From Escherichia phage T7: 39,218 nt of DNA. The translations under genes were made by a program, and so were the position numbers. The notes below the pieces were generated by a model. The model was not told the origin of the DNA and searched no databases. It saw only the letters and a list, made by a program, of their open reading frames with translations. The stretch lies in sequence record MZ375237.1. One strand, written 5' to 3'. This document shows, in pieces, positions 1-39,218 of the stretch. Numbering within the stretch: position 1 is the stretch's first letter; the number at the start of each line of letters is the position of its first letter.

Positions 1-160
1 TCTCACAGTGTACGGACCTAAAGTTCCCCCATAGGGGGTACCTAAAGCCCAGCCAATCACCTAAAGTCAACCTTCGGTTGACCTTGAGGGTTCCCTAAGG
101 GTTGGGGATGACCCTTGGGTTTGTCTTTGGGTGTTACCTTGAGTGTCTCTCTGTGTCCCT
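1..160. repeat. Left direct terminal repeat (160 bp), identical to 39059..39218
   Basis: Window starts tctcacagtgtacggacc... and the same 160-bp block ending ...tctctgtgtccct recurs at the right end; matches T7 terminal redundancy. Confidence 0.95.
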
Positions 161-172
161 ACCTGTTACAGT

Positions 173-340
173 CTCCTAAAGTATCCTCCTAAAGTCACCT
201 CCTAACGTCCATCCTAAAGCCAACACCTAAAGCCTACACCTAAAGACCCATCAAGTCAACGCCTATCTTAAAGTTTAAACATAAAGACCAGACCTAAAGA
301 CCAGACCTAAAGACACTACATAAAGACCAGACCTAAAGAC
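173..340. repeat. Array of short imperfect CCTAAAG/ACCTAAAG-type repeats next to left terminal repeat
   Basis: Repeated ...cctaaag... units read directly (e.g. agaccagacctaaag three times); known T7 left-end short repeats. Confidence 0.8.
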
Positions 341-387
341 GCCTTGTTGTTAGCCATAAAGTGATAACCTTTAATCATTGTCTTTAT

Positions 388-410
388 TAATACAACTCAC
401 TATAGGGAGA
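388..410 (+). promoter_or_regulatory. T7 RNA polymerase promoter phiOL (+1 G at 405)
   Basis: taatacaactcactatagggaga, one mismatch to the T7 consensus. Confidence 0.85.
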
Positions 411-461
411 GACAACTTAAAGAGACTTAAAAGATTAATTTAAAATTTATCAAAAAGAGTA

Positions 462-498
462 TTGACTTAAAGTCTAACCTATAGGATACTTACAGCCA
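462..498 (+). promoter_or_regulatory. Host sigma70 early promoter A1
   Basis: -35 ttgact, 17-bp spacer, -10 gatact, start near A498; matches T7 A1. Confidence 0.85.
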
Positions 499-588
499 TC
501 GAGAGGGACACGGCGAATAGCCATCCCAATCGACACCGGGGTCAACCGGATAAGTAGACAGCCTGATAAGTCGCACGAAAAACAGGTA

Positions 589-626
589 TTGACAACATGA
601 AGTAACATGCAGTAAGATACAAATCG
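589..626 (+). promoter_or_regulatory. Host sigma70 early promoter A2
   Basis: -35 ttgaca and -10 taagat with about 18-bp spacer. Confidence 0.8.
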
Positions 627-713
627 CTAGGTAACACTAGCAGCGTCAACCGGGCGCACAGTGCCTTCTAGGTGACTTAAGCGCACCACGGCACATAAGG
701 TGAAACAAAACGG

Positions 714-750
714 TTGACAACATGAAGTAAACACGGTACGATGTACCACA
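714..750 (+). promoter_or_regulatory. Host sigma70 early promoter A3
   Basis: -35 ttgaca, 17-bp spacer, -10 tacgat. Confidence 0.8.
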
Positions 751-858
751 TGAAACGACAGTGAGTCACCACACTGAAAGGTGATGCGGTCTAACGAAAC
801 CTGACCTAAGACGCTCTTTAACAATCTGGTAAATAGCTCTTGAGTGCATGACTAGCGG

Positions 859-900
859 ATAACTCAAGGGTATCGCAAGGTGCCCTTTATGATATTCACT
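859..900 (+). promoter_or_regulatory. RNase III processing hairpin R0.3
   Basis: ctcaaggg...ccctttatgat imperfect hairpin of the same family as R1.1/R1.3/R4.7/R18.5. Confidence 0.6.
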
Positions 901-924
901 AATAACTGCACGAGGTAACACAAG

Positions 925-1278
925 ATGGCTATGTCTAACATGACTTACAACAACGTTTTCGACCACGCTTACGAAATGCTGAAAGAAAACATCCGTTATG
1001 ATGACATCCGTGACACTGATGACCTGCACGATGCTATTCACATGGCTGCCGATAATGCAGTTCCGCACTACTACGCTGACATCTTTAGCGTAATGGCAAG
1101 TGAGGGCATTGACCTTGAGTTCGAAGACTCTGGTCTGATGCCTGACACCAAGGACGTAATCCGCATCCTGCAAGCGCGTATCTATGAGCAATTAACGATT
1201 GACCTCTGGGAAGACGCAGAAGACTTGCTCAATGAATACTTGGAGGAAGTCGAGGAGTACGAGGAGGATGAAGAGTAA
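925..1278 (+). CDS. 0.3: Gene 0.3 Ocr, anti-restriction DNA-mimic protein
   Basis: 117-aa highly acidic [20 protein letters not shown]...EEYEEDEE; first gene after A1-A3. Confidence 0.95.
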
Positions 1279-1409
1279 TGTCTACTACCAACGTGCAATA
1301 CGGTCTGACCGCTCAAACTGTACTTTTCTATAGCGACATGGGGCGGCGTGGCATAGACGAAAGGAAAAGGTTAAAGCCAAGAAACTCGCCGCACTTGAAC
1401 AGGCACTAG
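1278..1409 (+). pseudogene. 0.4: Truncated gene 0.4 remnant: first 21 codons fused at a deletion junction to 22 foreign codons
   Basis: ATG overlaps 0.3 stop (taATG); [21 protein letters not shown] matches gp0.4 N-terminus, then diverges after about 1341. Confidence 0.6.
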
Positions 1410-1457
1410 CCAACACACTGAACGCTATCTCATAACGAACATAAAGGACACAATGCA

Positions 1458-2537
1458 ATGAACATTACCGACATCATGAACGCTATCGACGCAATCAAAG
1501 CACTGCCAATCTGTGAACTTGACAAGCGTCAAGGTATGCTTATCGACTTACTGGTCGAGATGGTCAACAGCGAGACGTGTGATGGCGAGCTAACCGAACT
1601 AAATCAGGCACTTGAGCATCAAGATTGGTGGACTACCTTGAAGTGTCTCACGGCTGACGCAGGGTTCAAGATGCTCGGTAATGGTCACTTCTCGGCTGCT
1701 TATAGTCACCCGCTGCTACCTAACAGAGTGATTAAGGTGGGCTTTAAGAAAGAGGATTCAGGCGCAGCCTATACCGCATTCTGCCGCATGTATCAGGGTC
1801 GTCCTGGTATCCCTAACGTCTACGATGTACAGCGCCACGCTGGATGCTATACGGTGGTACTTGACGCACTTAAGGATTGCGAGCGTTTCAACAATGATGC
1901 CCATTATAAATACGCTGAGATTGCAAGCGACATCATTGATTGCAATTCGGATGAGCATGATGAGTTAACTGGATGGGATGGTGAGTTTGTTGAAACTTGT
2001 AAACTAATCCGCAAGTTCTTTGAGGGCATCGCCTCATTCGACATGCATAGCGGGAACATCATGTTCTCAAATGGAGACGTACCATACATCACCGACCCGG
2101 TATCATTCTCGCAGAAGAAAGACGGTGGCGCATTCAGCATCGACCCTGAGGAACTCATCAAGGAAGTCGAGGAAGTCGCACGACAGAAAGAAATTGACCG
2201 CGCTAAGGCCCGTAAAGAACGTCACGAGGGGCGCTTAGAGGCACGCAGATTCAAACGTCGCAACCGCAAGGCACGTAAAGCACACAAAGCTAAGCGCGAA
2301 AGAATGCTTGCTGCGTGGCGATGGGCTGAACGTCAAGAACGGCGTAACCATGAGGTAGCTGTAGATGTACTAGGAAGAACCAATAACGCTATGCTCTGGG
2401 TCAACATGTTCTCTGGGGACTTTAAGGCGCTTGAGGAACGAATCGCGCTGCACTGGCGTAATGCTGACCGGATGGCTATCGCTAATGGTCTTACGCTCAA
2501 CATTGATAAGCAACTTGACGCAATGTTAATGGGCTGA
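1458..2537 (+). CDS. 0.7: Gene 0.7 Ser/Thr protein kinase, host shutoff
   Basis: 359-aa [20 protein letters not shown]... with very basic C-terminal region; matches gp0.7. Confidence 0.93.
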
Positions 2538-2544
2538 TAGTCTT

Positions 2545-2595
2545 ATCTTACAGGTCATCTGCGGGTGGCCTGAATAGGTACGATTTACTAACTGG
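2545..2595 (+). promoter_or_regulatory. Intergenic region expected to hold RNase III site R1 and minor host promoter C
   Basis: Placed by collinearity with T7; hairpin not resolved confidently by eye. Confidence 0.35.
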
Positions 2596-2607
2596 AAGAG
2601 GCACTAA

Positions 2608-5259
2608 ATGAACACGATTAACATCGCTAAGAACGACTTCTCTGACATCGAACTGGCTGCTATCCCGTTCAACACTCTGGCTGACCATTACGGTGAGCGT
2701 TTAGCTCGCGAACAGTTGGCCCTTGAGCATGAGTCTTACGAGATGGGTGAAGCACGCTTCCGCAAGATGTTTGAGCGTCAACTTAAAGCTGGTGAGGTTG
2801 CGGATAACGCTGCCGCCAAGCCTCTCATCACTACCCTACTCCCTAAGATGATTGCACGCATCAACGACTGGTTTGAGGAAGTGAAAGCTAAGCGCGGCAA
2901 GCGCCCGACAGCCTTCCAGTTCCTGCAAGAAATCAAGCCGGAAGCCGTAGCGTACATCACCATTAAGACCACTCTGGCTTGCCTAACCAGTGCTGACAAT
3001 ACAACCGTTCAGGCTGTAGCAAGCGCAATCGGTCGGGCCATTGAGGACGAGGCTCGCTTCGGTCGTATCCGTGACCTTGAAGCTAAGCACTTCAAGAAAA
3101 ACGTTGAGGAACAACTCAACAAGCGCGTAGGGCACGTCTACAAGAAAGCATTTATGCGAGTTGTCGAGGCTGACATGCTCTCTAAGGGTCTACTCGGTGG
3201 CGAGGCGTGGTCTTCGTGGCATAAGGAAGACTCTATTCATGTAGGAGTACGCTGCATCGAGATGCTCATTGAGTCAACCGGAATGGTTAGCTTACACCGC
3301 CAAAATGCTGGCGTAGTAGGTCAAGACTCTGAGACTATCGAACTCGCACCTGAATACGCTGAGGCTATCGCAACCCGTGCAGGTGCGCTGGCTGGCATCT
3401 CTCCGATGTTCCAACCTTGCGTAGTTCCTCCTAAGCCGTGGACTGGCATTACTGGTGGTGGCTATTGGGCTAACGGTCGTCGTCCTCTGGCGCTGGTGCG
3501 TACTCACAGTAAGAAAGCACTGATGCGCTACGAAGACGTTTACATGCCTGAGGTGTACAAAGCGATTAACATTGCGCAAAACACCGCATGGAAAATCAAC
3601 AAGAAAGTCCTAGCGGTCGCCAACGTAATCACCAAGTGGAAGCATTGTCCGGTCGAGGACATCCCTGCGATTGAGCGTGAAGAACTCCCGATGAAACCGG
3701 AAGACATCGACATGAATCCTGAGGCTCTCACCGCGTGGAAACGTGCTGCCGCTGCTGTGTACCGCAAGGACAAGGCTCGCAAGTCTCGCCGTATCAGCCT
3801 TGAGTTCATGCTTGAGCAAGCCAATAAGTTTGCTAACCATAAGGCCATCTGGTTCCCTTACAACATGGACTGGCGCGGTCGTGTTTACGCTGTGTCAATG
3901 TTCAACCCGCAAGGTAACGATATGACCAAAGGACTGCTTACGCTGGCGAAAGGTAAACCAATCGGTAAGGAAGGTTACTACTGGCTGAAAATCCACGGTG
4001 CAAACTGTGCGGGTGTCGATAAGGTTCCGTTCCCTGAGCGCATCAAGTTCATTGAGGAAAACCACGAGAACATCATGGCTTGCGCTAAGTCTCCACTGGA
4101 GAACACTTGGTGGGCTGAGCAAGATTCTCCGTTCTGCTTCCTTGCGTTCTGCTTTGAGTACGCTGGGGTACAGCACCACGGCCTGAGCTATAACTGCTCC
4201 CTTCCGCTGGCGTTTGACGGGTCTTGCTCTGGCATCCAGCACTTCTCCGCGATGCTCCGAGATGAGGTAGGTGGTCGCGCGGTTAACTTGCTTCCTAGTG
4301 AAACCGTTCAGGACATCTACGGGATTGTTGCTAAGAAAGTCAACGAGATTCTACAAGCAGACGCAATCAATGGGACCGATAACGAAGTAGTTACCGTGAC
4401 CGATGAGAACACTGGTGAAATCTCTGAGAAAGTCAAGCTGGGCACTAAGGCACTGGCTGGTCAATGGCTGGCTTACGGTGTTACTCGCAGTGTGACTAAG
4501 CGTTCAGTCATGACGCTGGCTTACGGGTCCAAAGAGTTCGGCTTCCGTCAACAAGTGCTGGAAGATACCATTCAGCCAGCTATTGATTCCGGCAAGGGTC
4601 TGATGTTCACTCAGCCGAATCAGGCTGCTGGATACATGGCTAAGCTGATTTGGGAATCTGTGAGCGTGACGGTGGTAGCTGCGGTTGAAGCAATGAACTG
4701 GCTTAAGTCTGCTGCTAAGCTGCTGGCTGCTGAGGTCAAAGATAAGAAGACTGGAGAGATTCTTCGCAAGCGTTGCGCTGTGCATTGGGTAACTCCTGAT
4801 GGTTTCCCTGTGTGGCAGGAATACAAGAAGCCTATTCAGACGCGCTTGAACCTGATGTTCCTCGGTCAGTTCCGCTTACAGCCTACCATTAACACCAACA
4901 AAGATAGCGAGATTGATGCACACAAACAGGAGTCTGGTATCGCTCCTAACTTTGTACACAGCCAAGACGGTAGCCACCTTCGTAAGACTGTAGTGTGGGC
5001 ACACGAGAAGTACGGAATCGAATCTTTTGCACTGATTCACGACTCCTTCGGTACCATTCCGGCTGACGCTGCGAACCTGTTCAAAGCAGTGCGCGAAACT
5101 ATGGTTGACACATATGAGTCTTGTGATGTACTGGCTGATTTCTACGACCAGTTCGCTGACCAGTTGCACGAGTCTCAATTGGACAAAATGCCAGCACTTC
5201 CGGCTAAAGGTAACTTGAACCTCCGTGACATCTTAGAGTCGGACTTCGCGTTCGCGTAA
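2608..5259 (+). CDS. 1: Gene 1, T7 RNA polymerase
   Basis: 883-aa ORF MNTINIAKNDFSDIELAAIPFNTLADHYGERLAREQLALEHESYEMGEARFRKMFERQ... ending ...SDFAFA. Confidence 0.98.
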   Translation: MNTINIAKNDFSDIELAAIPFNTLADHYGERLAREQLALEHESYEMGEARFRKMFERQLKAGEVADNAAAKPLITTLLPKMIARINDWFEEVKAKRGKRPTAFQFLQEIKPEAVAYITIKTTLACLTSADNTTVQAVASAIGRAIEDEARFGRIRDLEAKHFKKNVEEQLNKRVGHVYKKAFMRVVEADMLSKGLLGGEAWSSWHKEDSIHVGVRCIEMLIESTGMVSLHRQNAGVVGQDSETIELAPEYAEAIATRAGALAGISPMFQPCVVPPKPWTGITGGGYWANGRRPLALVRTHSKKALMRYEDVYMPEVYKAINIAQNTAWKINKKVLAVANVITKWKHCPVEDIPAIEREELPMKPEDIDMNPEALTAWKRAAAAVYRKDKARKSRRISLEFMLEQANKFANHKAIWFPYNMDWRGRVYAVSMFNPQGNDMTKGLLTLAKGKPIGKEGYYWLKIHGANCAGVDKVPFPERIKFIEENHENIMACAKSPLENTWWAEQDSPFCFLAFCFEYAGVQHHGLSYNCSLPLAFDGSCSGIQHFSAMLRDEVGGRAVNLLPSETVQDIYGIVAKKVNEILQADAINGTDNEVVTVTDENTGEISEKVKLGTKALAGQWLAYGVTRSVTKRSVMTLAYGSKEFGFRQQVLEDTIQPAIDSGKGLMFTQPNQAAGYMAKLIWESVSVTVVAAVEAMNWLKSAAKLLAAEVKDKKTGEILRKRCAVHWVTPDGFPVWQEYKKPIQTRLNLMFLGQFRLQPTINTNKDSEIDAHKQESGIAPNFVHSQDGSHLRKTVVWAHEKYGIESFALIHDSFGTIPADAANLFKAVRETMVDTYESCDVLADFYDQFADQLHESQLDKMPALPAKGNLNLRDILESDFAFA

Positions 5260-5267
5260 CGCCAAAT

Positions 5268-5290
5268 CAATACGACTCACTATAGAGGGA
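5268..5290 (+). promoter_or_regulatory. T7 promoter phi1.1A (+1 at 5285)
   Basis: caatacgactcactatagaggga. Confidence 0.85.
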
Positions 5291-5335
5291 CAAACTCAAG
5301 GTCATTCGCAAGAGTGGCCTTTATGATTGACCTTC
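5291..5335 (+). promoter_or_regulatory. RNase III site R1.1
   Basis: ctcaaggtcattcgcaagagtggcctttatgat hairpin. Confidence 0.7.
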
Positions 5336-5342
5336 TTCCGGT

Positions 5343-5365
5343 TAATACGACTCACTATAGGAGAA
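5343..5365 (+). promoter_or_regulatory. T7 promoter phi1.1B (+1 at 5360)
   Basis: taatacgactcactataggaga. Confidence 0.9.
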
Positions 5366-5443
5366 CCTTAAGGTTTAACTTTAAGACCCTTAAGTGTTAA
5401 TTAGAGATTTAAATTAAAGAATTACTAAGAGAGGACTTTAAGT
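5366..5443. other. AT-rich segment of the primary replication origin
   Basis: ttaattagagatttaaattaaagaattactaag AT-rich tract just after phi1.1A/phi1.1B; T7 primary origin lies here. Confidence 0.6.
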
Positions 5444-5572
5444 ATGCGTAACTTCGAAAAGATGACCAAACGTTCTAACCGTAATGCTCGTGACTTCGAG
5501 GCAACCAAAGGTCGCAAGTTGAATAAGACTAAGCGTGACCGCTCTCACAAGCGTAGCTGGGAGGGTCAGTAA
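5444..5572 (+). CDS. 1.1: Gene 1.1, small basic protein of unknown function
   Basis: 42-aa ORF MRNFEKMTKRSNRNARDFEATKGRKLNKTKRDRSHKRSWEGQ; below ORF-track cutoff. Confidence 0.8.
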   Translation: MRNFEKMTKRSNRNARDFEATKGRKLNKTKRDRSHKRSWEGQ

Positions 5573-5573
5573 G

Positions 5574-5831
5574 ATGGGACGTTTATATAGTGGTAATCTG
5601 GCAGCATTCAAGGCAGCAACAAACAAGCTGTTCCAGTTAGACTTAGCGGTCATTTATGATGACTGGTATGATGCCTATACAAGAAAAGATTGCATACGGT
5701 TACGTATTGAGGACAGGAGTGGAAACCTGATTGATACTAGCACCTTCTACCACCACGACGAGGACGTTCTGTTCAATATGTGTACTGATTGGTTGAACCA
5801 TATGTATGACCAGTTGAAGGACTGGAAGTAA
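5574..5831 (+). CDS. 1.2: Gene 1.2, inhibitor of host dGTPase
   Basis: MGRLYSGNLAAFKAATNKLFQ...; start chosen 2 nt after 1.1 stop with gggaggg RBS. Confidence 0.88.
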   Translation: MGRLYSGNLAAFKAATNKLFQLDLAVIYDDWYDAYTRKDCIRLRIEDRSGNLIDTSTFYHHDEDVLFNMCTDWLNHMYDQLKDWK

Positions 5832-5851
5832 TACGACTCAGTATAGGGACA
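5829..5851 (+). promoter_or_regulatory. T7 promoter phi1.3 (+1 at 5846)
   Basis: taatacgactcagtatagggaca; its TAA is the gene 1.2 stop. Confidence 0.85.
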
Positions 5852-5895
5852 ATGCTTAAGGTCGCTCTCTAGGAGTGGCCTTAGTCATTTAACCA
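5852..5895 (+). promoter_or_regulatory. RNase III site R1.3
   Basis: cttaaggtcgctctctaggagtggccttagtcat hairpin. Confidence 0.65.
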
Positions 5896-5911
5896 ATAGG
5901 AGATAAACATT

Positions 5912-6991
5912 ATGATGAACATTAAGACTAACCCGTTTAAAGCCGTGTCTTTCGTAGAGTCTGCCATTAAGAAGGCTCTGGATAACGCTGGGTATCTTAT
6001 CGCTGAAATCAAGTACGATGGTGTACGCGGGAACATCTGCGTAGACAATACTGCTAACAGTTACTGGCTCTCTCGTGTATCTAAAACGATTCCGGCACTG
6101 GAGCACTTAAACGGGTTTGATGTTCGCTGGAAGCGTCTACTGAACGATGACCGTTGCTTCTACAAAGATGGCTTTATGCTTGATGGGGAACTCATGGTCA
6201 AGGGCGTAGACTTTAACACAGGGTCCGGCCTACTGCGTACCAAATGGACTGACACGAAGAACCAAGAGTTCCATGAAGAGTTATTCGTTGAACCAATCCG
6301 TAAGAAAGATAAAGTTCCCTTTAAGCTGCACACTGGACACCTTCACATAAAACTGTACGCTATCCTCCCGCTGCACATCGTGGAGTCTGGAGAAGACTGT
6401 GATGTCATGACGTTGCTCATGCAGGAACACGTTAAGAACATGCTGCCTCTGCTACAGGAATACTTCCCTGAAATCGAATGGCAAGCGGCTGAATCTTACG
6501 AGGTCTACGATATGGTAGAACTACAGCAACTGTACGAGCAGAAGCGAGCAGAAGGCCATGAGGGTCTCATTGTGAAAGACCCGATGTGTATCTATAAGCG
6601 CGGTAAGAAATCTGGCTGGTGGAAAATGAAACCTGAGAACGAAGCTGACGGTATCATTCAGGGTCTGGTATGGGGTACAAAAGGTCTGGCTAATGAAGGT
6701 AAAGTGATTGGTTTTGAGGTGCTTCTTGAGAGTGGTCGTTTAGTTAACGCCACGAATATCTCTCGCGCCTTAATGGATGAGTTCACTGAGACAGTAAAAG
6801 AGGCCACCCTAAGTCAATGGGGATTCTTTAGCCCATACGGTATTGGCGACAACGATGCTTGTACTATTAACCCTTACGATGGCTGGGCGTGTCAAATTAG
6901 CTACATGGAGGAAACACCTGATGGCTCTTTGCGGCACCCATCGTTCGTAATGTTCCGTGGCACCGAGGACAACCCTCAAGAGAAAATGTAA
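5912..6991 (+). CDS. 1.3: Gene 1.3, ATP-dependent DNA ligase
   Basis: 359-aa ORF with ligase adenylation motif EIKYDGVRG. Confidence 0.95.
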   Translation: MMNIKTNPFKAVSFVESAIKKALDNAGYLIAEIKYDGVRGNICVDNTANSYWLSRVSKTIPALEHLNGFDVRWKRLLNDDRCFYKDGFMLDGELMVKGVDFNTGSGLLRTKWTDTKNQEFHEELFVEPIRKKDKVPFKLHTGHLHIKLYAILPLHIVESGEDCDVMTLLMQEHVKNMLPLLQEYFPEIEWQAAESYEVYDMVELQQLYEQKRAEGHEGLIVKDPMCIYKRGKKSGWWKMKPENEADGIIQGLVWGTKGLANEGKVIGFEVLLESGRLVNATNISRALMDEFTETVKEATLSQWGFFSPYGIGDNDACTINPYDGWACQISYMEETPDGSLRHPSFVMFRGTEDNPQEKM

Positions 6992-6995
6992 TCAC

Positions 6996-7030
6996 ACTGG
7001 CTCACCTTCGGGTGGGCCTTTCTGCGTTTA
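6996..7030 (+). terminator. Early terminator TE for host RNA polymerase
   Basis: GC-rich hairpin ggctcaccttcgggtgggcc followed by tttctgcgttt. Confidence 0.85.
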
Positions 7031-7041
7031 TAAGGAGACAC

Positions 7042-7064
7042 TTTTACGACTCACTAAAGGAGGT
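7042..7064 (+). promoter_or_regulatory. T7 promoter phi1.5, variant with TTT at -17..-15 (+1 at 7059)
   Basis: tttTACGACTCACTAAAGGAGG; core -14..+6 intact, upstream AT-rich triplet altered by the deletion junction. Confidence 0.75.
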
Positions 7065-7071
7065 ACACACC

Positions 7072-7161
7072 ATGATGTACTTAATGCCATTACTCATCGT
7101 CATTGTAGGATGCCTTGCGCTCCACTGTAGCGATGATGATATGCCAGATGGTCACGCTTAA
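7072..7161 (+). CDS. 1.5: Gene 1.5, small protein of unknown function
   Basis: 29-aa ORF MMYLMPLLIVIVGCLALHCSDDDMPDGHA behind aaggagg RBS. Confidence 0.8.
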   Translation: MMYLMPLLIVIVGCLALHCSDDDMPDGHA

Positions 7162-7181
7162 TACGACTCACTAAAGGAGAC
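7159..7181 (+). promoter_or_regulatory. T7 promoter phi1.6 (+1 at 7176)
   Basis: taatacgactcactaaaggagaca; TAA is the gene 1.5 stop. Confidence 0.88.
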
Positions 7182-7186
7182 ACTAT

Positions 7187-7447
7187 ATGTTTCGACTTCA
7201 TTACAACAAAAGCGTTAAGAATTTCACGGTTCGCCGTGCTGACCGTTCAATCGTATGTGCGAGCGAGCGCCGAGCTAAGATACCTCTTATTGGTAACACA
7301 GTTCCTTTGGCACCGAGCGTCCACATCATTATCACCCGTGGTGACTTTGAGAAAGCAATAGACAAGAAACGTCCGGTTCTTAGTGTGGCAGTGACCCGCT
7401 TCCCGTTCGTCCGTCTGTTACTCAAACGAATCAAGGAGGTGTTCTGA
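7187..7447 (+). CDS. 1.6: Gene 1.6, unknown function
   Basis: 86-aa [24 protein letters not shown]... Confidence 0.85.
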
Positions 7448-8029
7448 TGGGACTGTTAGATGGTGAAGCCTGGGAAAAAGAAAACCCGCCAGTACAAGCA
7501 ACTGGGTGTATAGCTTGCTTAGAGAAAGATGACCGTTATCCACACACCTGTAACAAAGGAGCTAACGATATGACCGAACGTGAACAAGAGATGATCATTA
7601 AGTTGATAGACAATAATGAAGGTCGCCCAGATGATTTGAATGGCTGCGGTATTCTCTGCTCCAATGTCCCTTGCCACCTCTGCCCCGCAAATAACGATCA
7701 AAAGATAACCTTAGGTGAAATCCGAGCGATGGACCCACGTAAACCACATCTGAATAAACCTGAGGTAACTCCTACAGATGACCAGCCTTCCGCTGAGACA
7801 ATCGAAGGTGTCACTAAGCCTTCCCACTACATGCTGTTTGACGACATTGAGGCTATCGAAGTGATTGCTCGTTCAATGACCGTTGAGCAGTTCAAGGGAT
7901 ACTGCTTCGGTAACATCTTAAAGTACAGACTACGTGCTGGTAAGAAGTCAGAGTTAGCGTACTTAGAGAAAGACCTAGCGAAAGCAGACTTCTATAAAGA
8001 ACTCTTTGAGAAACATAAGGATAAATGTT

Positions 8030-8037
<8 letters not shown>
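7447..8037 (+). CDS. 1.7: Gene 1.7, nucleotide kinase
   Basis: 196-aa ORF; ATGA overlap with 1.6 stop. Confidence 0.88.
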
Positions 8038-8370
<333 letters not shown>

Positions 8371-8373
<3 letters not shown>

Positions 8374-8393
8374 TACGACTCACTATTAGGGAA
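8371..8393 (+). promoter_or_regulatory. T7 promoter phi2.5 (+1 A at 8388)
   Basis: taatacgactcactattagggaaga, the A-initiating variant; TAA is the gene 2 stop. Confidence 0.88.
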
Positions 8394-8438
8394 GACTCCC
8401 TCTGAGAAACCAAACGAAACCTAAAGGAGATTAACATT

Positions 8439-9137
8439 ATGGCTAAGAAGATTTTCACCTCTGCGCTGGGTACCGCTGAACCTTACGCTTACATCGCCAA
8501 GCCGGACTACGGCAACGAAGAGCGTGGCTTTGGGAACCCTCGTGGTGTCTATAAAGTTGACCTGACTATTCCCAACAAAGACCCGCGCTGCCAGCGTATG
8601 GTCGATGAAATCGTGAAGTGTCACGAAGAGGCTTATGCTGCTGCCGTTGAGGAATACGAAGCTAATCCACCTGCTGTAGCTCGTGGTAAGAAACCGCTGA
8701 AACCGTATGAGGGTGACATGCCGTTCTTCGATAACGGTGACGGTACGACTACCTTTAAGTTCAAATGCTACGCGTCTTTCCAAGACAAGAAGACCAAAGA
8801 GACCAAGCACATCAATCTGGTTGTGGTTGACTCAAAAGGTAAGAAGATGGAAGACGTTCCGATTATCGGTGGTGGCTCTAAGCTGAAAGTTAAATATTCT
8901 CTGGTTCCATACAAGTGGAACACTGCTGTAGGTGCGAGCGTTAAGCTGCAACTGGAATCCGTGATGCTGGTCGAACTGGCTACCTTTGGTGGCGGTGAAG
9001 ACGATTGGGCTGACGAAGTTGAAGAGAACGGCTATGTTGCCTCTGGTTCTGCCAAAGCGAGCAAACCACGCGACGAAGAAAGCTGGGACGAAGACGACGA
9101 AGAGTCCGAGGAAGCAGACGAAGACGGAGACTTCTAA
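8439..9137 (+). CDS. 2.5: Gene 2.5, ssDNA-binding protein
   Basis: 232-aa ORF with acidic C-terminal tail DEDDEESEEADEDGDF. Confidence 0.95.
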   Translation: MAKKIFTSALGTAEPYAYIAKPDYGNEERGFGNPRGVYKVDLTIPNKDPRCQRMVDEIVKCHEEAYAAAVEEYEANPPAVARGKKPLKPYEGDMPFFDNGDGTTTFKFKCYASFQDKKTKETKHINLVVVDSKGKKMEDVPIIGGGSKLKVKYSLVPYKWNTAVGASVKLQLESVMLVELATFGGGEDDWADEVEENGYVASGSAKASKPRDEESWDEDDEESEEADEDGDF

Positions 9138-9557
9138 GTGGAACTGCGGGAGAAAATCCTTGAGCGAATCAAGGTGACTTCCTCTGGGTGTTGGGAGTGG
9201 CAGGGCGCTACGAACAATAAAGGGTACGGGCAGGTGTGGTGCAGCAATACCGGAAAGGTTGTCTACTGTCATCGCGTAATGTCTAATGCTCCGAAAGGTT
9301 CTACCGTCCTGCACTCCTGTGATAATCCATTATGTTGTAACCCTGAACACCGTTCCATAGGAACTCCAAAAGAGAACTCCACTGACATGGTAAATAAGGG
9401 TCGCTCACACAAGGGGTATAAACTTTCAGACGAAGACGTAATGGCAATCATGGAGTCCAGCGAGTCCAATGTATCCTTAGCTCGCACCTATGGTGTCTCC
9501 CAACAGACTATTTGTGATATACGCAAAGGGAGGCGACATGGCAGGTTACGGCGCTAA
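9138..9557 (+). CDS. 2.8: Gene 2.8, HNH-endonuclease-like protein (GTG start)
   Basis: HNH-type motif HSCDNPLCCNPEH; clear paralog of gene 7.7. Confidence 0.85.
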   Translation: MELREKILERIKVTSSGCWEWQGATNNKGYGQVWCSNTGKVVYCHRVMSNAPKGSTVLHSCDNPLCCNPEHRSIGTPKENSTDMVNKGRSHKGYKLSDEDVMAIMESSESNVSLARTYGVSQQTICDIRKGRRHGRLRR

Positions 9558-9987
9558 AGGAATCCGAAAGGTTGGAGCGTTTCGCTCTGGCCTAGAGGAC
9601 AAGGTTTCAAAGCAGTTGGAATCAAAAGGTATTAAATTCGAGTATGAAGAGTGGAAAGTGCCTTATGTAATTCCGGCGAGCAATCACACTTACACTCCAG
9701 ACTTCTTACTTCCAAACGGTATATTCGTTGAGACAAAGGGTCTGTGGGAAAGCGATGATAGAAAGAAGCACTTATTAATTAGGGAGCAGCACCCCGAGCT
9801 AGACATCCGTATTGTCTTCTCAAGCTCACGTACTAAGTTATACAAAGGTTCTCCAACGTCTTATGGAGAGTTCTGCGAAAAGCATGGTATTAAGTTCGCT
9901 GATAAACTGATACCTGCTGAGTGGATAAAGGAACCCAAGAAGGAGGTCCCCTTTGATAGATTAAAAAGGAAAGGAGGAAAGAAATAA
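9538..9987 (+). CDS. 3: Gene 3, endonuclease I (junction-resolving)
   Basis: 149-aa MAGYGAKGIRKVGAFRSGLEDKVSKQLESKGIKFEYEE...; start 48 nt inside the longer track ORF. Confidence 0.9.
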   Translation: MAGYGAKGIRKVGAFRSGLEDKVSKQLESKGIKFEYEEWKVPYVIPASNHTYTPDFLLPNGIFVETKGLWESDDRKKHLLIREQHPELDIRIVFSSSRTKLYKGSPTSYGEFCEKHGIKFADKLIPAEWIKEPKKEVPFDRLKRKGGKK

Positions 9988-10442
9988 TGGCTCGTGTACA
10001 GTTTAAACAACGTGAATCTACTGACGCAATCTTTGTTCACTGCTCGGCTACCAAGCCAAGTCAGAATGTTGGTGTCCGTGAGATTCGCCAGTGGCACAAA
10101 GAGCAGGGTTGGCTCGATGTGGGATACCACTTTATCATCAAGCGAGACGGTACTGTGGAGGCAGGACGAGATGAGATGGCTGTAGGCTCTCACGCTAAGG
10201 GTTACAACCACAACTCTATCGGCGTCTGCCTTGTTGGTGGTATCGACGATAAAGGTAAGTTCGACGCTAACTTTACGCCAGCCCAAATGCAATCCCTTCG
10301 CTCACTGCTTGTCACACTGCTGGCTAAGTACGAAGGCGCTGTGCTTCGCGCCCATCATGAGGTGGCGCCGAAGGCTTGCCCTTCGTTCGACCTTAAGCGT
10401 TGGTGGGAGAAGAACGAACTGGTCACTTCTGACCGTGGATAA
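9987..10442 (+). CDS. 3.5: Gene 3.5, lysozyme (amidase) and RNA polymerase inhibitor
   Basis: 151-aa MARVQFKQRESTDAIFVHCSATKPSQNVGVREIRQWHKEQGWLDVGYHFII... Confidence 0.95.
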   Translation: MARVQFKQRESTDAIFVHCSATKPSQNVGVREIRQWHKEQGWLDVGYHFIIKRDGTVEAGRDEMAVGSHAKGYNHNSIGVCLVGGIDDKGKFDANFTPAQMQSLRSLLVTLLAKYEGAVLRAHHEVAPKACPSFDLKRWWEKNELVTSDRG

Positions 10443-10443
10443 T

Positions 10444-10466
10444 TAATTGAACTCACTAAAGGGAGA
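10444..10466 (+). promoter_or_regulatory. T7 promoter phi3.8 (+1 at 10461)
   Basis: taattgaactcactaaagggaga, weaker-consensus class II promoter. Confidence 0.8.
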
Positions 10467-10505
10467 CCACAGCGGTTTCCCTTTGTTCGCATTGGAGGTC
10501 AAATA

Positions 10506-12604
<2,099 letters not shown>

Positions 12605-12607
<3 letters not shown>

Positions 12608-12627
12608 TACGACTCACTAAAGGAGAC
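12605..12627 (+). promoter_or_regulatory. T7 promoter phi4.3 (+1 at 12622)
   Basis: taatacgactcactaaaggagaca. Confidence 0.88.
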
Positions 12628-12632
12628 ACACC

Positions 12633-12845
12633 ATGTTCAAACTGATTAAGAAGTTAGGCCAACTGCTGGTTCGTATGTACAACGTGGAAGCCAAGCGACT
12701 GAACGATGAGGCTCGTAAAGAGGCCACACAGTCACGCGCTCTGGCGATTCGCTCCAACGAACTGGCTGACAGTGCATCCACTAAAGTTACCGAGGCTGCC
12801 CGTGTGGCAAACCAAGCTCAACAGCTTTCCAAATTCTTTGAGTAA
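12633..12845 (+). CDS. 4.3: Gene 4.3, unknown function
   Basis: 70-aa ORF MFKLIKKLGQLLVRMYNVEAK... Confidence 0.85.
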   Translation: MFKLIKKLGQLLVRMYNVEAKRLNDEARKEATQSRALAIRSNELADSASTKVTEAARVANQAQQLSKFFE

Positions 12846-12864
12846 TCAAACAGGAGAAACCATT

Positions 12865-13134
12865 ATGTCTAACGTAGCTGAAACTATCCGTCTATCCGAT
12901 ACAGCTGACCAGTGGAACCGTCGAGTCCACATCAACGTTCGCAACGGTAAGGCGACTATGGTTTACCGCTGGAAGGACTCTAAGTCCTCTAAGAATCACA
13001 CTCAGCGTATGACGTTGACAGATGAGCAAGCACTGCGTCTGGTCAATGCGCTTACCAAAGCTGCCGTGACAGCAATTCATGAAGCTGGTCGCGTCAATGA
13101 AGCTATGGCTATCCTCGACAAGATTGATAACTAA
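12865..13134 (+). CDS. 4.5: Gene 4.5, unknown function
   Basis: 89-aa MSNVAETIRLSDTADQWNRRVHINVRNGKATMVYRW... behind caggaga RBS. Confidence 0.85.
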   Translation: MSNVAETIRLSDTADQWNRRVHINVRNGKATMVYRWKDSKSSKNHTQRMTLTDEQALRLVNALTKAAVTAIHEAGRVNEAMAILDKIDN

Positions 13135-13140
13135 GAGTGG

Positions 13141-13178
13141 TATCCTCAAGGTCGCCAAAGTGGTGGCCTTCATGAATA
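13141..13178 (+). promoter_or_regulatory. RNase III site R4.7
   Basis: ctcaaggtcgccaaagtggtggccttcatg hairpin. Confidence 0.65.
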
Positions 13179-13201
13179 CTATTCGACTCACTATAGGAGA
13201 T
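13179..13201 (+). promoter_or_regulatory. T7 promoter phi4.7 (+1 at 13196)
   Basis: ctattcgactcactataggaga. Confidence 0.8.
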
Positions 13202-13207
13202 ATTACC

Positions 13208-13615
13208 ATGCGTGACCCTAAAGTTATCCAAGCAGAAATCGCTAAACTGGAAGCTGAACTGGAGGACGTTAAGTACCATGAAGCTAAGACTCGCTCCGCT
13301 GTTCACATCTTGAAGAACTTAGGCTGGACTTGGACAAGACAGACTGGCTGGAAGAAACCAGAAGTTACCAAGCTGAGTCATAAGGTGTTCGATAAGGACA
13401 CTATGACCCACATCAAGGCTGGTGATTGGGTTAAGGTTGACATGGGAGTTGTTGGTGGATACGGCTACGTCCGCTCAGTTAGTGGCAAATATGCACAAGT
13501 GTCATACATCACAGGTGTTACTCCACGCGGTGCAATCGTTGCCGATAAGACCAACATGATTCACACAGGTTTCTTGACAGTTGTTTCATATGAAGAGATT
13601 GTTAAGTCACGATAA
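13208..13615 (+). CDS. 4.7: Gene 4.7, unknown function
   Basis: 135-aa MRDPKVIQAEIAKLEAELEDVKYHEAKTRS... Confidence 0.85.
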   Translation: MRDPKVIQAEIAKLEAELEDVKYHEAKTRSAVHILKNLGWTWTRQTGWKKPEVTKLSHKVFDKDTMTHIKAGDWVKVDMGVVGGYGYVRSVSGKYAQVSYITGVTPRGAIVADKTNMIHTGFLTVVSYEEIVKSR

Positions 13616-13633
13616 TCAATAGGAGAAATCAAT

Positions 13634-15748
13634 ATGATCGTTTCTGACATCGAAGCTAACGCCCTCTTAGAGAGCGTCACTAAGTTCCACTGCGGGGTTA
13701 TCTACGACTACTCCACCGCTGAGTACGTAAGCTACCGTCCGAGTGACTTCGGTGCGTATCTGGATGCGCTGGAAGCCGAGGTTGCACGAGGCGGTCTTAT
13801 TGTGTTCCACAACGGTCACAAGTATGACGTTCCTGCATTGACCAAACTGGCAAAGTTGCAATTGAACCGAGAGTTCCACCTTCCTCGTGAGAACTGTATT
13901 GACACCCTTGTGTTGTCACGTTTGATTCATTCCAACCTCAAGGACACCGATATGGGTCTTCTGCGTTCCGGCAAGTTGCCCGGAAAACGCTTTGGGTCTC
14001 ACGCTTTGGAGGCGTGGGGTTATCGCTTAGGCGAGATGAAGGGTGAATACAAAGACGACTTTAAGCGTATGCTTGAAGAGCAGGGTGAAGAATACGTTGA
14101 CGGAATGGAGTGGTGGAACTTCAACGAAGAGATGATGGACTATAACGTTCAGGACGTTGTGGTAACTAAAGCTCTCCTTGAGAAGCTACTCTCTGACAAA
14201 CATTACTTCCCTCCTGAGATTGACTTTACGGACGTAGGATACACTACGTTCTGGTCAGAATCCCTTGAGGCCGTTGACATTGAACATCGTGCTGCATGGC
14301 TGCTCGCTAAACAAGAGCGCAACGGGTTCCCGTTTGACACAAAAGCAATCGAAGAGTTGTACGTAGAGTTAGCTGCTCGCCGCTCTGAGTTGCTCCGTAA
14401 ATTGACCGAAACGTTCGGCTCGTGGTATCAGCCTAAAGGTGGCACTGAGATGTTCTGCCATCCGCGAACAGGTAAGCCACTACCTAAATACCCTCGCATT
14501 AAGACACCTAAAGTTGGTGGTATCTTTAAGAAGCCTAAGAACAAGGCACAGCGAGAAGGCCGTGAGCCTTGCGAACTTGATACCCGCGAGTACGTTGCTG
14601 GTGCTCCTTACACCCCAGTTGAACATGTTGTGTTTAACCCTTCGTCTCGTGACCACATTCAGAAGAAACTCCAAGAGGCTGGGTGGGTCCCGACCAAGTA
14701 CACCGATAAGGGTGCTCCTGTGGTGGACGATGAGGTACTCGAAGGAGTACGTGTAGATGACCCTGAGAAGCAAGCCGCTATCGACCTCATTAAAGAGTAC
14801 TTGATGATTCAGAAGCGAATCGGACAGTCTGCTGAGGGAGACAAAGCATGGCTTCGTTATGTTGCTGAGGATGGTAAGATTCATGGTTCTGTTAACCCTA
14901 ATGGAGCAGTTACGGGTCGTGCGACCCATGCGTTCCCAAACCTTGCGCAAATTCCGGGTGTACGTTCTCCTTATGGAGAGCAGTGTCGCGCTGCTTTTGG
15001 CGCTGAGCACCATTTGGATGGGATAACTGGTAAGCCTTGGGTTCAGGCTGGCATCGACGCATCCGGTCTTGAGCTACGCTGCTTGGCTCACTTCATGGCT
15101 CGCTTTGATAACGGCGAGTACGCTCACGAGATTCTTAACGGCGACATCCACACTAAGAACCAGATAGCTGCTGAACTACCTACCCGAGATAACGCTAAGA
15201 CGTTCATCTATGGGTTCCTCTATGGTGCTGGTGATGAGAAGATTGGACAGATTGTTGGTGCTGGTAAAGAGCGCGGTAAGGAACTCAAGAAGAAATTCCT
15301 TGAGAACACCCCCGCGATTGCAGCACTCCACGAGTCTATCCAACAGACACTTGTCGAGTCCTCTCAATGGGTAGCTGGTGAGCAACAAGTCAAGTGGAAA
15401 CGCCGCTGGATTAAAGGTCTGGATGGTCGTAAGGTACACGTTCGTAGTCCTCACGCTGCCTTGAATACCCTACTGCAATCTGCTGGTGCTCTCATCTGCA
15501 AACTGTGGATTATCAAGACCGAAGAGATGCTCGTAGAGAAAGGCTTGAAGCATGGCTGGGATGGGGACTTTGCGTACATGGCATGGGTACATGATGAAAT
15601 CCAAGTAGGCTGCCGTACCGAAGAGATTGCTCAGGTGGTCATTGAGACCGCACAAGAAGCGATGCGCTGGGTTGGAGACCACTGGAACTTCCGGTGTCTT
15701 CTGGATACCGAAGGTAAGATGGGTCCTAATTGGGCGATTTGCCACTGA
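13634..15748 (+). CDS. 5: Gene 5, DNA polymerase
   Basis: 704-aa [26 protein letters not shown]...; Pol I family with exonuclease motif at N-terminus. Confidence 0.97.
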
Positions 15749-15763
15749 TACAGGAGGCTACTC

Positions 15764-16120
15764 ATGAACGAAAGACACTTAACAGGTGCTGCTTCTGAAA
15801 TGCTAGTAGCCTACAAATTTACCAAAGCTGGGTACACTGTCTATTACCCTATGCTGACTCAGAGTAAAGAGGACTTGGTTGTATGTAAGGATGGTAAATT
15901 TAGTAAGGTTCAGGTTAAAACAGCCACAACGGTTCAAACCAACACAGGAGATGCCAAGCAGGTTAGGCTAGGTGGATGCGGTAGGTCCGAATATAAGGAT
16001 GGAGACTTTGACATTCTTGCGGTTGTGGTTGACGAAGATGTGCTTATTTTCACATGGGACGAAGTAAAAGGTAAGACATCCATGTGTGTCGGCAAGAGAA
16101 ACAAAGGCATAAAACTATAG
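15764..16120 (+). CDS. 5.3: Gene 5.3, unknown function
   Basis: 118-aa ORF MNERHLTGAASEMLVAYKFTKAGYTVYYP... Confidence 0.85.
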   Translation: MNERHLTGAASEMLVAYKFTKAGYTVYYPMLTQSKEDLVVCKDGKFSKVQVKTATTVQTNTGDAKQVRLGGCGRSEYKDGDFDILAVVVDEDVLIFTWDEVKGKTSMCVGKRNKGIKL

Positions 16121-16131
16121 GAGAAATTATT

Positions 16132-16431
16132 ATGGCTATGACAAAGAAATTTAAAGTGTCCTTCGACGTTACCGCAAAGATGTCGTCTGACGTTCAGGCA
16201 ATCTTAGAGAAAGATATGCTGCATCTATGTAAGCAGGTCGGCTCAGGTGCGATTGTCCCCAATGGTAAACAGAAGGAAATGATTGTCCAGTTCCTGACAC
16301 ACGGTATGGAAGGATTGATGACATTCGTAGTACGTACATCATTTCGTGAGGCCATTAAGGACATGCACGAAGAGTATGCAGATAAGGACTCTTTCAAACA
16401 ATCTCCTGCAACAGTACGGGAGGTGTTCTGA
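16132..16431 (+). CDS. 5.5: Gene 5.5, H-NS-binding protein
   Basis: 99-aa MAMTKKFKVSFDVTAKMSSDVQAILEKDMLH... Confidence 0.85.
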   Translation: MAMTKKFKVSFDVTAKMSSDVQAILEKDMLHLCKQVGSGAIVPNGKQKEMIVQFLTHGMEGLMTFVVRTSFREAIKDMHEEYADKDSFKQSPATVREVF

Positions 16432-16640
16432 TGTCTGACTACCTGAAAGTGCTGCAAGCAATCAAAAGTTGCCCTAAGACTTTCCAGTCCAACTATGTAC
16501 GGAACAATGCGAGCCTCGTAGCGGAGGCCGCTTCCCGTGGTCACATCTCGTGCCTGACTACTAGTGGACGTAACGGTGGCGCTTGGGAAATCACTGCTTC
16601 CGGTACTCGCTTTCTGAAACGAATGGGAGGATGTGTCTAA
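16431..16640 (+). CDS. 5.7: Gene 5.7, unknown function
   Basis: 69-aa ORF; ATGA overlap with 5.5. Confidence 0.85.
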   Translation: MSDYLKVLQAIKSCPKTFQSNYVRNNASLVAEAASRGHISCLTTSGRNGGAWEITASGTRFLKRMGGCV

Positions 16641-16798
16641 TGTCTCGTGACCTTGTGACTATTCCACGCGATGTGTGGAACGATATACAGGGCTACATCG
16701 ACTCTCTGGAACGTGAGAACGATAGCCTTAAGAATCAACTAATGGAAGCTGACGAATACGTAGCGGAACTAGAGGAGAAACTTAATGGCACTTCTTGA
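16640..16798 (+). CDS. 5.9: Gene 5.9, RecBCD inhibitor
   Basis: 52-aa MSRDLVTIPRDVWNDIQGYIDSLERENDSLKNQLMEADEYVAELEEKLNGTS. Confidence 0.82.
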   Translation: MSRDLVTIPRDVWNDIQGYIDSLERENDSLKNQLMEADEYVAELEEKLNGTS

Positions 16799-17687
16799 CC
16801 TTAAACAATTCTATGAGTTACGTGAAGGCTGCGACGACAAGGGTATCCTTGTGATGGACGGCGACTGGCTGGTCTTCCAAGCTATGAGTGCTGCTGAGTT
16901 TGATGCCTCTTGGGAGGAAGAGATTTGGCACCGATGCTGTGACCACGCTAAGGCCCGTCAGATTCTTGAGGATTCCATTAAGTCCTACGAGACCCGTAAG
17001 AAGGCTTGGGCAGGTGCTCCAATTGTCCTTGCGTTCACCGATAGTGTTAACTGGCGTAAAGAACTGGTTGACCCGAACTATAAGGCTAACCGTAAGGCCG
17101 TGAAGAAACCTGTAGGGTACTTTGAGTTCCTTGATGCTCTCTTTGAGCGCGAAGAGTTCTATTGCATCCGTGAGCCTATGCTTGAGGGTGATGACGTTAT
17201 GGGAGTTATTGCTTCCAATCCGTCTGCCTTCGGTGCTCGTAAGGCTGTAATCATCTCTTGCGATAAGGACTTTAAGACCATCCCTAACTGTGACTTCCTG
17301 TGGTGTACCACTGGTAACATCCTGACTCAGACCGAAGAGTCCGCTGACTGGTGGCACCTCTTCCAGACCATCAAGGGTGACATCACTGATGGTTACTCAG
17401 GGATTGCTGGATGGGGTGATACCGCCGAGGACTTCTTGAATAACCCGTTCATAACCGAGCCTAAAACGTCTGTGCTTAAGTCCGGTAAGAACAAAGGCCA
17501 AGAGGTTACTAAATGGGTTAAACGCGACCCTGAGCCTCATGAGACGCTTTGGGACTGCATTAAGTCCATTGGCGCGAAGGCTGGTATGACCGAAGAGGAT
17601 ATTATCAAGCAGGGCCAAATGGCTCGAATCCTACGGTTCAACGAGTACAACTTTATTGACAAGGAGATTTACCTGTGGAGACCGTAG
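16785..17687 (+). CDS. 6: Gene 6, 5'-3' exonuclease
   Basis: 300-aa MALLDLKQFYELREGCDDKGILVMDGDWLVFQAMSAAEFD... Confidence 0.95.
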   Translation: MALLDLKQFYELREGCDDKGILVMDGDWLVFQAMSAAEFDASWEEEIWHRCCDHAKARQILEDSIKSYETRKKAWAGAPIVLAFTDSVNWRKELVDPNYKANRKAVKKPVGYFEFLDALFEREEFYCIREPMLEGDDVMGVIASNPSAFGARKAVIISCDKDFKTIPNCDFLWCTTGNILTQTEESADWWHLFQTIKGDITDGYSGIAGWGDTAEDFLNNPFITEPKTSVLKSGKNKGQEVTKWVKRDPEPHETLWDCIKSIGAKAGMTEEDIIKQGQMARILRFNEYNFIDKEIYLWRP

Positions 17688-17788
17688 CGTATATTGGTCT
17701 GGGTCTTTGTGTTCTCGGAGTGTGCCTCATTTCGTGGGGCCTTTGGGACTTAGCCAGAATAATCAAGTCGTTACACGACACTAAGTGA
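17675..17788 (+). CDS. 6.3: Gene 6.3, small hydrophobic protein (GTG start)
   Basis: 37-codon ORF VETVAYIGLGLCVLGVCLISWGLWDLARIIKSLHDTK overlapping gene 6 end. Confidence 0.65.
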   Translation: METVAYIGLGLCVLGVCLISWGLWDLARIIKSLHDTK

Positions 17789-17808
17789 TAAACTCAAGGT
17801 CCCTAAAT

Positions 17809-17831
17809 TAATACGACTCACTATAGGGAGA
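17809..17831 (+). promoter_or_regulatory. T7 promoter phi6.5 (+1 at 17826)
   Basis: taatacgactcactatagggagata, perfect class III consensus. Confidence 0.92.
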
Positions 17832-17885
17832 TAGGGGCCTTTACGATTATTACTTTAAGATTTAACTCTAAGAGGAATCTTTATT

Positions 17886-18140
17886 ATGTTAACACCTATT
17901 AACCAATTACTTAAGAACCCTAACGATATTCCAGATGTACCTCGTGCAACCGCTGAGTATCTACAGGTTCGATTCAACTATGCGTACCTCGAAGCGTCTG
18001 GTCATATAGGACTTATGCGTGCTAATGGTTGTAGTGAGGCCCACATCTTGGGTTTCATTCAGGGCCTACAGTATGCCTCTAACGTCATTGACGAGATTGA
18101 GTTACGCAAGGAACAACTAAGAGATGATGGGGAGGATTGA
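17886..18140 (+). CDS. 6.5: Gene 6.5, unknown function
   Basis: 84-aa [30 protein letters not shown]... Confidence 0.88.
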
Positions 18141-18144
18141 CACT

Positions 18145-18411
18145 ATGTGTTTCTCACCGAAAATTAAAACTCCGAAGATGGATACCAATCAGATTCGAGC
18201 CGTTGAGCCAGCGCCTCTGACCCAAGAAGTGTCAAGCGTGGAGTTCGGTGGGTCTTCTGATGAGACGGATACCGAGGGCACCGAAGTGTCTGGACGCAAA
18301 GGCCTCAAGGTCGAACGTGATGATTCCGTAGCGAAGTCTAAAGCCAGCGGCAATGGCTCCGCTCGTATGAAATCTTCCATCCGTAAGTCCGCATTTGGAG
18401 GTAAGAAGTGA
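18145..18411 (+). CDS. 6.7: Gene 6.7, virion protein
   Basis: 88-aa MCFSPKIKTPKMDTNQIRAVEPAPLTQEVSS... Confidence 0.85.
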   Translation: MCFSPKIKTPKMDTNQIRAVEPAPLTQEVSSVEFGGSSDETDTEGTEVSGRKGLKVERDDSVAKSKASGNGSARMKSSIRKSAFGGKK

Positions 18412-18812
18412 TGTCTGAGTTCACATGTGTGGAGGCTAAGAGTCGCTTCCGTGCAATCCGGTGGACTGTGGAACACCTTGGGTTGCCTAAAGGATTCGAA
18501 GGACACTTTGTGGGCTACAGCCTCTACGTAGACGAAGTGATGGACATGTCTGGTTGCCGTGAAGAGTACATTCTGGACTCTACCGGAAAACATGTAGCGT
18601 ACTTCGCGTGGTGCGTAAGCTGTGACATTCACCACAAAGGAGACATTCTGGATGTAACGTCCGTTGTCATTAATCCTGAGGCAGACTCTAAGGGCTTACA
18701 GCGATTCCTAGCGAAACGCTTTAAGTACCTTGCGGAACTCCACGATTGCGATTGGGTGTCTCGTTGTAAGCATGAAGGCGAGACAATGCGTGTATACTTT
18801 AAGGAGGTATAA
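18411..18812 (+). CDS. 7: Gene 7, virion/host-range protein
   Basis: 133-aa MSEFTCVEAKSRFRAIRWTVEHLGLPKGF...; overlaps 6.7 stop. Confidence 0.85.
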   Translation: MSEFTCVEAKSRFRAIRWTVEHLGLPKGFEGHFVGYSLYVDEVMDMSGCREEYILDSTGKHVAYFAWCVSCDIHHKGDILDVTSVVINPEADSKGLQRFLAKRFKYLAELHDCDWVSRCKHEGETMRVYFKEV

Positions 18813-18815
18813 GTT

Positions 18816-19115
18816 ATGGGTAAGAAAGTTAAGAAGGCCGTGAAGAAAGTCACCAAGTCCGTTAAGAAAGTCGTTAAGGAAGGGGCTCGTCCGGTTAAAC
18901 AGGTTGCTGGCGGTCTAGCTGGTCTGGCTGGTGGTACTGGTGAAGCACAGATGGTGGAAGTACCACAAGCTGCCGCACAGATTGTTGACGTACCTGAGAA
19001 AGAGGTTTCCACTGAGGACGAAGCACAGACAGAAAGCGGACGCAAGAAAGCTCGTGCTGGCGGTAAGAAATCCTTGAGTGTAGCCCATAGCTCCGGTGGC
19101 GGTATCAACATTTAA
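18816..19115 (+). CDS. 7.3: Gene 7.3, tail-associated protein
   Basis: 99-aa MGKKVKKAVKKVTKSVKKVVKEGARPVKQVAGGLAGLAGG..., lysine-rich. Confidence 0.88.
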   Translation: MGKKVKKAVKKVTKSVKKVVKEGARPVKQVAGGLAGLAGGTGEAQMVEVPQAAAQIVDVPEKEVSTEDEAQTESGRKKARAGGKKSLSVAHSSGGGINI

Positions 19116-19128
19116 TCAGGAGGTTATC

Positions 19129-19521
19129 GTGGAAGACTGCATTGAATGGACCGGAGGTGTCAACTCTAAGGGTTATGGTCGTAAGTGGGTTAATGGTAAA
19201 CTTGTGACTCCACATAGGCACATCTATGAGGAGACATATGGTCCAGTTCCAACAGGAATTGTGGTGATGCATATCTGCGATAACCCTAGGTGCTATAACA
19301 TAAAGCACCTTACGCTTGGAACTCCAAAGGATAATTCCGAGGACATGGTTACCAAAGGTAGACAGGCTAAAGGAGAGGAACTAAGCAAGAAACTTACAGA
19401 GTCAGACGTTCTCGCTATACGCTCTTCAACCTTAAGCCACCGCTCCTTAGGAGAACTGTATGGAGTCAGTCAATCAACCATAACGCGAATACTACAGCGT
19501 AAGACATGGAGACACATTTAA
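19129..19521 (+). CDS. 7.7: Gene 7.7, HNH-endonuclease-like protein (GTG start)
   Basis: HNH-type motif HICDNPRCYNIKH; paralog of 2.8. Confidence 0.8.
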   Translation: MEDCIEWTGGVNSKGYGRKWVNGKLVTPHRHIYEETYGPVPTGIVVMHICDNPRCYNIKHLTLGTPKDNSEDMVTKGRQAKGEELSKKLTESDVLAIRSSTLSHRSLGELYGVSQSTITRILQRKTWRHI

Positions 19522-21131
19522 TGGCTGAGAAACGAACAGGACTTGCGGAGGATGGCGCAAAGTCTGTCTATGAGCGTTTAAAGAACGACCGTGCTCCCTA
19601 TGAGACACGCGCTCAGAATTGCGCTCAATATACCATCCCATCATTGTTCCCTAAGGACTCCGATAACGCCTCTACAGATTATCAAACTCCGTGGCAAGCC
19701 GTGGGCGCTCGTGGTCTGAACAATCTAGCCTCTAAGCTCATGCTGGCTCTATTCCCTATGCAGACTTGGATGCGACTTACTATATCTGAATATGAAGCAA
19801 AGCAGTTACTGAGCGACCCCGATGGACTCGCTAAGGTCGATGAGGGCCTCTCGATGGTAGAGCGTATCATCATGAACTACATTGAGTCTAACAGTTACCG
19901 CGTGACTCTCTTTGAGGCTCTCAAACAGTTAGTCGTAGCTGGTAACGTCCTGCTGTACCTACCGGAACCGGAAGGGTCAAACTATAATCCCATGAAGCTG
20001 TACCGATTGTCTTCTTATGTGGTCCAACGAGACGCATTCGGCAACGTTCTGCAAATGGTGACTCGTGACCAGATAGCTTTTGGTGCTCTCCCTGAGGACA
20101 TCCGTAAGGCTGTAGAAGGTCAAGGTGGTGAGAAGAAAGCTGATGAGACAATCGACGTGTACACTCACATCTATCTGGATGAGGACTCAGGTGAATACCT
20201 CCGATACGAAGAGGTCGAGGGTATGGAAGTCCAAGGCTCCGATGGGACTTATCCTAAAGAGGCTTGCCCATACATCCCGATTCGGATGGTCAGACTAGAT
20301 GGTGAATCCTACGGTCGTTCGTACATTGAGGAATACTTAGGTGACTTACGGTCCCTTGAAAATCTCCAAGAGGCTATCGTCAAGATGTCCATGATTAGCT
20401 CTAAGGTTATCGGCTTAGTGAATCCTGCTGGTATCACCCAGCCACGCCGACTGACCAAAGCTCAGACTGGTGACTTCGTTACTGGTCGTCCAGAAGACAT
20501 CTCGTTCCTCCAACTGGAGAAGCAAGCAGACTTTACTGTAGCTAAAGCCGTAAGTGACGCTATCGAGGCTCGCCTTTCGTTTGCCTTTATGTTGAACTCT
20601 GCGGTTCAGCGTACAGGTGAACGTGTGACCGCCGAAGAGATTCGGTATGTAGCTTCTGAACTTGAAGATACTTTAGGTGGTGTCTACTCTATCCTTTCTC
20701 AAGAATTACAATTGCCTCTGGTACGAGTGCTCTTGAAGCAACTACAAGCCACGCAACAGATTCCTGAGTTACCTAAGGAAGCCGTAGAGCCAACCATTAG
20801 TACAGGTCTGGAAGCAATTGGTCGAGGACAAGACCTTGATAAGCTGGAGCGGTGTGTCACTGCGTGGGCTGCACTGGCACCTATGCGGGACGACCCTGAT
20901 ATTAACCTTGCGATGATTAAGTTACGTATTGCCAACGCTATCGGTATTGACACTTCTGGTATTCTACTCACCGAAGAACAGAAGCAACAGAAGATGGCCC
21001 AACAGTCTATGCAAATGGGTATGGATAATGGTGCTGCTGCGCTGGCTCAAGGTATGGCTGCACAAGCTACAGCTTCACCTGAGGCTATGGCTGCTGCCGC
21101 TGATTCCGTAGGTTTACAGCCGGGAATTTAA
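19521..21131 (+). CDS. 8: Gene 8, portal (head-tail connector)
   Basis: 536-aa MAEKRTGLAEDGAKSVYERLKNDRAPYETRAQN... Confidence 0.95.
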   Translation: MAEKRTGLAEDGAKSVYERLKNDRAPYETRAQNCAQYTIPSLFPKDSDNASTDYQTPWQAVGARGLNNLASKLMLALFPMQTWMRLTISEYEAKQLLSDPDGLAKVDEGLSMVERIIMNYIESNSYRVTLFEALKQLVVAGNVLLYLPEPEGSNYNPMKLYRLSSYVVQRDAFGNVLQMVTRDQIAFGALPEDIRKAVEGQGGEKKADETIDVYTHIYLDEDSGEYLRYEEVEGMEVQGSDGTYPKEACPYIPIRMVRLDGESYGRSYIEEYLGDLRSLENLQEAIVKMSMISSKVIGLVNPAGITQPRRLTKAQTGDFVTGRPEDISFLQLEKQADFTVAKAVSDAIEARLSFAFMLNSAVQRTGERVTAEEIRYVASELEDTLGGVYSILSQELQLPLVRVLLKQLQATQQIPELPKEAVEPTISTGLEAIGRGQDLDKLERCVTAWAALAPMRDDPDINLAMIKLRIANAIGIDTSGILLTEEQKQQKMAQQSMQMGMDNGAAALAQGMAAQATASPEAMAAAADSVGLQPGI

Positions 21132-21151
21132 TACGACTCACTATAGGGAGA
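21129..21151 (+). promoter_or_regulatory. T7 promoter phi9 (+1 at 21146)
   Basis: taatacgactcactatagggagacc; TAA is the gene 8 stop. Confidence 0.92.
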
Positions 21152-21230
21152 CCTCATCTTTGAAATGAGCGATGACAAGAGGTTGGAGTCCTCGGTCTTC
21201 CTGTAGTTCAACTTTAAGGAGACAATAATA

Positions 21231-22154
21231 ATGGCTGAATCTAATGCAGACGTATATGCATCTTTTGGCGTGAACTCCGCTGTGATGTCTGGTGGTTCCG
21301 TTGAGGAACATGAGCAGAACATGCTGGCTCTTGATGTTGCTGCCCGTGATGGCGATGATGCAATCGAGTTAGCGTCAGACGAAGTGGAAACAGAACGTGA
21401 CCTGTATGACAACTCTGACCCGTTCGGTCAAGAGGATGACGAAGGCCGCATTCAGGTTCGTATCGGTGATGGCTCTGAGCCGACCGATGTGGACACTGGA
21501 GAAGAAGGCGTTGAGGGCACCGAAGGTTCCGAAGAGTTTACCCCACTGGGCGAGACTCCAGAAGAACTGGTAGCTGCCTCTGAGCAACTTGGTGAGCACG
21601 AAGAGGGCTTCCAAGAGATGATTAACATTGCTGCTGAGCGTGGCATGAGTGTCGAGACCATTGAGGCTATCCAGCGTGAGTACGAGGAGAACGAAGAGTT
21701 GTCCGCCGAGTCCTACGCTAAGCTGGCTGAAATTGGCTACACGAAGGCTTTCATTGACTCGTATATCCGTGGTCAAGAAGCTCTGGTGGAGCAGTACGTA
21801 AACAGTGTCATTGAGTACGCTGGTGGTCGTGAACGTTTTGATGCACTGTATAACCACCTTGAGACGCACAACCCTGAGGCTGCACAGTCGCTGGATAATG
21901 CGTTGACCAATCGTGACTTAGCGACCGTTAAGGCTATCATCAACTTGGCTGGTGAGTCTCGCGCTAAGGCGTTCGGTCGTAAGCCAACTCGTAGTGTGAC
22001 TAATCGTGCTATTCCGGCTAAACCTCAGGCTACCAAGCGTGAAGGCTTTGCGGACCGTAGCGAGATGATTAAAGCTATGAGTGACCCTCGGTATCGCACA
22101 GATGCCAACTATCGTCGTCAAGTCGAACAGAAAGTAATCGATTCGAACTTCTGA
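21231..22154 (+). CDS. 9: Gene 9, capsid scaffolding protein
   Basis: 307-aa acidic ORF MAESNADVYASFGVNSAVMSGGSVEEHEQNMLALD... Confidence 0.95.
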   Translation: MAESNADVYASFGVNSAVMSGGSVEEHEQNMLALDVAARDGDDAIELASDEVETERDLYDNSDPFGQEDDEGRIQVRIGDGSEPTDVDTGEEGVEGTEGSEEFTPLGETPEELVAASEQLGEHEEGFQEMINIAAERGMSVETIEAIQREYEENEELSAESYAKLAEIGYTKAFIDSYIRGQEALVEQYVNSVIEYAGGRERFDALYNHLETHNPEAAQSLDNALTNRDLATVKAIINLAGESRAKAFGRKPTRSVTNRAIPAKPQATKREGFADRSEMIKAMSDPRYRTDANYRRQVEQKVIDSNF

Positions 22155-22167
22155 TAGACTTCGAAAT

Positions 22168-22190
22168 TAATACGACTCACTATAGGGAGA
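22168..22190 (+). promoter_or_regulatory. T7 promoter phi10 (+1 at 22185) with gene 10 leader
   Basis: taatacgactcactatagggagaccacaacggtttccctctagaaataattttgtttaactttaagaaggagatatacatATG; no lac operator. Confidence 0.95.
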
Positions 22191-22247
22191 CCACAACGGT
22201 TTCCCTCTAGAAATAATTTTGTTTAACTTTAAGAAGGAGATATACAT

Positions 22248-23285
22248 ATGGCTAGCATGACTGGTGGACAGCAAATGGGTACTAACCAAGGTAAAGGTGT
22301 AGTTGCTGCTGGAGATAAACTGGCGTTGTTCTTGAAGGTATTTGGCGGTGAAGTCCTGACTGCGTTCGCTCGTACCTCCGTGACCACTTCTCGCCACATG
22401 GTACGTTCCATCTCCAGCGGTAAATCCGCTCAGTTCCCTGTTCTGGGTCGCACTCAGGCAGCGTATCTGGCTCCGGGCGAGAACCTCGACGATAAACGTA
22501 AGGACATCAAACACACCGAGAAGGTAATCACCATTGACGGTCTCCTGACGGCTGACGTTCTGATTTATGATATTGAGGACGCGATGAACCACTACGACGT
22601 TCGCTCTGAGTATACCTCTCAGTTGGGTGAATCTCTGGCGATGGCTGCGGATGGTGCGGTTCTGGCTGAGATTGCCGGTCTGTGTAACGTGGAAAGCAAA
22701 TATAATGAGAACATCGAGGGCTTAGGTACTGCTACCGTAATTGAGACCACTCAGAACAAGGCCGCACTTACCGACCAAGTTGCGCTGGGTAAGGAGATTA
22801 TTGCGGCTCTGACTAAGGCTCGTGCGGCTCTGACCAAGAACTATGTTCCGGCTGCTGACCGTGTGTTCTACTGTGACCCAGATAGCTACTCTGCGATTCT
22901 GGCAGCACTGATGCCGAACGCAGCAAACTACGCTGCTCTGATTGACCCTGAGAAGGGTTCTATCCGCAACGTTATGGGCTTTGAGGTTGTAGAAGTTCCG
23001 CACCTCACCGCTGGTGGTGCTGGTACCGCTCGTGAGGGCACTACTGGTCAGAAGCACGTCTTCCCTGCCAATAAAGGTGAGGGTAATGTCAAGGTTGCTA
23101 AGGACAACGTTATCGGCCTGTTCATGCACCGCTCTGCGGTAGGTACTGTTAAGCTGCGTGACTTGGCTCTGGAGCGCGCTCGCCGTGCTAACTTCCAAGC
23201 GGACCAGATTATCGCTAAGTACGCAATGGGCCACGGTGGTCTTCGCCCAGAAGCTGCTGGTGCAGTGGTTTTCAAAGTGGAGTAA
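22248..23285 (+). CDS. 10: Gene 10A, major capsid protein
   Basis: 345-aa MASMTGGQQMGTNQGKGVVAAGDKLALFLKVFGGEV... ending ...AVVFKVE. Confidence 0.97.
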   Translation: MASMTGGQQMGTNQGKGVVAAGDKLALFLKVFGGEVLTAFARTSVTTSRHMVRSISSGKSAQFPVLGRTQAAYLAPGENLDDKRKDIKHTEKVITIDGLLTADVLIYDIEDAMNHYDVRSEYTSQLGESLAMAADGAVLAEIAGLCNVESKYNENIEGLGTATVIETTQNKAALTDQVALGKEIIAALTKARAALTKNYVPAADRVFYCDPDSYSAILAALMPNAANYAALIDPEKGSIRNVMGFEVVEVPHLTAGGAGTAREGTTGQKHVFPANKGEGNVKVAKDNVIGLFMHRSAVGTVKLRDLALERARRANFQADQIIAKYAMGHGGLRPEAAGAVVFKVE

Positions 23286-23443
23286 TGCTGGGGGTGGCCT
23301 CAACGGTCGCTGCTAGTCCCGAAGAGGCGAGTGTTACTTCAACAGAAGAAACCTTAACGCCAGCACAGGAGGCCGCACGCACCCGCGCTGCTAACAAAGC
23401 CCGAAAGGAAGCTGAGTTGGCTGCTGCCACCGCTGAGCAATAA
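22248..23443 (+). CDS. 10: Gene 10B, minor capsid protein by -1 frameshift near 23267..23273
   Basis: -1 frame after ggttttc is open for 56 codons (QSGVMLGVASTVAASPEEASV...AAATAEQ) ending at taa 23441..23443. Confidence 0.75.
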
Positions 23444-23446
23444 CTA

Positions 23447-23491
23447 GCATAACCCCTTGGGGCCTCTAAACGGGTCTTGAGGGGTTTTTTG
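23447..23491 (+). terminator. Tphi terminator for T7 RNA polymerase
   Basis: ctagcataaccccttggggcctctaaacgggtcttgaggggttttttg hairpin plus U-tract. Confidence 0.93.
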
Positions 23492-23508
23492 CTGAAAGGA
23501 GGAACTAT

Positions 23509-24099
23509 ATGCGCTCATACGATATGAACGTTGAGACTGCCGCTGAGTTATCAGCTGTGAACGACATTCTGGCGTCTATCGGTGAACCTCCGGTATCAAC
23601 GCTGGAAGGTGACGCTAACGCAGATGCAGCGAACGCTCGGCGTATTCTCAACAAGATTAACCGACAGATTCAATCTCGTGGATGGACGTTCAACATTGAG
23701 GAAGGCATAACGCTACTACCTGATGTTTACTCCAACCTGATTGTATACAGTGACGACTATTTATCCCTAATGTCTACTTCCGGTCAATCCATCTACGTTA
23801 ACCGAGGTGGCTATGTGTATGACCGAACGAGTCAATCAGACCGCTTTGACTCTGGTATTACTGTGAACATTATTCGTCTCCGCGACTACGATGAGATGCC
23901 TGAGTGCTTCCGTTACTGGATTGTCACCAAGGCTTCCCGTCAGTTCAACAACCGATTCTTTGGGGAACCGGAAGTAGAGGGTGTACTCCAAGAAGAGGAA
24001 GATGAGGCTAGACGTCTCTGCATGGAGTATGAGATGGACTACGGTGGGTACAATATGCTGGATGGAGATGCGTTCACTTCTGGTCTACTGACTCGCTAA
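23509..24099 (+). CDS. 11: Gene 11, tail tubular protein A (gatekeeper)
   Basis: 196-aa [35 protein letters not shown]... Confidence 0.93.
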
Positions 24100-24122
24100 C
24101 ATTAATAAATAAGGAGGCTCTA

Positions 24123-26507
24123 ATGGCACTCATTAGCCAATCAATCAAGAACTTGAAGGGTGGTATCAGCCAACAGCCTGACATCCTTCGTTATCCAGAC
24201 CAAGGGTCACGCCAAGTTAACGGTTGGTCTTCGGAGACCGAGGGCCTCCAAAAGCGTCCACCTCTTGTTTTCTTAAATACACTTGGAGACAACGGTGCGT
24301 TAGGTCAAGCTCCGTACATCCACCTGATTAACCGAGATGAGCACGAACAGTATTACGCTGTGTTCACTGGTAGCGGAATCCGAGTGTTCGACCTTTCTGG
24401 TAACGAGAAGCAAGTTAGGTATCCTAACGGTTCCAACTACATCAAGACCGCTAATCCACGTAACGACCTGCGAATGGTTACTGTAGCAGACTATACGTTC
24501 ATCGTTAACCGTAACGTTGTTGCACAGAAGAACACAAAGTCTGTCAACTTACCGAATTACAACCCTAATCAAGACGGATTGATTAACGTTCGTGGTGGTC
24601 AGTATGGTAGGGAACTAATTGTACACATTAACGGTAAAGACGTTGCGAAGTATAAGATACCAGATGGTAGTCAACCTGAACACGTAAACAATACGGATGC
24701 CCAATGGTTAGCTGAAGAGTTAGCCAAGCAGATGCGCACTAACTTGTCTGATTGGACTGTAAATGTAGGGCAAGGGTTCATCCATGTGACCGCACCTAGT
24801 GGTCAACAGATTGACTCCTTCACGACTAAAGATGGCTACGCAGACCAGTTGATTAACCCTGTGACCCACTACGCTCAGTCGTTCTCTAAGCTGCCACCTA
24901 ATGCTCCTAACGGCTACATGGTGAAAATCGTAGGGGACGCCTCTAAGTCTGCCGACCAGTATTACGTTCGGTATGACGCTGAGCGGAAAGTTTGGACTGA
25001 GACTTTAGGTTGGAACACTGAGGACCAAGTTCTATGGGAAACCATGCCACACGCTCTTGTGCGAGCCGCTGACGGTAATTTCGACTTCAAGTGGCTTGAG
25101 TGGTCTCCTAAGTCTTGTGGTGACGTTGACACCAACCCTTGGCCTTCTTTTGTTGGTTCAAGTATTAACGATGTGTTCTTCTTCCGTAACCGCTTAGGAT
25201 TCCTTAGTGGGGAGAACATCATATTGAGTCGTACAGCCAAATACTTCAACTTCTACCCTGCGTCCATTGCGAACCTTAGTGATGACGACCCTATAGACGT
25301 AGCTGTGAGTACCAACCGAATAGCAATCCTTAAGTACGCCGTTCCGTTCTCAGAAGAGTTACTCATCTGGTCCGATGAAGCACAATTCGTCCTGACTGCC
25401 TCGGGTACTCTCACATCTAAGTCGGTTGAGTTGAACCTAACGACCCAGTTTGACGTACAGGACCGAGCGAGACCTTTTGGGATTGGGCGTAATGTCTACT
25501 TTGCTAGTCCGAGGTCCAGCTTCGCGTCCATCCACAGGTACTACGCTGTGCAGGATGTCAGTTCCGTTAAGAATGCTGAGGACATTACATCACACGTTCC
25601 TAACTACATCCCTAATGGTGTGTTCAGTATTTGCGGAAGTGGTACGGAAAACTTCTGTTCGGTACTATCTCACGGGGACCCTAGTAAAATCTTCATGTAC
25701 AAATTCCTGTACCTGAACGAAGAGTTAAGGCAACAGTCGTGGTCTCATTGGGACTTTGGGGAAAACGTACAGGTTCTAGCTTGTCAGAGTATCAGCTCAG
25801 ATATGTATGTGATTCTTCGCAATGAGTTCAATACGTTCCTAGCTAGAATCTCTTTCACTAAGAACGCCATTGACTTACAGGGAGAACCCTATCGTGCCTT
25901 TATGGACATGAAGATTCGATACACGATTCCTAGTGGAACATACAACGATGACACATTCACTACCTCTATTCATATTCCAACAATTTATGGTGCAAACTTC
26001 GGGAGGGGCAAAATCACTGTATTGGAGCCTGATGGTAAGATAACCGTGTTTGAGCAACCTACGGCTGGGTGGAATAGCGACCCTTGGCTGAGACTCAGCG
26101 GTAACTTGGAGGGACGCATGGTGTACATTGGGTTCAACATTAACTTCGTATATGAGTTCTCTAAGTTCCTCATCAAGCAGACTGCCGACGACGGGTCTAC
26201 CTCCACGGAAGACATTGGGCGCTTACAGTTACGCCGAGCGTGGGTTAACTACGAGAACTCTGGTACGTTTGACATTTATGTTGAGAACCAATCGTCTAAC
26301 TGGAAGTACACAATGGCTGGTGCCCGATTAGGCTCTAACACTCTGAGGGCTGGGAGACTGAACTTAGGGACCGGACAATATCGATTCCCTGTGGTTGGTA
26401 ACGCCAAGTTCAACACTGTATACATCTTGTCAGATGAGACTACCCCTCTGAACATCATTGGGTGTGGCTGGGAAGGTAACTACTTACGGAGAAGTTCCGG
26501 TATTTAA
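24123..26507 (+). CDS. 12: Gene 12, tail tubular protein B (nozzle)
   Basis: 794-aa MALISQSIKNLKGGISQQPDILRYPDQGSRQVNGW... Confidence 0.95.
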   Translation: MALISQSIKNLKGGISQQPDILRYPDQGSRQVNGWSSETEGLQKRPPLVFLNTLGDNGALGQAPYIHLINRDEHEQYYAVFTGSGIRVFDLSGNEKQVRYPNGSNYIKTANPRNDLRMVTVADYTFIVNRNVVAQKNTKSVNLPNYNPNQDGLINVRGGQYGRELIVHINGKDVAKYKIPDGSQPEHVNNTDAQWLAEELAKQMRTNLSDWTVNVGQGFIHVTAPSGQQIDSFTTKDGYADQLINPVTHYAQSFSKLPPNAPNGYMVKIVGDASKSADQYYVRYDAERKVWTETLGWNTEDQVLWETMPHALVRAADGNFDFKWLEWSPKSCGDVDTNPWPSFVGSSINDVFFFRNRLGFLSGENIILSRTAKYFNFYPASIANLSDDDPIDVAVSTNRIAILKYAVPFSEELLIWSDEAQFVLTASGTLTSKSVELNLTTQFDVQDRARPFGIGRNVYFASPRSSFASIHRYYAVQDVSSVKNAEDITSHVPNYIPNGVFSICGSGTENFCSVLSHGDPSKIFMYKFLYLNEELRQQSWSHWDFGENVQVLACQSISSDMYVILRNEFNTFLARISFTKNAIDLQGEPYRAFMDMKIRYTIPSGTYNDDTFTTSIHIPTIYGANFGRGKITVLEPDGKITVFEQPTAGWNSDPWLRLSGNLEGRMVYIGFNINFVYEFSKFLIKQTADDGSTSTEDIGRLQLRRAWVNYENSGTFDIYVENQSSNWKYTMAGARLGSNTLRAGRLNLGTGQYRFPVVGNAKFNTVYILSDETTPLNIIGCGWEGNYLRRSSGI

Positions 26508-26537
26508 TTAAATATTCTCCCTGTGGTGGCTCGAAAT

Positions 26538-26560
26538 TAATACGACTCACTATAGGGAGA
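26538..26560 (+). promoter_or_regulatory. T7 promoter phi13 (+1 at 26555)
   Basis: taatacgactcactatagggagaaca. Confidence 0.92.
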
Positions 26561-26587
26561 ACAATACGACTACGGGAGGGTTTTCTT

Positions 26588-27004
26588 ATGATGACTATAA
26601 GACCTACTAAAAGTACAGACTTTGAGGTATTCACTCCGGCTCACCATGACATTCTTGAAGCTAAGGCTGCTGGTATTGAGCCGAGTTTCCCTGATGCTTC
26701 CGAGTGTGTCACGTTGAGCCTCTATGGGTTCCCTCTAGCTATCGGTGGTAACTGCGGGGACCAGTGCTGGTTCGTTACGAGCGACCAAGTGTGGCGACTT
26801 AGTGGAAAGGCTAAGCGAAAGTTCCGTAAGTTAATCATGGAGTATCGCGATAAGATGCTTGAGAAGTATGATACTCTTTGGAATTACGTATGGGTAGGCA
26901 ATACGTCCCACATTCGTTTCCTCAAGACTATCGGTGCGGTATTCCATGAAGAGTACACACGAGATGGTCAATTTCAGTTATTTACAATCACGAAAGGAGG
27001 ATAA
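26588..27004 (+). CDS. 13: Gene 13, internal virion protein
   Basis: 138-aa MMTIRPTKSTDFEVFTPAHHDILEAKAAGIEPSF... Confidence 0.9.
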   Translation: MMTIRPTKSTDFEVFTPAHHDILEAKAAGIEPSFPDASECVTLSLYGFPLAIGGNCGDQCWFVTSDQVWRLSGKAKRKFRKLIMEYRDKMLEKYDTLWNYVWVGNTSHIRFLKTIGAVFHEEYTRDGQFQLFTITKGG

Positions 27005-27008
27005 CCAT

Positions 27009-27599
27009 ATGTGTTGGGCAGCCGCAATACCTATCGCTATATCTGGCGCTCAGGCTATCAGTGGTCAGAACGCTCAGGCCAAAATGATTGCCGCTCAGAC
27101 CGCTGCTGGTCGTCGTCAAGCTATGGAAATCATGAGGCAGACGAACATCCAGAATGCTGACCTATCGTTGCAAGCTCGAAGTAAACTTGAGGAAGCGTCC
27201 GCCGAGTTGACCTCACAGAACATGCAGAAGGTCCAAGCTATTGGGTCTATCCGAGCGGCTATCGGAGAGAGTATGCTTGAAGGTTCCTCAATGGACCGCA
27301 TTAAGCGAGTCACAGAAGGACAGTTCATTCGGGAAGCCAATATGGTAACTGAGAACTATCGCCGTGACTACCAAGCAATCTTCGCACAGCAACTTGGTGG
27401 TACTCAAAGTGCTGCAAGTCAGATTGACGAAATCTATAAGAGCGAACAGAAACAGAAGAGTAAGCTACAGATGGTTCTGGACCCACTGGCTATCATGGGG
27501 TCTTCCGCTGCGAGTGCTTACGCATCCGGTGCGTTCGACTCTAAGTCCACAACTAAGGCACCTATTGTTGCCGCTAAAGGAACCAAGACGGGGAGGTAA
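27009..27599 (+). CDS. 14: Gene 14, internal core protein
   Basis: 196-aa MCWAAAIPIAISGAQAISGQNAQAKMIAAQTAAGRRQ... Confidence 0.9.
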   Translation: MCWAAAIPIAISGAQAISGQNAQAKMIAAQTAAGRRQAMEIMRQTNIQNADLSLQARSKLEEASAELTSQNMQKVQAIGSIRAAIGESMLEGSSMDRIKRVTEGQFIREANMVTENYRRDYQAIFAQQLGGTQSAASQIDEIYKSEQKQKSKLQMVLDPLAIMGSSAASAYASGAFDSKSTTKAPIVAAKGTKTGR

Positions 27600-27605
27600 T
27601 GAGCT

Positions 27606-29849
27606 ATGAGTAAAATTGAATCTGCCCTTCAAGCGGCACAACCGGGACTCTCTCGGTTACGTGGTGGTGCTGGAGGTATGGGCTATCGTGCAGCAACCAC
27701 TCAGGCCGAACAGCCAAGGTCAAGCCTATTGGACACCATTGGTCGGTTCGCTAAGGCTGGTGCCGATATGTATACCGCTAAGGAACAACGAGCACGAGAC
27801 CTAGCTGATGAACGCTCTAACGAGATTATCCGTAAGCTGACCCCTGAGCAACGTCGAGAAGCTCTCAACAACGGGACCCTTCTGTATCAGGATGACCCAT
27901 ACGCTATGGAAGCACTCCGAGTCAAGACTGGTCGTAACGCTGCGTATCTTGTGGACGATGACGTTATGCAGAAGATAAAAGAGGGTGTCTTCCGTACTCG
28001 CGAAGAGATGGAAGAGTATCGCCATAGTCGCCTTCAAGAGGGCGCTAAGGTATACGCTGAGCAGTTCGGCATCGACCCTGAGGACGTTGATTATCAGCGT
28101 GGTTTCAACGGGGACATTACCGAGCGTAACATCTCGCTGTATGGTGCGCATGATAACTTCTTGAGCCAGCAAGCTCAGAAGGGCGCTATCATGAACAGCC
28201 GAGTGGAACTCAACGGTGTCCTTCAAGACCCTGATATGCTGCGTCGTCCAGACTCTGCTGACTTCTTTGAGAAGTATATCGACAACGGTCTGGTTACTGG
28301 CGCAATCCCATCTGATGCTCAAGCCACACAGCTTATAAGCCAAGCGTTCAGTGACGCTTCTAGCCGTGCTGGTGGTGCTGACTTCCTGATGCGAGTCGGT
28401 GACAAGAAGGTAACACTTAACGGAGCCACTACGACTTACCGAGAGTTGATTGGTGAGGAACAGTGGAACGCTCTCATGGTCACAGCACAACGTTCTCAGT
28501 TTGAGACTGACGCGAAGCTGAACGAGCAGTATCGCTTGAAGATTAACTCTGCGCTGAACCAAGAGGACCCAAGGACAGCTTGGGAGATGCTTCAAGGTAT
28601 CAAGGCTGAACTAGATAAGGTCCAACCTGATGAGCAGATGACACCACAACGTGAGTGGCTAATCTCCGCACAGGAACAAGTTCAGAATCAGATGAACGCA
28701 TGGACGAAAGCTCAGGCCAAGGCTCTGGACGATTCCATGAAGTCAATGAACAAACTTGACGTAATCGACAAGCAATTCCAGAAGCGAATCAACGGTGAGT
28801 GGGTCTCAACGGATTTTAAGGATATGCCAGTCAACGAGAACACTGGTGAGTTCAAGCATAGCGATATGGTTAACTACGCCAATAAGAAGCTCGCTGAGAT
28901 TGACAGTATGGACATTCCAGACGGTGCCAAGGATGCTATGAAGTTGAAGTACCTTCAAGCGGACTCTAAGGACGGAGCATTCCGTACAGCCATCGGAACC
29001 ATGGTCACTGACGCTGGTCAAGAGTGGTCTGCCGCTGTGATTAACGGTAAGTTACCAGAACGAACCCCAGCTATGGATGCTCTGCGCAGAATCCGCAATG
29101 CTGACCCTCAGTTGATTGCTGCGCTATACCCAGACCAAGCTGAGCTATTCCTGACGATGGACATGATGGACAAGCAGGGTATTGACCCTCAGGTTATTCT
29201 TGATGCCGACCGACTGACTGTTAAGCGGTCCAAAGAGCAACGCTTTGAGGATGATAAAGCATTCGAGTCTGCACTGAATGCATCTAAGGCTCCTGAGATT
29301 GCCCGTATGCCAGCGTCACTGCGCGAATCTGCACGTAAGATTTATGACTCCGTTAAGTATCGCTCGGGGAACGAAAGCATGGCTATGGAGCAGATGACCA
29401 AGTTCCTTAAGGAATCTACCTACACGTTCACTGGTGATGATGTTGACGGTGATACCGTTGGTGTGATTCCTAAGAATATGATGCAGGTTAACTCTGACCC
29501 GAAATCATGGGAGCAAGGTCGGGATATTCTGGAGGAAGCACGTAAGGGAATCATTGCGAGCAACCCTTGGATAACCAATAAGCAACTGACCATGTATTCT
29601 CAAGGTGACTCCATTTACCTTATGGACACCACAGGTCAAGTCAGAGTCCGATACGACAAAGAGTTACTCTCGAAGGTCTGGAGTGAGAACCAGAAGAAAC
29701 TCGAAGAGAAAGCTCGTGAGAAGGCTCTGGCTGATGTGAACAAGCGAGCACCTATAGTTGCCGCTACGAAGGCCCGTGAAGCTGCTGCTAAACGAGTCCG
29801 AGAGAAACGTAAACAGACTCCTAAGTTCATCTACGGACGTAAGGAGTAA
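27606..29849 (+). CDS. 15: Gene 15, internal core protein
   Basis: 747-aa MSKIESALQAAQPGLSRLRGGAGGMGYRAATTQ... Confidence 0.95.
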   Translation: MSKIESALQAAQPGLSRLRGGAGGMGYRAATTQAEQPRSSLLDTIGRFAKAGADMYTAKEQRARDLADERSNEIIRKLTPEQRREALNNGTLLYQDDPYAMEALRVKTGRNAAYLVDDDVMQKIKEGVFRTREEMEEYRHSRLQEGAKVYAEQFGIDPEDVDYQRGFNGDITERNISLYGAHDNFLSQQAQKGAIMNSRVELNGVLQDPDMLRRPDSADFFEKYIDNGLVTGAIPSDAQATQLISQAFSDASSRAGGADFLMRVGDKKVTLNGATTTYRELIGEEQWNALMVTAQRSQFETDAKLNEQYRLKINSALNQEDPRTAWEMLQGIKAELDKVQPDEQMTPQREWLISAQEQVQNQMNAWTKAQAKALDDSMKSMNKLDVIDKQFQKRINGEWVSTDFKDMPVNENTGEFKHSDMVNYANKKLAEIDSMDIPDGAKDAMKLKYLQADSKDGAFRTAIGTMVTDAGQEWSAAVINGKLPERTPAMDALRRIRNADPQLIAALYPDQAELFLTMDMMDKQGIDPQVILDADRLTVKRSKEQRFEDDKAFESALNASKAPEIARMPASLRESARKIYDSVKYRSGNESMAMEQMTKFLKESTYTFTGDDVDGDTVGVIPKNMMQVNSDPKSWEQGRDILEEARKGIIASNPWITNKQLTMYSQGDSIYLMDTTGQVRVRYDKELLSKVWSENQKKLEEKAREKALADVNKRAPIVAATKAREAAAKRVREKRKQTPKFIYGRKE

Positions 29850-29875
29850 CTAAAGGCTACATAAGGAGGCCCTAA

Positions 29876-32800
29876 ATGGATAAGTACGATAAGAACGTAC
29901 CAAGTGATTATGATGGTCTGTTCCAAAAGGCTGCTGATGCCAACGGGGTCTCTTATGACCTTTTACGTAAAGTCGCTTGGACAGAATCACGATTTGTGCC
30001 TACAGCAAAATCTAAGACTGGACCATTAGGCATGATGCAATTTACCAAGGCAACCGCTAAGGCCCTCGGTCTGCGAGTTACCGATGGTCCAGACGACGAC
30101 CGACTGAACCCTGAGTTAGCTATTAATGCTGCCGCTAAGCAACTTGCAGGTCTGGTAGGGAAGTTTGATGGCGATGAACTCAAAGCTGCCCTTGCGTACA
30201 ACCAAGGCGAGGGACGCTTGGGTAATCCACAACTTGAGGCGTACTCTAAGGGAGACTTCGCATCAATCTCTGAGGAGGGACGTAACTACATGCGTAACCT
30301 TCTGGATGTTGCTAAGTCACCTATGGCTGGACAGTTGGAAACTTTTGGTGGCATAACCCCAAAGGGTAAAGGCATTCCGGCTGAGGTAGGATTGGCTGGA
30401 ATTGGTCACAAGCAGAAAGTAACACAGGAACTTCCTGAGTCCACAAGTTTTGACGTTAAGGGTATCGAACAGGAGGCTACGGCGAAACCATTCGCCAAGG
30501 ACTTTTGGGAGACCCACGGAGAAACACTTGACGAGTACAACAGTCGTTCAACCTTCTTCGGATTCAAAAATGCTGCCGAAGCTGAACTCTCCAACTCAGT
30601 CGCTGGGATGGCTTTCCGTGCTGGTCGTCTCGATAATGGTTTTGATGTGTTTAAAGACACCATTACGCCGACTCGCTGGAACTCTCACATCTGGACTCCA
30701 GAGGAGTTAGAGAAGATTCGAACAGAGGTTAAGAACCCTGCGTACATCAACGTTGTAACTGGTGGTTCCCCTGAGAACCTCGATGACCTCATTAAATTGG
30801 CTAACGAGAACTTTGAGAATGACTCCCGCGCTGCCGAGGCTGGCCTAGGTGCCAAACTGAGTGCTGGTATTATTGGTGCTGGTGTGGACCCGCTTAGCTA
30901 TGTTCCTATGGTCGGTGTCACTGGTAAGGGCTTTAAGTTAATCAATAAGGCTCTTGTAGTTGGTGCCGAAAGTGCTGCTCTGAACGTTGCATCCGAAGGT
31001 CTCCGTACCTCCGTAGCTGGTGGTGACGCAGACTATGCGGGTGCTGCCTTAGGTGGCTTTGTGTTTGGCGCAGGCATGTCTGCAATCAGTGACGCTGTAG
31101 CTGCTGGACTGAAACGCAGTAAACCAGAAGCTGAGTTCGACAATGAGTTCATCGGTCCTATGATGCGATTGGAAGCCCGTGAGACAGCACGAAACGCCAA
31201 CTCTGCGGACCTCTCTCGGATGAACACTGAGAACATGAAGTTTGAAGGTGAACATAATGGTGTCCCTTATGAGGACTTACCAACAGAGAGAGGTGCCGTG
31301 GTGTTACATGATGGCTCCGTTCTAAGTGCAAGCAACCCAATCAACCCTAAGACTCTAAAAGAGTTCTCCGAGGTTGACCCTGAGAAGGCTGCGCGAGGAA
31401 TCAAACTGGCTGGGTTCACCGAGATTGGCTTGAAGACCTTGGGGTCTGACGATGCTGACATCCGTAGAGTGGCTATCGACCTCGTTCGCTCTCCTACTGG
31501 TATGCAGTCTGGTGCCTCAGGTAAGTTCGGTGCAACAGCTTCTGACATCCATGAGAGACTTCATGGTACTGACCAGCGTACTTATAATGACTTGTACAAA
31601 GCAATGTCTGACGCTATGAAAGACCCTGAGTTCTCTACTGGCGGCGCTAAGATGTCCCGTGAAGAAACTCGATACACTATCTACCGTAGAGCGGCACTAG
31701 CTATTGAGCGTCCAGAACTACAGAAGGCACTCACTCCGTCTGAGAGAATCGTTATGGACATCATTAAGCGTCACTTTGACACCAAGCGTGAACTTATGGA
31801 AAACCCAGCAATATTCGGTAACACAAAGGCTGTGAGTATCTTCCCTGAGAGTCGCCACAAAGGTACTTACGTTCCTCACGTATATGACCGTCATGCCAAG
31901 GCGCTGATGATTCAACGCTACGGTGCCGAAGGTTTGCAGGAAGGGATTGCCCGCTCATGGATGAACAGCTACGTCTCCAGACCTGAGGTCAAGGCCAGAG
32001 TCGATGAGATGCTTAAGGAATTACACGGGGTGAAGGAAGTAACACCAGAGATGGTAGAGAAGTACGCTATGGATAAGGCTTATGGTATCTCCCACTCAGA
32101 CCAGTTCACCAACAGTTCCATAATAGAAGAGAACATTGAGGGCTTAGTAGGTATCGAGAATAACTCATTCCTTGAGGCACGTAACTTGTTTGATTCGGAC
32201 CTATCCATCACTATGCCAGACGGACAGCAATTCTCAGTGAATGACCTAAGGGACTTCGATATGTTCCGCATCATGCCAGCGTATGACCGCCGTGTCAATA
32301 GTGACATCGCCATCATGGGGTCTACTGGTAAAACCACTAAGGAACTTAAGGATGAGATTTTGGCTCTCAAAGCGAAAGCTGAGGGAGACGGTAAGAAGAC
32401 TGGCGAGGTACATGCTTTAATGGATACCGTTAAGATTCTTACTGGTCGTGCTAGACGCAATCAGGACACTGTGTGGGAAACCTCACTGCGTGCCATCAAT
32501 GACCTAGGGTTCTTCGCTAAGAACGCCTACATGGGTGCTCAGAACATTACGGAGATTGCTGGGATGATTGTCACTGGTAACGTTCGTGCTCTAGGGCATG
32601 GTATCCCAATTCTGCGTGATACACTCTACAAGTCTAAACCAGTTTCAGCTAAGGAACTCAAGGAACTCCATGCGTCTCTGTTCGGGAAGGAGGTGGACCA
32701 GTTGATTCGGCCTAAACGTGCTGACATTGTGCAGCGCCTAAGGGAAGCAACTGATACCGGACCTGCCGTGGCGAACATCGTAGGGACCTTGAAGTATTCA

Positions 32801-33832
32801 ACACAGGAACTGGCTGCTCGCTCTCCGTGGACTAAGCTACTGAACGGAACCACTAACTACCTTCTGGATGCTGCGCGTCAAGGTATGCTTGGGGATGTTA
32901 TTAGTGCCACCCTAACAGGTAAGACTACCCGCTGGGAGAAAGAAGGCTTCCTTCGTGGTGCCTCCGTAACTCCTGAGCAGATGGCTGGCATCAAGTCTCT
33001 CATCAAGGAACATATGGTACGCGGTGAGGACGGGAAGTTTACCGTTAAGGACAAGCAAGCGTTCTCTATGGACCCACGGGCTATGGACTTATGGAGACTG
33101 GCTGACAAGGTAGCTGATGAGGCAATGCTGCGTCCACATAAGGTGTCCTTACAGGATTCCCATGCGTTCGGAGCACTAGGTAAGATGGTTATGCAGTTTA
33201 AGTCTTTCACTATCAAGTCCCTTAACTCTAAGTTCCTGCGAACCTTCTATGATGGATACAAGAACAACCGAGCGATTGACGCTGCGCTGAGCATCATCAC
33301 CTCTATGGGTCTCGCTGGTGGTTTCTATGCTATGGCTGCACACGTCAAAGCATACGCTCTGCCTAAGGAGAAACGTAAGGAGTACTTGGAGCGTGCACTG
33401 GACCCAACCATGATTGCCCACGCTGCGTTATCTCGTAGTTCTCAATTGGGTGTTCCTTTGGCTATGGTTGACCTAGTTGGTGGTGTTTTAGGGTTCGAGT
33501 CCTCCAAGATGGCTCGCTCTACGATTCTACCTAAGGACACCGTGAAGGAACGTGACCCAAACAAACCGTACACCTCTAGAGAGGTAATGGGCGCTATGGG
33601 TTCAAACCTTCTGGAACAGATGCCTTCGGCTGGCTTTGTGGCTAACGTAGGGGCTACCTTAATGAATGCTGCTGGCGTGGTCAACTCACCTAATAAAGCA
33701 ACCGAGCAGGACTTCATGACTGGTCTTATGAACTCCACAAAAGAGTTAGTACCGAACGACCCATTGACTCAACAGCTTGTGTTGAAGATTTATGAGGCGA
33801 ACGGTGTTAACTTGAGGGAGCGTAGGAAATAA
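29876..33832 (+). CDS. 16: Gene 16, internal core protein with N-terminal lytic transglycosylase domain
   Basis: 1318-aa ORF; N-terminal LLRKVAWTESRF...GPLGMMQF resembles SLT catalytic-Glu motif. Confidence 0.95.
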   Translation: MDKYDKNVPSDYDGLFQKAADANGVSYDLLRKVAWTESRFVPTAKSKTGPLGMMQFTKATAKALGLRVTDGPDDDRLNPELAINAAAKQLAGLVGKFDGDELKAALAYNQGEGRLGNPQLEAYSKGDFASISEEGRNYMRNLLDVAKSPMAGQLETFGGITPKGKGIPAEVGLAGIGHKQKVTQELPESTSFDVKGIEQEATAKPFAKDFWETHGETLDEYNSRSTFFGFKNAAEAELSNSVAGMAFRAGRLDNGFDVFKDTITPTRWNSHIWTPEELEKIRTEVKNPAYINVVTGGSPENLDDLIKLANENFENDSRAAEAGLGAKLSAGIIGAGVDPLSYVPMVGVTGKGFKLINKALVVGAESAALNVASEGLRTSVAGGDADYAGAALGGFVFGAGMSAISDAVAAGLKRSKPEAEFDNEFIGPMMRLEARETARNANSADLSRMNTENMKFEGEHNGVPYEDLPTERGAVVLHDGSVLSASNPINPKTLKEFSEVDPEKAARGIKLAGFTEIGLKTLGSDDADIRRVAIDLVRSPTGMQSGASGKFGATASDIHERLHGTDQRTYNDLYKAMSDAMKDPEFSTGGAKMSREETRYTIYRRAALAIERPELQKALTPSERIVMDIIKRHFDTKRELMENPAIFGNTKAVSIFPESRHKGTYVPHVYDRHAKALMIQRYGAEGLQEGIARSWMNSYVSRPEVKARVDEMLKELHGVKEVTPEMVEKYAMDKAYGISHSDQFTNSSIIEENIEGLVGIENNSFLEARNLFDSDLSITMPDGQQFSVNDLRDFDMFRIMPAYDRRVNSDIAIMGSTGKTTKELKDEILALKAKAEGDGKKTGEVHALMDTVKILTGRARRNQDTVWETSLRAINDLGFFAKNAYMGAQNITEIAGMIVTGNVRALGHGIPILRDTLYKSKPVSAKELKELHASLFGKEVDQLIRPKRADIVQRLREATDTGPAVANIVGTLKYSTQELAARSPWTKLLNGTTNYLLDAARQGMLGDVISATLTGKTTRWEKEGFLRGASVTPEQMAGIKSLIKEHMVRGEDGKFTVKDKQAFSMDPRAMDLWRLADKVADEAMLRPHKVSLQDSHAFGALGKMVMQFKSFTIKSLNSKFLRTFYDGYKNNRAIDAALSIITSMGLAGGFYAMAAHVKAYALPKEKRKEYLERALDPTMIAHAALSRSSQLGVPLAMVDLVGGVLGFESSKMARSTILPKDTVKERDPNKPYTSREVMGAMGSNLLEQMPSAGFVANVGATLMNAAGVVNSPNKATEQDFMTGLMNSTKELVPNDPLTQQLVLKIYEANGVNLRERRK

Positions 33833-33852
33833 TACGACTCACTATAGGGAGA
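33830..33852 (+). promoter_or_regulatory. T7 promoter phi17 (+1 at 33847)
   Basis: taatacgactcactatagggagagg; TAA is the gene 16 stop. Confidence 0.92.
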
Positions 33853-33904
33853 GGCGAAATAATCTTCTCCCTGTAGTCTCTTAGATTTACTTTAAGGAGG
33901 TCAA

Positions 33905-35566
33905 ATGGCTAACGTAATTAAAACCGTTTTGACTTACCAGTTAGATGGCTCCAATCGTGATTTTAATATCCCGTTTGAGTATCTAGCCCGTAAGTTCGTA
34001 GTGGTAACTCTTATTGGTGTAGACCGAAAGGTCCTTACGATTAATACAGACTATCGCTTTGCTACACGTACTACTATCTCTCTGACAAAGGCTTGGGGTC
34101 CAGCCGATGGCTACACGACCATCGAGTTACGTCGAGTAACCTCCACTACCGACCGATTGGTTGACTTTACGGATGGTTCAATCCTCCGCGCGTATGACCT
34201 TAACGTCGCTCAGATTCAAACGATGCACGTAGCGGAAGAGGCCCGTGACCTCACTACGGATACTATCGGTGTCAATAACGATGGTCACTTGGATGCTCGT
34301 GGTCGTCGAATTGTGAACCTAGCGAACGCCGTGGATGACCGCGATGCTGTTCCGTTTGGTCAACTAAAGACCATGAACCAGAACTCATGGCAAGCACGTA
34401 ATGAAGCCTTACAGTTCCGTAATGAGGCTGAGACTTTCAGAAACCAAGCGGAGGGCTTTAAGAACGAGTCCAGTACCAACGCTACGAACACAAAGCAGTG
34501 GCGCGATGAGACCAAGGGTTTCCGAGACGAAGCCAAGCGGTTCGAGAATACGGCTGGTCAATACGCTACATCTGCTGGGAACTCTGCTTCCGCTGCGCAT
34601 CAATCTGAGGTAAACGCTGAGAACTCTGCCACAGCATCCGCTAACTCTGCTCATTTGGCAGAACAGCAAGCAGACCGTGCGGAACGTGAGGCAGACAAGC
34701 TGGAAAATTACAATGGATTGGCTGGTGCAATTGATAAGGTAGATGGAACCAATGTGTACTGGAAAGGAAATATTCACGCTAACGGGCGCCTTTACATGAC
34801 CACAAACGGTTTTGACTGTGGCCAGTATCAACAGTTCTTTGGTGGTGTCACTAATCGTTACTCTGTCATGGAGTGGGGAGATGAGAACGGATGGCTGATG
34901 TATGTTCAACGTAGAGAGTGGACAACAGCGATAGGCGGTAACATCCAGTTAGTAGTAAACGGACAGATCATCACCCAAGGTGGAGCCATGACCGGTCAGC
35001 TAAAATTGCAGAATGGGCATGTTCTTCAATTAGAGTCCGCATCCGACAAGGCGCACTATATTCTATCTAAAGATGGTAACAGGAATAACTGGTACATTGG
35101 TAGAGGGTCAGATAACAACAATGACTGTACCTTCCACTCCTATGTACATGGTACGACCTTAACACTCAAGCAGGACTATGCAGTAGTTAACAAACACTTC
35201 CACGTAGGTCAGGCCGTTGTGGCCACTGATGGTAATATTCAAGGTACTAAGTGGGGAGGTAAATGGCTGGATGCTTACCTACGTGACAGCTTCGTTGCGA
35301 AGTCCAAGGCGTGGACTCAGGTGTGGTCTGGTAGTGCTGGCGGTGGGGTAAGTGTGACTGTTTCACAGGATCTCCGCTTCCGCAATATCTGGATTAAGTG
35401 TGCCAACAACTCTTGGAACTTCTTCCGTACTGGCCCCGATGGAATCTACTTCATAGCCTCTGATGGTGGATGGTTACGATTCCAAATACACTCCAACGGT
35501 CTCGGATTCAAGAATATTGCAGACAGTCGTTCAGTACCTAAGGCAATCATGGTGGAGAACGAGTAA
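33905..35566 (+). CDS. 17: Gene 17, tail fiber
   Basis: 553-aa MANVIKTVLTYQLDGSNRDFNIPFEYLARKFVVVTLIG..., central coiled-coil-like repeats. Confidence 0.95.
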   Translation: MANVIKTVLTYQLDGSNRDFNIPFEYLARKFVVVTLIGVDRKVLTINTDYRFATRTTISLTKAWGPADGYTTIELRRVTSTTDRLVDFTDGSILRAYDLNVAQIQTMHVAEEARDLTTDTIGVNNDGHLDARGRRIVNLANAVDDRDAVPFGQLKTMNQNSWQARNEALQFRNEAETFRNQAEGFKNESSTNATNTKQWRDETKGFRDEAKRFENTAGQYATSAGNSASAAHQSEVNAENSATASANSAHLAEQQADRAEREADKLENYNGLAGAIDKVDGTNVYWKGNIHANGRLYMTTNGFDCGQYQQFFGGVTNRYSVMEWGDENGWLMYVQRREWTTAIGGNIQLVVNGQIITQGGAMTGQLKLQNGHVLQLESASDKAHYILSKDGNRNNWYIGRGSDNNNDCTFHSYVHGTTLTLKQDYAVVNKHFHVGQAVVATDGNIQGTKWGGKWLDAYLRDSFVAKSKAWTQVWSGSAGGGVSVTVSQDLRFRNIWIKCANNSWNFFRTGPDGIYFIASDGGWLRFQIHSNGLGFKNIADSRSVPKAIMVENE

Positions 35567-35624
35567 TTGGTAAATCACAAGGAAAGACGTGTAGTCCACG
35601 GATGGACTCTCAAGGAGGTACAAG

Positions 35625-35828
35625 GTGCTATCATTAGACTTTAACAACGAATTGATTAAGGCTGCTCCAATTGTTGGGACGGGTGTAGCAGATGTTAGTG
35701 CTCGACTGTTCTTTGGGTTAAGCCTTAACGAATGGTTCTACGTTGCTGCTATCGCCTACACAGTGGTTCAGATTGGTGCCAAGGTAGTCGATAAGATGAT
35801 TGACTGGAAGAAAGCCAATAAGGAGTGA
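35625..35828 (+). CDS. 17.5: Gene 17.5, holin
   Basis: 67-aa ORF with one hydrophobic segment (FYVAAIAYTVVQIGAKVV) and charged C-terminus. Confidence 0.88.
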   Translation: MLSLDFNNELIKAAPIVGTGVADVSARLFFGLSLNEWFYVAAIAYTVVQIGAKVVDKMIDWKKANKE

Positions 35829-35833
35829 TATGT

Positions 35834-36103
35834 ATGGAAAAGGATAAGAGCCTTATTACATTCTTAGAGATGTTGGACACTGCGATGGCTCAGCGTATGC
35901 TTGCGGACCTTTCGGACCATGAGCGTCGCTCTCCGCAACTCTATAATGCTATTAACAAACTGTTAGACCGCCACAAGTTCCAGATTGGTAAGTTGCAGCC
36001 GGATGTTCACATCTTAGGTGGCCTTGCTGGTGCTCTTGAAGAGTACAAAGAGAAAGTCGGTGATAACGGTCTTACGGATGATGATATTTACACATTACAG
36101 TGA
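35834..36103 (+). CDS. 18: Gene 18, terminase small subunit
   Basis: 89-aa MEKDKSLITFLEMLDTAMAQRMLADLSDHERRSPQLYN... Confidence 0.9.
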   Translation: MEKDKSLITFLEMLDTAMAQRMLADLSDHERRSPQLYNAINKLLDRHKFQIGKLQPDVHILGGLAGALEEYKEKVGDNGLTDDDIYTLQ

Positions 36104-36145
36104 TATACTCAAGGCCACTACAGATAGTGGTCTTTATGGATGTCA
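36103..36145 (+). promoter_or_regulatory. RNase III site R18.5
   Basis: ctcaaggccactacagatagtggtctttatggat hairpin. Confidence 0.65.
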
Positions 36146-36197
36146 TTGTCTATACGAGATGCTCCTACGTGAAATCTGAAAGTTAACGGGAGGCATT

Positions 36198-36629
36198 ATG
36201 CTAGAATTTTTACGTAAGCTAATCCCTTGGGTTCTCGCTGGGATGCTATTCGGGTTAGGATGGCATCTAGGGTCAGACTCAATGGACGCTAAATGGAAAC
36301 AGGAGGTACACAATGAGTACGTTAAGAGAGTTGAGGCTGCGAAGAGCACTCAAAGAGCAATCGATGCGGTATCTGCTAAGTATCAAGAAGACCTTGCCGC
36401 GCTGGAAGGGAGCACTGATAGGATTATTTCTGATTTGCGTAGCGACAATAAGCGGTTGCGCGTCAGAGTCAAAACTACCGGAACCTCCGATGGTCAGTGT
36501 GGATTCGAGCCTGATGGTCGAGCCGAACTTGACGACCGAGATGCTAAACGTATTCTCGCAGTGACCCAGAAGGGTGACGCATGGATTCGTGCGTTACAGG
36601 ATACTATTCGTGAACTGCAACGTAAGTAG
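36198..36629 (+). CDS. 18.5: Gene 18.5, Rz-like i-spanin
   Basis: 143-aa ORF with N-terminal transmembrane segment (IPWVLAGMLFGLGWHLG) and charged periplasmic domain. Confidence 0.88.
   Translation: MLEFLRKLIPWVLAGMLFGLGWHLGSDSMDAKWKQEVHNEYVKRVEAAKSTQRAIDAVSAKYQEDLAALEGSTDRIISDLRSDNKRLRVRVKTTGTSDGQCGFEPDGRAELDDRDAKRILAVTQKGDAWIRALQDTIRELQRK
36313..36564 (+). CDS. 18.7: Gene 18.7, Rz1-like o-spanin lipoprotein, embedded in 18.5 in another frame
   Basis: 83-aa ORF wholly inside 18.5; signal-like LIGLFLICVATISGC with lipobox Cys, proline-rich tail. Confidence 0.8.
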   Translation: MSTLRELRLRRALKEQSMRYLLSIKKTLPRWKGALIGLFLICVATISGCASESKLPEPPMVSVDSSLMVEPNLTTEMLNVFSQ

Positions 36630-36650
36630 GAAATCAAGTAAGGAGGCAAT

Positions 36651-38411
36651 GTGTCTACTCAATCCAATCGTAATGCGCTCGTAGTGGCGCAACTGAAAGG
36701 AGACTTCGTGGCGTTCCTATTCGTCTTATGGAAGGCGCTAAACCTACCGGTGCCCACTAAGTGTCAGATTGACATGGCTAAGGTGCTGGCGAATGGAGAC
36801 AACAAGAAGTTCATCTTACAGGCTTTCCGTGGTATCGGTAAGTCGTTCATCACATGTGCGTTCGTTGTGTGGTCCTTATGGAGAGACCCTCAGTTGAAGA
36901 TACTTATCGTATCAGCCTCTAAGGAGCGTGCAGACGCTAACTCCATCTTTATTAAGAACATCATTGACCTGCTGCCATTCCTATCTGAGTTAAAGCCAAG
37001 ACCCGGACAGCGTGACTCGGTAATCAGCTTTGATGTAGGCCCAGCCAATCCTGACCACTCTCCTAGTGTGAAATCAGTAGGTATCACTGGTCAGTTAACT
37101 GGTAGCCGTGCTGACATTATCATTGCGGATGACGTTGAGATTCCGTCTAACAGCGCAACTATGGGTGCCCGTGAGAAGCTATGGACTCTGGTTCAGGAGT
37201 TCGCTGCGTTACTTAAACCGCTGCCTTCCTCTCGCGTTATCTACCTTGGTACACCTCAGACAGAGATGACTCTCTATAAGGAACTTGAGGATAACCGTGG
37301 GTACACAACCATTATCTGGCCTGCTCTGTACCCAAGGACACGTGAAGAGAACCTCTATTACTCACAGCGTCTTGCTCCTATGTTACGCGCTGAGTACGAT
37401 GAGAACCCTGAGGCACTTGCTGGGACTCCAACAGACCCAGTGCGCTTTGACCGTGATGACCTGCGCGAGCGTGAGTTGGAATACGGTAAGGCTGGCTTTA
37501 CGCTACAGTTCATGCTTAACCCTAACCTTAGTGATGCCGAGAAGTACCCGCTGAGGCTTCGTGACGCTATCGTAGCGGCCTTAGACTTAGAGAAGGCCCC
37601 AATGCATTACCAGTGGCTTCCGAACCGTCAGAACATCATTGAGGACCTTCCTAACGTTGGCCTTAAGGGTGATGACCTGCATACGTACCACGATTGTTCC
37701 AACAACTCAGGTCAGTACCAACAGAAGATTCTGGTCATTGACCCTAGTGGTCGCGGTAAGGACGAAACAGGTTACGCTGTGCTGTACACACTGAACGGTT
37801 ACATCTACCTTATGGAAGCTGGAGGTTTCCGTGATGGCTACTCCGATAAGACCCTTGAGTTACTCGCTAAGAAGGCAAAGCAATGGGGAGTCCAGACGGT
37901 TGTCTACGAGAGTAACTTCGGTGACGGTATGTTCGGTAAGGTATTCAGTCCTATCCTTCTTAAACACCACAACTGTGCGATGGAAGAGATTCGTGCCCGT
38001 GGTATGAAAGAGATGCGTATTTGCGATACCCTTGAGCCAGTCATGCAGACTCACCGCCTTGTAATTCGTGATGAGGTCATTAGGGCCGACTACCAGTCCG
38101 CTCGTGACGTAGACGGTAAGCATGACGTTAAGTACTCGTTGTTCTACCAGATGACCCGTATCACTCGTGAGAAAGGCGCTCTGGCTCATGATGACCGATT
38201 GGATGCCCTTGCGTTAGGCATTGAGTATCTCCGTGAGTCCATGCAGTTGGATTCCGTTAAGGTCGAGGGTGAAGTACTTGCTGACTTCCTTGAGGAACAC
38301 ATGATGCGTCCTACGGTTGCTGCTACGCATATCATTGAGATGTCTGTGGGAGGAGTTGATGTGTACTCTGAGGACGATGAGGGTTACGGTACGTCTTTCA
38401 TTGAGTGGTGA
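36651..38411 (+). CDS. 19: Gene 19, terminase large subunit (GTG start)
   Basis: 586-aa [33 protein letters not shown]... behind aggagg RBS. Confidence 0.95.
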
Positions 38412-38492
38412 TTTATGCATTAGGACTGCATAGGGATGCACTATAGACCACGGATGGTCAGTTCTTTAAGTTACTGAAAAGACACGATAAAT

Positions 38493-38515
38493 TAATACGA
38501 CTCACTATAGGGAGA
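38493..38515 (+). promoter_or_regulatory. T7 promoter phiOR (+1 at 38510)
   Basis: taatacgactcactatagggagaggagg. Confidence 0.92.
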
Positions 38516-38669
38516 GGAGGGACGAAAGGTTACTATATAGATACTGAATGAATACTTATAGAGTGCATAAAGTATGCATAATGGTGTACCTAGAGTGACC
38601 TCTAAGAATGGTGATTATATTGTATTAGTATCACCTTAACTTAAGGACCAACATAAAGGGAGGAGACTC

Positions 38670-38819
38670 ATGTTCCGCTTATTGTTGAACCTACTGCGGC
38701 ATAGAGTCACCTACCGATTTCTTGTGGTACTTTGTGCTGCCCTTGGGTACGCATCTCTTACTGGAGACCTCAGTTCACTGGAGTCTGTCGTTTGCTCTAT
38801 ACTCACTTGTAGCGATTAG
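38670..38819 (+). CDS. 19.5: Gene 19.5, small hydrophobic protein
   Basis: 49-aa MFRLLLNLLRHRVTYRFLVVLCAALGYASLTGDLSSLESVVCSILTCSD behind gggaggag RBS. Confidence 0.75.
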   Translation: MFRLLLNLLRHRVTYRFLVVLCAALGYASLTGDLSSLESVVCSILTCSD

Positions 38820-38899
38820 GGTCTTCCTGACCGACTGATGGCTCACCGAGGGATTCAGCGGTATGATTGCATCACACCACTTCATCACTATAGAGTCAA

Positions 38900-38995
38900 G
38901 TCCTAAGGTATACCCATAAAGAGCCTCTAATGGTCTATCCTAAGGTCTATACCTAAAGATAGGCCATCCTATCAGTGTCACCTAAAGAGGGTCTT
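38900..38995. repeat. Right-end short CCTAAAG/CCTAAGG-type repeats
   Basis: tcctaaggta...tcctaaggtc...acctaaagat...cacctaaagag read directly; counterpart of the left-end array. Confidence 0.75.
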
Positions 38996-39058
38996 AGAGA
39001 GGGCCTATGGAGTTCCTATAGGGTCCTTTAAAATATACCATAAAAATCTGAGTGACTA

Positions 39059-39218
39059 TCTCACAGTGTACGGACCTAAAGTTCCCCCATAGGGGGTACC
39101 TAAAGCCCAGCCAATCACCTAAAGTCAACCTTCGGTTGACCTTGAGGGTTCCCTAAGGGTTGGGGATGACCCTTGGGTTTGTCTTTGGGTGTTACCTTGA
39201 GTGTCTCTCTGTGTCCCT
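39059..39218. repeat. Right direct terminal repeat (160 bp)
   Basis: Identical to 1..160. Confidence 0.95.

What the first reader, a model, noticed from the sequence alone, without database searches (positions are those of the whole stretch)
1278..1409. Chimeric 43-codon ORF created at the early-region deletion junction
The frame stays open across the junction: [21 protein letters not shown] + GRRGIDERKRLKPRNSPHLNRH, stop at 1407..1409. It keeps the gene 0.4 start and translational coupling to ocr (taATG), so a small basic fusion peptide is probably made. The tail may be the C-terminal end of the 0.6B frame, but I cannot verify that from memory.
Basis: inference. Interest (0 to 1): 0.35.

Follow-up and report, generated by a model that had tools for sequence, protein, structure and literature searches.

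The report
Leftover fusion ORF at T7 deletion
This is an ordinary by-product of a laboratory deletion in phage T7: the first 21 codons of gene 0.4 run into 22 out-of-frame codons from the next surviving gene remnant, giving a small, probably translated and probably useless peptide.

Summary
Window 1278..1409 (+) is a 43-codon [24 protein letters not shown]|GRRGIDERKRLKPRNSPHLNRH. It spans a deletion junction at 1341/1342 in phage T7 and keeps gene 0.4's start, which overlaps the 0.3 stop (TAATG).

That reference frame is an artefact. V01146 lacks one A after base 1896. Every resequenced T7 has it, including undeleted sibling clones of the same experiment, and so do seven related phages.

With the A, the real ORF is 72 codons ending ...[30 protein letters not shown], conserved at 89-97% amino-acid identity. 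The fusion tail is its +1 frame. That frame has internal stops in three relatives.

The deletion is 564 bp against the true parent. It lies within an imperfect 12-nt direct repeat. It removes helix 2 of gp0.4, genes 0.5 and 0.6A, most of the 72-codon ORF, E. coli promoter B and an RNase III-type hairpin.

The same junction is in 31 GenBank T7 mutant clones, and a sister junction is in 10. All appear to come from a CRISPR genome-reduction study, and none annotates the ORF. Translation is inferred, not shown. Function is unlikely. Interest is low.

The parts
925..1278 (+). Gene 0.3 (ocr), intact. Its TAA stop (1276-1278) overlaps the ATG of the fusion ORF by one base.
   Evidence: Sequence identical to V01146 over this stretch.
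1261..1268 (+). GAGGAGGA Shine-Dalgarno-like run upstream of the gene 0.4 / fusion ORF start, unchanged from wild type.
   Evidence: Sequence. Mean unpaired probability of 1260-1283 is 0.49 in the window against 0.53 in the parent.
1278..1340 (+). Codons 1-21 of gene 0.4 ([21 protein letters not shown]). This is roughly helix 1 of the two-helix FtsZ inhibitor gp0.4.
   Evidence: Identical to V01146 1278-1340. phrog_7202 hit over residues 3-26, profile positions 2-25 of 50. gp0.4 architecture from PMC13423816.
1341..1352 (+). Deletion junction: the retained, right-hand-type copy (GGGCGGCGTGGC) of an imperfect 12-nt direct repeat. G1341 can be assigned to either side.
   Evidence: Left flank GGTGCGCTGTGGC and right flank GGGCGGCGTGGC. 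Ten sibling records carry the left-hand-type junction GGTGCGCTGTGGC with the same deletion length.
1341..1409 (+). 22 tail codons (GRRGIDERKRLKPRNSPHLNRH) plus the TAG stop. Identical to the annotated 0.6B C-terminus of V01146, but it is the +1 frame of the real conserved ORF.
   Evidence: Frame analysis.
1343..1435 (+). Orphaned 3' remnant of the conserved 72-codon ORF (0.6B/0.65/0.62): its last 30 codons [30 protein letters not shown] plus TAA. No ORF of 20 aa or more ends at this stop in the window.
   Evidence: No ORF ending at 1435 appears. Conservation in 7 related phages.
1458..2537 (+). Gene 0.7 protein kinase, intact. It now starts 49 nt after the fusion ORF's stop.
   Evidence: RBS accessibility 0.71 against 0.66 in the parent.

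Best explanation
The window is a laboratory genome-reduced derivative of phage T7. A 564-bp stretch (563 bp against the 1983 reference) was lost by illegitimate recombination inside an imperfect 12-nt direct repeat, G(T/G)GCG(C/G)(T/C)GTGGC. The loss runs from codon 22 of gene 0.4 to codon 42 of the conserved 72-codon ORF that follows 0.6A. Gene 0.4's ribosome-binding site, its ATG overlapping the 0.3 stop and its first 21 codons are untouched. Ribosomes should therefore still initiate there (inferred), cross the junction, read 22 codons in the +1 frame of the downstream ORF remnant and stop at TAG 1407-1409. The product would be a 5.0-kDa peptide with pI 10.9. It lacks gp0.4's second helix and five of its six tested FtsZ-contact residues, so it should not inhibit cell division. 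Its basic tail is not a natural protein segment. The resemblance to '0.6B' exists only because the 1983 reference sequence misses one A after base 1896. The ORF is a neutral by-product of the deletion and was not itself selected.
For: Shown:
- The ORF and its translation.
- The deletion endpoints.
- The imperfect repeat and its two junction alleles, in 31 and 10 records.
- The identical junction occurs only in 'Mutant Escherichia phage T7 clone T7_nnS/L' records, and OL964739-41 carry the sister junction.
- The CiPGr paper describes undesigned large losses 'gp0.3-0.6' and designed whole-gene deletions (PMC9825161). The second deletion in the window removes exactly the gene 1.4 CDS.
- The extra A after 1896 is in all resequenced T7 and is stated in PMC2680503.
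- Seven related phages keep a base at that column and the ...NAIS frame at 89-97% aa identity.
- Variable columns fall 47/19/12 on codon positions 3/1/2 of the real frame. They fall 13 of 19 on position 2 of the fusion frame, which has internal stops in UFV01, 04922B and Kvp1.
- gp0.4 substitutions V15A, V22A, W28A, M32A, L35A and Y39A each abolish toxicity; W28L and L35P also abolish FtsZ binding in the two-hybrid assay (PMC13423816). The fusion keeps only V15.
- Sister lineages of the same experiment solved the region differently. T7_40L has a 14-codon [17 protein letters not shown], and T7_20L has a 0.3-0.7 fusion.

Inferred:
- Translation of the ORF. The initiation region is unchanged, gp0.4 is known to be made in wild-type infection, and RBS accessibility is unchanged.
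Against: There is no direct evidence of translation or of peptide stability. The exact 43-aa sequence, and its sister variant, are absent from a 15-billion-protein collection. None of the 41 GenBank records annotates it. The junction persisted in clones up to late transfers, which could be read as selection, though clonal descent explains it. The link between the MZ3752xx records and the CiPGr paper rests on clone naming and content, because the accession table (Supplementary Table S10) was not readable here.
Confidence: 0.85

Rival explanations
1. One reading: the fusion joins two genuine protein segments, the gp0.4 N-terminus and the true C-terminal 22 residues of gp0.6B, in frame.
For: 22 of 22 identity with the C-terminus of CAA24388/NP_041957, 'possible gene 0.6B', and the same stop codon. 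The tail hits the last 22 positions of phrog_8393 at E = 3e-8.
Against: The annotated tail depends on a base missing only from V01146/V01127/NC_001604. All resequenced T7, including undeleted clones of the same experiment, carry an extra A after 1896, and seven related phages have a base at that column. The conserved frame is ...[30 protein letters not shown]. The fusion frame has stops in three relatives and a substitution pattern that does not fit coding sequence. The PHROG match is explained if the old RefSeq protein is a member of that family.
Confidence: 0.04
2. The fusion peptide is functional and was selected. For example, a basic peptide that binds nucleic acid, or a gp0.4-derived decoy that keeps the CapRel-contact residues but not FtsZ binding.
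For: The junction is present in 31 + 10 sequenced clones across many transfers. The residues mapped to the CapRel(Ebc) contact face (A12, T14, L16, S19, R23) are all retained; R23 is retained by coincidence of the imperfect repeat.
Against: The clones share descent within one experiment, so the counts are not independent. Parallel lineages have a 14-codon ORF or a 0.3-0.7 fusion instead, so no common peptide is required. The hosts of that experiment (MG1655 with Cas9) are not known to carry CapRel(Ebc). The paper reports genome reduction as mostly detrimental for T7. The tail frame has no evolutionary history as coding sequence.
Confidence: 0.04
3. The ORF is open on paper, but no peptide accumulates. 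Either initiation is weak in the new mRNA context, or the 43-aa product is degraded at once.
For: No proteomic evidence exists. Such a peptide is half of a helical hairpin fused to a disordered basic tail, typically a protease substrate (general knowledge). The deletion also removes the RNase III-type hairpin that normally ends the 0.3-0.4 mRNA, so the mRNA context downstream changes.
Against: The upstream 1277 nt match the reference except for T162C and A405G, and the first 63 nt of the ORF are unchanged. Predicted RBS accessibility is unchanged. gp0.4 is demonstrably produced from this start in wild-type T7 (escape genetics in PMC13423816).
Confidence: 0.3

Closest known systems
T7 gp0.4, the 51-aa FtsZ inhibitor (Kiro et al. 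2013; PMC13423816)
   Same: Same start codon, same coupling to gene 0.3, and identical first 21 residues. It still hits phrog_7202 at E = 1.8e-9 over its N-terminal half.
   Different: It lacks residues 22-51, which include the second helix and FtsZ-interface residues V22, W28, M32, L35 and Y39. Net charge changes from about -2.5 to about +4.7. It is a truncated allele, not a functional member.
T7 'possible gene 0.6B' (CAA24388 / NP_041957) and the real 72-codon ORF (0.6B of GU071091, '0.65' of V01127, '0.62' of Kvp1)
   Same: The tail is read from the same DNA and equals the last 22 residues of the 1983 annotation.
   Different: The real ORF, present in resequenced T7 and in 7 related phages, reads this DNA in another frame...[30 protein letters not shown]. 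The fusion tail is the +1 frame.
Spontaneous early-region deletions of T7 between short direct repeats (Studier 1973 and later; Cunningham et al. 1997; PMC8923235)
   Same: A non-essential class I region is lost, the junction lies in a short repeat, one repeat copy is retained, and such losses recur during laboratory passage.
   Different: The repeat here is imperfect (9 of 12 matches, 5-nt perfect core) and is not the best repeat available; a perfect 10-mer pair, CAATGGCACA, was not used. The endpoints differ from the classic ~1.4-1.5-kb 0.3-0.7 deletion. The likely trigger is escape from Cas9 cleavage rather than heat or host adaptation.
CiPGr genome-reduced T7 clones (Yuan et al. 2022, PMC9825161; GenBank MZ3752xx, OL96473x)
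   Same: An identical junction is in 31 records. The second deletion (gene 1.4 CDS exactly) matches the 'cassette-gene' design. The paper reports undesigned 'gp0.3-0.6' fragment loss.
   Different: No record of 39218 bp is in the collection searched. The window looks like an earlier member of the series, with only these two deletions. The link between accessions and paper could not be checked because the supplement is not held.

Membership tests
gp0.4 family (phrog_7202; T7 FtsZ inhibitor) | Sequence homology to the family profile | tested here: met
   phrog_7202 E = 1.8e-9, but only residues 3-26 against profile positions 2-25 of 50. Full gp0.4 gives 4.6e-33 over positions 2-50.
gp0.4 family (phrog_7202; T7 FtsZ inhibitor) | Complete two-antiparallel-helix hairpin of about 51 aa | tested here: not met
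   Only residues 1-21 are gp0.4, and the rest is unrelated sequence. Architecture from PMC13423816.
gp0.4 family (phrog_7202; T7 FtsZ inhibitor) | FtsZ-interface residues V15, V22, W28, M32, L35 and Y39, each required for toxicity | tested here: not met
   Only V15 is present. Positions 22, 28, 32, 35 and 39 are G, E, L, R and H in the fusion.
gp0.6B / conserved 72-codon ORF (phrog_8393) | Tail identical to the annotated 0.6B C-terminus of NC_001604/V01146 | tested here: met
   22 of 22 residues and the same stop codon. phrog_8393 profile positions 88-111, E = 2.5e-8.
gp0.6B / conserved 72-codon ORF (phrog_8393) | Tail read in the frame that is conserved among T7 relatives and open in the true parent | tested here: not met
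   The parent and 7 relatives read ...NAIS in another frame. The fusion frame has stops in 3 relatives, and 13 of 19 variable sites fall on its codon position 2.
Repeat-mediated spontaneous deletion in T7 | Short direct repeat at both endpoints, with one copy kept at the junction | tested here: met
   Imperfect 12-nt repeat (9 of 12 matches, GTGGC core). Both the left-type and the right-type junction alleles were recovered in sibling clones.
Designed CiPGr deletion (cassette-gene or cassette-100) | Endpoints at CDS boundaries (whole gene) or a 100-bp internal deletion | tested here: not met
   The 564-bp deletion starts inside 0.4 and ends inside the 72-codon ORF. By contrast, the 156-bp deletion at window 7044/7045 is exactly the gene 1.4 CDS.
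Expressed small protein | Direct evidence of translation (ribosome footprints or peptide) | not testable with these tools
   Only sequence-level indicators are available: an unchanged SD/ATG and unchanged predicted accessibility. The peptide is absent from the protein collection.

The most novel reading that the evidence does not exclude
The 43-aa peptide is made in infected cells and has an activity of its own. One version: a half-gp0.4 that keeps the CapRel-contact face (A12, T14, L16, S19, R23) but cannot bind FtsZ, acting as a decoy or modulator. Another: a basic nucleic-acid-binding peptide that affects early gene expression. In either version it contributed to the persistence of this junction through hundreds of transfers.
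Probability: 0.03. Interest if true: 0.3.

Novelty: already known. Interest (0 to 1): 0.08.

Why it matters
For biology it matters little. It is a junction artefact in an engineered and passaged T7 clone, and the deletion itself is already in 31 public records.

Two practical points follow.
1. Anyone using these genome-reduced T7 clones as 'gene 0.4-0.6 deleted' chassis should know that a 43-codon ORF with a native, probably active start remains, unannotated, between 0.3 and 0.7. They should also know that 0.3, this ORF and 0.7 probably now share one mRNA, because the RNase III-type hairpin and promoter B are gone.
2. The RefSeq/1983 annotation of the 0.6B C-terminus is a frame artefact of a missing base, and it still propagates: the PHROG 8393 profile carries that tail.

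Tried and rejected
- Rfam scan of 800-1700 at E <= 1 found nothing.
- A sigma-70 promoter and intrinsic terminator scan of 1150-1550 found nothing created at the junction.
- Pfam found no family for the fusion, gp0.4 or the 72-aa ORF above noise.
- Literature searches for accessions MZ375240 and MZ375233 gave no hits. The CiPGr supplement with the accession table is not held, so the link between records and paper is by clone naming and content only.
- I tried to fetch MZ375237 as a candidate identical record. It is not in the collection.
- I considered that the deletion was a designed cassette deletion. Rejected, because the endpoints are inside ORFs.
- I considered simple 1-nt microhomology end-joining. 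I replaced this with an imperfect-repeat model after finding the alternative junction allele in 10 sibling clones.
- I considered that the strongest local repeat drove the event. Rejected: a perfect 10-mer pair, CAATGGCACA, exists and was not used.
- The minus-strand ORF 1285..1458 (57 aa, TTG start) crosses the junction too. T7 has no annotated leftward genes, so I treated it as chance.

Full report
**What the window is.** The window is phage T7. Against the 1983 reference V01146 (39,937 bp) it aligns end to end at more than 99.9% identity, with two gaps:
- 563 bp missing between reference 1341/1342 and 1904.
- 156 bp missing that are exactly the gene 1.4 CDS (reference 7608-7763; window junction 7044/7045).

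**The observation.** The ORF listing gives a 43-aa ATG ORF at 1278..1409 (+).
- Residues 1-21 are the start of gene 0.4. The window equals the reference up to 1341 apart from two base changes, T162C and A405G.
- The 0.3 stop TAA (1276-1278) overlaps the ATG (1278-1280).
- A GAGGAGGA run lies at 1261-1268.
- The tail equals the last 22 residues of the annotated 'possible gene 0.6B', which ends at reference 1972. Since 1972 - 563 = 1409, the stop is the same.

The ORF is not improbable. Two of the three frames downstream of the junction stay open for 22 and 30 codons.

**The twist: the reference frame is wrong.** The resequenced T7+ (AY264774) places gene 0.7 one base later than V01146. Direct comparison puts a single extra A in AAGGA[A]CAAG after base 1896, with no other difference between records over 800-3300. 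Several lines agree:
- Every T7 record other than the V01146/V01127/NC_001604 trio has this A. That includes MZ375233 and MZ375234, undeleted clones from the same experiment as the window's relatives.
- With the A, an ORF of 72 codons (AY264774 1781-1999) reads MTERTD...[37 protein letters not shown].
- Seven related phages have the same ORF at 89-97% amino-acid identity: YpP-R, C5, UFV01, 04922B, Bas102, NC-A and Kvp1.
- In the DNA alignment only V01146 has a gap at that column.
- Variable columns fall 47/19/12 on codon positions 3/1/2 of this frame. In the fusion ORF's frame, 13 of 19 variable sites fall on position 2, and that frame contains internal stops in UFV01, 04922B and Kvp1.
- The 72-aa protein is in the public protein collection on 333 contigs. 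One source (UniRef, D1LVC4_BPT7) names it '0.6B protein'.

So the ...GRRGIDERKRLKPRNSPHLNRH ending of RefSeq 0.6B is an artefact of one missing base. In the window, the real remnant is [30 protein letters not shown] at 1343..1435, with no upstream start codon in that frame. The fusion ORF reads the same DNA in the +1 frame.

**The deletion.** Against the true parent type (T7_10L, MZ375233) the loss is 564 bp, with window 1341 aligned to parent 1905.
- The flanks are ...GACATGGTGCGCTGTGGCTTT... on the left and ...GAGAGGGCGGCGTGGCATAG... on the right.
- They share an imperfect 12-nt repeat, G(T/G)GCG(C/G)(T/C)GTGGC.
- The window keeps the right-hand version, GGGCGGCGTGGC.
- Ten sibling records keep the left-hand version with the same deletion length: MZ375261, 73, 77, 82, 83, 88 and 89, and OL964739-41. 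Their ORF is [43 protein letters not shown].
- Two alleles at one repeat fit either segregation of one mismatched heteroduplex or two crossovers at opposite ends of the repeat. I cannot tell which.
- It is not the best repeat in the region; a perfect 10-mer pair was not used.

The deleted interval contains:
- gene 0.4 codons 22-51;
- gene 0.5 and gene 0.6A;
- codons 1-41, and part of codon 42, of the 72-codon ORF;
- E. coli promoter B at 1514;
- a strong hairpin at reference ~1428-1479 (-25.4 kcal/mol, z = -3.0).

From my knowledge of Dunn and Studier 1983, that hairpin is RNase III site R0.5. By inference, 0.3, the fusion ORF and 0.7 now lie on one processed early mRNA.

**Provenance.**
- The identical junction occurs in 31 GenBank records, all described as 'Mutant Escherichia phage T7 clone T7_nnS/L'.
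- The gene 1.4 deletion is shared by these records and by a sister lineage.
- Yuan et al. 2022 (PMC9825161) describe CRISPR/Cas9-based iterative genome reduction of T7. Their 'cassette-gene' design deletes whole genes. They also report undesigned large losses, including 'gp0.3-0.6', and attribute some of the undesigned losses to CRISPR-escape mutations.
- The exact gene 1.4 excision fits the designed class. The 564-bp loss fits the undesigned class.
- I could not read the accession table, so this link is strong but circumstantial.
- Other lineages of the series handled the region differently. T7_40L lost 676 bp against V01146 at the imperfect repeat CTGA(C/A)CGCT, leaving a 14-codon [18 protein letters not shown]7_20L carries an in-frame 0.3-0.7 fusion annotated as kinase.
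- No particular junction peptide is common to these lineages, which argues against selection for the 43-aa product.
- No record annotates the ORF, and the exact peptide is absent from the 15-billion-protein collection.

**What the ORF probably does.** The entire upstream region and the first 63 nt of the ORF are unchanged, apart from T162C and A405G far upstream.
- The computed mean unpaired probability of the 0.4 RBS window is 0.49, against 0.53 in the parent. For the 0.7 RBS it is 0.71, against 0.66.
- gp0.4 is produced from this start in wild-type infection. T7 escapes CapRel(Ebc) by mutating gene 0.4 (PMC13423816).
- I therefore infer that the fusion ORF is translated.
- The product would be 5.0 kDa with pI 10.9.
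- gp0.4 is predicted to be two antiparallel helices. Single substitutions at V15, V22, W28, M32, L35 or Y39 abolish its toxicity, and the escape substitutions W28L and L35P also abolish FtsZ binding in a yeast two-hybrid assay.
- The fusion keeps only V15, so loss of FtsZ inhibition is the expected phenotype.
- As a curiosity, the residues mapped to the CapRel contact face (A12, T14, L16, S19, R23) are all retained. R23 is retained by accident of the repeat.
- Nothing new was created at the junction: no sigma-70-like promoter, no terminator-like site and no Rfam family.
- PHROG searches show the chimera cleanly. phrog_7202 (gp0.4) matches residues 3-26, and phrog_8393 matches residues 20-43. 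The latter match reflects the old RefSeq tail inside that profile.

**Comparison and verdict.** This is a truncated allele of gene 0.4 fused to out-of-frame sequence. It arose from a repeat-mediated deletion in the non-essential early region, a class of event known in T7 since the 1970s and seen repeatedly in passage experiments (PMC8923235). It is not a functional member of the gp0.4 family, since its defining interface residues are absent. It is not a piece of the real 0.6B/0.65 protein, since the frame is wrong. The deletion is already public. The ORF is unannotated but trivial. Interest is low. The only points worth carrying forward are the annotation caveat about the NC_001604 0.6B tail and the fact that 'Δ0.4-0.6' chassis clones retain a probably translated 43-codon ORF.

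Noticed in passing
window 7044/7045 (V01146 7608-7763 missing): The gene 1.4 CDS has been removed exactly (156 bp), as expected for a designed whole-gene deletion. It also replaces the first three bases (TAA, which overlap the 1.4 stop) of T7 promoter phi1.5 with TTT, so the promoter now reads TTTTACGACTCACTAAAGGAGG.
   Followed up: partly
window 405 (also 162): A405G changes the initiating base of T7 promoter phiOL from A to G, giving the consensus TATAGGGAGA start. T162C lies in the left-end region. Both are absent from V01146 and from the undeleted sibling clone T7_10L. A405G may be an up-promoter or replication-origin adaptation.
   Followed up: partly
V01146/NC_001604 1796-1972 (corresponds to window 1341-1409): The RefSeq 'possible gene 0.6B' C-terminus is a frame artefact of a missing A after base 1896. 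The real ORF (72 codons...[10 protein letters not shown]) is conserved in 7 related phages. The PHROG 8393 profile still carries the artefactual tail.
   Followed up: yes
window 3158, 9352-9353, 15330, 32300, 33453, 35542, 38887: Changes relative to the undeleted sibling T7_10L: RNA polymerase Q184R, gene 2.8 L72R (a dinucleotide TA>GT change, possibly a Cas9 protospacer-escape mutation), DNA polymerase R566H, gp16 G809S and A1193V, tail fibre gp17 N546K, and one intergenic C>A near the right end.
   Followed up: partly
deleted interval, V01146 ~1428-1479 and 1514: The deletion removes a strong hairpin (-25.4 kcal/mol, z = -3.0), which from memory is RNase III site R0.5, and the minor E. coli promoter B. 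Genes 0.3 and 0.7, normally on separate processed mRNAs, should now share one.
   Followed up: partly
L008 (MZ375261) 1320-1335; L004 (MZ375239) 1305-1313; L005 (MZ375235) 925-1620: Sibling clones carry other solutions at the same locus. One is an alternative allele of the same junction (VRC instead of GRR at residues 22-24). Another is a 676-bp deletion at the repeat CTGA(C/A)CGCT, leaving a 14-codon ORF. A third is a 1481-bp deletion that fuses 0.3 in frame to the 3' part of 0.7.
   Followed up: partly
window 1285-1458, minus strand: A 57-codon TTG ORF on the opposite strand also spans the junction. T7 has no annotated leftward genes, so I treated it as chance.
   Followed up: no

Follow-up and report, generated by a model that had tools for sequence, protein, structure and literature searches.

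A 563/564-bp early-region deletion at an imperfect direct repeat in a laboratory genome of bacteriophage T7

Introduction

How did a laboratory genome of bacteriophage T7 come to lose most of the small genes between 0.3 and 0.7, and what does the loss leave behind? The question is raised by sequence record MZ375237.1, the whole of which (39,218 bp) is referred to here as the window. Deletions in the T7 early region have been known since the 1970s, and they have been described as 'typical in other adaptations of T7'. The products of this region include Gp0.4, a 51-residue FtsZ inhibitor with a predicted helix-turn-helix, and Gp0.6, an inhibitor of MreB, and its RNA contains R0.5, a known and efficiently processed RNase III site. 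A sequence-only reading of the window had proposed that a block of 563 bp was missing from this region and that the loss was tolerated because the early genes concerned are dispensable; the literature on T7 early-region deletions agrees with the latter point. The finding is real and ordinary, as the exact junction is already present in at least 31 GenBank records. What we add is modest in each case, and consists of a correction of the deletion size to 564 bp, an imperfect-repeat basis for the junction, and a sister allele.

Alignment with the T7 reference

With respect to overall organization, BLAST resolves the window into three collinear blocks on the T7 reference V01146 (39,937 bp) at 99.6-99.98% identity, with the T7 terminal repeat at both ends. 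The blocks, each located by BLAST and by base-by-base comparison, are as follows.

Window 1-1341: collinear block 1, reference 1-1341
Window 1341-7044: collinear block 2, reference 1904-7607
Window 7045-39218: collinear block 3, reference 7764-39937

The base-by-base comparison shows that the window differs from V01146 by 14 substitutions and two deletions and is otherwise collinear with it. Apart from the two deletions, T162C, A405G and A3721G are the sole differences within reference 1-7607, and between reference 405 and 3721 the only difference is the early-region deletion itself. This deletion removes reference 1342-1904 (equally 1341-1903), a gap of 563 bp that both BLAST and the base-by-base comparison reproduce as originally proposed, and the junction region cannot be aligned collinearly with V01146 without it.

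Window 1341..1342, no strand: deletion junction, reference 1341 joined to 1905, or 1340 to 1904

The ambiguity in this join amounts to one G. Specifically, the left-hand match stops and the right-hand match (offset 563) begins at the same base, window 1341, which is the single shared G that the sequence-only reading had noted. That reading was correct on the shared base but overlooked a 12-nt imperfect direct repeat at the junction. The whole deleted block falls within the interval that runs from the start of gene 0.3 up to gene 1, and promoters A1-A3 as well as gene 1 are intact. Moreover, 41 separately deposited genomes contain the junction (31 identical to the window and 10 with the sister allele), and it is therefore not an assembly artefact.

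In terms of size, the reference itself requires a correction. Modern T7 differs from V01146/NC_001604 by an extra A at 1897 (AAGGAACAAG against AAGGACAAG), which is found both in AY264774 and in the undeleted isolate T7_10S (MZ375234). Because this position falls inside the lost block, the event took 564 bp from its real parent.

Genes lost, truncated and kept

The genes and signals around the junction are listed below.

Window 925..1278, + strand: gene 0.3 (ocr), intact, 117 aa, from the ORF list, with no differences from V01146
Window 1278..1409, + strand: chimeric 43-aa ORF, Gp0.4 residues 1-21 followed by 22 residues (GRRGIDERKRLKPRNSPHLNRH)
Window 1341..1457, + strand: kept stretch upstream of gene 0.7, reference 1904-2020, 117 nt without mismatches, including the 0.7 ribosome-binding region
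Window 1458..2537, + strand: gene 0.7 (protein kinase / host shut-off), intact, 359 aa, with no substitutions relative to the reference

Gene 0.4 starts at 1278, where it overlaps the gene 0.3 stop, and matches the reference up to codon 21 (ATG, M21 at 1338-1340). From window 1341/1342 the sequence is that of reference 1904/1905 onward (GGCGGCGTGGCATAGACGAAAGG...). The break after codon 21 had been recognized from the sequence alone, and the end of the reference match at window 1341 agrees with it. According to the V01146 annotation, the losses comprise codons 22-51 of gene 0.4, all of genes 0.5 and 0.6A, and most of 'possible gene 0.6B'; minor E. coli promoter B (reference 1514) also lies inside the lost block. 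The right breakpoint is located 117 nt upstream of gene 0.7, within 'possible gene 0.6B', the last 68 nt of which are kept. Thus the earlier view that genes 0.5 and 0.6A/B were removed holds for 0.5 and 0.6A, both of which lie inside reference 1342-1904, but not for 0.6B, which is only truncated. The start of gene 0.7 is found at window 1458 as opposed to 2021 in the reference, a shift that had likewise been anticipated and that the ORF list and the base comparison both confirm.

The tail of the 43-aa ORF (GRRGIDERKRLKPRNSPHLNRH) is the C-terminus of 'possible 0.6B' as annotated in V01146. An in-frame fusion of 0.4 to 0.6B was considered for this ORF and rejected, as it is in frame only against V01146. 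In a parent carrying the extra A at 1897, the natural ORF runs from 1781 to 1999 and occupies another frame at the site of the 43-aa ORF's tail. Since the extra A shifts the parental frame, the 43-aa ORF is a by-product of the deletion and not a meaningful protein fusion, and the C-terminus of 'possible gene 0.6B' in V01146 is probably not the natural one.

With 21 residues left, Gp0.4 is very probably inactivated. As judged from gene content, the phage lacks Gp0.4 (the FtsZ inhibitor), Gp0.5 and Gp0.6 (the MreB inhibitor) and keeps Ocr and the Gp0.7 kinase. The junction occurs in plaque-purified isolates from about transfer 30-40 up to transfer 300, which implies that the deletion phage is viable. 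A genotype of this kind could serve studies of small host-takeover proteins or of early mRNA processing.

Loss of the RNase III site R0.5

The sequence-only reading had also placed R0.5 among the losses. Consistent with this, the intergenic hairpin between genes 0.4 and 0.5 (reference 1428-1479) lies inside the deleted block and is lost in the window. This segment has a folding energy of -25.4 kcal/mol (z -2.85 versus shuffles), and its fold, a long stem interrupted by an internal loop, has the form typical of T7 RNase III sites. Support for R0.5 was drawn from folding because neither the T7 early region nor its RNase III sites are represented by a family in Rfam; these sites are likewise unannotated in V01146 and AY264774. 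Across the new junction, window 1279-1470 shows no significant RNA structure (z +0.22), and a scan of the junction region for promoters and terminators returned no motif, so that no obvious new signal appears to have been made by the join.

With R0.5 gone, genes 0.3 and 0.7 should share one processed early RNA extending from R0.3 to R1. Taking the cleavage positions, as reported by Dunn & Studier 1983, to be ~890 for R0.3, ~1468 for R0.5 and ~3138 for R1, this 0.3-0.7 RNA should measure ~1.69 kb versus ~1.67 kb for the wild-type 0.7 mRNA.

An imperfect direct repeat and a sister allele

The join falls at the edge of an imperfect direct repeat of 12 nt, whose right copy is the one that the window retains.

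Window 1341..1352: right copy of the repeat, kept, GGGCGGCGTGGC, reference 1904-1915
Reference 1341-1352: left copy of the repeat, GTGCGCTGTGGC, kept in the sister allele

Aligned in the 563 register, the copies are identical at 9 of the 12 positions, a level reached by 0.075% of the 246,051 breakpoint pairs between the end of gene 0.3 and the start of gene 0.7. Searching deposited T7 genomes with an 80-nt junction probe gave 31 identical matches and 10 with exactly three mismatches. Alignment of these 10 genomes revealed a deletion of the same length and register in which the left copy of the repeat stands in place of the right. This sister allele has a 5-nt perfect match, GTGGC, at its crossover.

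Taken together, these features point to repeat-mediated annealing or slippage and not to blunt joining. A pair of alleles that differ only within the repeat is the product expected of annealing between repeat copies, and it illustrates, neatly if on a small scale, how imperfect repeats can mediate deletion in T7. The same pair could also be produced by slippage in two replication directions or by later conversion. Isolate T7_150L, which has the sister allele, carries the flanking markers of the window (A405G, A3721G and TA10071GT), and as these are common to both alleles they indicate one lineage background.

It is possible, if on balance doubtful, that both alleles are the two strands of a single post-Cas9 annealing heteroduplex at this 12-nt, 75%-identical repeat, segregated without mismatch correction. 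If so, T7 break repair would be able to use very short and imperfect homology, and both products would be able to persist for hundreds of transfers. The sister allele may instead represent a later conversion or a second event, since it was first sampled at transfer 150, as opposed to about transfer 30-40 for the window allele.

Restriction to a Cas9 genome-reduction experiment

All genomes with the junction are records titled 'Mutant Escherichia phage T7 clone', namely those named T7_nL/S, with n a number (MZ3752xx), and those of the T7_5t1 type (OL9647xx). Among deposited genomes, the 80-nt probe detected the junction in no other T7 record, natural or laboratory. In the CiPGr procedure, a Cas9-based iterative genome reduction described in the text of Yuan et al. 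2022 (PMC9825161), T7 went through ~300 passages on E. coli cells that contained SpCas9 and a library of plasmids. Each of these plasmids combined a spacer with a repair template of 2 x 50 bp built to delete a whole gene or 100 bp, and large and small plaques were sampled every 10 transfers. Clone names consisting of a transfer number followed by L or S fit this sampling of large and small plaques. From these names, the design signatures and the text of the paper, we infer that the records belong to that experiment. The place of MZ375237 in the numbering, next to T7_20S and T7_30S, suggests that the window is isolate T7_30L.

The second deletion in the window fits the same origin. It removes exactly the coding sequence of gene 1.4 (reference 7608-7763, 156 bp, ATG to stop) at window 7044|7045, with no microhomology at the junction, and more than 50 of the MZ3752xx/OL9647xx genomes share it, among them isolates whose early-region deletions differ from that of the window. 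This is a designed edit, in keeping with the whole-gene 'cassette-gene' design described for CiPGr (PMC9825161). The window is thus an engineered and evolved laboratory T7 and not a natural variant, and its gene content should not be taken for natural T7 diversity.

With regard to the early-region loss, Yuan et al. list gp0.3-0.6, gp4.3-4.7 and gp19.5 as undesigned large-fragment losses from T7 that are probable CRISPR-escape events (PMC9825161). The restriction of the junction to the CiPGr series, together with this attribution by the authors, indicates that the deletion arose under Cas9 targeting of the region, as far as the link from record to paper set out above holds. Microhomology goes unmentioned in the main text of PMC9825161, and where that text treats these losses it reports neither breakpoints nor junction alleles, which we determine here. 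In sequence terms, 55 of the 67 candidate SpCas9 (NGG) sites within reference 1279-2020 are removed, including all of those in 0.5 and 0.6A; these are candidate sites and not the actual spacers.

Other substitutions in the window

At window 405 (reference A405G), the annotated +1 position of the T7 promoter phiOL is altered, so that TATA-A-GGAGA becomes TATA-G-GGAGA and matches the start of the consensus T7 promoter. This change is shared by the window, T7_40S, T7_150L, T7_150S and T7_5t1, all of which have the 563-bp deletion with either allele. Neither T7_30S nor T7_40L has the change, which may be an adaptation or may simply have hitch-hiked. The substitution at window 3158 (reference 3721 A>G) produces Q184R in gene 1 (T7 RNA polymerase) and is also found in T7_40S, T7_40L, T7_150L and T7_150S but not in T7_30S.

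Two further changes concern regions outside the early genes. At window 9352-9353 (reference 10071-10072, TA>GT), codon 72 of gene 2.8 changes from CTA to CGT (L>R), as it also does in T7_150L and T7_150S. Whichever strand is read, the altered bases fall in the PAM-proximal seed of a possible protospacer (AGG at 10078-10080; CCT at 10069-10071), and so the change looks like a CRISPR-escape point mutation. At window 38887 (reference 39606 C>A), an intergenic base to the right of gene 19.5 is substituted. In the same short stretch, some siblings have lost 180 bp (reference 39429-39608, with an overlap of 9 nt) and others show a cluster of substitutions (39572, 39590-39592), which suggests Cas9 pressure to the right of gene 19.5 (compare the gp19.5 large fragment listed in PMC9825161).

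The remaining missense changes are the following.

Window 15330: gene 5, R566H
Window 19087: gene 7.3, R91H
Window 23966: gene 11, A153E
Window 25524: gene 12, T468A
Window 32300: gene 16, G809S
Window 33453: gene 16, A1193V
Window 34544: gene 17, K214E
Window 35542: gene 17, N546K

Each of the five sibling genomes compared has A153E, G809S, A1193V and K214E, and four of them have T468A, so that the parental stock may already have differed from V01146 at these five positions. R91H is common to the window, T7_40S and T7_30S only, and only the window has R566H and N546K. At window 161-162, where the 160-bp terminal repeat ends on its inner side, the window has T162C whereas T7_40S and T7_150S have A161C, and these changes may reflect end assembly rather than real mutations. 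T7_150L and T7_150S have an 18-bp deletion in the left terminal repeat (reference 99-116, GGGTTGGGGATGACCCTT), which the window does not have; a shift of ~18 bp like that in these two isolates is also seen in many later records.

Mechanism and rival explanations

We consider it likely that the window is a CiPGr laboratory T7 mutant whose deletion formed through pairing of the 12-nt imperfect repeats, probably by annealing after a Cas9 cut, and then spread. In this scheme, the copies at reference 1341-1352 and 1904-1915 would pair in the 563-bp register. The likely route would be a Cas9 cut inside 0.4-0.6, resection of the ends and annealing of the exposed repeats, with replication slippage as the alternative. 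In the resulting heteroduplex each strand would bear a different copy, left or right, and the two strands would separate at the next replication; the window would descend from a product that retained the right copy. Spread would follow because the deletion strips most Cas9 targets in 0.4, 0.5 and 0.6 and so escapes further cutting, and better growth in rich medium after loss of early-region DNA may have been an added driver. Two features of the locus count against this explanation: the window allele has no more than 1 nt of perfect microhomology, and the interval contains a better repeat, the 10-nt CAATGGCACA at 1369/1822, that went unused. Early-region deletions also appear and spread without Cas9, so that neither the origin nor the spread of this one need involve it.

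The last point is the starting place for the main rival, a spontaneous deletion of the classical Studier type that arose by slippage at short repeats and was enriched by faster growth in rich medium, with Cas9 uninvolved. The H1 deletion (1256-2735), spontaneous in origin, occurs in T7_20L, T7_20S and T7_30S of the same experiment, and the perfect GTGGC at its crossover makes the sister allele read as a direct slippage product. Slippage to the window allele, however, would need extension past a mismatch at the penultimate base of the primer. The junction is also absent from T7 records outside the CiPGr series despite the many evolved T7 genomes deposited, the deletion takes out 55 of the 67 candidate Cas9 sites, and Yuan et al. 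count the gp0.3-0.6 losses among the events that they regard as probable CRISPR escape (PMC9825161). On this evidence, we view a purely spontaneous origin as unlikely.

That the same genome has an exact designed deletion of gene 1.4, and that 50-bp homology arms were supplied for every targeted gene (PMC9825161), might suggest that the early-region deletion was itself a designed CiPGr edit, introduced by homologous recombination with a plasmid-borne template. Yet the designs that the paper describes remove a whole gene or 100 bp, whereas the 563/564-bp block spans several genes, from codon 22 of gene 0.4 to the inside of the ORF upstream of 0.7, and corresponds to no annotated CDS boundary and no 100-bp unit. 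Two alleles that differ inside the repeat would also be unexpected from a single synthetic template, and we regard a designed edit as very improbable. An assembly or sequencing artefact, or a natural strain polymorphism of T7, could appeal to the fact that V01146 disagrees with modern T7 at one or more single bases in this very region (the extra A at 1897). Such a reading is scarcely credible for a junction that is common to 41 separately assembled genomes and found in no natural or other laboratory T7 record, the more so as T7_10S, an isolate of the same experiment, still has the region undeleted.

Comparison with known systems

Repeat-associated loss in this region extends beyond the window's own deletion. 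In T7_20L, T7_20S and T7_30S, the deletion (reference 1256/1257-2736) lies at the 13-nt repeat AGGAAGTCGAGGA and is Studier's H1. A 676-bp deletion in T7_40L lies at CTGA[C/A]CGCT, encloses the window's deletion and likewise has the right-copy base. At least three distinct deletions have therefore occurred in the early region, and a short repeat lies at every one of them.

H1, which is known to arise spontaneously in rich medium and fuses 0.3 to 0.7 between repeats of 12-13 bp (AGGAAGTCGAGG, reference 1256/2735), is the closest classical relative. It resembles the window's deletion in affecting the same non-essential class I region, in the loss of 0.4, 0.5, 0.6 and R0.5, and in its use of short direct repeats, and H1 phage are viable, recur in laboratory passage and are present among the sibling isolates. 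Nonetheless, the window's deletion is not H1. Its endpoints are 1341/1905 and genes 0.3 and 0.7 remain separate and intact, whereas H1 removes ~1.48 kb and creates an in-frame 0.3-0.7 fusion that damages both. The repeats differ as well, that of the window being imperfect (9 of 12 positions) with 1 nt of perfect overlap in the window allele. The window's breakpoints thus lie at short direct repeats, as is characteristic of early-region deletions as a class, with the qualification that the 12-nt repeat matches at 9 positions and gives this 1-nt perfect overlap. A search of the literature matched no named Studier deletion (D111) to the window's endpoints.

The undesigned gp0.3-0.6 losses described for CiPGr (PMC9825161) involve the same phage, the same region and the same kind of event, with no substantive difference from the deletion studied here, and the window appears to be one of the CiPGr genomes with an undesigned large-fragment loss. 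The deletions reported by Cunningham et al. 1997 and Tom et al. 2018 (a 2.1-kb 0.3::gene 1 fusion) are likewise instances of recurrent loss of dispensable early genes. Those deletions are larger, usually take 0.7 and part of 0.3, and arose without nuclease selection, whereas that of the window is limited to 0.4-0.6.

What the first reader, a model, noticed from the sequence alone, without database searches (positions are those of the whole stretch)
7030..7072. Exact deletion of the gene 1.4 ORF (156 bp, start to stop)
Between TE and gene 1.5 the sequence reads ...taaggagacacttt|tacgactcactaaaggagg.... In canonical T7 the gene 1.4 ORF sits between these halves, with its TAA stop forming positions -17..-15 of phi1.5. 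The offset change from 563 to 719 is exactly 156 bp. No flanking microhomology is evident, and a start-to-stop loss looks more like a designed or strongly selected event than random illegitimate recombination.
Basis: partly seen in the sequence, partly recalled or inferred. Interest (0 to 1): 0.6.

Follow-up and report, generated by a model that had tools for sequence, protein, structure and literature searches.

The report
Engineered deletion of T7 gene 1.4
The window is a laboratory phage T7 genome in which the small non-essential gene 1.4 was cut out exactly from start codon to stop codon by a published CRISPR/Cas9 genome-reduction method, so the finding is real but already explained.

Summary
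The window is a complete T7 genome that differs structurally from the reference (NC_001604) by two deletions. One removes T7 7608-7763, which is exactly the annotated gene 1.4 coding sequence (156 bp, ATG to TAA). Its junction lies between window 7044 and 7045, with no microhomology and only one possible placement. The deletion replaces positions -17..-15 of promoter phi1.5 (TAA) with TTT.

The same junction occurs in at least 54 GenBank records named [quoted passage not shown]. These are isolates from Yuan et al., NAR 2022 (CiPGr). In that method a plasmid "cassette-gene" carries a Cas9 spacer plus two 50-bp homology arms designed to delete a whole gene. The window is 100% identical over its first 8 kb to several of these isolates. 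It is probably the one record missing from the series, MZ375237 (by naming, T7_30L).

Sister genomes carry the same junction on three different spontaneous early-region deletions. They also carry other deletions that begin exactly at start codons.

Novelty: already known. Interest: low.

The parts
5912..6991 (+). Gene 1.3 (DNA ligase), intact; the upstream neighbour of the deletion
   Evidence: ORF list; colinear with T7 6475-7554
6999..7030 (+). Early terminator TE (hairpin 6999-7018 plus U-rich tail), intact; lies wholly within the left homology arm
   Evidence: Identical to T7 7562-7593; TE is annotated at T7 7588; the RNA fold gives an 8-bp stem at -15.4 kcal/mol. The simple terminator scan did not flag it.
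7032..7044 (+). Orphaned ribosome-binding site and spacer of the deleted gene 1.4 (AAGGAGACACTTT). Its last three bases, TTT, now occupy -17..-15 of phi1.5.
   Evidence: Sequence read; alignment to T7 7595-7607
7044..7045 (+). Deletion junction: T7 7607 joined to T7 7764; gene 1.4 (T7 7608-7763, 156 bp, 51 codons plus stop) is absent
6995..7094 (+). Footprint expected of the 2 x 50-bp CiPGr repair template (T7 7558-7607 + 7764-7813), present as one uninterrupted, exactly matching 100-bp stretch
   Evidence: Exact string search. The arm length comes from the paper.
7042..7064 (+). Promoter phi1.5 (-17..+6, +1 at 7059) with -16 and -15 changed A>T (TTTTACGACTCACTAAAGGAGGT instead of TAATACG...)
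   Evidence: Comparison of all 17 T7 promoters between the reference and the window
7072..7161 (+). Gene 1.5 (29 codons), intact; the downstream neighbour
   Evidence: PHROG phrog_12128, unknown function

Best explanation
[quoted passage not shown] By the naming series it is most probably clone T7_30L. T7 was passaged on E. coli MG1655 carrying SpCas9 and a pooled plasmid library. For gene 1.4, a 'cassette-gene' plasmid supplied a spacer that cuts inside the gene and a 100-bp repair template made of the 50 bp on either side of the ORF. Homologous recombination with the template joined T7 7607 to 7764 and removed the ORF from ATG to TAA. The recombinant has no protospacer, so it escapes Cas9 and spreads. 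What the sequences show: the exact boundaries, identity with the deposited isolates, and the time order (gene 1.4 present at transfers 10 and 20, absent from transfer 30 on). What is inferred from the paper's methods: the particular cassette and spacer used. The stop codon of gene 1.4 is also -17..-15 of phi1.5, so the design changed two promoter bases as a side effect (-16 and -15, A>T). It also left the gene 1.4 ribosome-binding site orphaned just downstream of TE. Gene 1.5 and later genes can still be transcribed from phi1.1A, phi1.1B and phi1.3 upstream and from phi1.6 downstream. I therefore infer that the change is tolerated.
For: (1) The deleted interval is exactly the CDS 7608-7763, with 0 bp microhomology and a unique placement.
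(2) The 501-bp stretch across the junction matches 50 records (MZ375238-294, OL964739-750) contiguously at 100%. Every other T7 record matches in two pieces with gene 1.4 in between. The 61-bp junction query adds MZ375269, 279, 281 and 286.
(3) Those records are 'Mutant Escherichia phage T7 clone T7_30S / T7_40L / T7_40S / T7_50L / T7_270S / T7_300L.2 / T7_5t1'. This fits the paper's scheme: isolates every 10 transfers, L/S = large/small plaque, and a T7_300L named in the text.
[quoted passage not shown] It also says the sequenced T7 isolates came mainly from the cassette-gene library.
(5) Window 1-8000 is 100% identical to T7_50L, T7_40S and others. The whole window equals T7_50L apart from an extra 292-bp gene 3.8 deletion and 13 SNPs.
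(6) The accession between T7_20S (MZ375236) and T7_30S (MZ375238) is absent from the collection.
(7) Gene 1.4 holds 11 NGG-flanked 20-mers.
(8) In T7_300L.2 the other deletions behave the same way. Gene 4.7 is deleted as an exact CDS. The 5.3 and 7.7 deletions start exactly at the ATG. Genes 4.7, 5.3, 7.7 and 3.8 all have 0 bp microhomology. The early-region and 19.5 deletions, which the paper calls undesigned, have variable ends and microhomologies of up to 13 bp.
(9) The same gene 1.4 junction sits on three different early-region deletions: 563, 1480 and 676 bp. T7_20L/S already have an early-region deletion but still carry gene 1.4. The junction therefore arose repeatedly or was moved by recombination, as expected for a templated edit.
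Against: The paper's main text never names gp1.4, and its supplementary tables (cassette sequences, accession list) are not held. The link between the GenBank records and the paper therefore rests on clone names, organism and design logic. The identity window = MZ375237 cannot be checked. The authors say they avoided 'likely regulatory elements', yet this deletion clips three bases of phi1.5. This is a small inconsistency, explained by the stop codon overlapping the promoter.
Confidence: 0.95

Rival explanations
1. A spontaneous deletion by illegitimate or short-repeat recombination during serial passage, which happened to coincide with the ORF and was then selected because it is smaller or escapes Cas9.
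For: Spontaneous deletions do occur in these same genomes: 563, 1480 and 676 bp in the early region, and 189 and 356 bp at gene 19.5. The paper reports undesigned large-fragment losses and CRISPR-escape mutations.
Against: The clearly spontaneous deletions have variable end points that do not match the ends of any CDS, and perfect microhomologies ranging from 1 bp (the window's own 563-bp deletion) to 13 bp. The gene 1.4 deletion has 0 bp, matches both CDS ends to the base, and is identical in at least 54 isolates on at least three different backgrounds. The chance of hitting this CDS exactly is about 1 in 40,000, even given the length.
Confidence: 0.02
2. An engineered gene 1.4 deletion made by a different method or laboratory, such as Red/ccdB recombineering of cloned segments and rebooting (SMART) or a synthetic or refactored T7.
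For: A second group deleted gp1.4 'seamlessly' in the T7-B chassis. Its records PV223881 and PV223883 match the junction over 61 bp at 98.4%.
Against: That junction differs by one base: TTTAACGAC versus TTTTACGAC, equivalent to deleting 7609-7764. Those genomes also carry many other designed deletions. The window instead shares its exact junction, its 563-bp early deletion and its SNPs with the CiPGr isolates.
Confidence: 0.02
3. A natural T7 variant or relative that lacks gene 1.4, or an assembly artefact.
For: None found. Some natural relatives match only the phi1.5/gene 1.5 half of the junction query (H155-H160).
Against: No environmental or wild-type T7-group record holds the junction. All wild-type T7 records keep gene 1.4. 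The junction recurs in dozens of independently sequenced isolates that differ elsewhere, which argues against a one-off mis-assembly.
Confidence: 0.01

Closest known systems
CiPGr 'cassette-gene' whole-gene deletions in phage T7 (Yuan et al., Nucleic Acids Res 2022, PMC9825161); sister isolates MZ375238-MZ375294 and OL964739-750
   Same: The gene 1.4 junction is identical to the base. Window 1-8000 is 100% identical to T7_50L, T7_40S and others. The window shares the 563-bp early deletion and SNPs with these isolates, and the boundary logic matches the other designed deletions.
   Different: Nothing structural. The window has only two deletions, which places it early in the series (39,218 bp, compared with 36.5-39.1 kb for the deposited isolates that carry the gene 1.4 deletion).
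T7-B chassis phage made by the SMART method (mBio 2025, PMC12153263; PV223881, PV223883)
   Same: gp1.4 was also removed seamlessly as a known non-essential gene, with a 156-bp loss at the same site.
   Different: The junction is shifted by one base (or carries a T>A at -14 of phi1.5). It was made by Red/ccdB recombineering on cloned fragments and rebooting, not by Cas9 selection during passage. It comes with many more deletions.
Classical spontaneous T7 deletion mutants arising between short direct repeats (Studier-type early-region deletions; recalled from memory, not looked up here)
   Same: Loss of non-essential class I/II genes in a viable phage. The window's other deletion (563 bp, genes 0.4-0.6) is of this kind, with a 9-of-12 imperfect repeat at its ends.
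   Different: The gene 1.4 deletion has no repeat at its ends, and its end points are the ends of the CDS.

Membership tests
CiPGr cassette-gene deletion (Cas9 cut plus plasmid-templated homologous recombination) | The deleted interval corresponds to a whole annotated gene | tested here: met
   The gap is T7 7608-7763, exactly the gene 1.4 CDS in NC_001604
CiPGr cassette-gene deletion (Cas9 cut plus plasmid-templated homologous recombination) | Scarless junction, with the two 50-bp flanks joined directly and unaltered | tested here: met
   The 100-bp string T7 7558-7607 + 7764-7813 is found exactly at window 6995-7094. It is also found in T7_40L, T7_30S and T7_300L.2, and is absent from T7_10S and T7_20L/S.
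CiPGr cassette-gene deletion (Cas9 cut plus plasmid-templated homologous recombination) | SpCas9-targetable protospacers (NGG PAM) inside the deleted gene | tested here: met
   7 plus-strand and 4 minus-strand 20-mers with NGG lie wholly inside gene 1.4. Which ones were actually used is unknown.
CiPGr cassette-gene deletion (Cas9 cut plus plasmid-templated homologous recombination) | Sequence identity with deposited isolates of that experiment | tested here: met
   100% identity over window 1-8000 to MZ375241, 243, 251, 253 and 240. Genome-wide colinearity with T7_50L and T7_40S apart from their extra deletions.
CiPGr cassette-gene deletion (Cas9 cut plus plasmid-templated homologous recombination) | Match to the published cassette (arm and spacer) sequence for gp1.4, and to the accession list in Supplementary Table S10 | not testable with these tools
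   No supplementary files are held for PMC9825161. MZ375237 is absent from the collection.
Spontaneous short-repeat (illegitimate) deletion | Direct repeat or microhomology at the two end points, which are unrelated to gene boundaries | tested here: not met
   0 bp microhomology, and the end points equal the CDS ends. By contrast, the window's 563-bp deletion has a 9/12 imperfect repeat, and sister genomes have 9- and 13-bp repeats.

The most novel reading that the evidence does not exclude
The gene 1.4 deletion may have been more than a neutral Cas9-escape edit. Loss of the small hydrophobic gp1.4 (DUF5464), or the accompanying A>T changes at -16/-15 of phi1.5, may have given a fitness benefit under the passage conditions. 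That would help explain why the deletion appears by transfer 30 and is kept in every later isolate seen. It is also kept in the OL9647xx records (for example T7_5t1); whether those are the isolates the paper selected on plasmid-free hosts could not be checked.
Probability: 0.1. Interest if true: 0.25.

Novelty: already known. Interest (0 to 1): 0.06.

Why it matters
It matters mainly for housekeeping. It identifies the window as an engineered laboratory genome, so its gene content should not be read as natural variation. Two small practical points follow.

First, deleting gene 1.4 'start to stop' unavoidably edits phi1.5, because the stop codon forms -17..-15 of that promoter. The viable isolates show that T7 tolerates TTT in place of TAA there.

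Second, the exact junction sequence works as a provenance marker. The CiPGr junction (TTTTACGAC) and the SMART junction (TTTAACGAC) differ by one base.

Tried and rejected
- **Terminator and promoter scan (window 6900-7250).** It found nothing, not even the known TE, whose tail is too poor in T for the rule. TE integrity was shown instead by identity to the reference and by folding.
- **Quantitative effect of A>T at -16/-15 of a T7 promoter.** I looked in two open papers on promoter variants. Neither gives values for these positions in the text, and the primary source (Imburgio et al. 2000) is only cited there. The size of the effect on phi1.5 therefore remains an inference.
- **Searches for 'MZ375233' in full text and for '1.4', 'MZ375' and 'OL964' in the CiPGr paper.** No hits. 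The accessions are in a supplementary table that is not held.
- **PhageMaP preprint.** It says nothing about gp1.4.
- **Function of gp1.4.** Pfam gives DUF5464 and PHROGs gives phrog_17655, 'unknown function'. The function of the lost gene stays unknown.
- **Mechanical ORF at 7012-7161.** This GTG start extends the gene 1.5 frame across the junction. I rejected it as a gene because it starts inside the TE hairpin and has no ribosome-binding site.

Full report
**What is in the sequence.** The region reads ...gtttataaggagacacttt|tacgactcactaaaggaggtacacaccatgatg.... The window as a whole is a complete T7 genome of 39,218 bp, with the 160-bp terminal repeat at both ends. It aligns to NC_001604 (39,937 bp) in three colinear blocks. 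Base-by-base refinement finds only two structural differences:
- A 563-bp gap at T7 1341/2-1903/4, affecting genes 0.4-0.6.
- A 156-bp gap at T7 7608-7763.

The second gap has exactly the coordinates of the annotated gene 1.4 CDS. Its placement is unique. The bases on either side of each end point differ (T/A and A/T), so microhomology is zero.

The annotated +1 of phi1.5 is 7778, so T7 7761-7763 (the TAA stop of gene 1.4) is -17..-15 of that promoter. In the window these positions (7042-7044) are the TTT that used to precede the gene 1.4 ATG. The promoter therefore reads TTTTACGACTCACTAAAGGAGG.

**Surroundings.**
- Gene 1.3 (ligase, 5912-6991) is untouched.
- The TE hairpin (6999-7018, -15.4 kcal/mol) is untouched.
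- The gene 1.4 Shine-Dalgarno (7032-7037) is left orphaned.
- Gene 1.5 (7072-7161), phi1.6 (+1 at 7176) and gene 1.6 (7187-7447) are untouched.
- The lost protein is a 51-residue hydrophobic peptide of unknown function (Pfam DUF5464, PHROG 17655).

**Provenance.** A 501-bp query across the junction matches 50 phage records contiguously at 100%: MZ375238-294 and OL964739-750. All wild-type and other T7 records match in two pieces with gene 1.4 in between. A 61-bp junction query adds MZ375269, 279, 281 and 286, and shows no natural phage with this junction.

The records are titled 'Mutant Escherichia phage T7 clone T7_10S, T7_20L, T7_20S, T7_30S, T7_40L, T7_40S, T7_50L, T7_270S, T7_300L.2, T7_5t1'. 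The accession that would fall between T7_20S (MZ375236) and T7_30S (MZ375238) is missing from the collection. Window 1-8000 is 100% identical to T7_50L, T7_40S and three others. Genome-wide, T7_50L equals the window plus a 292-bp gene 3.8 deletion, and T7_40S equals the window plus deletions in genes 4.3 and 19.5. The window is thus a member of this isolate series, most probably T7_30L (inference).

**How it was made.** The clone names fit Yuan, Shi, Jiang and Ma, Nucleic Acids Res 2022 (PMC9825161). In that study T7 was serially transferred on MG1655 carrying SpCas9 and a pooled pTarget library. Eight large (L) and eight small (S) plaques were picked every 10 transfers, and 60 T7 isolates were sequenced; T7_300L is named in the text.

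Each 200-bp cassette holds a 20-bp spacer and a 2 x 50-bp repair template. [quoted passage not shown] The 100-bp string formed by the two 50-bp flanks of gene 1.4 is present intact at window 6995-7094. Gene 1.4 offers 11 NGG-flanked protospacers.

The mechanism therefore has four steps:
1. Cas9 cuts incoming T7 DNA inside gene 1.4.
2. Recombination with the plasmid template joins 7607 to 7764.
3. The product lacks the target and is immune to Cas9.
4. It spreads through the population.

The boundaries, the identity with the isolates and the timing are shown by the sequences. The particular cassette is inferred, because the supplementary tables are not held.

**Internal controls from sister genomes.** The table below compares two kinds of deletion.

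| Deletion | Where seen | End points | Microhomology |
|---|---|---|---|
| Gene 4.7 | T7_300L.2 | exact CDS (13927-14334) | 0 bp |
| Genes 5.3 and 7.7 | T7_300L.2 | start exactly at the ATG; stop 19-24 bp before the stop codon, presumably to spare the next gene's start signals | 0 bp |
| Gene 3.8 | T7_300L.2 | internal to the CDS | 0 bp |
| Early region, 563 bp | window | not at CDS ends | 1 bp perfect (9 of 12 imperfect) |
| Early region, 1480 and 676 bp | T7_30S; T7_300L.2 | variable, not at CDS ends | 13 and 4 bp |
| Gene 19.5, 189 and 356 bp | T7_30S; T7_300L.2 | variable, not at CDS ends | 9 and 3 bp |

The paper itself calls the early-region and gene 19.5 losses undesigned (gp0.3-0.6 and gp19.5).

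The gene 1.4 junction is identical on all three early-region backgrounds. T7_20L/S already have an early-region deletion but still carry gene 1.4, whereas T7_30S has the 1480-bp deletion and lacks gene 1.4. So the edit either recurred or moved by recombination. Either is expected of a templated edit and not of a chance deletion.

**Consequences (partly inferred).** Only two promoter bases change (-16 and -15, A>T); -17 stays T and -14 onward is native. From established knowledge of T7 RNA polymerase, -17..-13 is an AT-rich element read by the N-terminal AT-rich recognition loop, and specificity lies at -11..-7 (the latter is restated). A>T changes keep the element AT-rich, so I expect a modest weakening. 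I could not find numbers. Genes 1.5-1.8 are also reached by T7 RNA polymerase from phi1.1A, phi1.1B and phi1.3 upstream and from phi1.6 downstream (positions). This fits the viability of dozens of isolates carrying the junction.

**A second laboratory.** Another group later deleted gp1.4 by Red/ccdB recombineering (SMART, mBio 2025). Its genomes (PV223881, PV223883) have a junction one base different: TTTAACGAC, equivalent to deleting 7609-7764. This shows that the window's junction is specific to CiPGr.

**Verdict.** The feature is a published, deliberately engineered whole-gene deletion. Novelty: already known. Interest: low.

Noticed in passing
window 1340-1352 (junction after 1340/1341): A second deletion of 563 bp relative to NC_001604 (T7 1341/2-1903/4). 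It is 564 bp relative to the lab parent, which has an extra A at T7 1896. It removes the end of gene 0.4, gene 0.5 and most of gene 0.6. Its end points lie in a 9-of-12 imperfect direct repeat (GTGCGCTGTGGC / GGGCGGCGTGGC) and do not coincide with CDS ends, so it looks spontaneous. That matches the 'undesigned large fragment gp0.3-0.6' class in the CiPGr paper. It leaves a 43-codon gp0.4 fusion ORF.
   Followed up: partly
window 405 and window 3158: The +1 base of promoter phiOL is changed A>G (TATAAGGAGA -> TATAGGGAGA, matching the strong-promoter consensus). T7 RNA polymerase carries Q184R. Both changes are shared with the later isolates T7_300L.2 and T7_5t1 but are absent from T7_10S, T7_20L/S and T7_30S. 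They may be adaptive changes during passage.
   Followed up: partly
window 9352-9353 (T7 10071-10072, gene 2.8 L72R): A dinucleotide substitution TA>GT. It lies 6-7 nt from an AGG PAM, in the seed of a plus-strand protospacer (T7 10058-10077). It is also present in T7_5t1. It may be a Cas9-escape mutation in a targeted gene that was not deleted.
   Followed up: partly
window 15330, 32300, 33453, 35542, 38887, 162; and 19087, 23966, 25524, 34544: Other point differences from NC_001604: gene 5 R566H, gene 16 G809S and A1193V, gene 17 N546K, and non-coding changes at T7 39606 and 162. Four further changes (7.3 R91H, 11 A153E, 12 T468A, 17 K214E) are also in T7_10S, so they are differences of the lab stock rather than new mutations.
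   Followed up: partly
L010 (MZ375286, T7_270S) 1030-1070: This later isolate has the same gene 1.4 junction and has also lost gene 1.5. The phi1.5 core runs straight into the phi1.6 downstream sequence and the gene 1.6 start. This is consistent with recombination between the two near-identical promoter repeats (TACGACTCACTAAAGGAG).
   Followed up: partly
L009 (PV223881, T7-B-G) 1525-1545: An independently engineered gp1.4 deletion (SMART method, mBio 2025) has junction TTTAACGAC instead of TTTTACGAC. This is one base different, equivalent to deleting T7 7609-7764. The junction sequence therefore distinguishes the two engineered lineages.
   Followed up: yes
window 7012-7161: The mechanical ORF list shows a 49-codon GTG ORF that extends the gene 1.5 frame upstream across the deletion junction. 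It starts inside the TE hairpin and has no ribosome-binding site, so it is probably meaningless.
   Followed up: no

What the first reader, a model, noticed from the sequence alone, without database searches (positions are those of the whole stretch)
7042..7064. phi1.5 promoter carries TTT instead of TAA at -17..-15
Because the deletion removed the TAA shared between gene 1.4 and phi1.5, the promoter now reads tttTACGACTCACTAAAGGAGG. Positions -17 to -13 form the AT-rich element contacted by T7 RNA polymerase. The replacement keeps it AT-rich but changes -16 and -15, so I expect reduced rather than abolished activity. Gene 1.5 and downstream class II genes still have phi1.6 only 117 bp downstream.
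Basis: partly seen in the sequence, partly recalled or inferred. Interest (0 to 1): 0.55.

Follow-up and report, generated by a model that had tools for sequence, protein, structure and literature searches.

The report
Engineered deletion scar clips T7 promoter φ1.5
The window is a laboratory genome-reduced phage T7 in which a designed start-to-stop deletion of gene 1.4 also removed the first three bases of the neighbouring promoter φ1.5; this leaves a slightly off-consensus promoter that is probably mildly weakened, and is an engineering by-product, not a new biological feature.

Summary
Window 7042-7064 reads TTTTACGACTCACTAAAGGAGGT, where reference T7 φ1.5 reads TAATACGACTCACTAAAGGAGGT. The cause is a 156-bp deletion of reference 7608-7763, which is exactly the gene 1.4 ORF from ATG through TAA. 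That TAA is also φ1.5 positions -17..-15. Only -16 and -15 change (A>T each).

The window is T7 minus two deletions. It belongs to the GenBank series of CRISPR-built genome-reduced T7 clones (CiPGr, Yuan et al. 2022), whose "cassette-gene" templates delete whole ORFs. The identical junction is in 64 records, from transfer 30 to transfer 300, and never reverted. It has no hit in IMG/VR. Natural relatives lacking gene 1.4 (13a, phiA1122) keep TAA.

Published in vitro data (Komura 2018) give 68% of consensus activity for each single A>T. G or C at these positions gives 4-14%. A multiplicative estimate for TTT is about 0.4-0.46, untested. "Reduced, not abolished" is therefore plausible.

One detail is wrong: gene 1.5 lies upstream of φ1.6, so its back-up is read-through from φ1.1A/1.1B/1.3. 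Interest is low: this is a known strain and a known promoter.

The parts
7042..7064 (+). T7 RNA polymerase class II promoter φ1.5 (-17..+6), variant TTTTACGACTCACTAAAGGAGGT; +1 = G7059
   Evidence: Homologous to the annotated φ1.5 of NC_001604 (+1 at 7778). Identical from -14 to +6.
7042..7044 (+). TTT at -17..-15, replacing TAA. These are the last 3 bases of the gene 1.4 leader (reference 7605-7607).
7044..7045 (.). Deletion junction. Reference 7608-7763 (156 bp, the gene 1.4 ORF from ATG to TAA) is missing between these two bases, with no microhomology.
   Evidence: The same junction is in 64 GenBank records of the CiPGr T7 series.
7031..7037 (+). Orphaned ribosome-binding site of the deleted gene 1.4 (TAAGGAG). 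No start codon follows it now.
   Evidence: Absent from natural 1.4-less phages.
6999..7029 (+). E. coli RNA polymerase terminator TE: hairpin 6999-7018 plus a T-rich tail. Untouched by the deletion.
   Evidence: Annotated at reference 7588. RNA fold -18.3 kcal/mol, z = -3.2.
7072..7161 (+). Gene 1.5 (29 aa), intact. It lies between φ1.5 and φ1.6.
7159..7181 (+). Promoter φ1.6 (+1 = 7176), unchanged. Its TAA at -17..-15 is the stop codon of gene 1.5.
5268..5290 (+). Promoter φ1.1A (+1 = 5285), unchanged. A source of read-through transcripts across φ1.5 and gene 1.5.
5343..5365 (+). Promoter φ1.1B (+1 = 5360), unchanged.
5829..5851 (+). Promoter φ1.3 (+1 = 5846), unchanged.
5912..6991 (+). Gene 1.3 (DNA ligase), upstream neighbour, intact.

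Best explanation
Window 7042-7064 is promoter φ1.5 of a laboratory genome-reduced T7 clone from the CiPGr series, probably clone T7_30L (MZ375237). A Cas9-selected deletion, templated by a homologous-recombination cassette designed to remove 'the entire gene', took out gene 1.4 from its ATG through its TAA. In T7 that TAA doubles as φ1.5 -17..-15. The promoter therefore now starts with the last three bases of the 1.4 leader, TTT. This keeps T at -17 and changes A>T at -16 and -15. All specificity and initiation determinants (-14..+6) are intact, so T7 RNA polymerase should still bind and start at G7059. The AT-rich recognition loop reads -17..-13 through the minor groove, where A.T>T.A swaps are the least disruptive changes. 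I infer a modest loss of initiation, roughly two-fold with a plausible range from none to about seven-fold. Little phenotype is expected, because φ1.1A, φ1.1B and φ1.3 read through this region (TE stops only the host polymerase) and φ1.6 fires 117 bp downstream. Shown here: the sequence, the deletion boundaries, membership of the strain series, persistence of the junction, and its absence in nature. Inferred: the size of the activity loss and its near-neutrality.
For: The deletion equals the gene 1.4 CDS exactly and has no microhomology. The window equals NC_001604 minus 563 bp and 156 bp, plus 14 single-base differences at 13 sites. The identical junction is in 64 records named 'Mutant Escherichia phage T7 clone T7_30S ... 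T7_300L.2'; the 60 listed all show 100% identity over -37..+42. It occurs in two different left-end deletion backgrounds, the window and T7_30S, as expected of a templated edit. The CiPGr paper describes 2x50-bp templates that delete whole genes, and reports unplanned gp0.3-0.6 deletions like the window's 563-bp one. MZ375237 is the one accession missing from the collection. IMG/VR gives 0 hits for the junction and 0 hits for TTTTACGACTCACTAWAG. Komura 2018 S2 data: -16 A>T 0.68, -15 A>T 0.68, against 0.04-0.14 for G or C at those positions. The multiplicative estimate is 0.40-0.46 (extremes 0.14-1.2). TTT plus -13G plus -2A still gives 0.12. Natural φ4.7 has T at -16. Vi06 φ1.5 has CGA. Upstream promoters are intact. 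TE is the host-polymerase terminator. No reversion occurred by transfer 300, although other promoters did mutate in the late clone.
Against: The exact TTT variant was not measured in the part of the Komura dataset that is held. Those values are single-barcode in vitro measurements in a class III consensus context, and replicate variants differ up to two-fold. TTTT makes an A-tract that could alter minor-groove geometry non-additively (inference). No natural T7 promoter among the 17 has T at -15. φ1.5 was among the few promoters under strong selection when the polymerase specificity was changed, so even a two-fold loss could matter in some settings. The CiPGr cassette list was not available to confirm the template sequence.
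Confidence: 0.72

Rival explanations
1. The TTT variant is functionally neutral: φ1.5 fires at essentially wild-type rate in infected cells, so there is no promoter phenotype at all.
For: A>T at -16 and -15 are the mildest substitutions at these positions. In one background, -15T raised activity (TGT 37 against TGA 24). The junction never reverted in 64 sequenced clones up to transfer 300. The AT-only composition is kept.
Against: Both single substitutions measured 0.68 of consensus, and 0.31-0.77 in most other backgrounds. TAA is kept in 10 of 11 distinct natural φ1.5 contexts, including phages that have no gene 1.4 stop codon to maintain.
Confidence: 0.18
2. The promoter is effectively inactivated. 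Gene 1.5 and downstream genes rely entirely on read-through transcripts and on φ1.6.
For: Two simultaneous changes fall in a contacted element. -15 is A in all 17 T7 promoters. A possible A-tract effect is an inference.
Against: A variant with TTT plus two additional substitutions still gives 12% of consensus in vitro. The singles are 68% each. The specificity region -12..-5 and the initiation region are untouched.
Confidence: 0.05
3. The deletion is spontaneous, or a natural polymorphism, and not a designed edit.
For: T7 readily generates deletions. The window's other deletion (563 bp) is unplanned and not ORF-precise. Gene 1.4 is naturally absent from many relatives.
Against: The end points coincide to the base with the ATG and TAA of the annotated CDS and share no repeat. 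The same junction appears in different deletion backgrounds. It is found only in the MZ3752xx and OL9647xx mutant series and has 0 hits in IMG/VR. Natural 1.4-less phages have a different junction that also removes the 1.4 RBS and keeps TAA.
Confidence: 0.03
4. The junction is a sequencing or assembly artefact.
For: None found.
Against: The junction is identical in 64 separately deposited genome records.
Confidence: 0.01

Closest known systems
Wild-type T7 class II promoter φ1.5 (NC_001604, +1 at 7778)
   Same: Same locus, identical from -14 to +6 and beyond, with the same downstream gene 1.5.
   Different: -16 and -15 are T instead of A. The -22..-18 flank is GACAC instead of ACTGG. Gene 1.4 is gone, and TE now lies 156 bp closer.
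Natural gene-1.4-less Teseptimaviruses (phage 13a, Yersinia phage phiA1122 and relatives)
   Same: Ligase, then TE, then φ1.5, then gene 1.5, with no gene 1.4.
   Different: Their TE tail runs straight into TAATACGACTC: TAA is kept and the 1.4 RBS is absent. The window keeps the RBS and has TTT.
Single-substitution T7 promoter variants TTATACG... and TATTACG... (Komura et al. 2018, PMC5937735)
   Same: The same base changes at -16 and -15, each measured at 68% of consensus in vitro.
   Different: They were measured singly, in a class III-type consensus context. The window carries both changes together in a class II promoter (-2 A, +3..+6 AGGT).
T7 φ4.7 (CTATT at -17..-13) and Salmonella phage Vi06 φ1.5 (CGA at -17..-15)
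   Same: Natural promoters that depart from TAA in the AT-rich element. φ4.7 has T at -16.
   Different: Neither has T at -15, and neither results from engineering.
CiPGr 'cassette-gene' deletions (Yuan et al. 2022, PMC9825161)
   Same: A whole-ORF deletion made with 50-bp arms under Cas9 selection, in the same strain series.
   Different: The paper says regulatory elements were not targeted. Its main text does not mention gene 1.4 or the clipping of φ1.5.
Refactored T7.1 (Chan, Kosuri and Endy 2005; GenBank DQ100054)
   Same: It deals with the same problem of overlapping coding and regulatory elements in T7. This is from my own knowledge; the record was seen.
   Different: T7.1 deliberately separated such overlaps so that parts could be removed cleanly. 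Here the overlap was cut through.

Membership tests
T7 RNA polymerase promoter (T7 group, class II) | Specificity and binding core at -12..-5 matching CGACTCAC | tested here: met
   Exact match, identical to reference φ1.5.
T7 RNA polymerase promoter (T7 group, class II) | Unwinding and initiation region TAAA/TATA followed by G at +1 | tested here: met
   TAAA then GGAGGT, unchanged.
T7 RNA polymerase promoter (T7 group, class II) | A+T-only element at -17..-13 | tested here: met
   TTTTA is all A/T.
T7 RNA polymerase promoter (T7 group, class II) | Consensus TAATA at -17..-13 | tested here: not met
   3 of 5 positions match. -16 and -15 are T. -15 is A in all 17 reference promoters. TTT has 0 hits in IMG/VR next to this core.
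T7 RNA polymerase promoter (T7 group, class II) | Positional homology to an annotated promoter | tested here: met
   Aligns to φ1.5 of NC_001604 and of phage 13a.
T7 RNA polymerase promoter (T7 group, class II) | Transcripts initiate at +1 with T7 RNA polymerase | not testable with these tools
   Only indirect evidence: published in vitro activities of related variants.
Designed CiPGr whole-gene deletion | End points equal the annotated ORF start and stop | tested here: met
   Reference 7608-7763 equals the gene 1.4 CDS.
Designed CiPGr whole-gene deletion | Same junction recurs across clones and genetic backgrounds of the published series | tested here: met
   64 records. T7_30S and the window differ at the left end but share the junction.
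Designed CiPGr whole-gene deletion | Junction equals the synthesised 100-nt repair template | not testable with these tools
   The supplementary cassette tables are not held.
Natural gene-1.4-less arrangement (13a / phiA1122 type) | TE tail directly abuts TAATACGACTC, with no 1.4 RBS | tested here: not met
   The window keeps TATAAGGAGACAC and has TTT.
Spontaneous T7 deletion between short direct repeats | Repeat or microhomology at the end points | tested here: not met
   No shared base at the 156-bp junction. The 563-bp deletion does show a GG within an imperfect repeat.

The most novel reading that the evidence does not exclude
The clipped φ1.5 is a real, fitness-relevant down-mutation of a 'hub' class II promoter. 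It helped drive the later consensus-ward promoter changes seen in the same lineage (φOL +1 A>G, already in this window; φ1.1A -17 C>T by transfer 300). Under this reading the phage rebalanced its transcription programme elsewhere and did not repair the scar.
Probability: 0.07. Interest if true: 0.35.

Novelty: already known. Interest (0 to 1): 0.12.

Why it matters
The biological significance is small: this is a by-product of engineering in a published strain. It does carry a practical lesson. In T7, 7 of the 17 phage promoters (φ1.3, φ1.5, φ1.6, φ2.5, φ4.3, φ9, φ17) use the upstream gene's TAA stop codon as their -17..-15. Any automated 'ATG-to-stop' deletion design therefore silently edits a promoter. 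Phenotypes scored as 'loss of gene 1.4' in such libraries are confounded by a φ1.5 change. Natural 1.4-less phages show the clean solution, which is to keep the TAA. The clone series also provides a ready-made test of how much -16 and -15 matter in vivo.

Tried and rejected
- IMG/VR exact scans gave 0 hits for the junction and 0 hits for any TTT-prefixed T7 core, so a natural origin was rejected.
- I searched the GenBank phage collection for analogous ORF-precise junctions that would clip φ1.6 (deletion of gene 1.5) or φ1.3 (deletion of gene 1.2). No isolate has them, so promoter clipping in sequenced clones is limited to φ1.5.
- I looked for a direct measurement of the TTT double mutant. It is not in the held part of Komura's S2 file. 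No supplements are held for the 2026 bioRxiv library that designed 1- and 2-point mutations across the T7 promoter core, or for the CiPGr paper. Patwardhan 2009 is not held. PRSeq covers only -12..-7.
- The sigma-70 promoter and intrinsic terminator scan of 6850-7300 found nothing new created by the junction.
- No start codon follows the orphaned 1.4 RBS, so no new ORF is created (read directly).
- A text search for the accession number found no paper. The link to the CiPGr study rests on clone names, the series and the methods.

Full report
**Observation**

Window 7042-7064 reads TTTTACGACTCACTAAAGGAGGT. The T7 promoter core ACGACTCACTAWAG occurs 16 times on the + strand (up to 2 mismatches) against 0.66 expected from shuffles, and this copy matches exactly. 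With +1 at G7059, -17..-15 are 7042-7044 (TTT). The next promoter starts at 7176, which is 117 bp downstream. The description and coordinates are correct.

**What the window is**

- The window is phage T7. It aligns end to end with NC_001604 (39,937 bp), apart from two deletions and 14 single-base differences at 13 sites.
- The first deletion is 563 bp, near window 1341/1342.
- The second is 156 bp, between window 7044 and 7045.
- The 156 bp are reference 7608-7763, which is exactly the annotated gene 1.4 CDS from its ATG through its TAA. The two end points share no base.
- In the reference, that TAA (7761-7763) is also φ1.5 -17..-15.
- After the deletion, these positions are filled by the last three bases of the 1.4 leader, TTT. 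T at -17 is kept by coincidence, and -16 and -15 change A>T.
- The -22..-18 flank changes from ACTGG to GACAC, with equal A+T content. Everything from -14 onward is unchanged.

**Origin**

- The identical junction is present in 64 GenBank records; the 60 listed all show 100% identity over -37..+42.
- The listed records all belong to the MZ3752xx and OL9647xx series. The five whose descriptions I retrieved are 'Mutant Escherichia phage T7 clone' T7_30S, T7_40S, T7_300L.2 and T7_5t1, plus T7_10S and T7_20S, which still carry gene 1.4.
- MZ375237, which by the numbering would be T7_30L, is the only accession of that run absent from the collection. I infer it is the window itself.
- The clone names match the CiPGr study (Yuan et al., NAR 2022, PMC9825161). 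Pooled Cas9 plasmids there carry a spacer and a 2x50-bp repair template. [quoted passage not shown]
- The paper also reports unplanned large deletions in gp0.3-0.6. The window's 563-bp deletion fits this: it is not ORF-precise and sits at an imperfect repeat sharing GG.
- T7_30S carries the same 1.4 junction but a different left-end deletion. A templated edit would be expected to recur in different backgrounds like this.
- The authors state that they did not target likely regulatory elements. The main text does not mention gene 1.4 or this promoter. I could not check the cassette table.

**Is TTT native anywhere?**

No.

- IMG/VR has no match to the junction and none to TTTTACGACTCACTAWAG.
- Among natural homologues of φ1.5 recovered from IMG/VR, ten distinct sequence contexts (eleven loci) have TAA and one has CGA (Salmonella phage Vi06). 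None has TTT.
- Many natural relatives lack gene 1.4 altogether, including phage 13a, phiA1122, YpP-Y and C5.
- In 13a and phiA1122, the tail of terminator TE runs straight into TAATACGACTC. TAA is therefore kept even though no stop codon is needed there, and the 1.4 RBS is absent.
- The window instead keeps the orphaned RBS (TAAGGAG, 7031-7037) and has TTT. It is not the natural arrangement.

**Expected effect**

[quoted passage not shown] A 2026 sequence-to-function study also finds that TAAT at -17 raises the transcription rate.
- Komura et al. 2018 give in vitro activities (RNA/DNA reads). The consensus mean is 169.

| Variant | Activity (reads ratio) | Fraction of consensus |
|---|---|---|
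| -16 A>T | 114.5 | 0.68 |
| -15 A>T | 115.7 | 0.68 |
| -16 A>G | 26 and 22 | 0.14 |
| -16 A>C | 17 and 9 | 0.08 |
| -15 A>C | 7.2 | 0.04 |
| -15 A>G | 6.8 | 0.04 |
| -2 T>A (the class II base) | 161 and 138 | 0.88 |

- A>T is thus by far the best-tolerated change at both positions. From general knowledge, this fits minor-groove read-out, which barely distinguishes A.T from T.A.
- In matched backgrounds, the -16T factor is 0.47-0.77 and the -15T factor is 0.31-1.56. The multiplicative prediction for TTT is 0.40-0.46 of the parental promoter, with extremes of 0.14-1.2.
- A variant with TTT plus -13G and -2A still gives 12% of consensus. TTT therefore cannot by itself abolish activity.
- The exact double mutant is not in the held part of the dataset. 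The two-fold figure is an inference.

**Consequences in the phage**

- φ1.1A, φ1.1B and φ1.3 are unchanged in the window and lie upstream on the same strand.
- TE is the terminator for the host polymerase, and the T7 polymerase terminator lies after gene 10. Phage-polymerase transcripts therefore read through to gene 1.5 and beyond.
- φ1.6 is intact, but it lies downstream of gene 1.5 (7072-7161).
- The TTT junction is unchanged in clones from transfer 30 to transfer 300.
- Other promoters did acquire point mutations over the same period. φOL +1 A>G is already in the window. In T7_300L.2, φ1.1A shows -17 C>T, φ9 shows -11 G>A and φ10 shows +1 G>T.
- This argues against strong selection to repair φ1.5, though it is not proof.
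- As a counterweight, φ1.5 was one of the few promoters that evolved quickly in all lines when T7 was forced to use a polymerase of altered specificity. It is therefore not an unimportant promoter.

**Other checks**

- The junction creates no sigma-70-like promoter or terminator.
- No start codon follows the orphaned RBS.
- The TE hairpin (6999-7018) is intact.

**Comparison and verdict**

- This is promoter φ1.5 carrying a two-base scar from a designed whole-ORF deletion in a published, publicly deposited strain series. It meets every promoter criterion I could test except the TAATA consensus at -16 and -15.
- It is not a natural variant, not a spontaneous deletion and not an artefact.
- Novelty: already known in kind. 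The only unremarked point is that the design clipped a promoter.
- The general lesson is that 7 of T7's 17 promoters share their first three bases with the stop codon of the upstream gene, so ATG-to-stop designs edit promoters.
- In the sequenced isolates this happened only at φ1.5. No deletion-1.5 or deletion-1.2 junctions are in the collection.
- Interest is low (0.12).

Noticed in passing
window 405: φOL +1 is G instead of the reference A (TATAAGGAGA > TATAGGGAGA), a consensus-ward change at the start site. It is absent in clones T7_10S, T7_20S and T7_30S, and present in T7_40S and T7_300L.2, so it arose and persisted during the transfers. Komura's data give +1 G>A = 0.40 of consensus, so A>G may strengthen φOL, which has been implicated in polymerase-driven genome entry.
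   Followed up: partly
window ~1341/1342 (reference ~1342-1904 missing): A 563-bp deletion that is not ORF-precise, at an imperfect repeat sharing GG. It removes the end of gene 0.4, gene 0.5, gene 0.6A and most of 0.6B, together with the E. coli B promoter. It leaves a 43-codon fusion ORF from 1278. It matches the 'unplanned gp0.3-0.6 large fragment' class reported by the CiPGr authors.
   Followed up: partly
window 3158: A>G gives T7 RNA polymerase Q184R. It is new relative to clone T7_10S and is retained in T7_300L.2. Its function is unknown, and it lies outside residues 93-101, which I recall (not checked here) as the AT-rich recognition loop.
   Followed up: partly
window 9352-9353: An adjacent double substitution TA>GT in gene 2.8 (codon 72, Leu>Arg), new relative to T7_10S. 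It is possibly a CRISPR-escape change in a targeted non-essential gene; this was not tested.
   Followed up: no
window 15330, 32300, 33453, 35542, 38887: Further changes that are new relative to T7_10S: DNA polymerase R566H, gp16 G809S and A1193V, tail fibre N546K, and an intergenic C>A downstream of φOR. Four other differences from the reference (19087, 23966, 25524, 34544) are already present in clone T7_10S.
   Followed up: partly
window 161-162: The two bases just after the 160-bp terminal repeat differ among clones: AT in the reference, AC in the window, CT in T7_40S. This could be a small hotspot at the repeat boundary.
   Followed up: no
reference T7 (L003), promoters φ1.3, φ1.5, φ1.6, φ2.5, φ4.3, φ9, φ17: In 7 of the 17 T7 promoters, the TAA at -17..-15 is the stop codon of the upstream gene (1.2, 1.4, 1.5, 2, 4.2, 8, 16). 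Whole-ORF deletions at any of these sites would clip a promoter.
   Followed up: yes
L138 (MZ375294, T7_300L.2) +1 positions 5156, 18876, 19915: The late clone carries promoter point mutations: φ1.1A -17 C>T (to consensus), φ9 -11 G>A, and φ10 +1 G>T. The φ1.5 scar is unchanged.
   Followed up: partly
L075 1991-1993 (Salmonella phage Vi06, NC_015271): The natural φ1.5 homologue has CGA at -17..-15, a non-A/T start to the 'AT-rich' element. The strength of this promoter is evidently not tightly conserved in nature.
   Followed up: partly
window 7031-7037: The Shine-Dalgarno sequence of the deleted gene 1.4 remains as an orphan just upstream of φ1.5. Natural 1.4-less phages lack it.
   Followed up: yes

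Follow-up and report, generated by a model that had tools for sequence, protein, structure and literature searches.

Genes 2.8 and 7.7 of phage T7 are probably separately acquired, free-standing homing endonuclease genes, each encoding a predicted ββα-metal nuclease with a zinc loop and a C-terminal helix-turn-helix (HTH), and we propose homing as the way in which they came to occupy their sites. We analyzed a stretch of 39,218 nucleotides of Escherichia phage T7 DNA (sequence record MZ375237.1), called the window here. A preliminary description made from the letters alone had placed two similar open reading frames with GTG starts at 9138..9557 and 19129..19521, both wedged between essential genes. 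They are present exactly there, with the following surroundings:

9138..9557, + strand: gene 2.8, predicted HNH/His-Me-finger endonuclease of 139 aa with a C-terminal HTH, GTG start
9538..9987, + strand: gene 3 (endonuclease I), which flanks 2.8 and has diverged strongly between T7 and phiA1122
19108..19116, + strand: left copy of the 9-bp direct repeat ACATTTAAT, at the end of gene 7.3, including its TAA
19129..19521, + strand: gene 7.7, predicted HNH/His-Me-finger endonuclease of 130 aa with a C-terminal HTH, GTG start
19514..19522, + strand: right copy of ACATTTAAT, at the end of 7.7, including its TAA and overlapping the gene 8 ATG

Both genes are tightly packed against their neighbours. 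The GTG of 2.8 abuts the stop codon of gene 2.5 (TAA, 9135-9137) and its final 20 nt overlap gene 3, whose start codon and Shine-Dalgarno sequence (GGGAGG) lie, in the junction alignment, within the 3′ end of 2.8. Gene 7.7 has a Shine-Dalgarno sequence (AGGAGG, 19119-19124) 4 nt upstream of its GTG, and its stop codon overlaps the ATG of gene 8 (TAATG). The 2.8 orthologs of Salmonella phage BP12A and Klebsiella phage vB_Kpn24-P1 have an ATG at the position of the 2.8 GTG, and a 7.7 ortholog has one at the position of 19129, so that both annotated starts are supported. A longer, 141-aa version of the 7.7 frame, starting at a GTG at 19096, was considered and rejected because it overlaps gene 7.3 and lacks a Shine-Dalgarno sequence, while the orthologs start at the position of 19129.

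The window, a laboratory-derived T7, is collinear with the reference NC_001604 apart from a few point changes and two deletions, one inside genes 0.4-0.6 (reference ~1353-1903) and one that removes exactly gene 1.4 (reference 7608-7763). Because both deletions are upstream, NC_001604 coordinates in the 2.8 and 7.7 region equal window coordinates plus a constant 719 nt. The 2.8 and 7.7 regions themselves are 99.9-100% identical to T7 records. A 160-nt terminal repeat is found at both ends of the window. As a whole, the window is most similar to 'mutant T7' clones that were sequenced in a study of genome reduction by Cas9.

The homology of the two proteins is clear. BLASTP aligns gp2.8 and gp7.7 with 62 identities over 128 positions (48%, E=3e-35), far past chance, and every shared motif quoted in the preliminary description could be located (CWEWQG/CIEWTG, KGYG, HR, HxCDNPxC..H, GTPKxNSxDMVxKGR and YGVSQxTI). 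By their profile matches, both belong to a large phage family of HNH/His-Me-finger proteins. The PHROG 59 profile ('HNH endonuclease') recognizes gp2.8 (5e-27) as well as gp7.7 (2.6e-33). Pfam HNH_3 (PF13392) matches gp7.7 significantly (2.6e-13, 49.8 bits, gathering score 24.8); its match to gp2.8 (3e-3, 17.6 bits) falls below the gathering score, and that of zf-His_Me_endon to gp2.8 (5.7e-4) is also sub-threshold. A search with a profile built from both proteins retrieved 243 homologs at E<1e-5. In the alignment of 95 homologs, and in gp2.8 numbering, His59, Cys61, Asp62, Cys66 and His71 are invariant, and Cys18, Gly29, Tyr30, His45, Arg46, Asn63, Pro69, Leu72, Gly75, Asn80, Asp83 and Arg89 are conserved in at least 90%. 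With the family profile, I-HmuI is matched over its full length (E=8e-4). A single-sequence search of PDB sequences with gp7.7 returned only noise (best E=0.87), so that I-HmuI and I-PpoI become detectable by sequence only with the family profile.

Structure prediction agrees with this assignment. The AlphaFold (AF2) models are confident (pLDDT of 90.3 for gp2.8 and 92.8 for gp7.7) and have a common order of elements, a β-hairpin, a helix, two strands, a helix and three short helices, gp2.8 carrying one additional helix at its N-terminus. Both have the ββα-metal fold that characterizes the HNH/His-Me finger superfamily. I-HmuI and I-PpoI head the structural matches of both models, and a Foldseek search with gp2.8 again placed these two on top; they are followed by HTH domains (Tc3, IstA, DeoR, Hin), and Smad MH1 and NFI are also matched. 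The suggestion that the sequence around YGVSQxTI resembles an HTH is borne out by the models, in which it is part of a C-terminal three-helix module. The predicted layout is thus a ββα-metal nuclease at the N-terminus, braced by a Cys3His zinc loop of the I-PpoI type, and a three-helix HTH behind it:

9189..9377, + strand: nuclease core of gp2.8, residues 18-80, from the profile alignment to I-PpoI and conservation
9429..9527, + strand: three-helix HTH-like module of gp2.8, residues ~98-130, including YGVSQQTI
19399..19494, + strand: three-helix HTH-like module of gp7.7, residues ~91-122, including YGVSQSTI

The profile alignment places gp2.8 His59, Cys61, Cys66, His71 and Asn80 on I-PpoI His98, Cys100, Cys105, His110 and Asn119. 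In I-PpoI, His98 acts as the general base and Asn119 binds Mg, while zinc site 1 draws three of its four ligands from Cys100, Cys105 and His110. Moreover, gp2.8 His59 and Asn80, and their gp7.7 counterparts His48 and Asn69, align with I-HmuI His75 and Asn96. Among the 89-95 homologs compared at these positions the His is invariant and the Asn is conserved in at least 90%. We therefore predict that His59 of gp2.8 and His48 of gp7.7 act as general base, that Asn80 and Asn69, which are the Asn of GTPK(E/D)N, bind Mg, and that Cys18, Cys61, Cys66 and His71 of gp2.8 hold zinc. This changes how the HNH signature is to be read. The block HxCDNPxC...(E/K)H is indeed present, but its final His corresponds in the alignment to I-PpoI His110, a zinc ligand and not a catalytic residue. 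This His therefore most likely binds zinc, and the Asn of GTPK(E/D)N most likely binds the active-site metal.

Comparison with the two best structural matches shows that the T7 proteins join an I-PpoI-like active site and zinc brace to an I-HmuI-like overall layout. I-HmuI from Bacillus phage SPO1 (PDB 1u3e), a nickase, also consists of a nuclease followed by a C-terminal HTH. However, it is intron-encoded, 174 aa long and without a zinc site, whereas the T7 genes are free-standing and their products ~40 residues shorter. In I-HmuI the metal is held by Asp74 and Asn96. Asp74 is replaced by Leu or Met in the T7 proteins, which also carry Cys, Cys and His where I-HmuI has Asp, Asn and Asn. In the His-Cys box enzyme I-PpoI (PDB 1a73), encoded in a eukaryotic nuclear rDNA intron, the ligand pattern of zinc site 1 (Cys41/Cys100/Cys105/His110) is the one kept in gp2.8 as Cys18, Cys61, Cys66 and His71, but I-PpoI has no HTH. 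We see no counterpart of zinc site 2 of I-PpoI (Cys125/Cys132/His134/Cys138), nor of the tail through which I-PpoI forms a domain-swapped dimer; no conserved Cys or His follows Asn80 among the 95 homologs. Thus, although gp2.8 and gp7.7 resemble the I-PpoI core, they should not be filed as members of the His-Cys box family, because they keep only the pattern of zinc site 1 and end in an HTH.

The preliminary description called 2.8 and 7.7 paralogous, which holds in the sense of homologous genes within one genome but not in the sense of sister duplicates. We placed 95 family members in a neighbour-joining (NJ) tree. Of 200 bootstraps, 197 recovered the 2.8 clade and 186 the 7.7 clade, and none united the two; this is a distance tree from 144 alignment columns, so its deep branches are poorly resolved and the deep branching order is uncertain. 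The orthologs in the 2.8 clade are 63-96% identical and all ~139 aa long, and those in the 7.7 clade are 71-82% identical and mostly of 130 aa. Outside these clades, each T7 protein has other phage proteins that are as near to it as its T7 partner is, or nearer (49-52% versus 48% identity). In Przondovirus and Kayfunavirus phages, the nearest of these are encoded between genes 15 and 16, which specify internal virion proteins. Duplication within T7 was rejected on these grounds. Given that the two clades were never joined and that the closer relatives of each lie in other phages and at different loci, the sequences point to independent acquisition as the better reading.

T7 also encodes gp3.8, which, like other HNH_3 phage endonucleases (PHROG 59, 6254, 1872 and 4578), is small, free-standing and located between essential genes. 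Genes of the 3.8 type share with 2.8 and 7.7 a patchy distribution in T7-like phages and dispensability. gp3.8 itself matches HNH_3 (3e-15) and has weak similarity to gp7.7 (38% over 58 aa), but it falls in PHROG 4578 and is far more distant from gp2.8 and gp7.7 than these are from each other.

The homing-endonuclease reading gains support from the occupancy of the two sites in related phages. Both genes are frames between conserved genes that are present or absent at one and the same site among relatives, the pattern by which homing endonuclease genes are recognized. In T3, gene 3 starts at the stop codon of gene 2.5 and gene 8 starts 10 nt past gene 7.3, so T3 lacks both 2.8 and 7.7; 3.8 is likewise absent. 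Phage phiA1122, which is ~94% identical to T7 overall, lacks 2.8 and has 7.7 and 3.8. Between its genes 3 and 3.5 lies a third gene of the family, whose product shares 38-42% identity with gp2.8 and gp7.7. At the junction between genes 2.5 and 3 (2.5|3), 2.8 orthologs (73-74% aa identity) are found in Berlinvirus BP12A and in vB_Kpn24-P1, and at the junction between genes 7.3 and 8 (7.3|8), 7.7 orthologs (70-82% aa identity) are found in metagenomic T7-like contigs, in each case at the identical position.

The inserts are precise at both junctions, with zero spare intergenic DNA. In phiA1122 the sequence TAA-GTG-GCT-GGC is the stop of gene 2.5 followed by the start of gene 3. In T7 the same TAA-GTG opens 2.8, and gene 3 restarts 400 nt on, at ATG-GCA-GGT. 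The empty 2.5|3 site reads ...GACTTCTAAGTGGCTGGCACATACGC... in phiA1122 and ...GACTTCTAATGGCTGGCGCATACGC... in T3, and the empty 7.3|8 site of T3 reads ...AATATCTGAGGAGGACTGAATGGCTGA.... The 5′ end of gene 3 also differs with occupancy, encoding MAGYGAKG... in T7 and again in the 2.8 carrier BP12A, and (M/V)AG(T/A)YAAR... in phages without 2.8. At the other site, the two copies of ACATTTAAT, at 19108 and 19514, bracket the 7.7 cassette, each contains a stop codon, and they are the only two in the whole window.

In HK97-like phages, a packaging HNH protein is associated with terminase or portal. Such a role was considered for 7.7, which lies just upstream of the portal gene, and rejected, as T3 does without 7.7 and T7 tolerates its deletion or replacement.

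A second line of support for homing comes from the comparison of each gene with its flanks. Between T7 and phiA1122, 7.7 differs at 1 of 393 nt (99.7% identity) against a background of ~94-96%, and identity is still 98.8% over the initial 800 nt of gene 8. The opposite holds for two metagenomic contigs, L012 and L014, in which genes 6-7 and gene 8 are 91-99% identical to T7 (dS 0.2-0.46) and 7.7 is just 67-78% identical, with synonymous sites saturated in L012 (pS 0.80) and near saturation in L014 (pS 0.64, dS 1.42). In L012 this divergence stops at the limits of the 7.7 frame, and in L014 it reaches ~300 nt into gene 8. At the other locus, gene 3 is 74.3% identical between T7 and phiA1122, while its neighbours are 94-96% identical, and it is bordered by 2.8 in T7 and by another family member in phiA1122. 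The 2.8 orthologs of other genera have diverged about as much as their flanks, so long vertical residence fits 2.8 as well. As judged from these identities, the history of the gene is decoupled from that of its flanks for 7.7, and only weakly so for 2.8.

T4 provides the precedent for such a pattern. Its Seg and Mob endonucleases are encoded by intergenic genes that lie between conserved phage genes, are present or absent among relatives and spread by cutting the empty allele and co-converting its flanks. The peaks and troughs of identity around 7.7, together with the mosaic gene 3, fit this pattern and are the footprints expected of homing with co-conversion and allele replacement. The comparison has its bounds, in that the Seg proteins are GIY-YIG and the Mob proteins HNH enzymes of other subfamilies, and that their cleavage and homing are experimental, whereas 2.8 and 7.7 are known from sequence and models. 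A more speculative reading, which we regard as unlikely, is that the 7.3|8 junction is a battleground of 7.7 alleles, since flanks of ~95% identity can enclose 7.7 genes at or near synonymous saturation, whereas T7 and phiA1122 share an almost identical copy. Alleles would then have replaced one another repeatedly at a single site, those that differ in specificity might cut the junctions of their rivals, and ACATTTAAT would be a footprint of the insertion site. A second possibility, held at the same low probability, is that 2.8 and 7.7 also act as anti-defence factors that mask DNA ends independently of nuclease activity.

The mechanism that we propose for homing is as follows. gp2.8 and gp7.7, small and probably monomeric, would use their HTH to read a sequence that spans the empty junction. 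In a co-infected cell, the enzyme would nick or cut the empty 2.5|3 or 7.3|8 junction of a T7-like phage without the gene, and the T7 recombination machinery would repair the break from the gene-carrying genome, so that the ~400-bp cassette is copied into the empty junction along with part of its flanks. The sites of T7 itself would be protected, because the insert splits them. The nuclease activity, the choice between a nick and a double-strand cut, the target sequence and homing in present-day phages are all inferred here. The caveat that activity is not well established still stands, as the searchable literature yielded no assay of either protein, and hence neither a demonstration of DNA cleavage by gp2.8 or gp7.7 nor a target site.

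The same biochemistry could serve another purpose. If gp2.8 and gp7.7 were inter-phage weapons, they would cut co-infecting relatives chiefly to exclude them, with gene copying as a by-product. The mosaic patches seen between close relatives beside the inserts, in gene 3 and towards the 5′ end of gene 8, are compatible with this. Further, a BASEL phage HNH hinders relatives bearing its site (bioRxiv 10.1101/2025.09.07.674715), and one report, as cited in that preprint, concerns a phage homing endonuclease in interference competition. This proposal is nevertheless inseparable from homing by sequence alone, as it offers another selective rationale for one and the same mechanism, and we hold it to be very unlikely as the chief explanation.

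Neither 2.8 nor 7.7 is needed by T7 (deletion in bioRxiv 10.1101/2025.09.07.674715; genome-reduction studies, in which 7.7 was removed or substituted as a non-essential gene), which is what one expects of selfish elements. The preprint also bears on the main alternative, in which 2.8 and 7.7 would be domesticated anti-defence or DNA-binding factors that, for example, mask DNA ends or breaks from the GAPS4 DNase of the host, nuclease activity and homing being irrelevant or lost. Catalytically dead versions of T7 gp3.8 (H34A) and of the BASEL phage HNH (H77A) still blunt GAPS4 (Mahata et al., bioRxiv 10.1101/2025.09.07.674715), and T7 without 2.8, 3.8 and 7.7 is outcompeted by the wild type only when GAPS4 is present. 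As nuclease-dead gp3.8 still counters GAPS4, selection may act on DNA binding rather than on homing, and the purifying selection on 2.8 and 7.7, which extends over their full length including the HTH, agrees with such a role. However, of the three T7 genes, 3.8 alone was tested singly in that study. Across hundreds of homologs, little or no variation is seen at the catalytic His and Asn or at the zinc ligands, although pure DNA binding would have no need of them, and the patchy presence, same-site occupancy and decoupled histories point to mobility. We therefore consider an exclusively anti-defence function unlikely; the anti-defence and homing roles are in any case not mutually exclusive.

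Purifying selection likewise weighs on the idea that 2.8 and 7.7 are decaying, inactive relics of old insertions. Their being non-essential would suit relics, as would the scores of gp2.8 below the Pfam thresholds and the tolerance of an L72R change in gp2.8 by a laboratory lineage. Yet both frames are full length and can be aligned gap-free with their orthologs, with dN/dS values of 0.10-0.26 (2.8) and 0.08 (7.7), and the catalytic and zinc residues are invariant or almost so. Because of this selection signal a purely relic status is most improbable, and the same applies to the variant in which 7.7 arose from 2.8 by duplication within T7, given the bootstrap result and the nearer relatives of each gene elsewhere. 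Free-standing homing endonuclease genes remain the preferred reading for both.

The assignment of 2.8 and 7.7 as endonuclease genes was already known. In RefSeq NC_001604 the product of 2.8 is named 'endonuclease' and those of 3.8 and 7.7 'HNH endonuclease', engineered-T7 records carry '2.8: endonuclease' and '7.7: HNH endonuclease', and the 2025 preprint named 2.8, 3.8 and 7.7 as T7's homing endonucleases and deleted them (bioRxiv 10.1101/2025.09.07.674715). Our refinements are minor and comprise the non-sister relationship, the combination of an I-PpoI-type zinc loop with an I-HmuI-type layout, the sequences of the empty sites and the proposed replacement of 7.7 alleles. Whether these genes are retained through selfish homing, exclusion of competitors or the proposed anti-GAPS4 role is directly testable in the best-studied phage system, and the empty-site sequences of phiA1122 and T3, the 7.7 allele replacement and the mosaic gene 3 offer concrete substrates for such experiments.

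Finally, the window carries a variant of gp2.8:

9352..9353, + strand: dinucleotide change TA->GT relative to NC_001604, giving gp2.8 L72R (NPEHRSIGT in place of NPEHLSIGT)

The change adjoins the invariant His71 and affects a residue for which at least 90% of the 95 homologs have Leu, so gp2.8 may be impaired in this line. Many T7 clones passaged with Cas9 (CiPGr genome-reduced mutants) share this allele; clone MZ375240 lacks it, though 2.8 is at the same coordinate, 9138. An AGG lies 6-7 nt downstream of the changed bases, which places them in the seed region of a possible Cas9 protospacer, and an origin as a CRISPR-escape change is therefore plausible. T7 lines derived from Cas9-based genome reduction that carry L72R may thus not be wild type for 2.8.

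Gene 7.7 (19129-19521) and its flanks have decoupled histories, as seen when T7 is compared with phiA1122 (L005) and with L012 and L014, two metagenomic T7-like contigs that carry 7.7 orthologs at the 7.3|8 junction. T7 and phiA1122 differ at 1 of the 393 nt of the gene, with a background of ~5%. Between T7 and L012 or L014, identity in 7.7 is only 67-78%, with flanks at 91-99%. In L012 the diverged patch stops sharply at the start of gene 8; in L014 it takes in the first ~300 nt of that gene as well.

A search of the whole window for the 9-bp sequence ACATTTAAT returned two copies only, which enclose a 406-bp 7.7 cassette:

19108-19116, left copy of ACATTTAAT, where gene 7.3 ends, with the gene 7.3 stop codon inside the repeat
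19514-19522, right copy of ACATTTAAT, where gene 7.7 ends, with the gene 7.7 stop codon inside the repeat

A similar repeat (7/8 match) is retained in L012 and L014, whose 7.7 alleles are diverged. The pair may be the footprint of an insertion site, or it may reflect a constraint imposed by translational coupling to gene 8.

A patch of divergence is also found at gene 3, which encodes endonuclease I. Between T7 (9559-9983) and phiA1122 (L005 7941-8368) this gene is only 74% identical, while the neighbouring DNA is 94-96% identical. In T7 the patch borders on gene 2.8; in phiA1122 it borders on another member of the HNH family (L005 8369-8827).

T7 has two other small nuclease-like genes:

10506-10871, gene 3.8, T7's third HNH_3 gene (3e-15 in Pfam)
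15764-16120, gene 5.3, with a match to Pfam PDDEXK_5, PD-(D/E)XK endonuclease (1.1e-10)

The product of gene 3.8 is assigned to PHROG 4578, a different PHROG from that of gp2.8 and gp7.7, and has only distant similarity to gp7.7 (38% over 58 aa). Gene 3.8 is absent from the T3 genome compared here and is 100% identical between T7 and phiA1122. The product of gene 5.3 is labelled 'hypothetical' in RefSeq; given its PDDEXK_5 match, gene 5.3 would be a fourth small nuclease-like insert of T7. At this position, following the polymerase gene, T3 carries an unrelated HNH gene and phiA1122 has no gene.

Several differences distinguish the window from the reference T7 genome, NC_001604:

~1341-1352, deletion of reference ~1353-1903, within genes 0.4-0.6
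7044/7045, deletion of reference 7608-7763, exactly gene 1.4
15330, G to A, within gene 5
19087, G to A, which replaces an Arg of gp7.3 by His close to the C-terminus

The two deletions show that the window comes from a T7 lineage that was engineered or has evolved. The C-terminal region of gp7.3 reads ...SVAHSSGGG in the window and ...SVARSSGGG in phiA1122. In addition, sequence comparison with NC_001604 shows a change of TA to GT at 9352-9353, which replaces Leu72 of gp2.8 by Arg. At least 90% of homologs have Leu at this position, which adjoins the invariant His71. The L72R allele is also carried by 'CiPGr' mutants, genome-reduced T7 derivatives passaged under Cas9. Because an AGG (9359-9361) lies 6-7 nt 3' of the change, L72R may be a Cas9 escape mutation, and one that may impair the enzyme as well.
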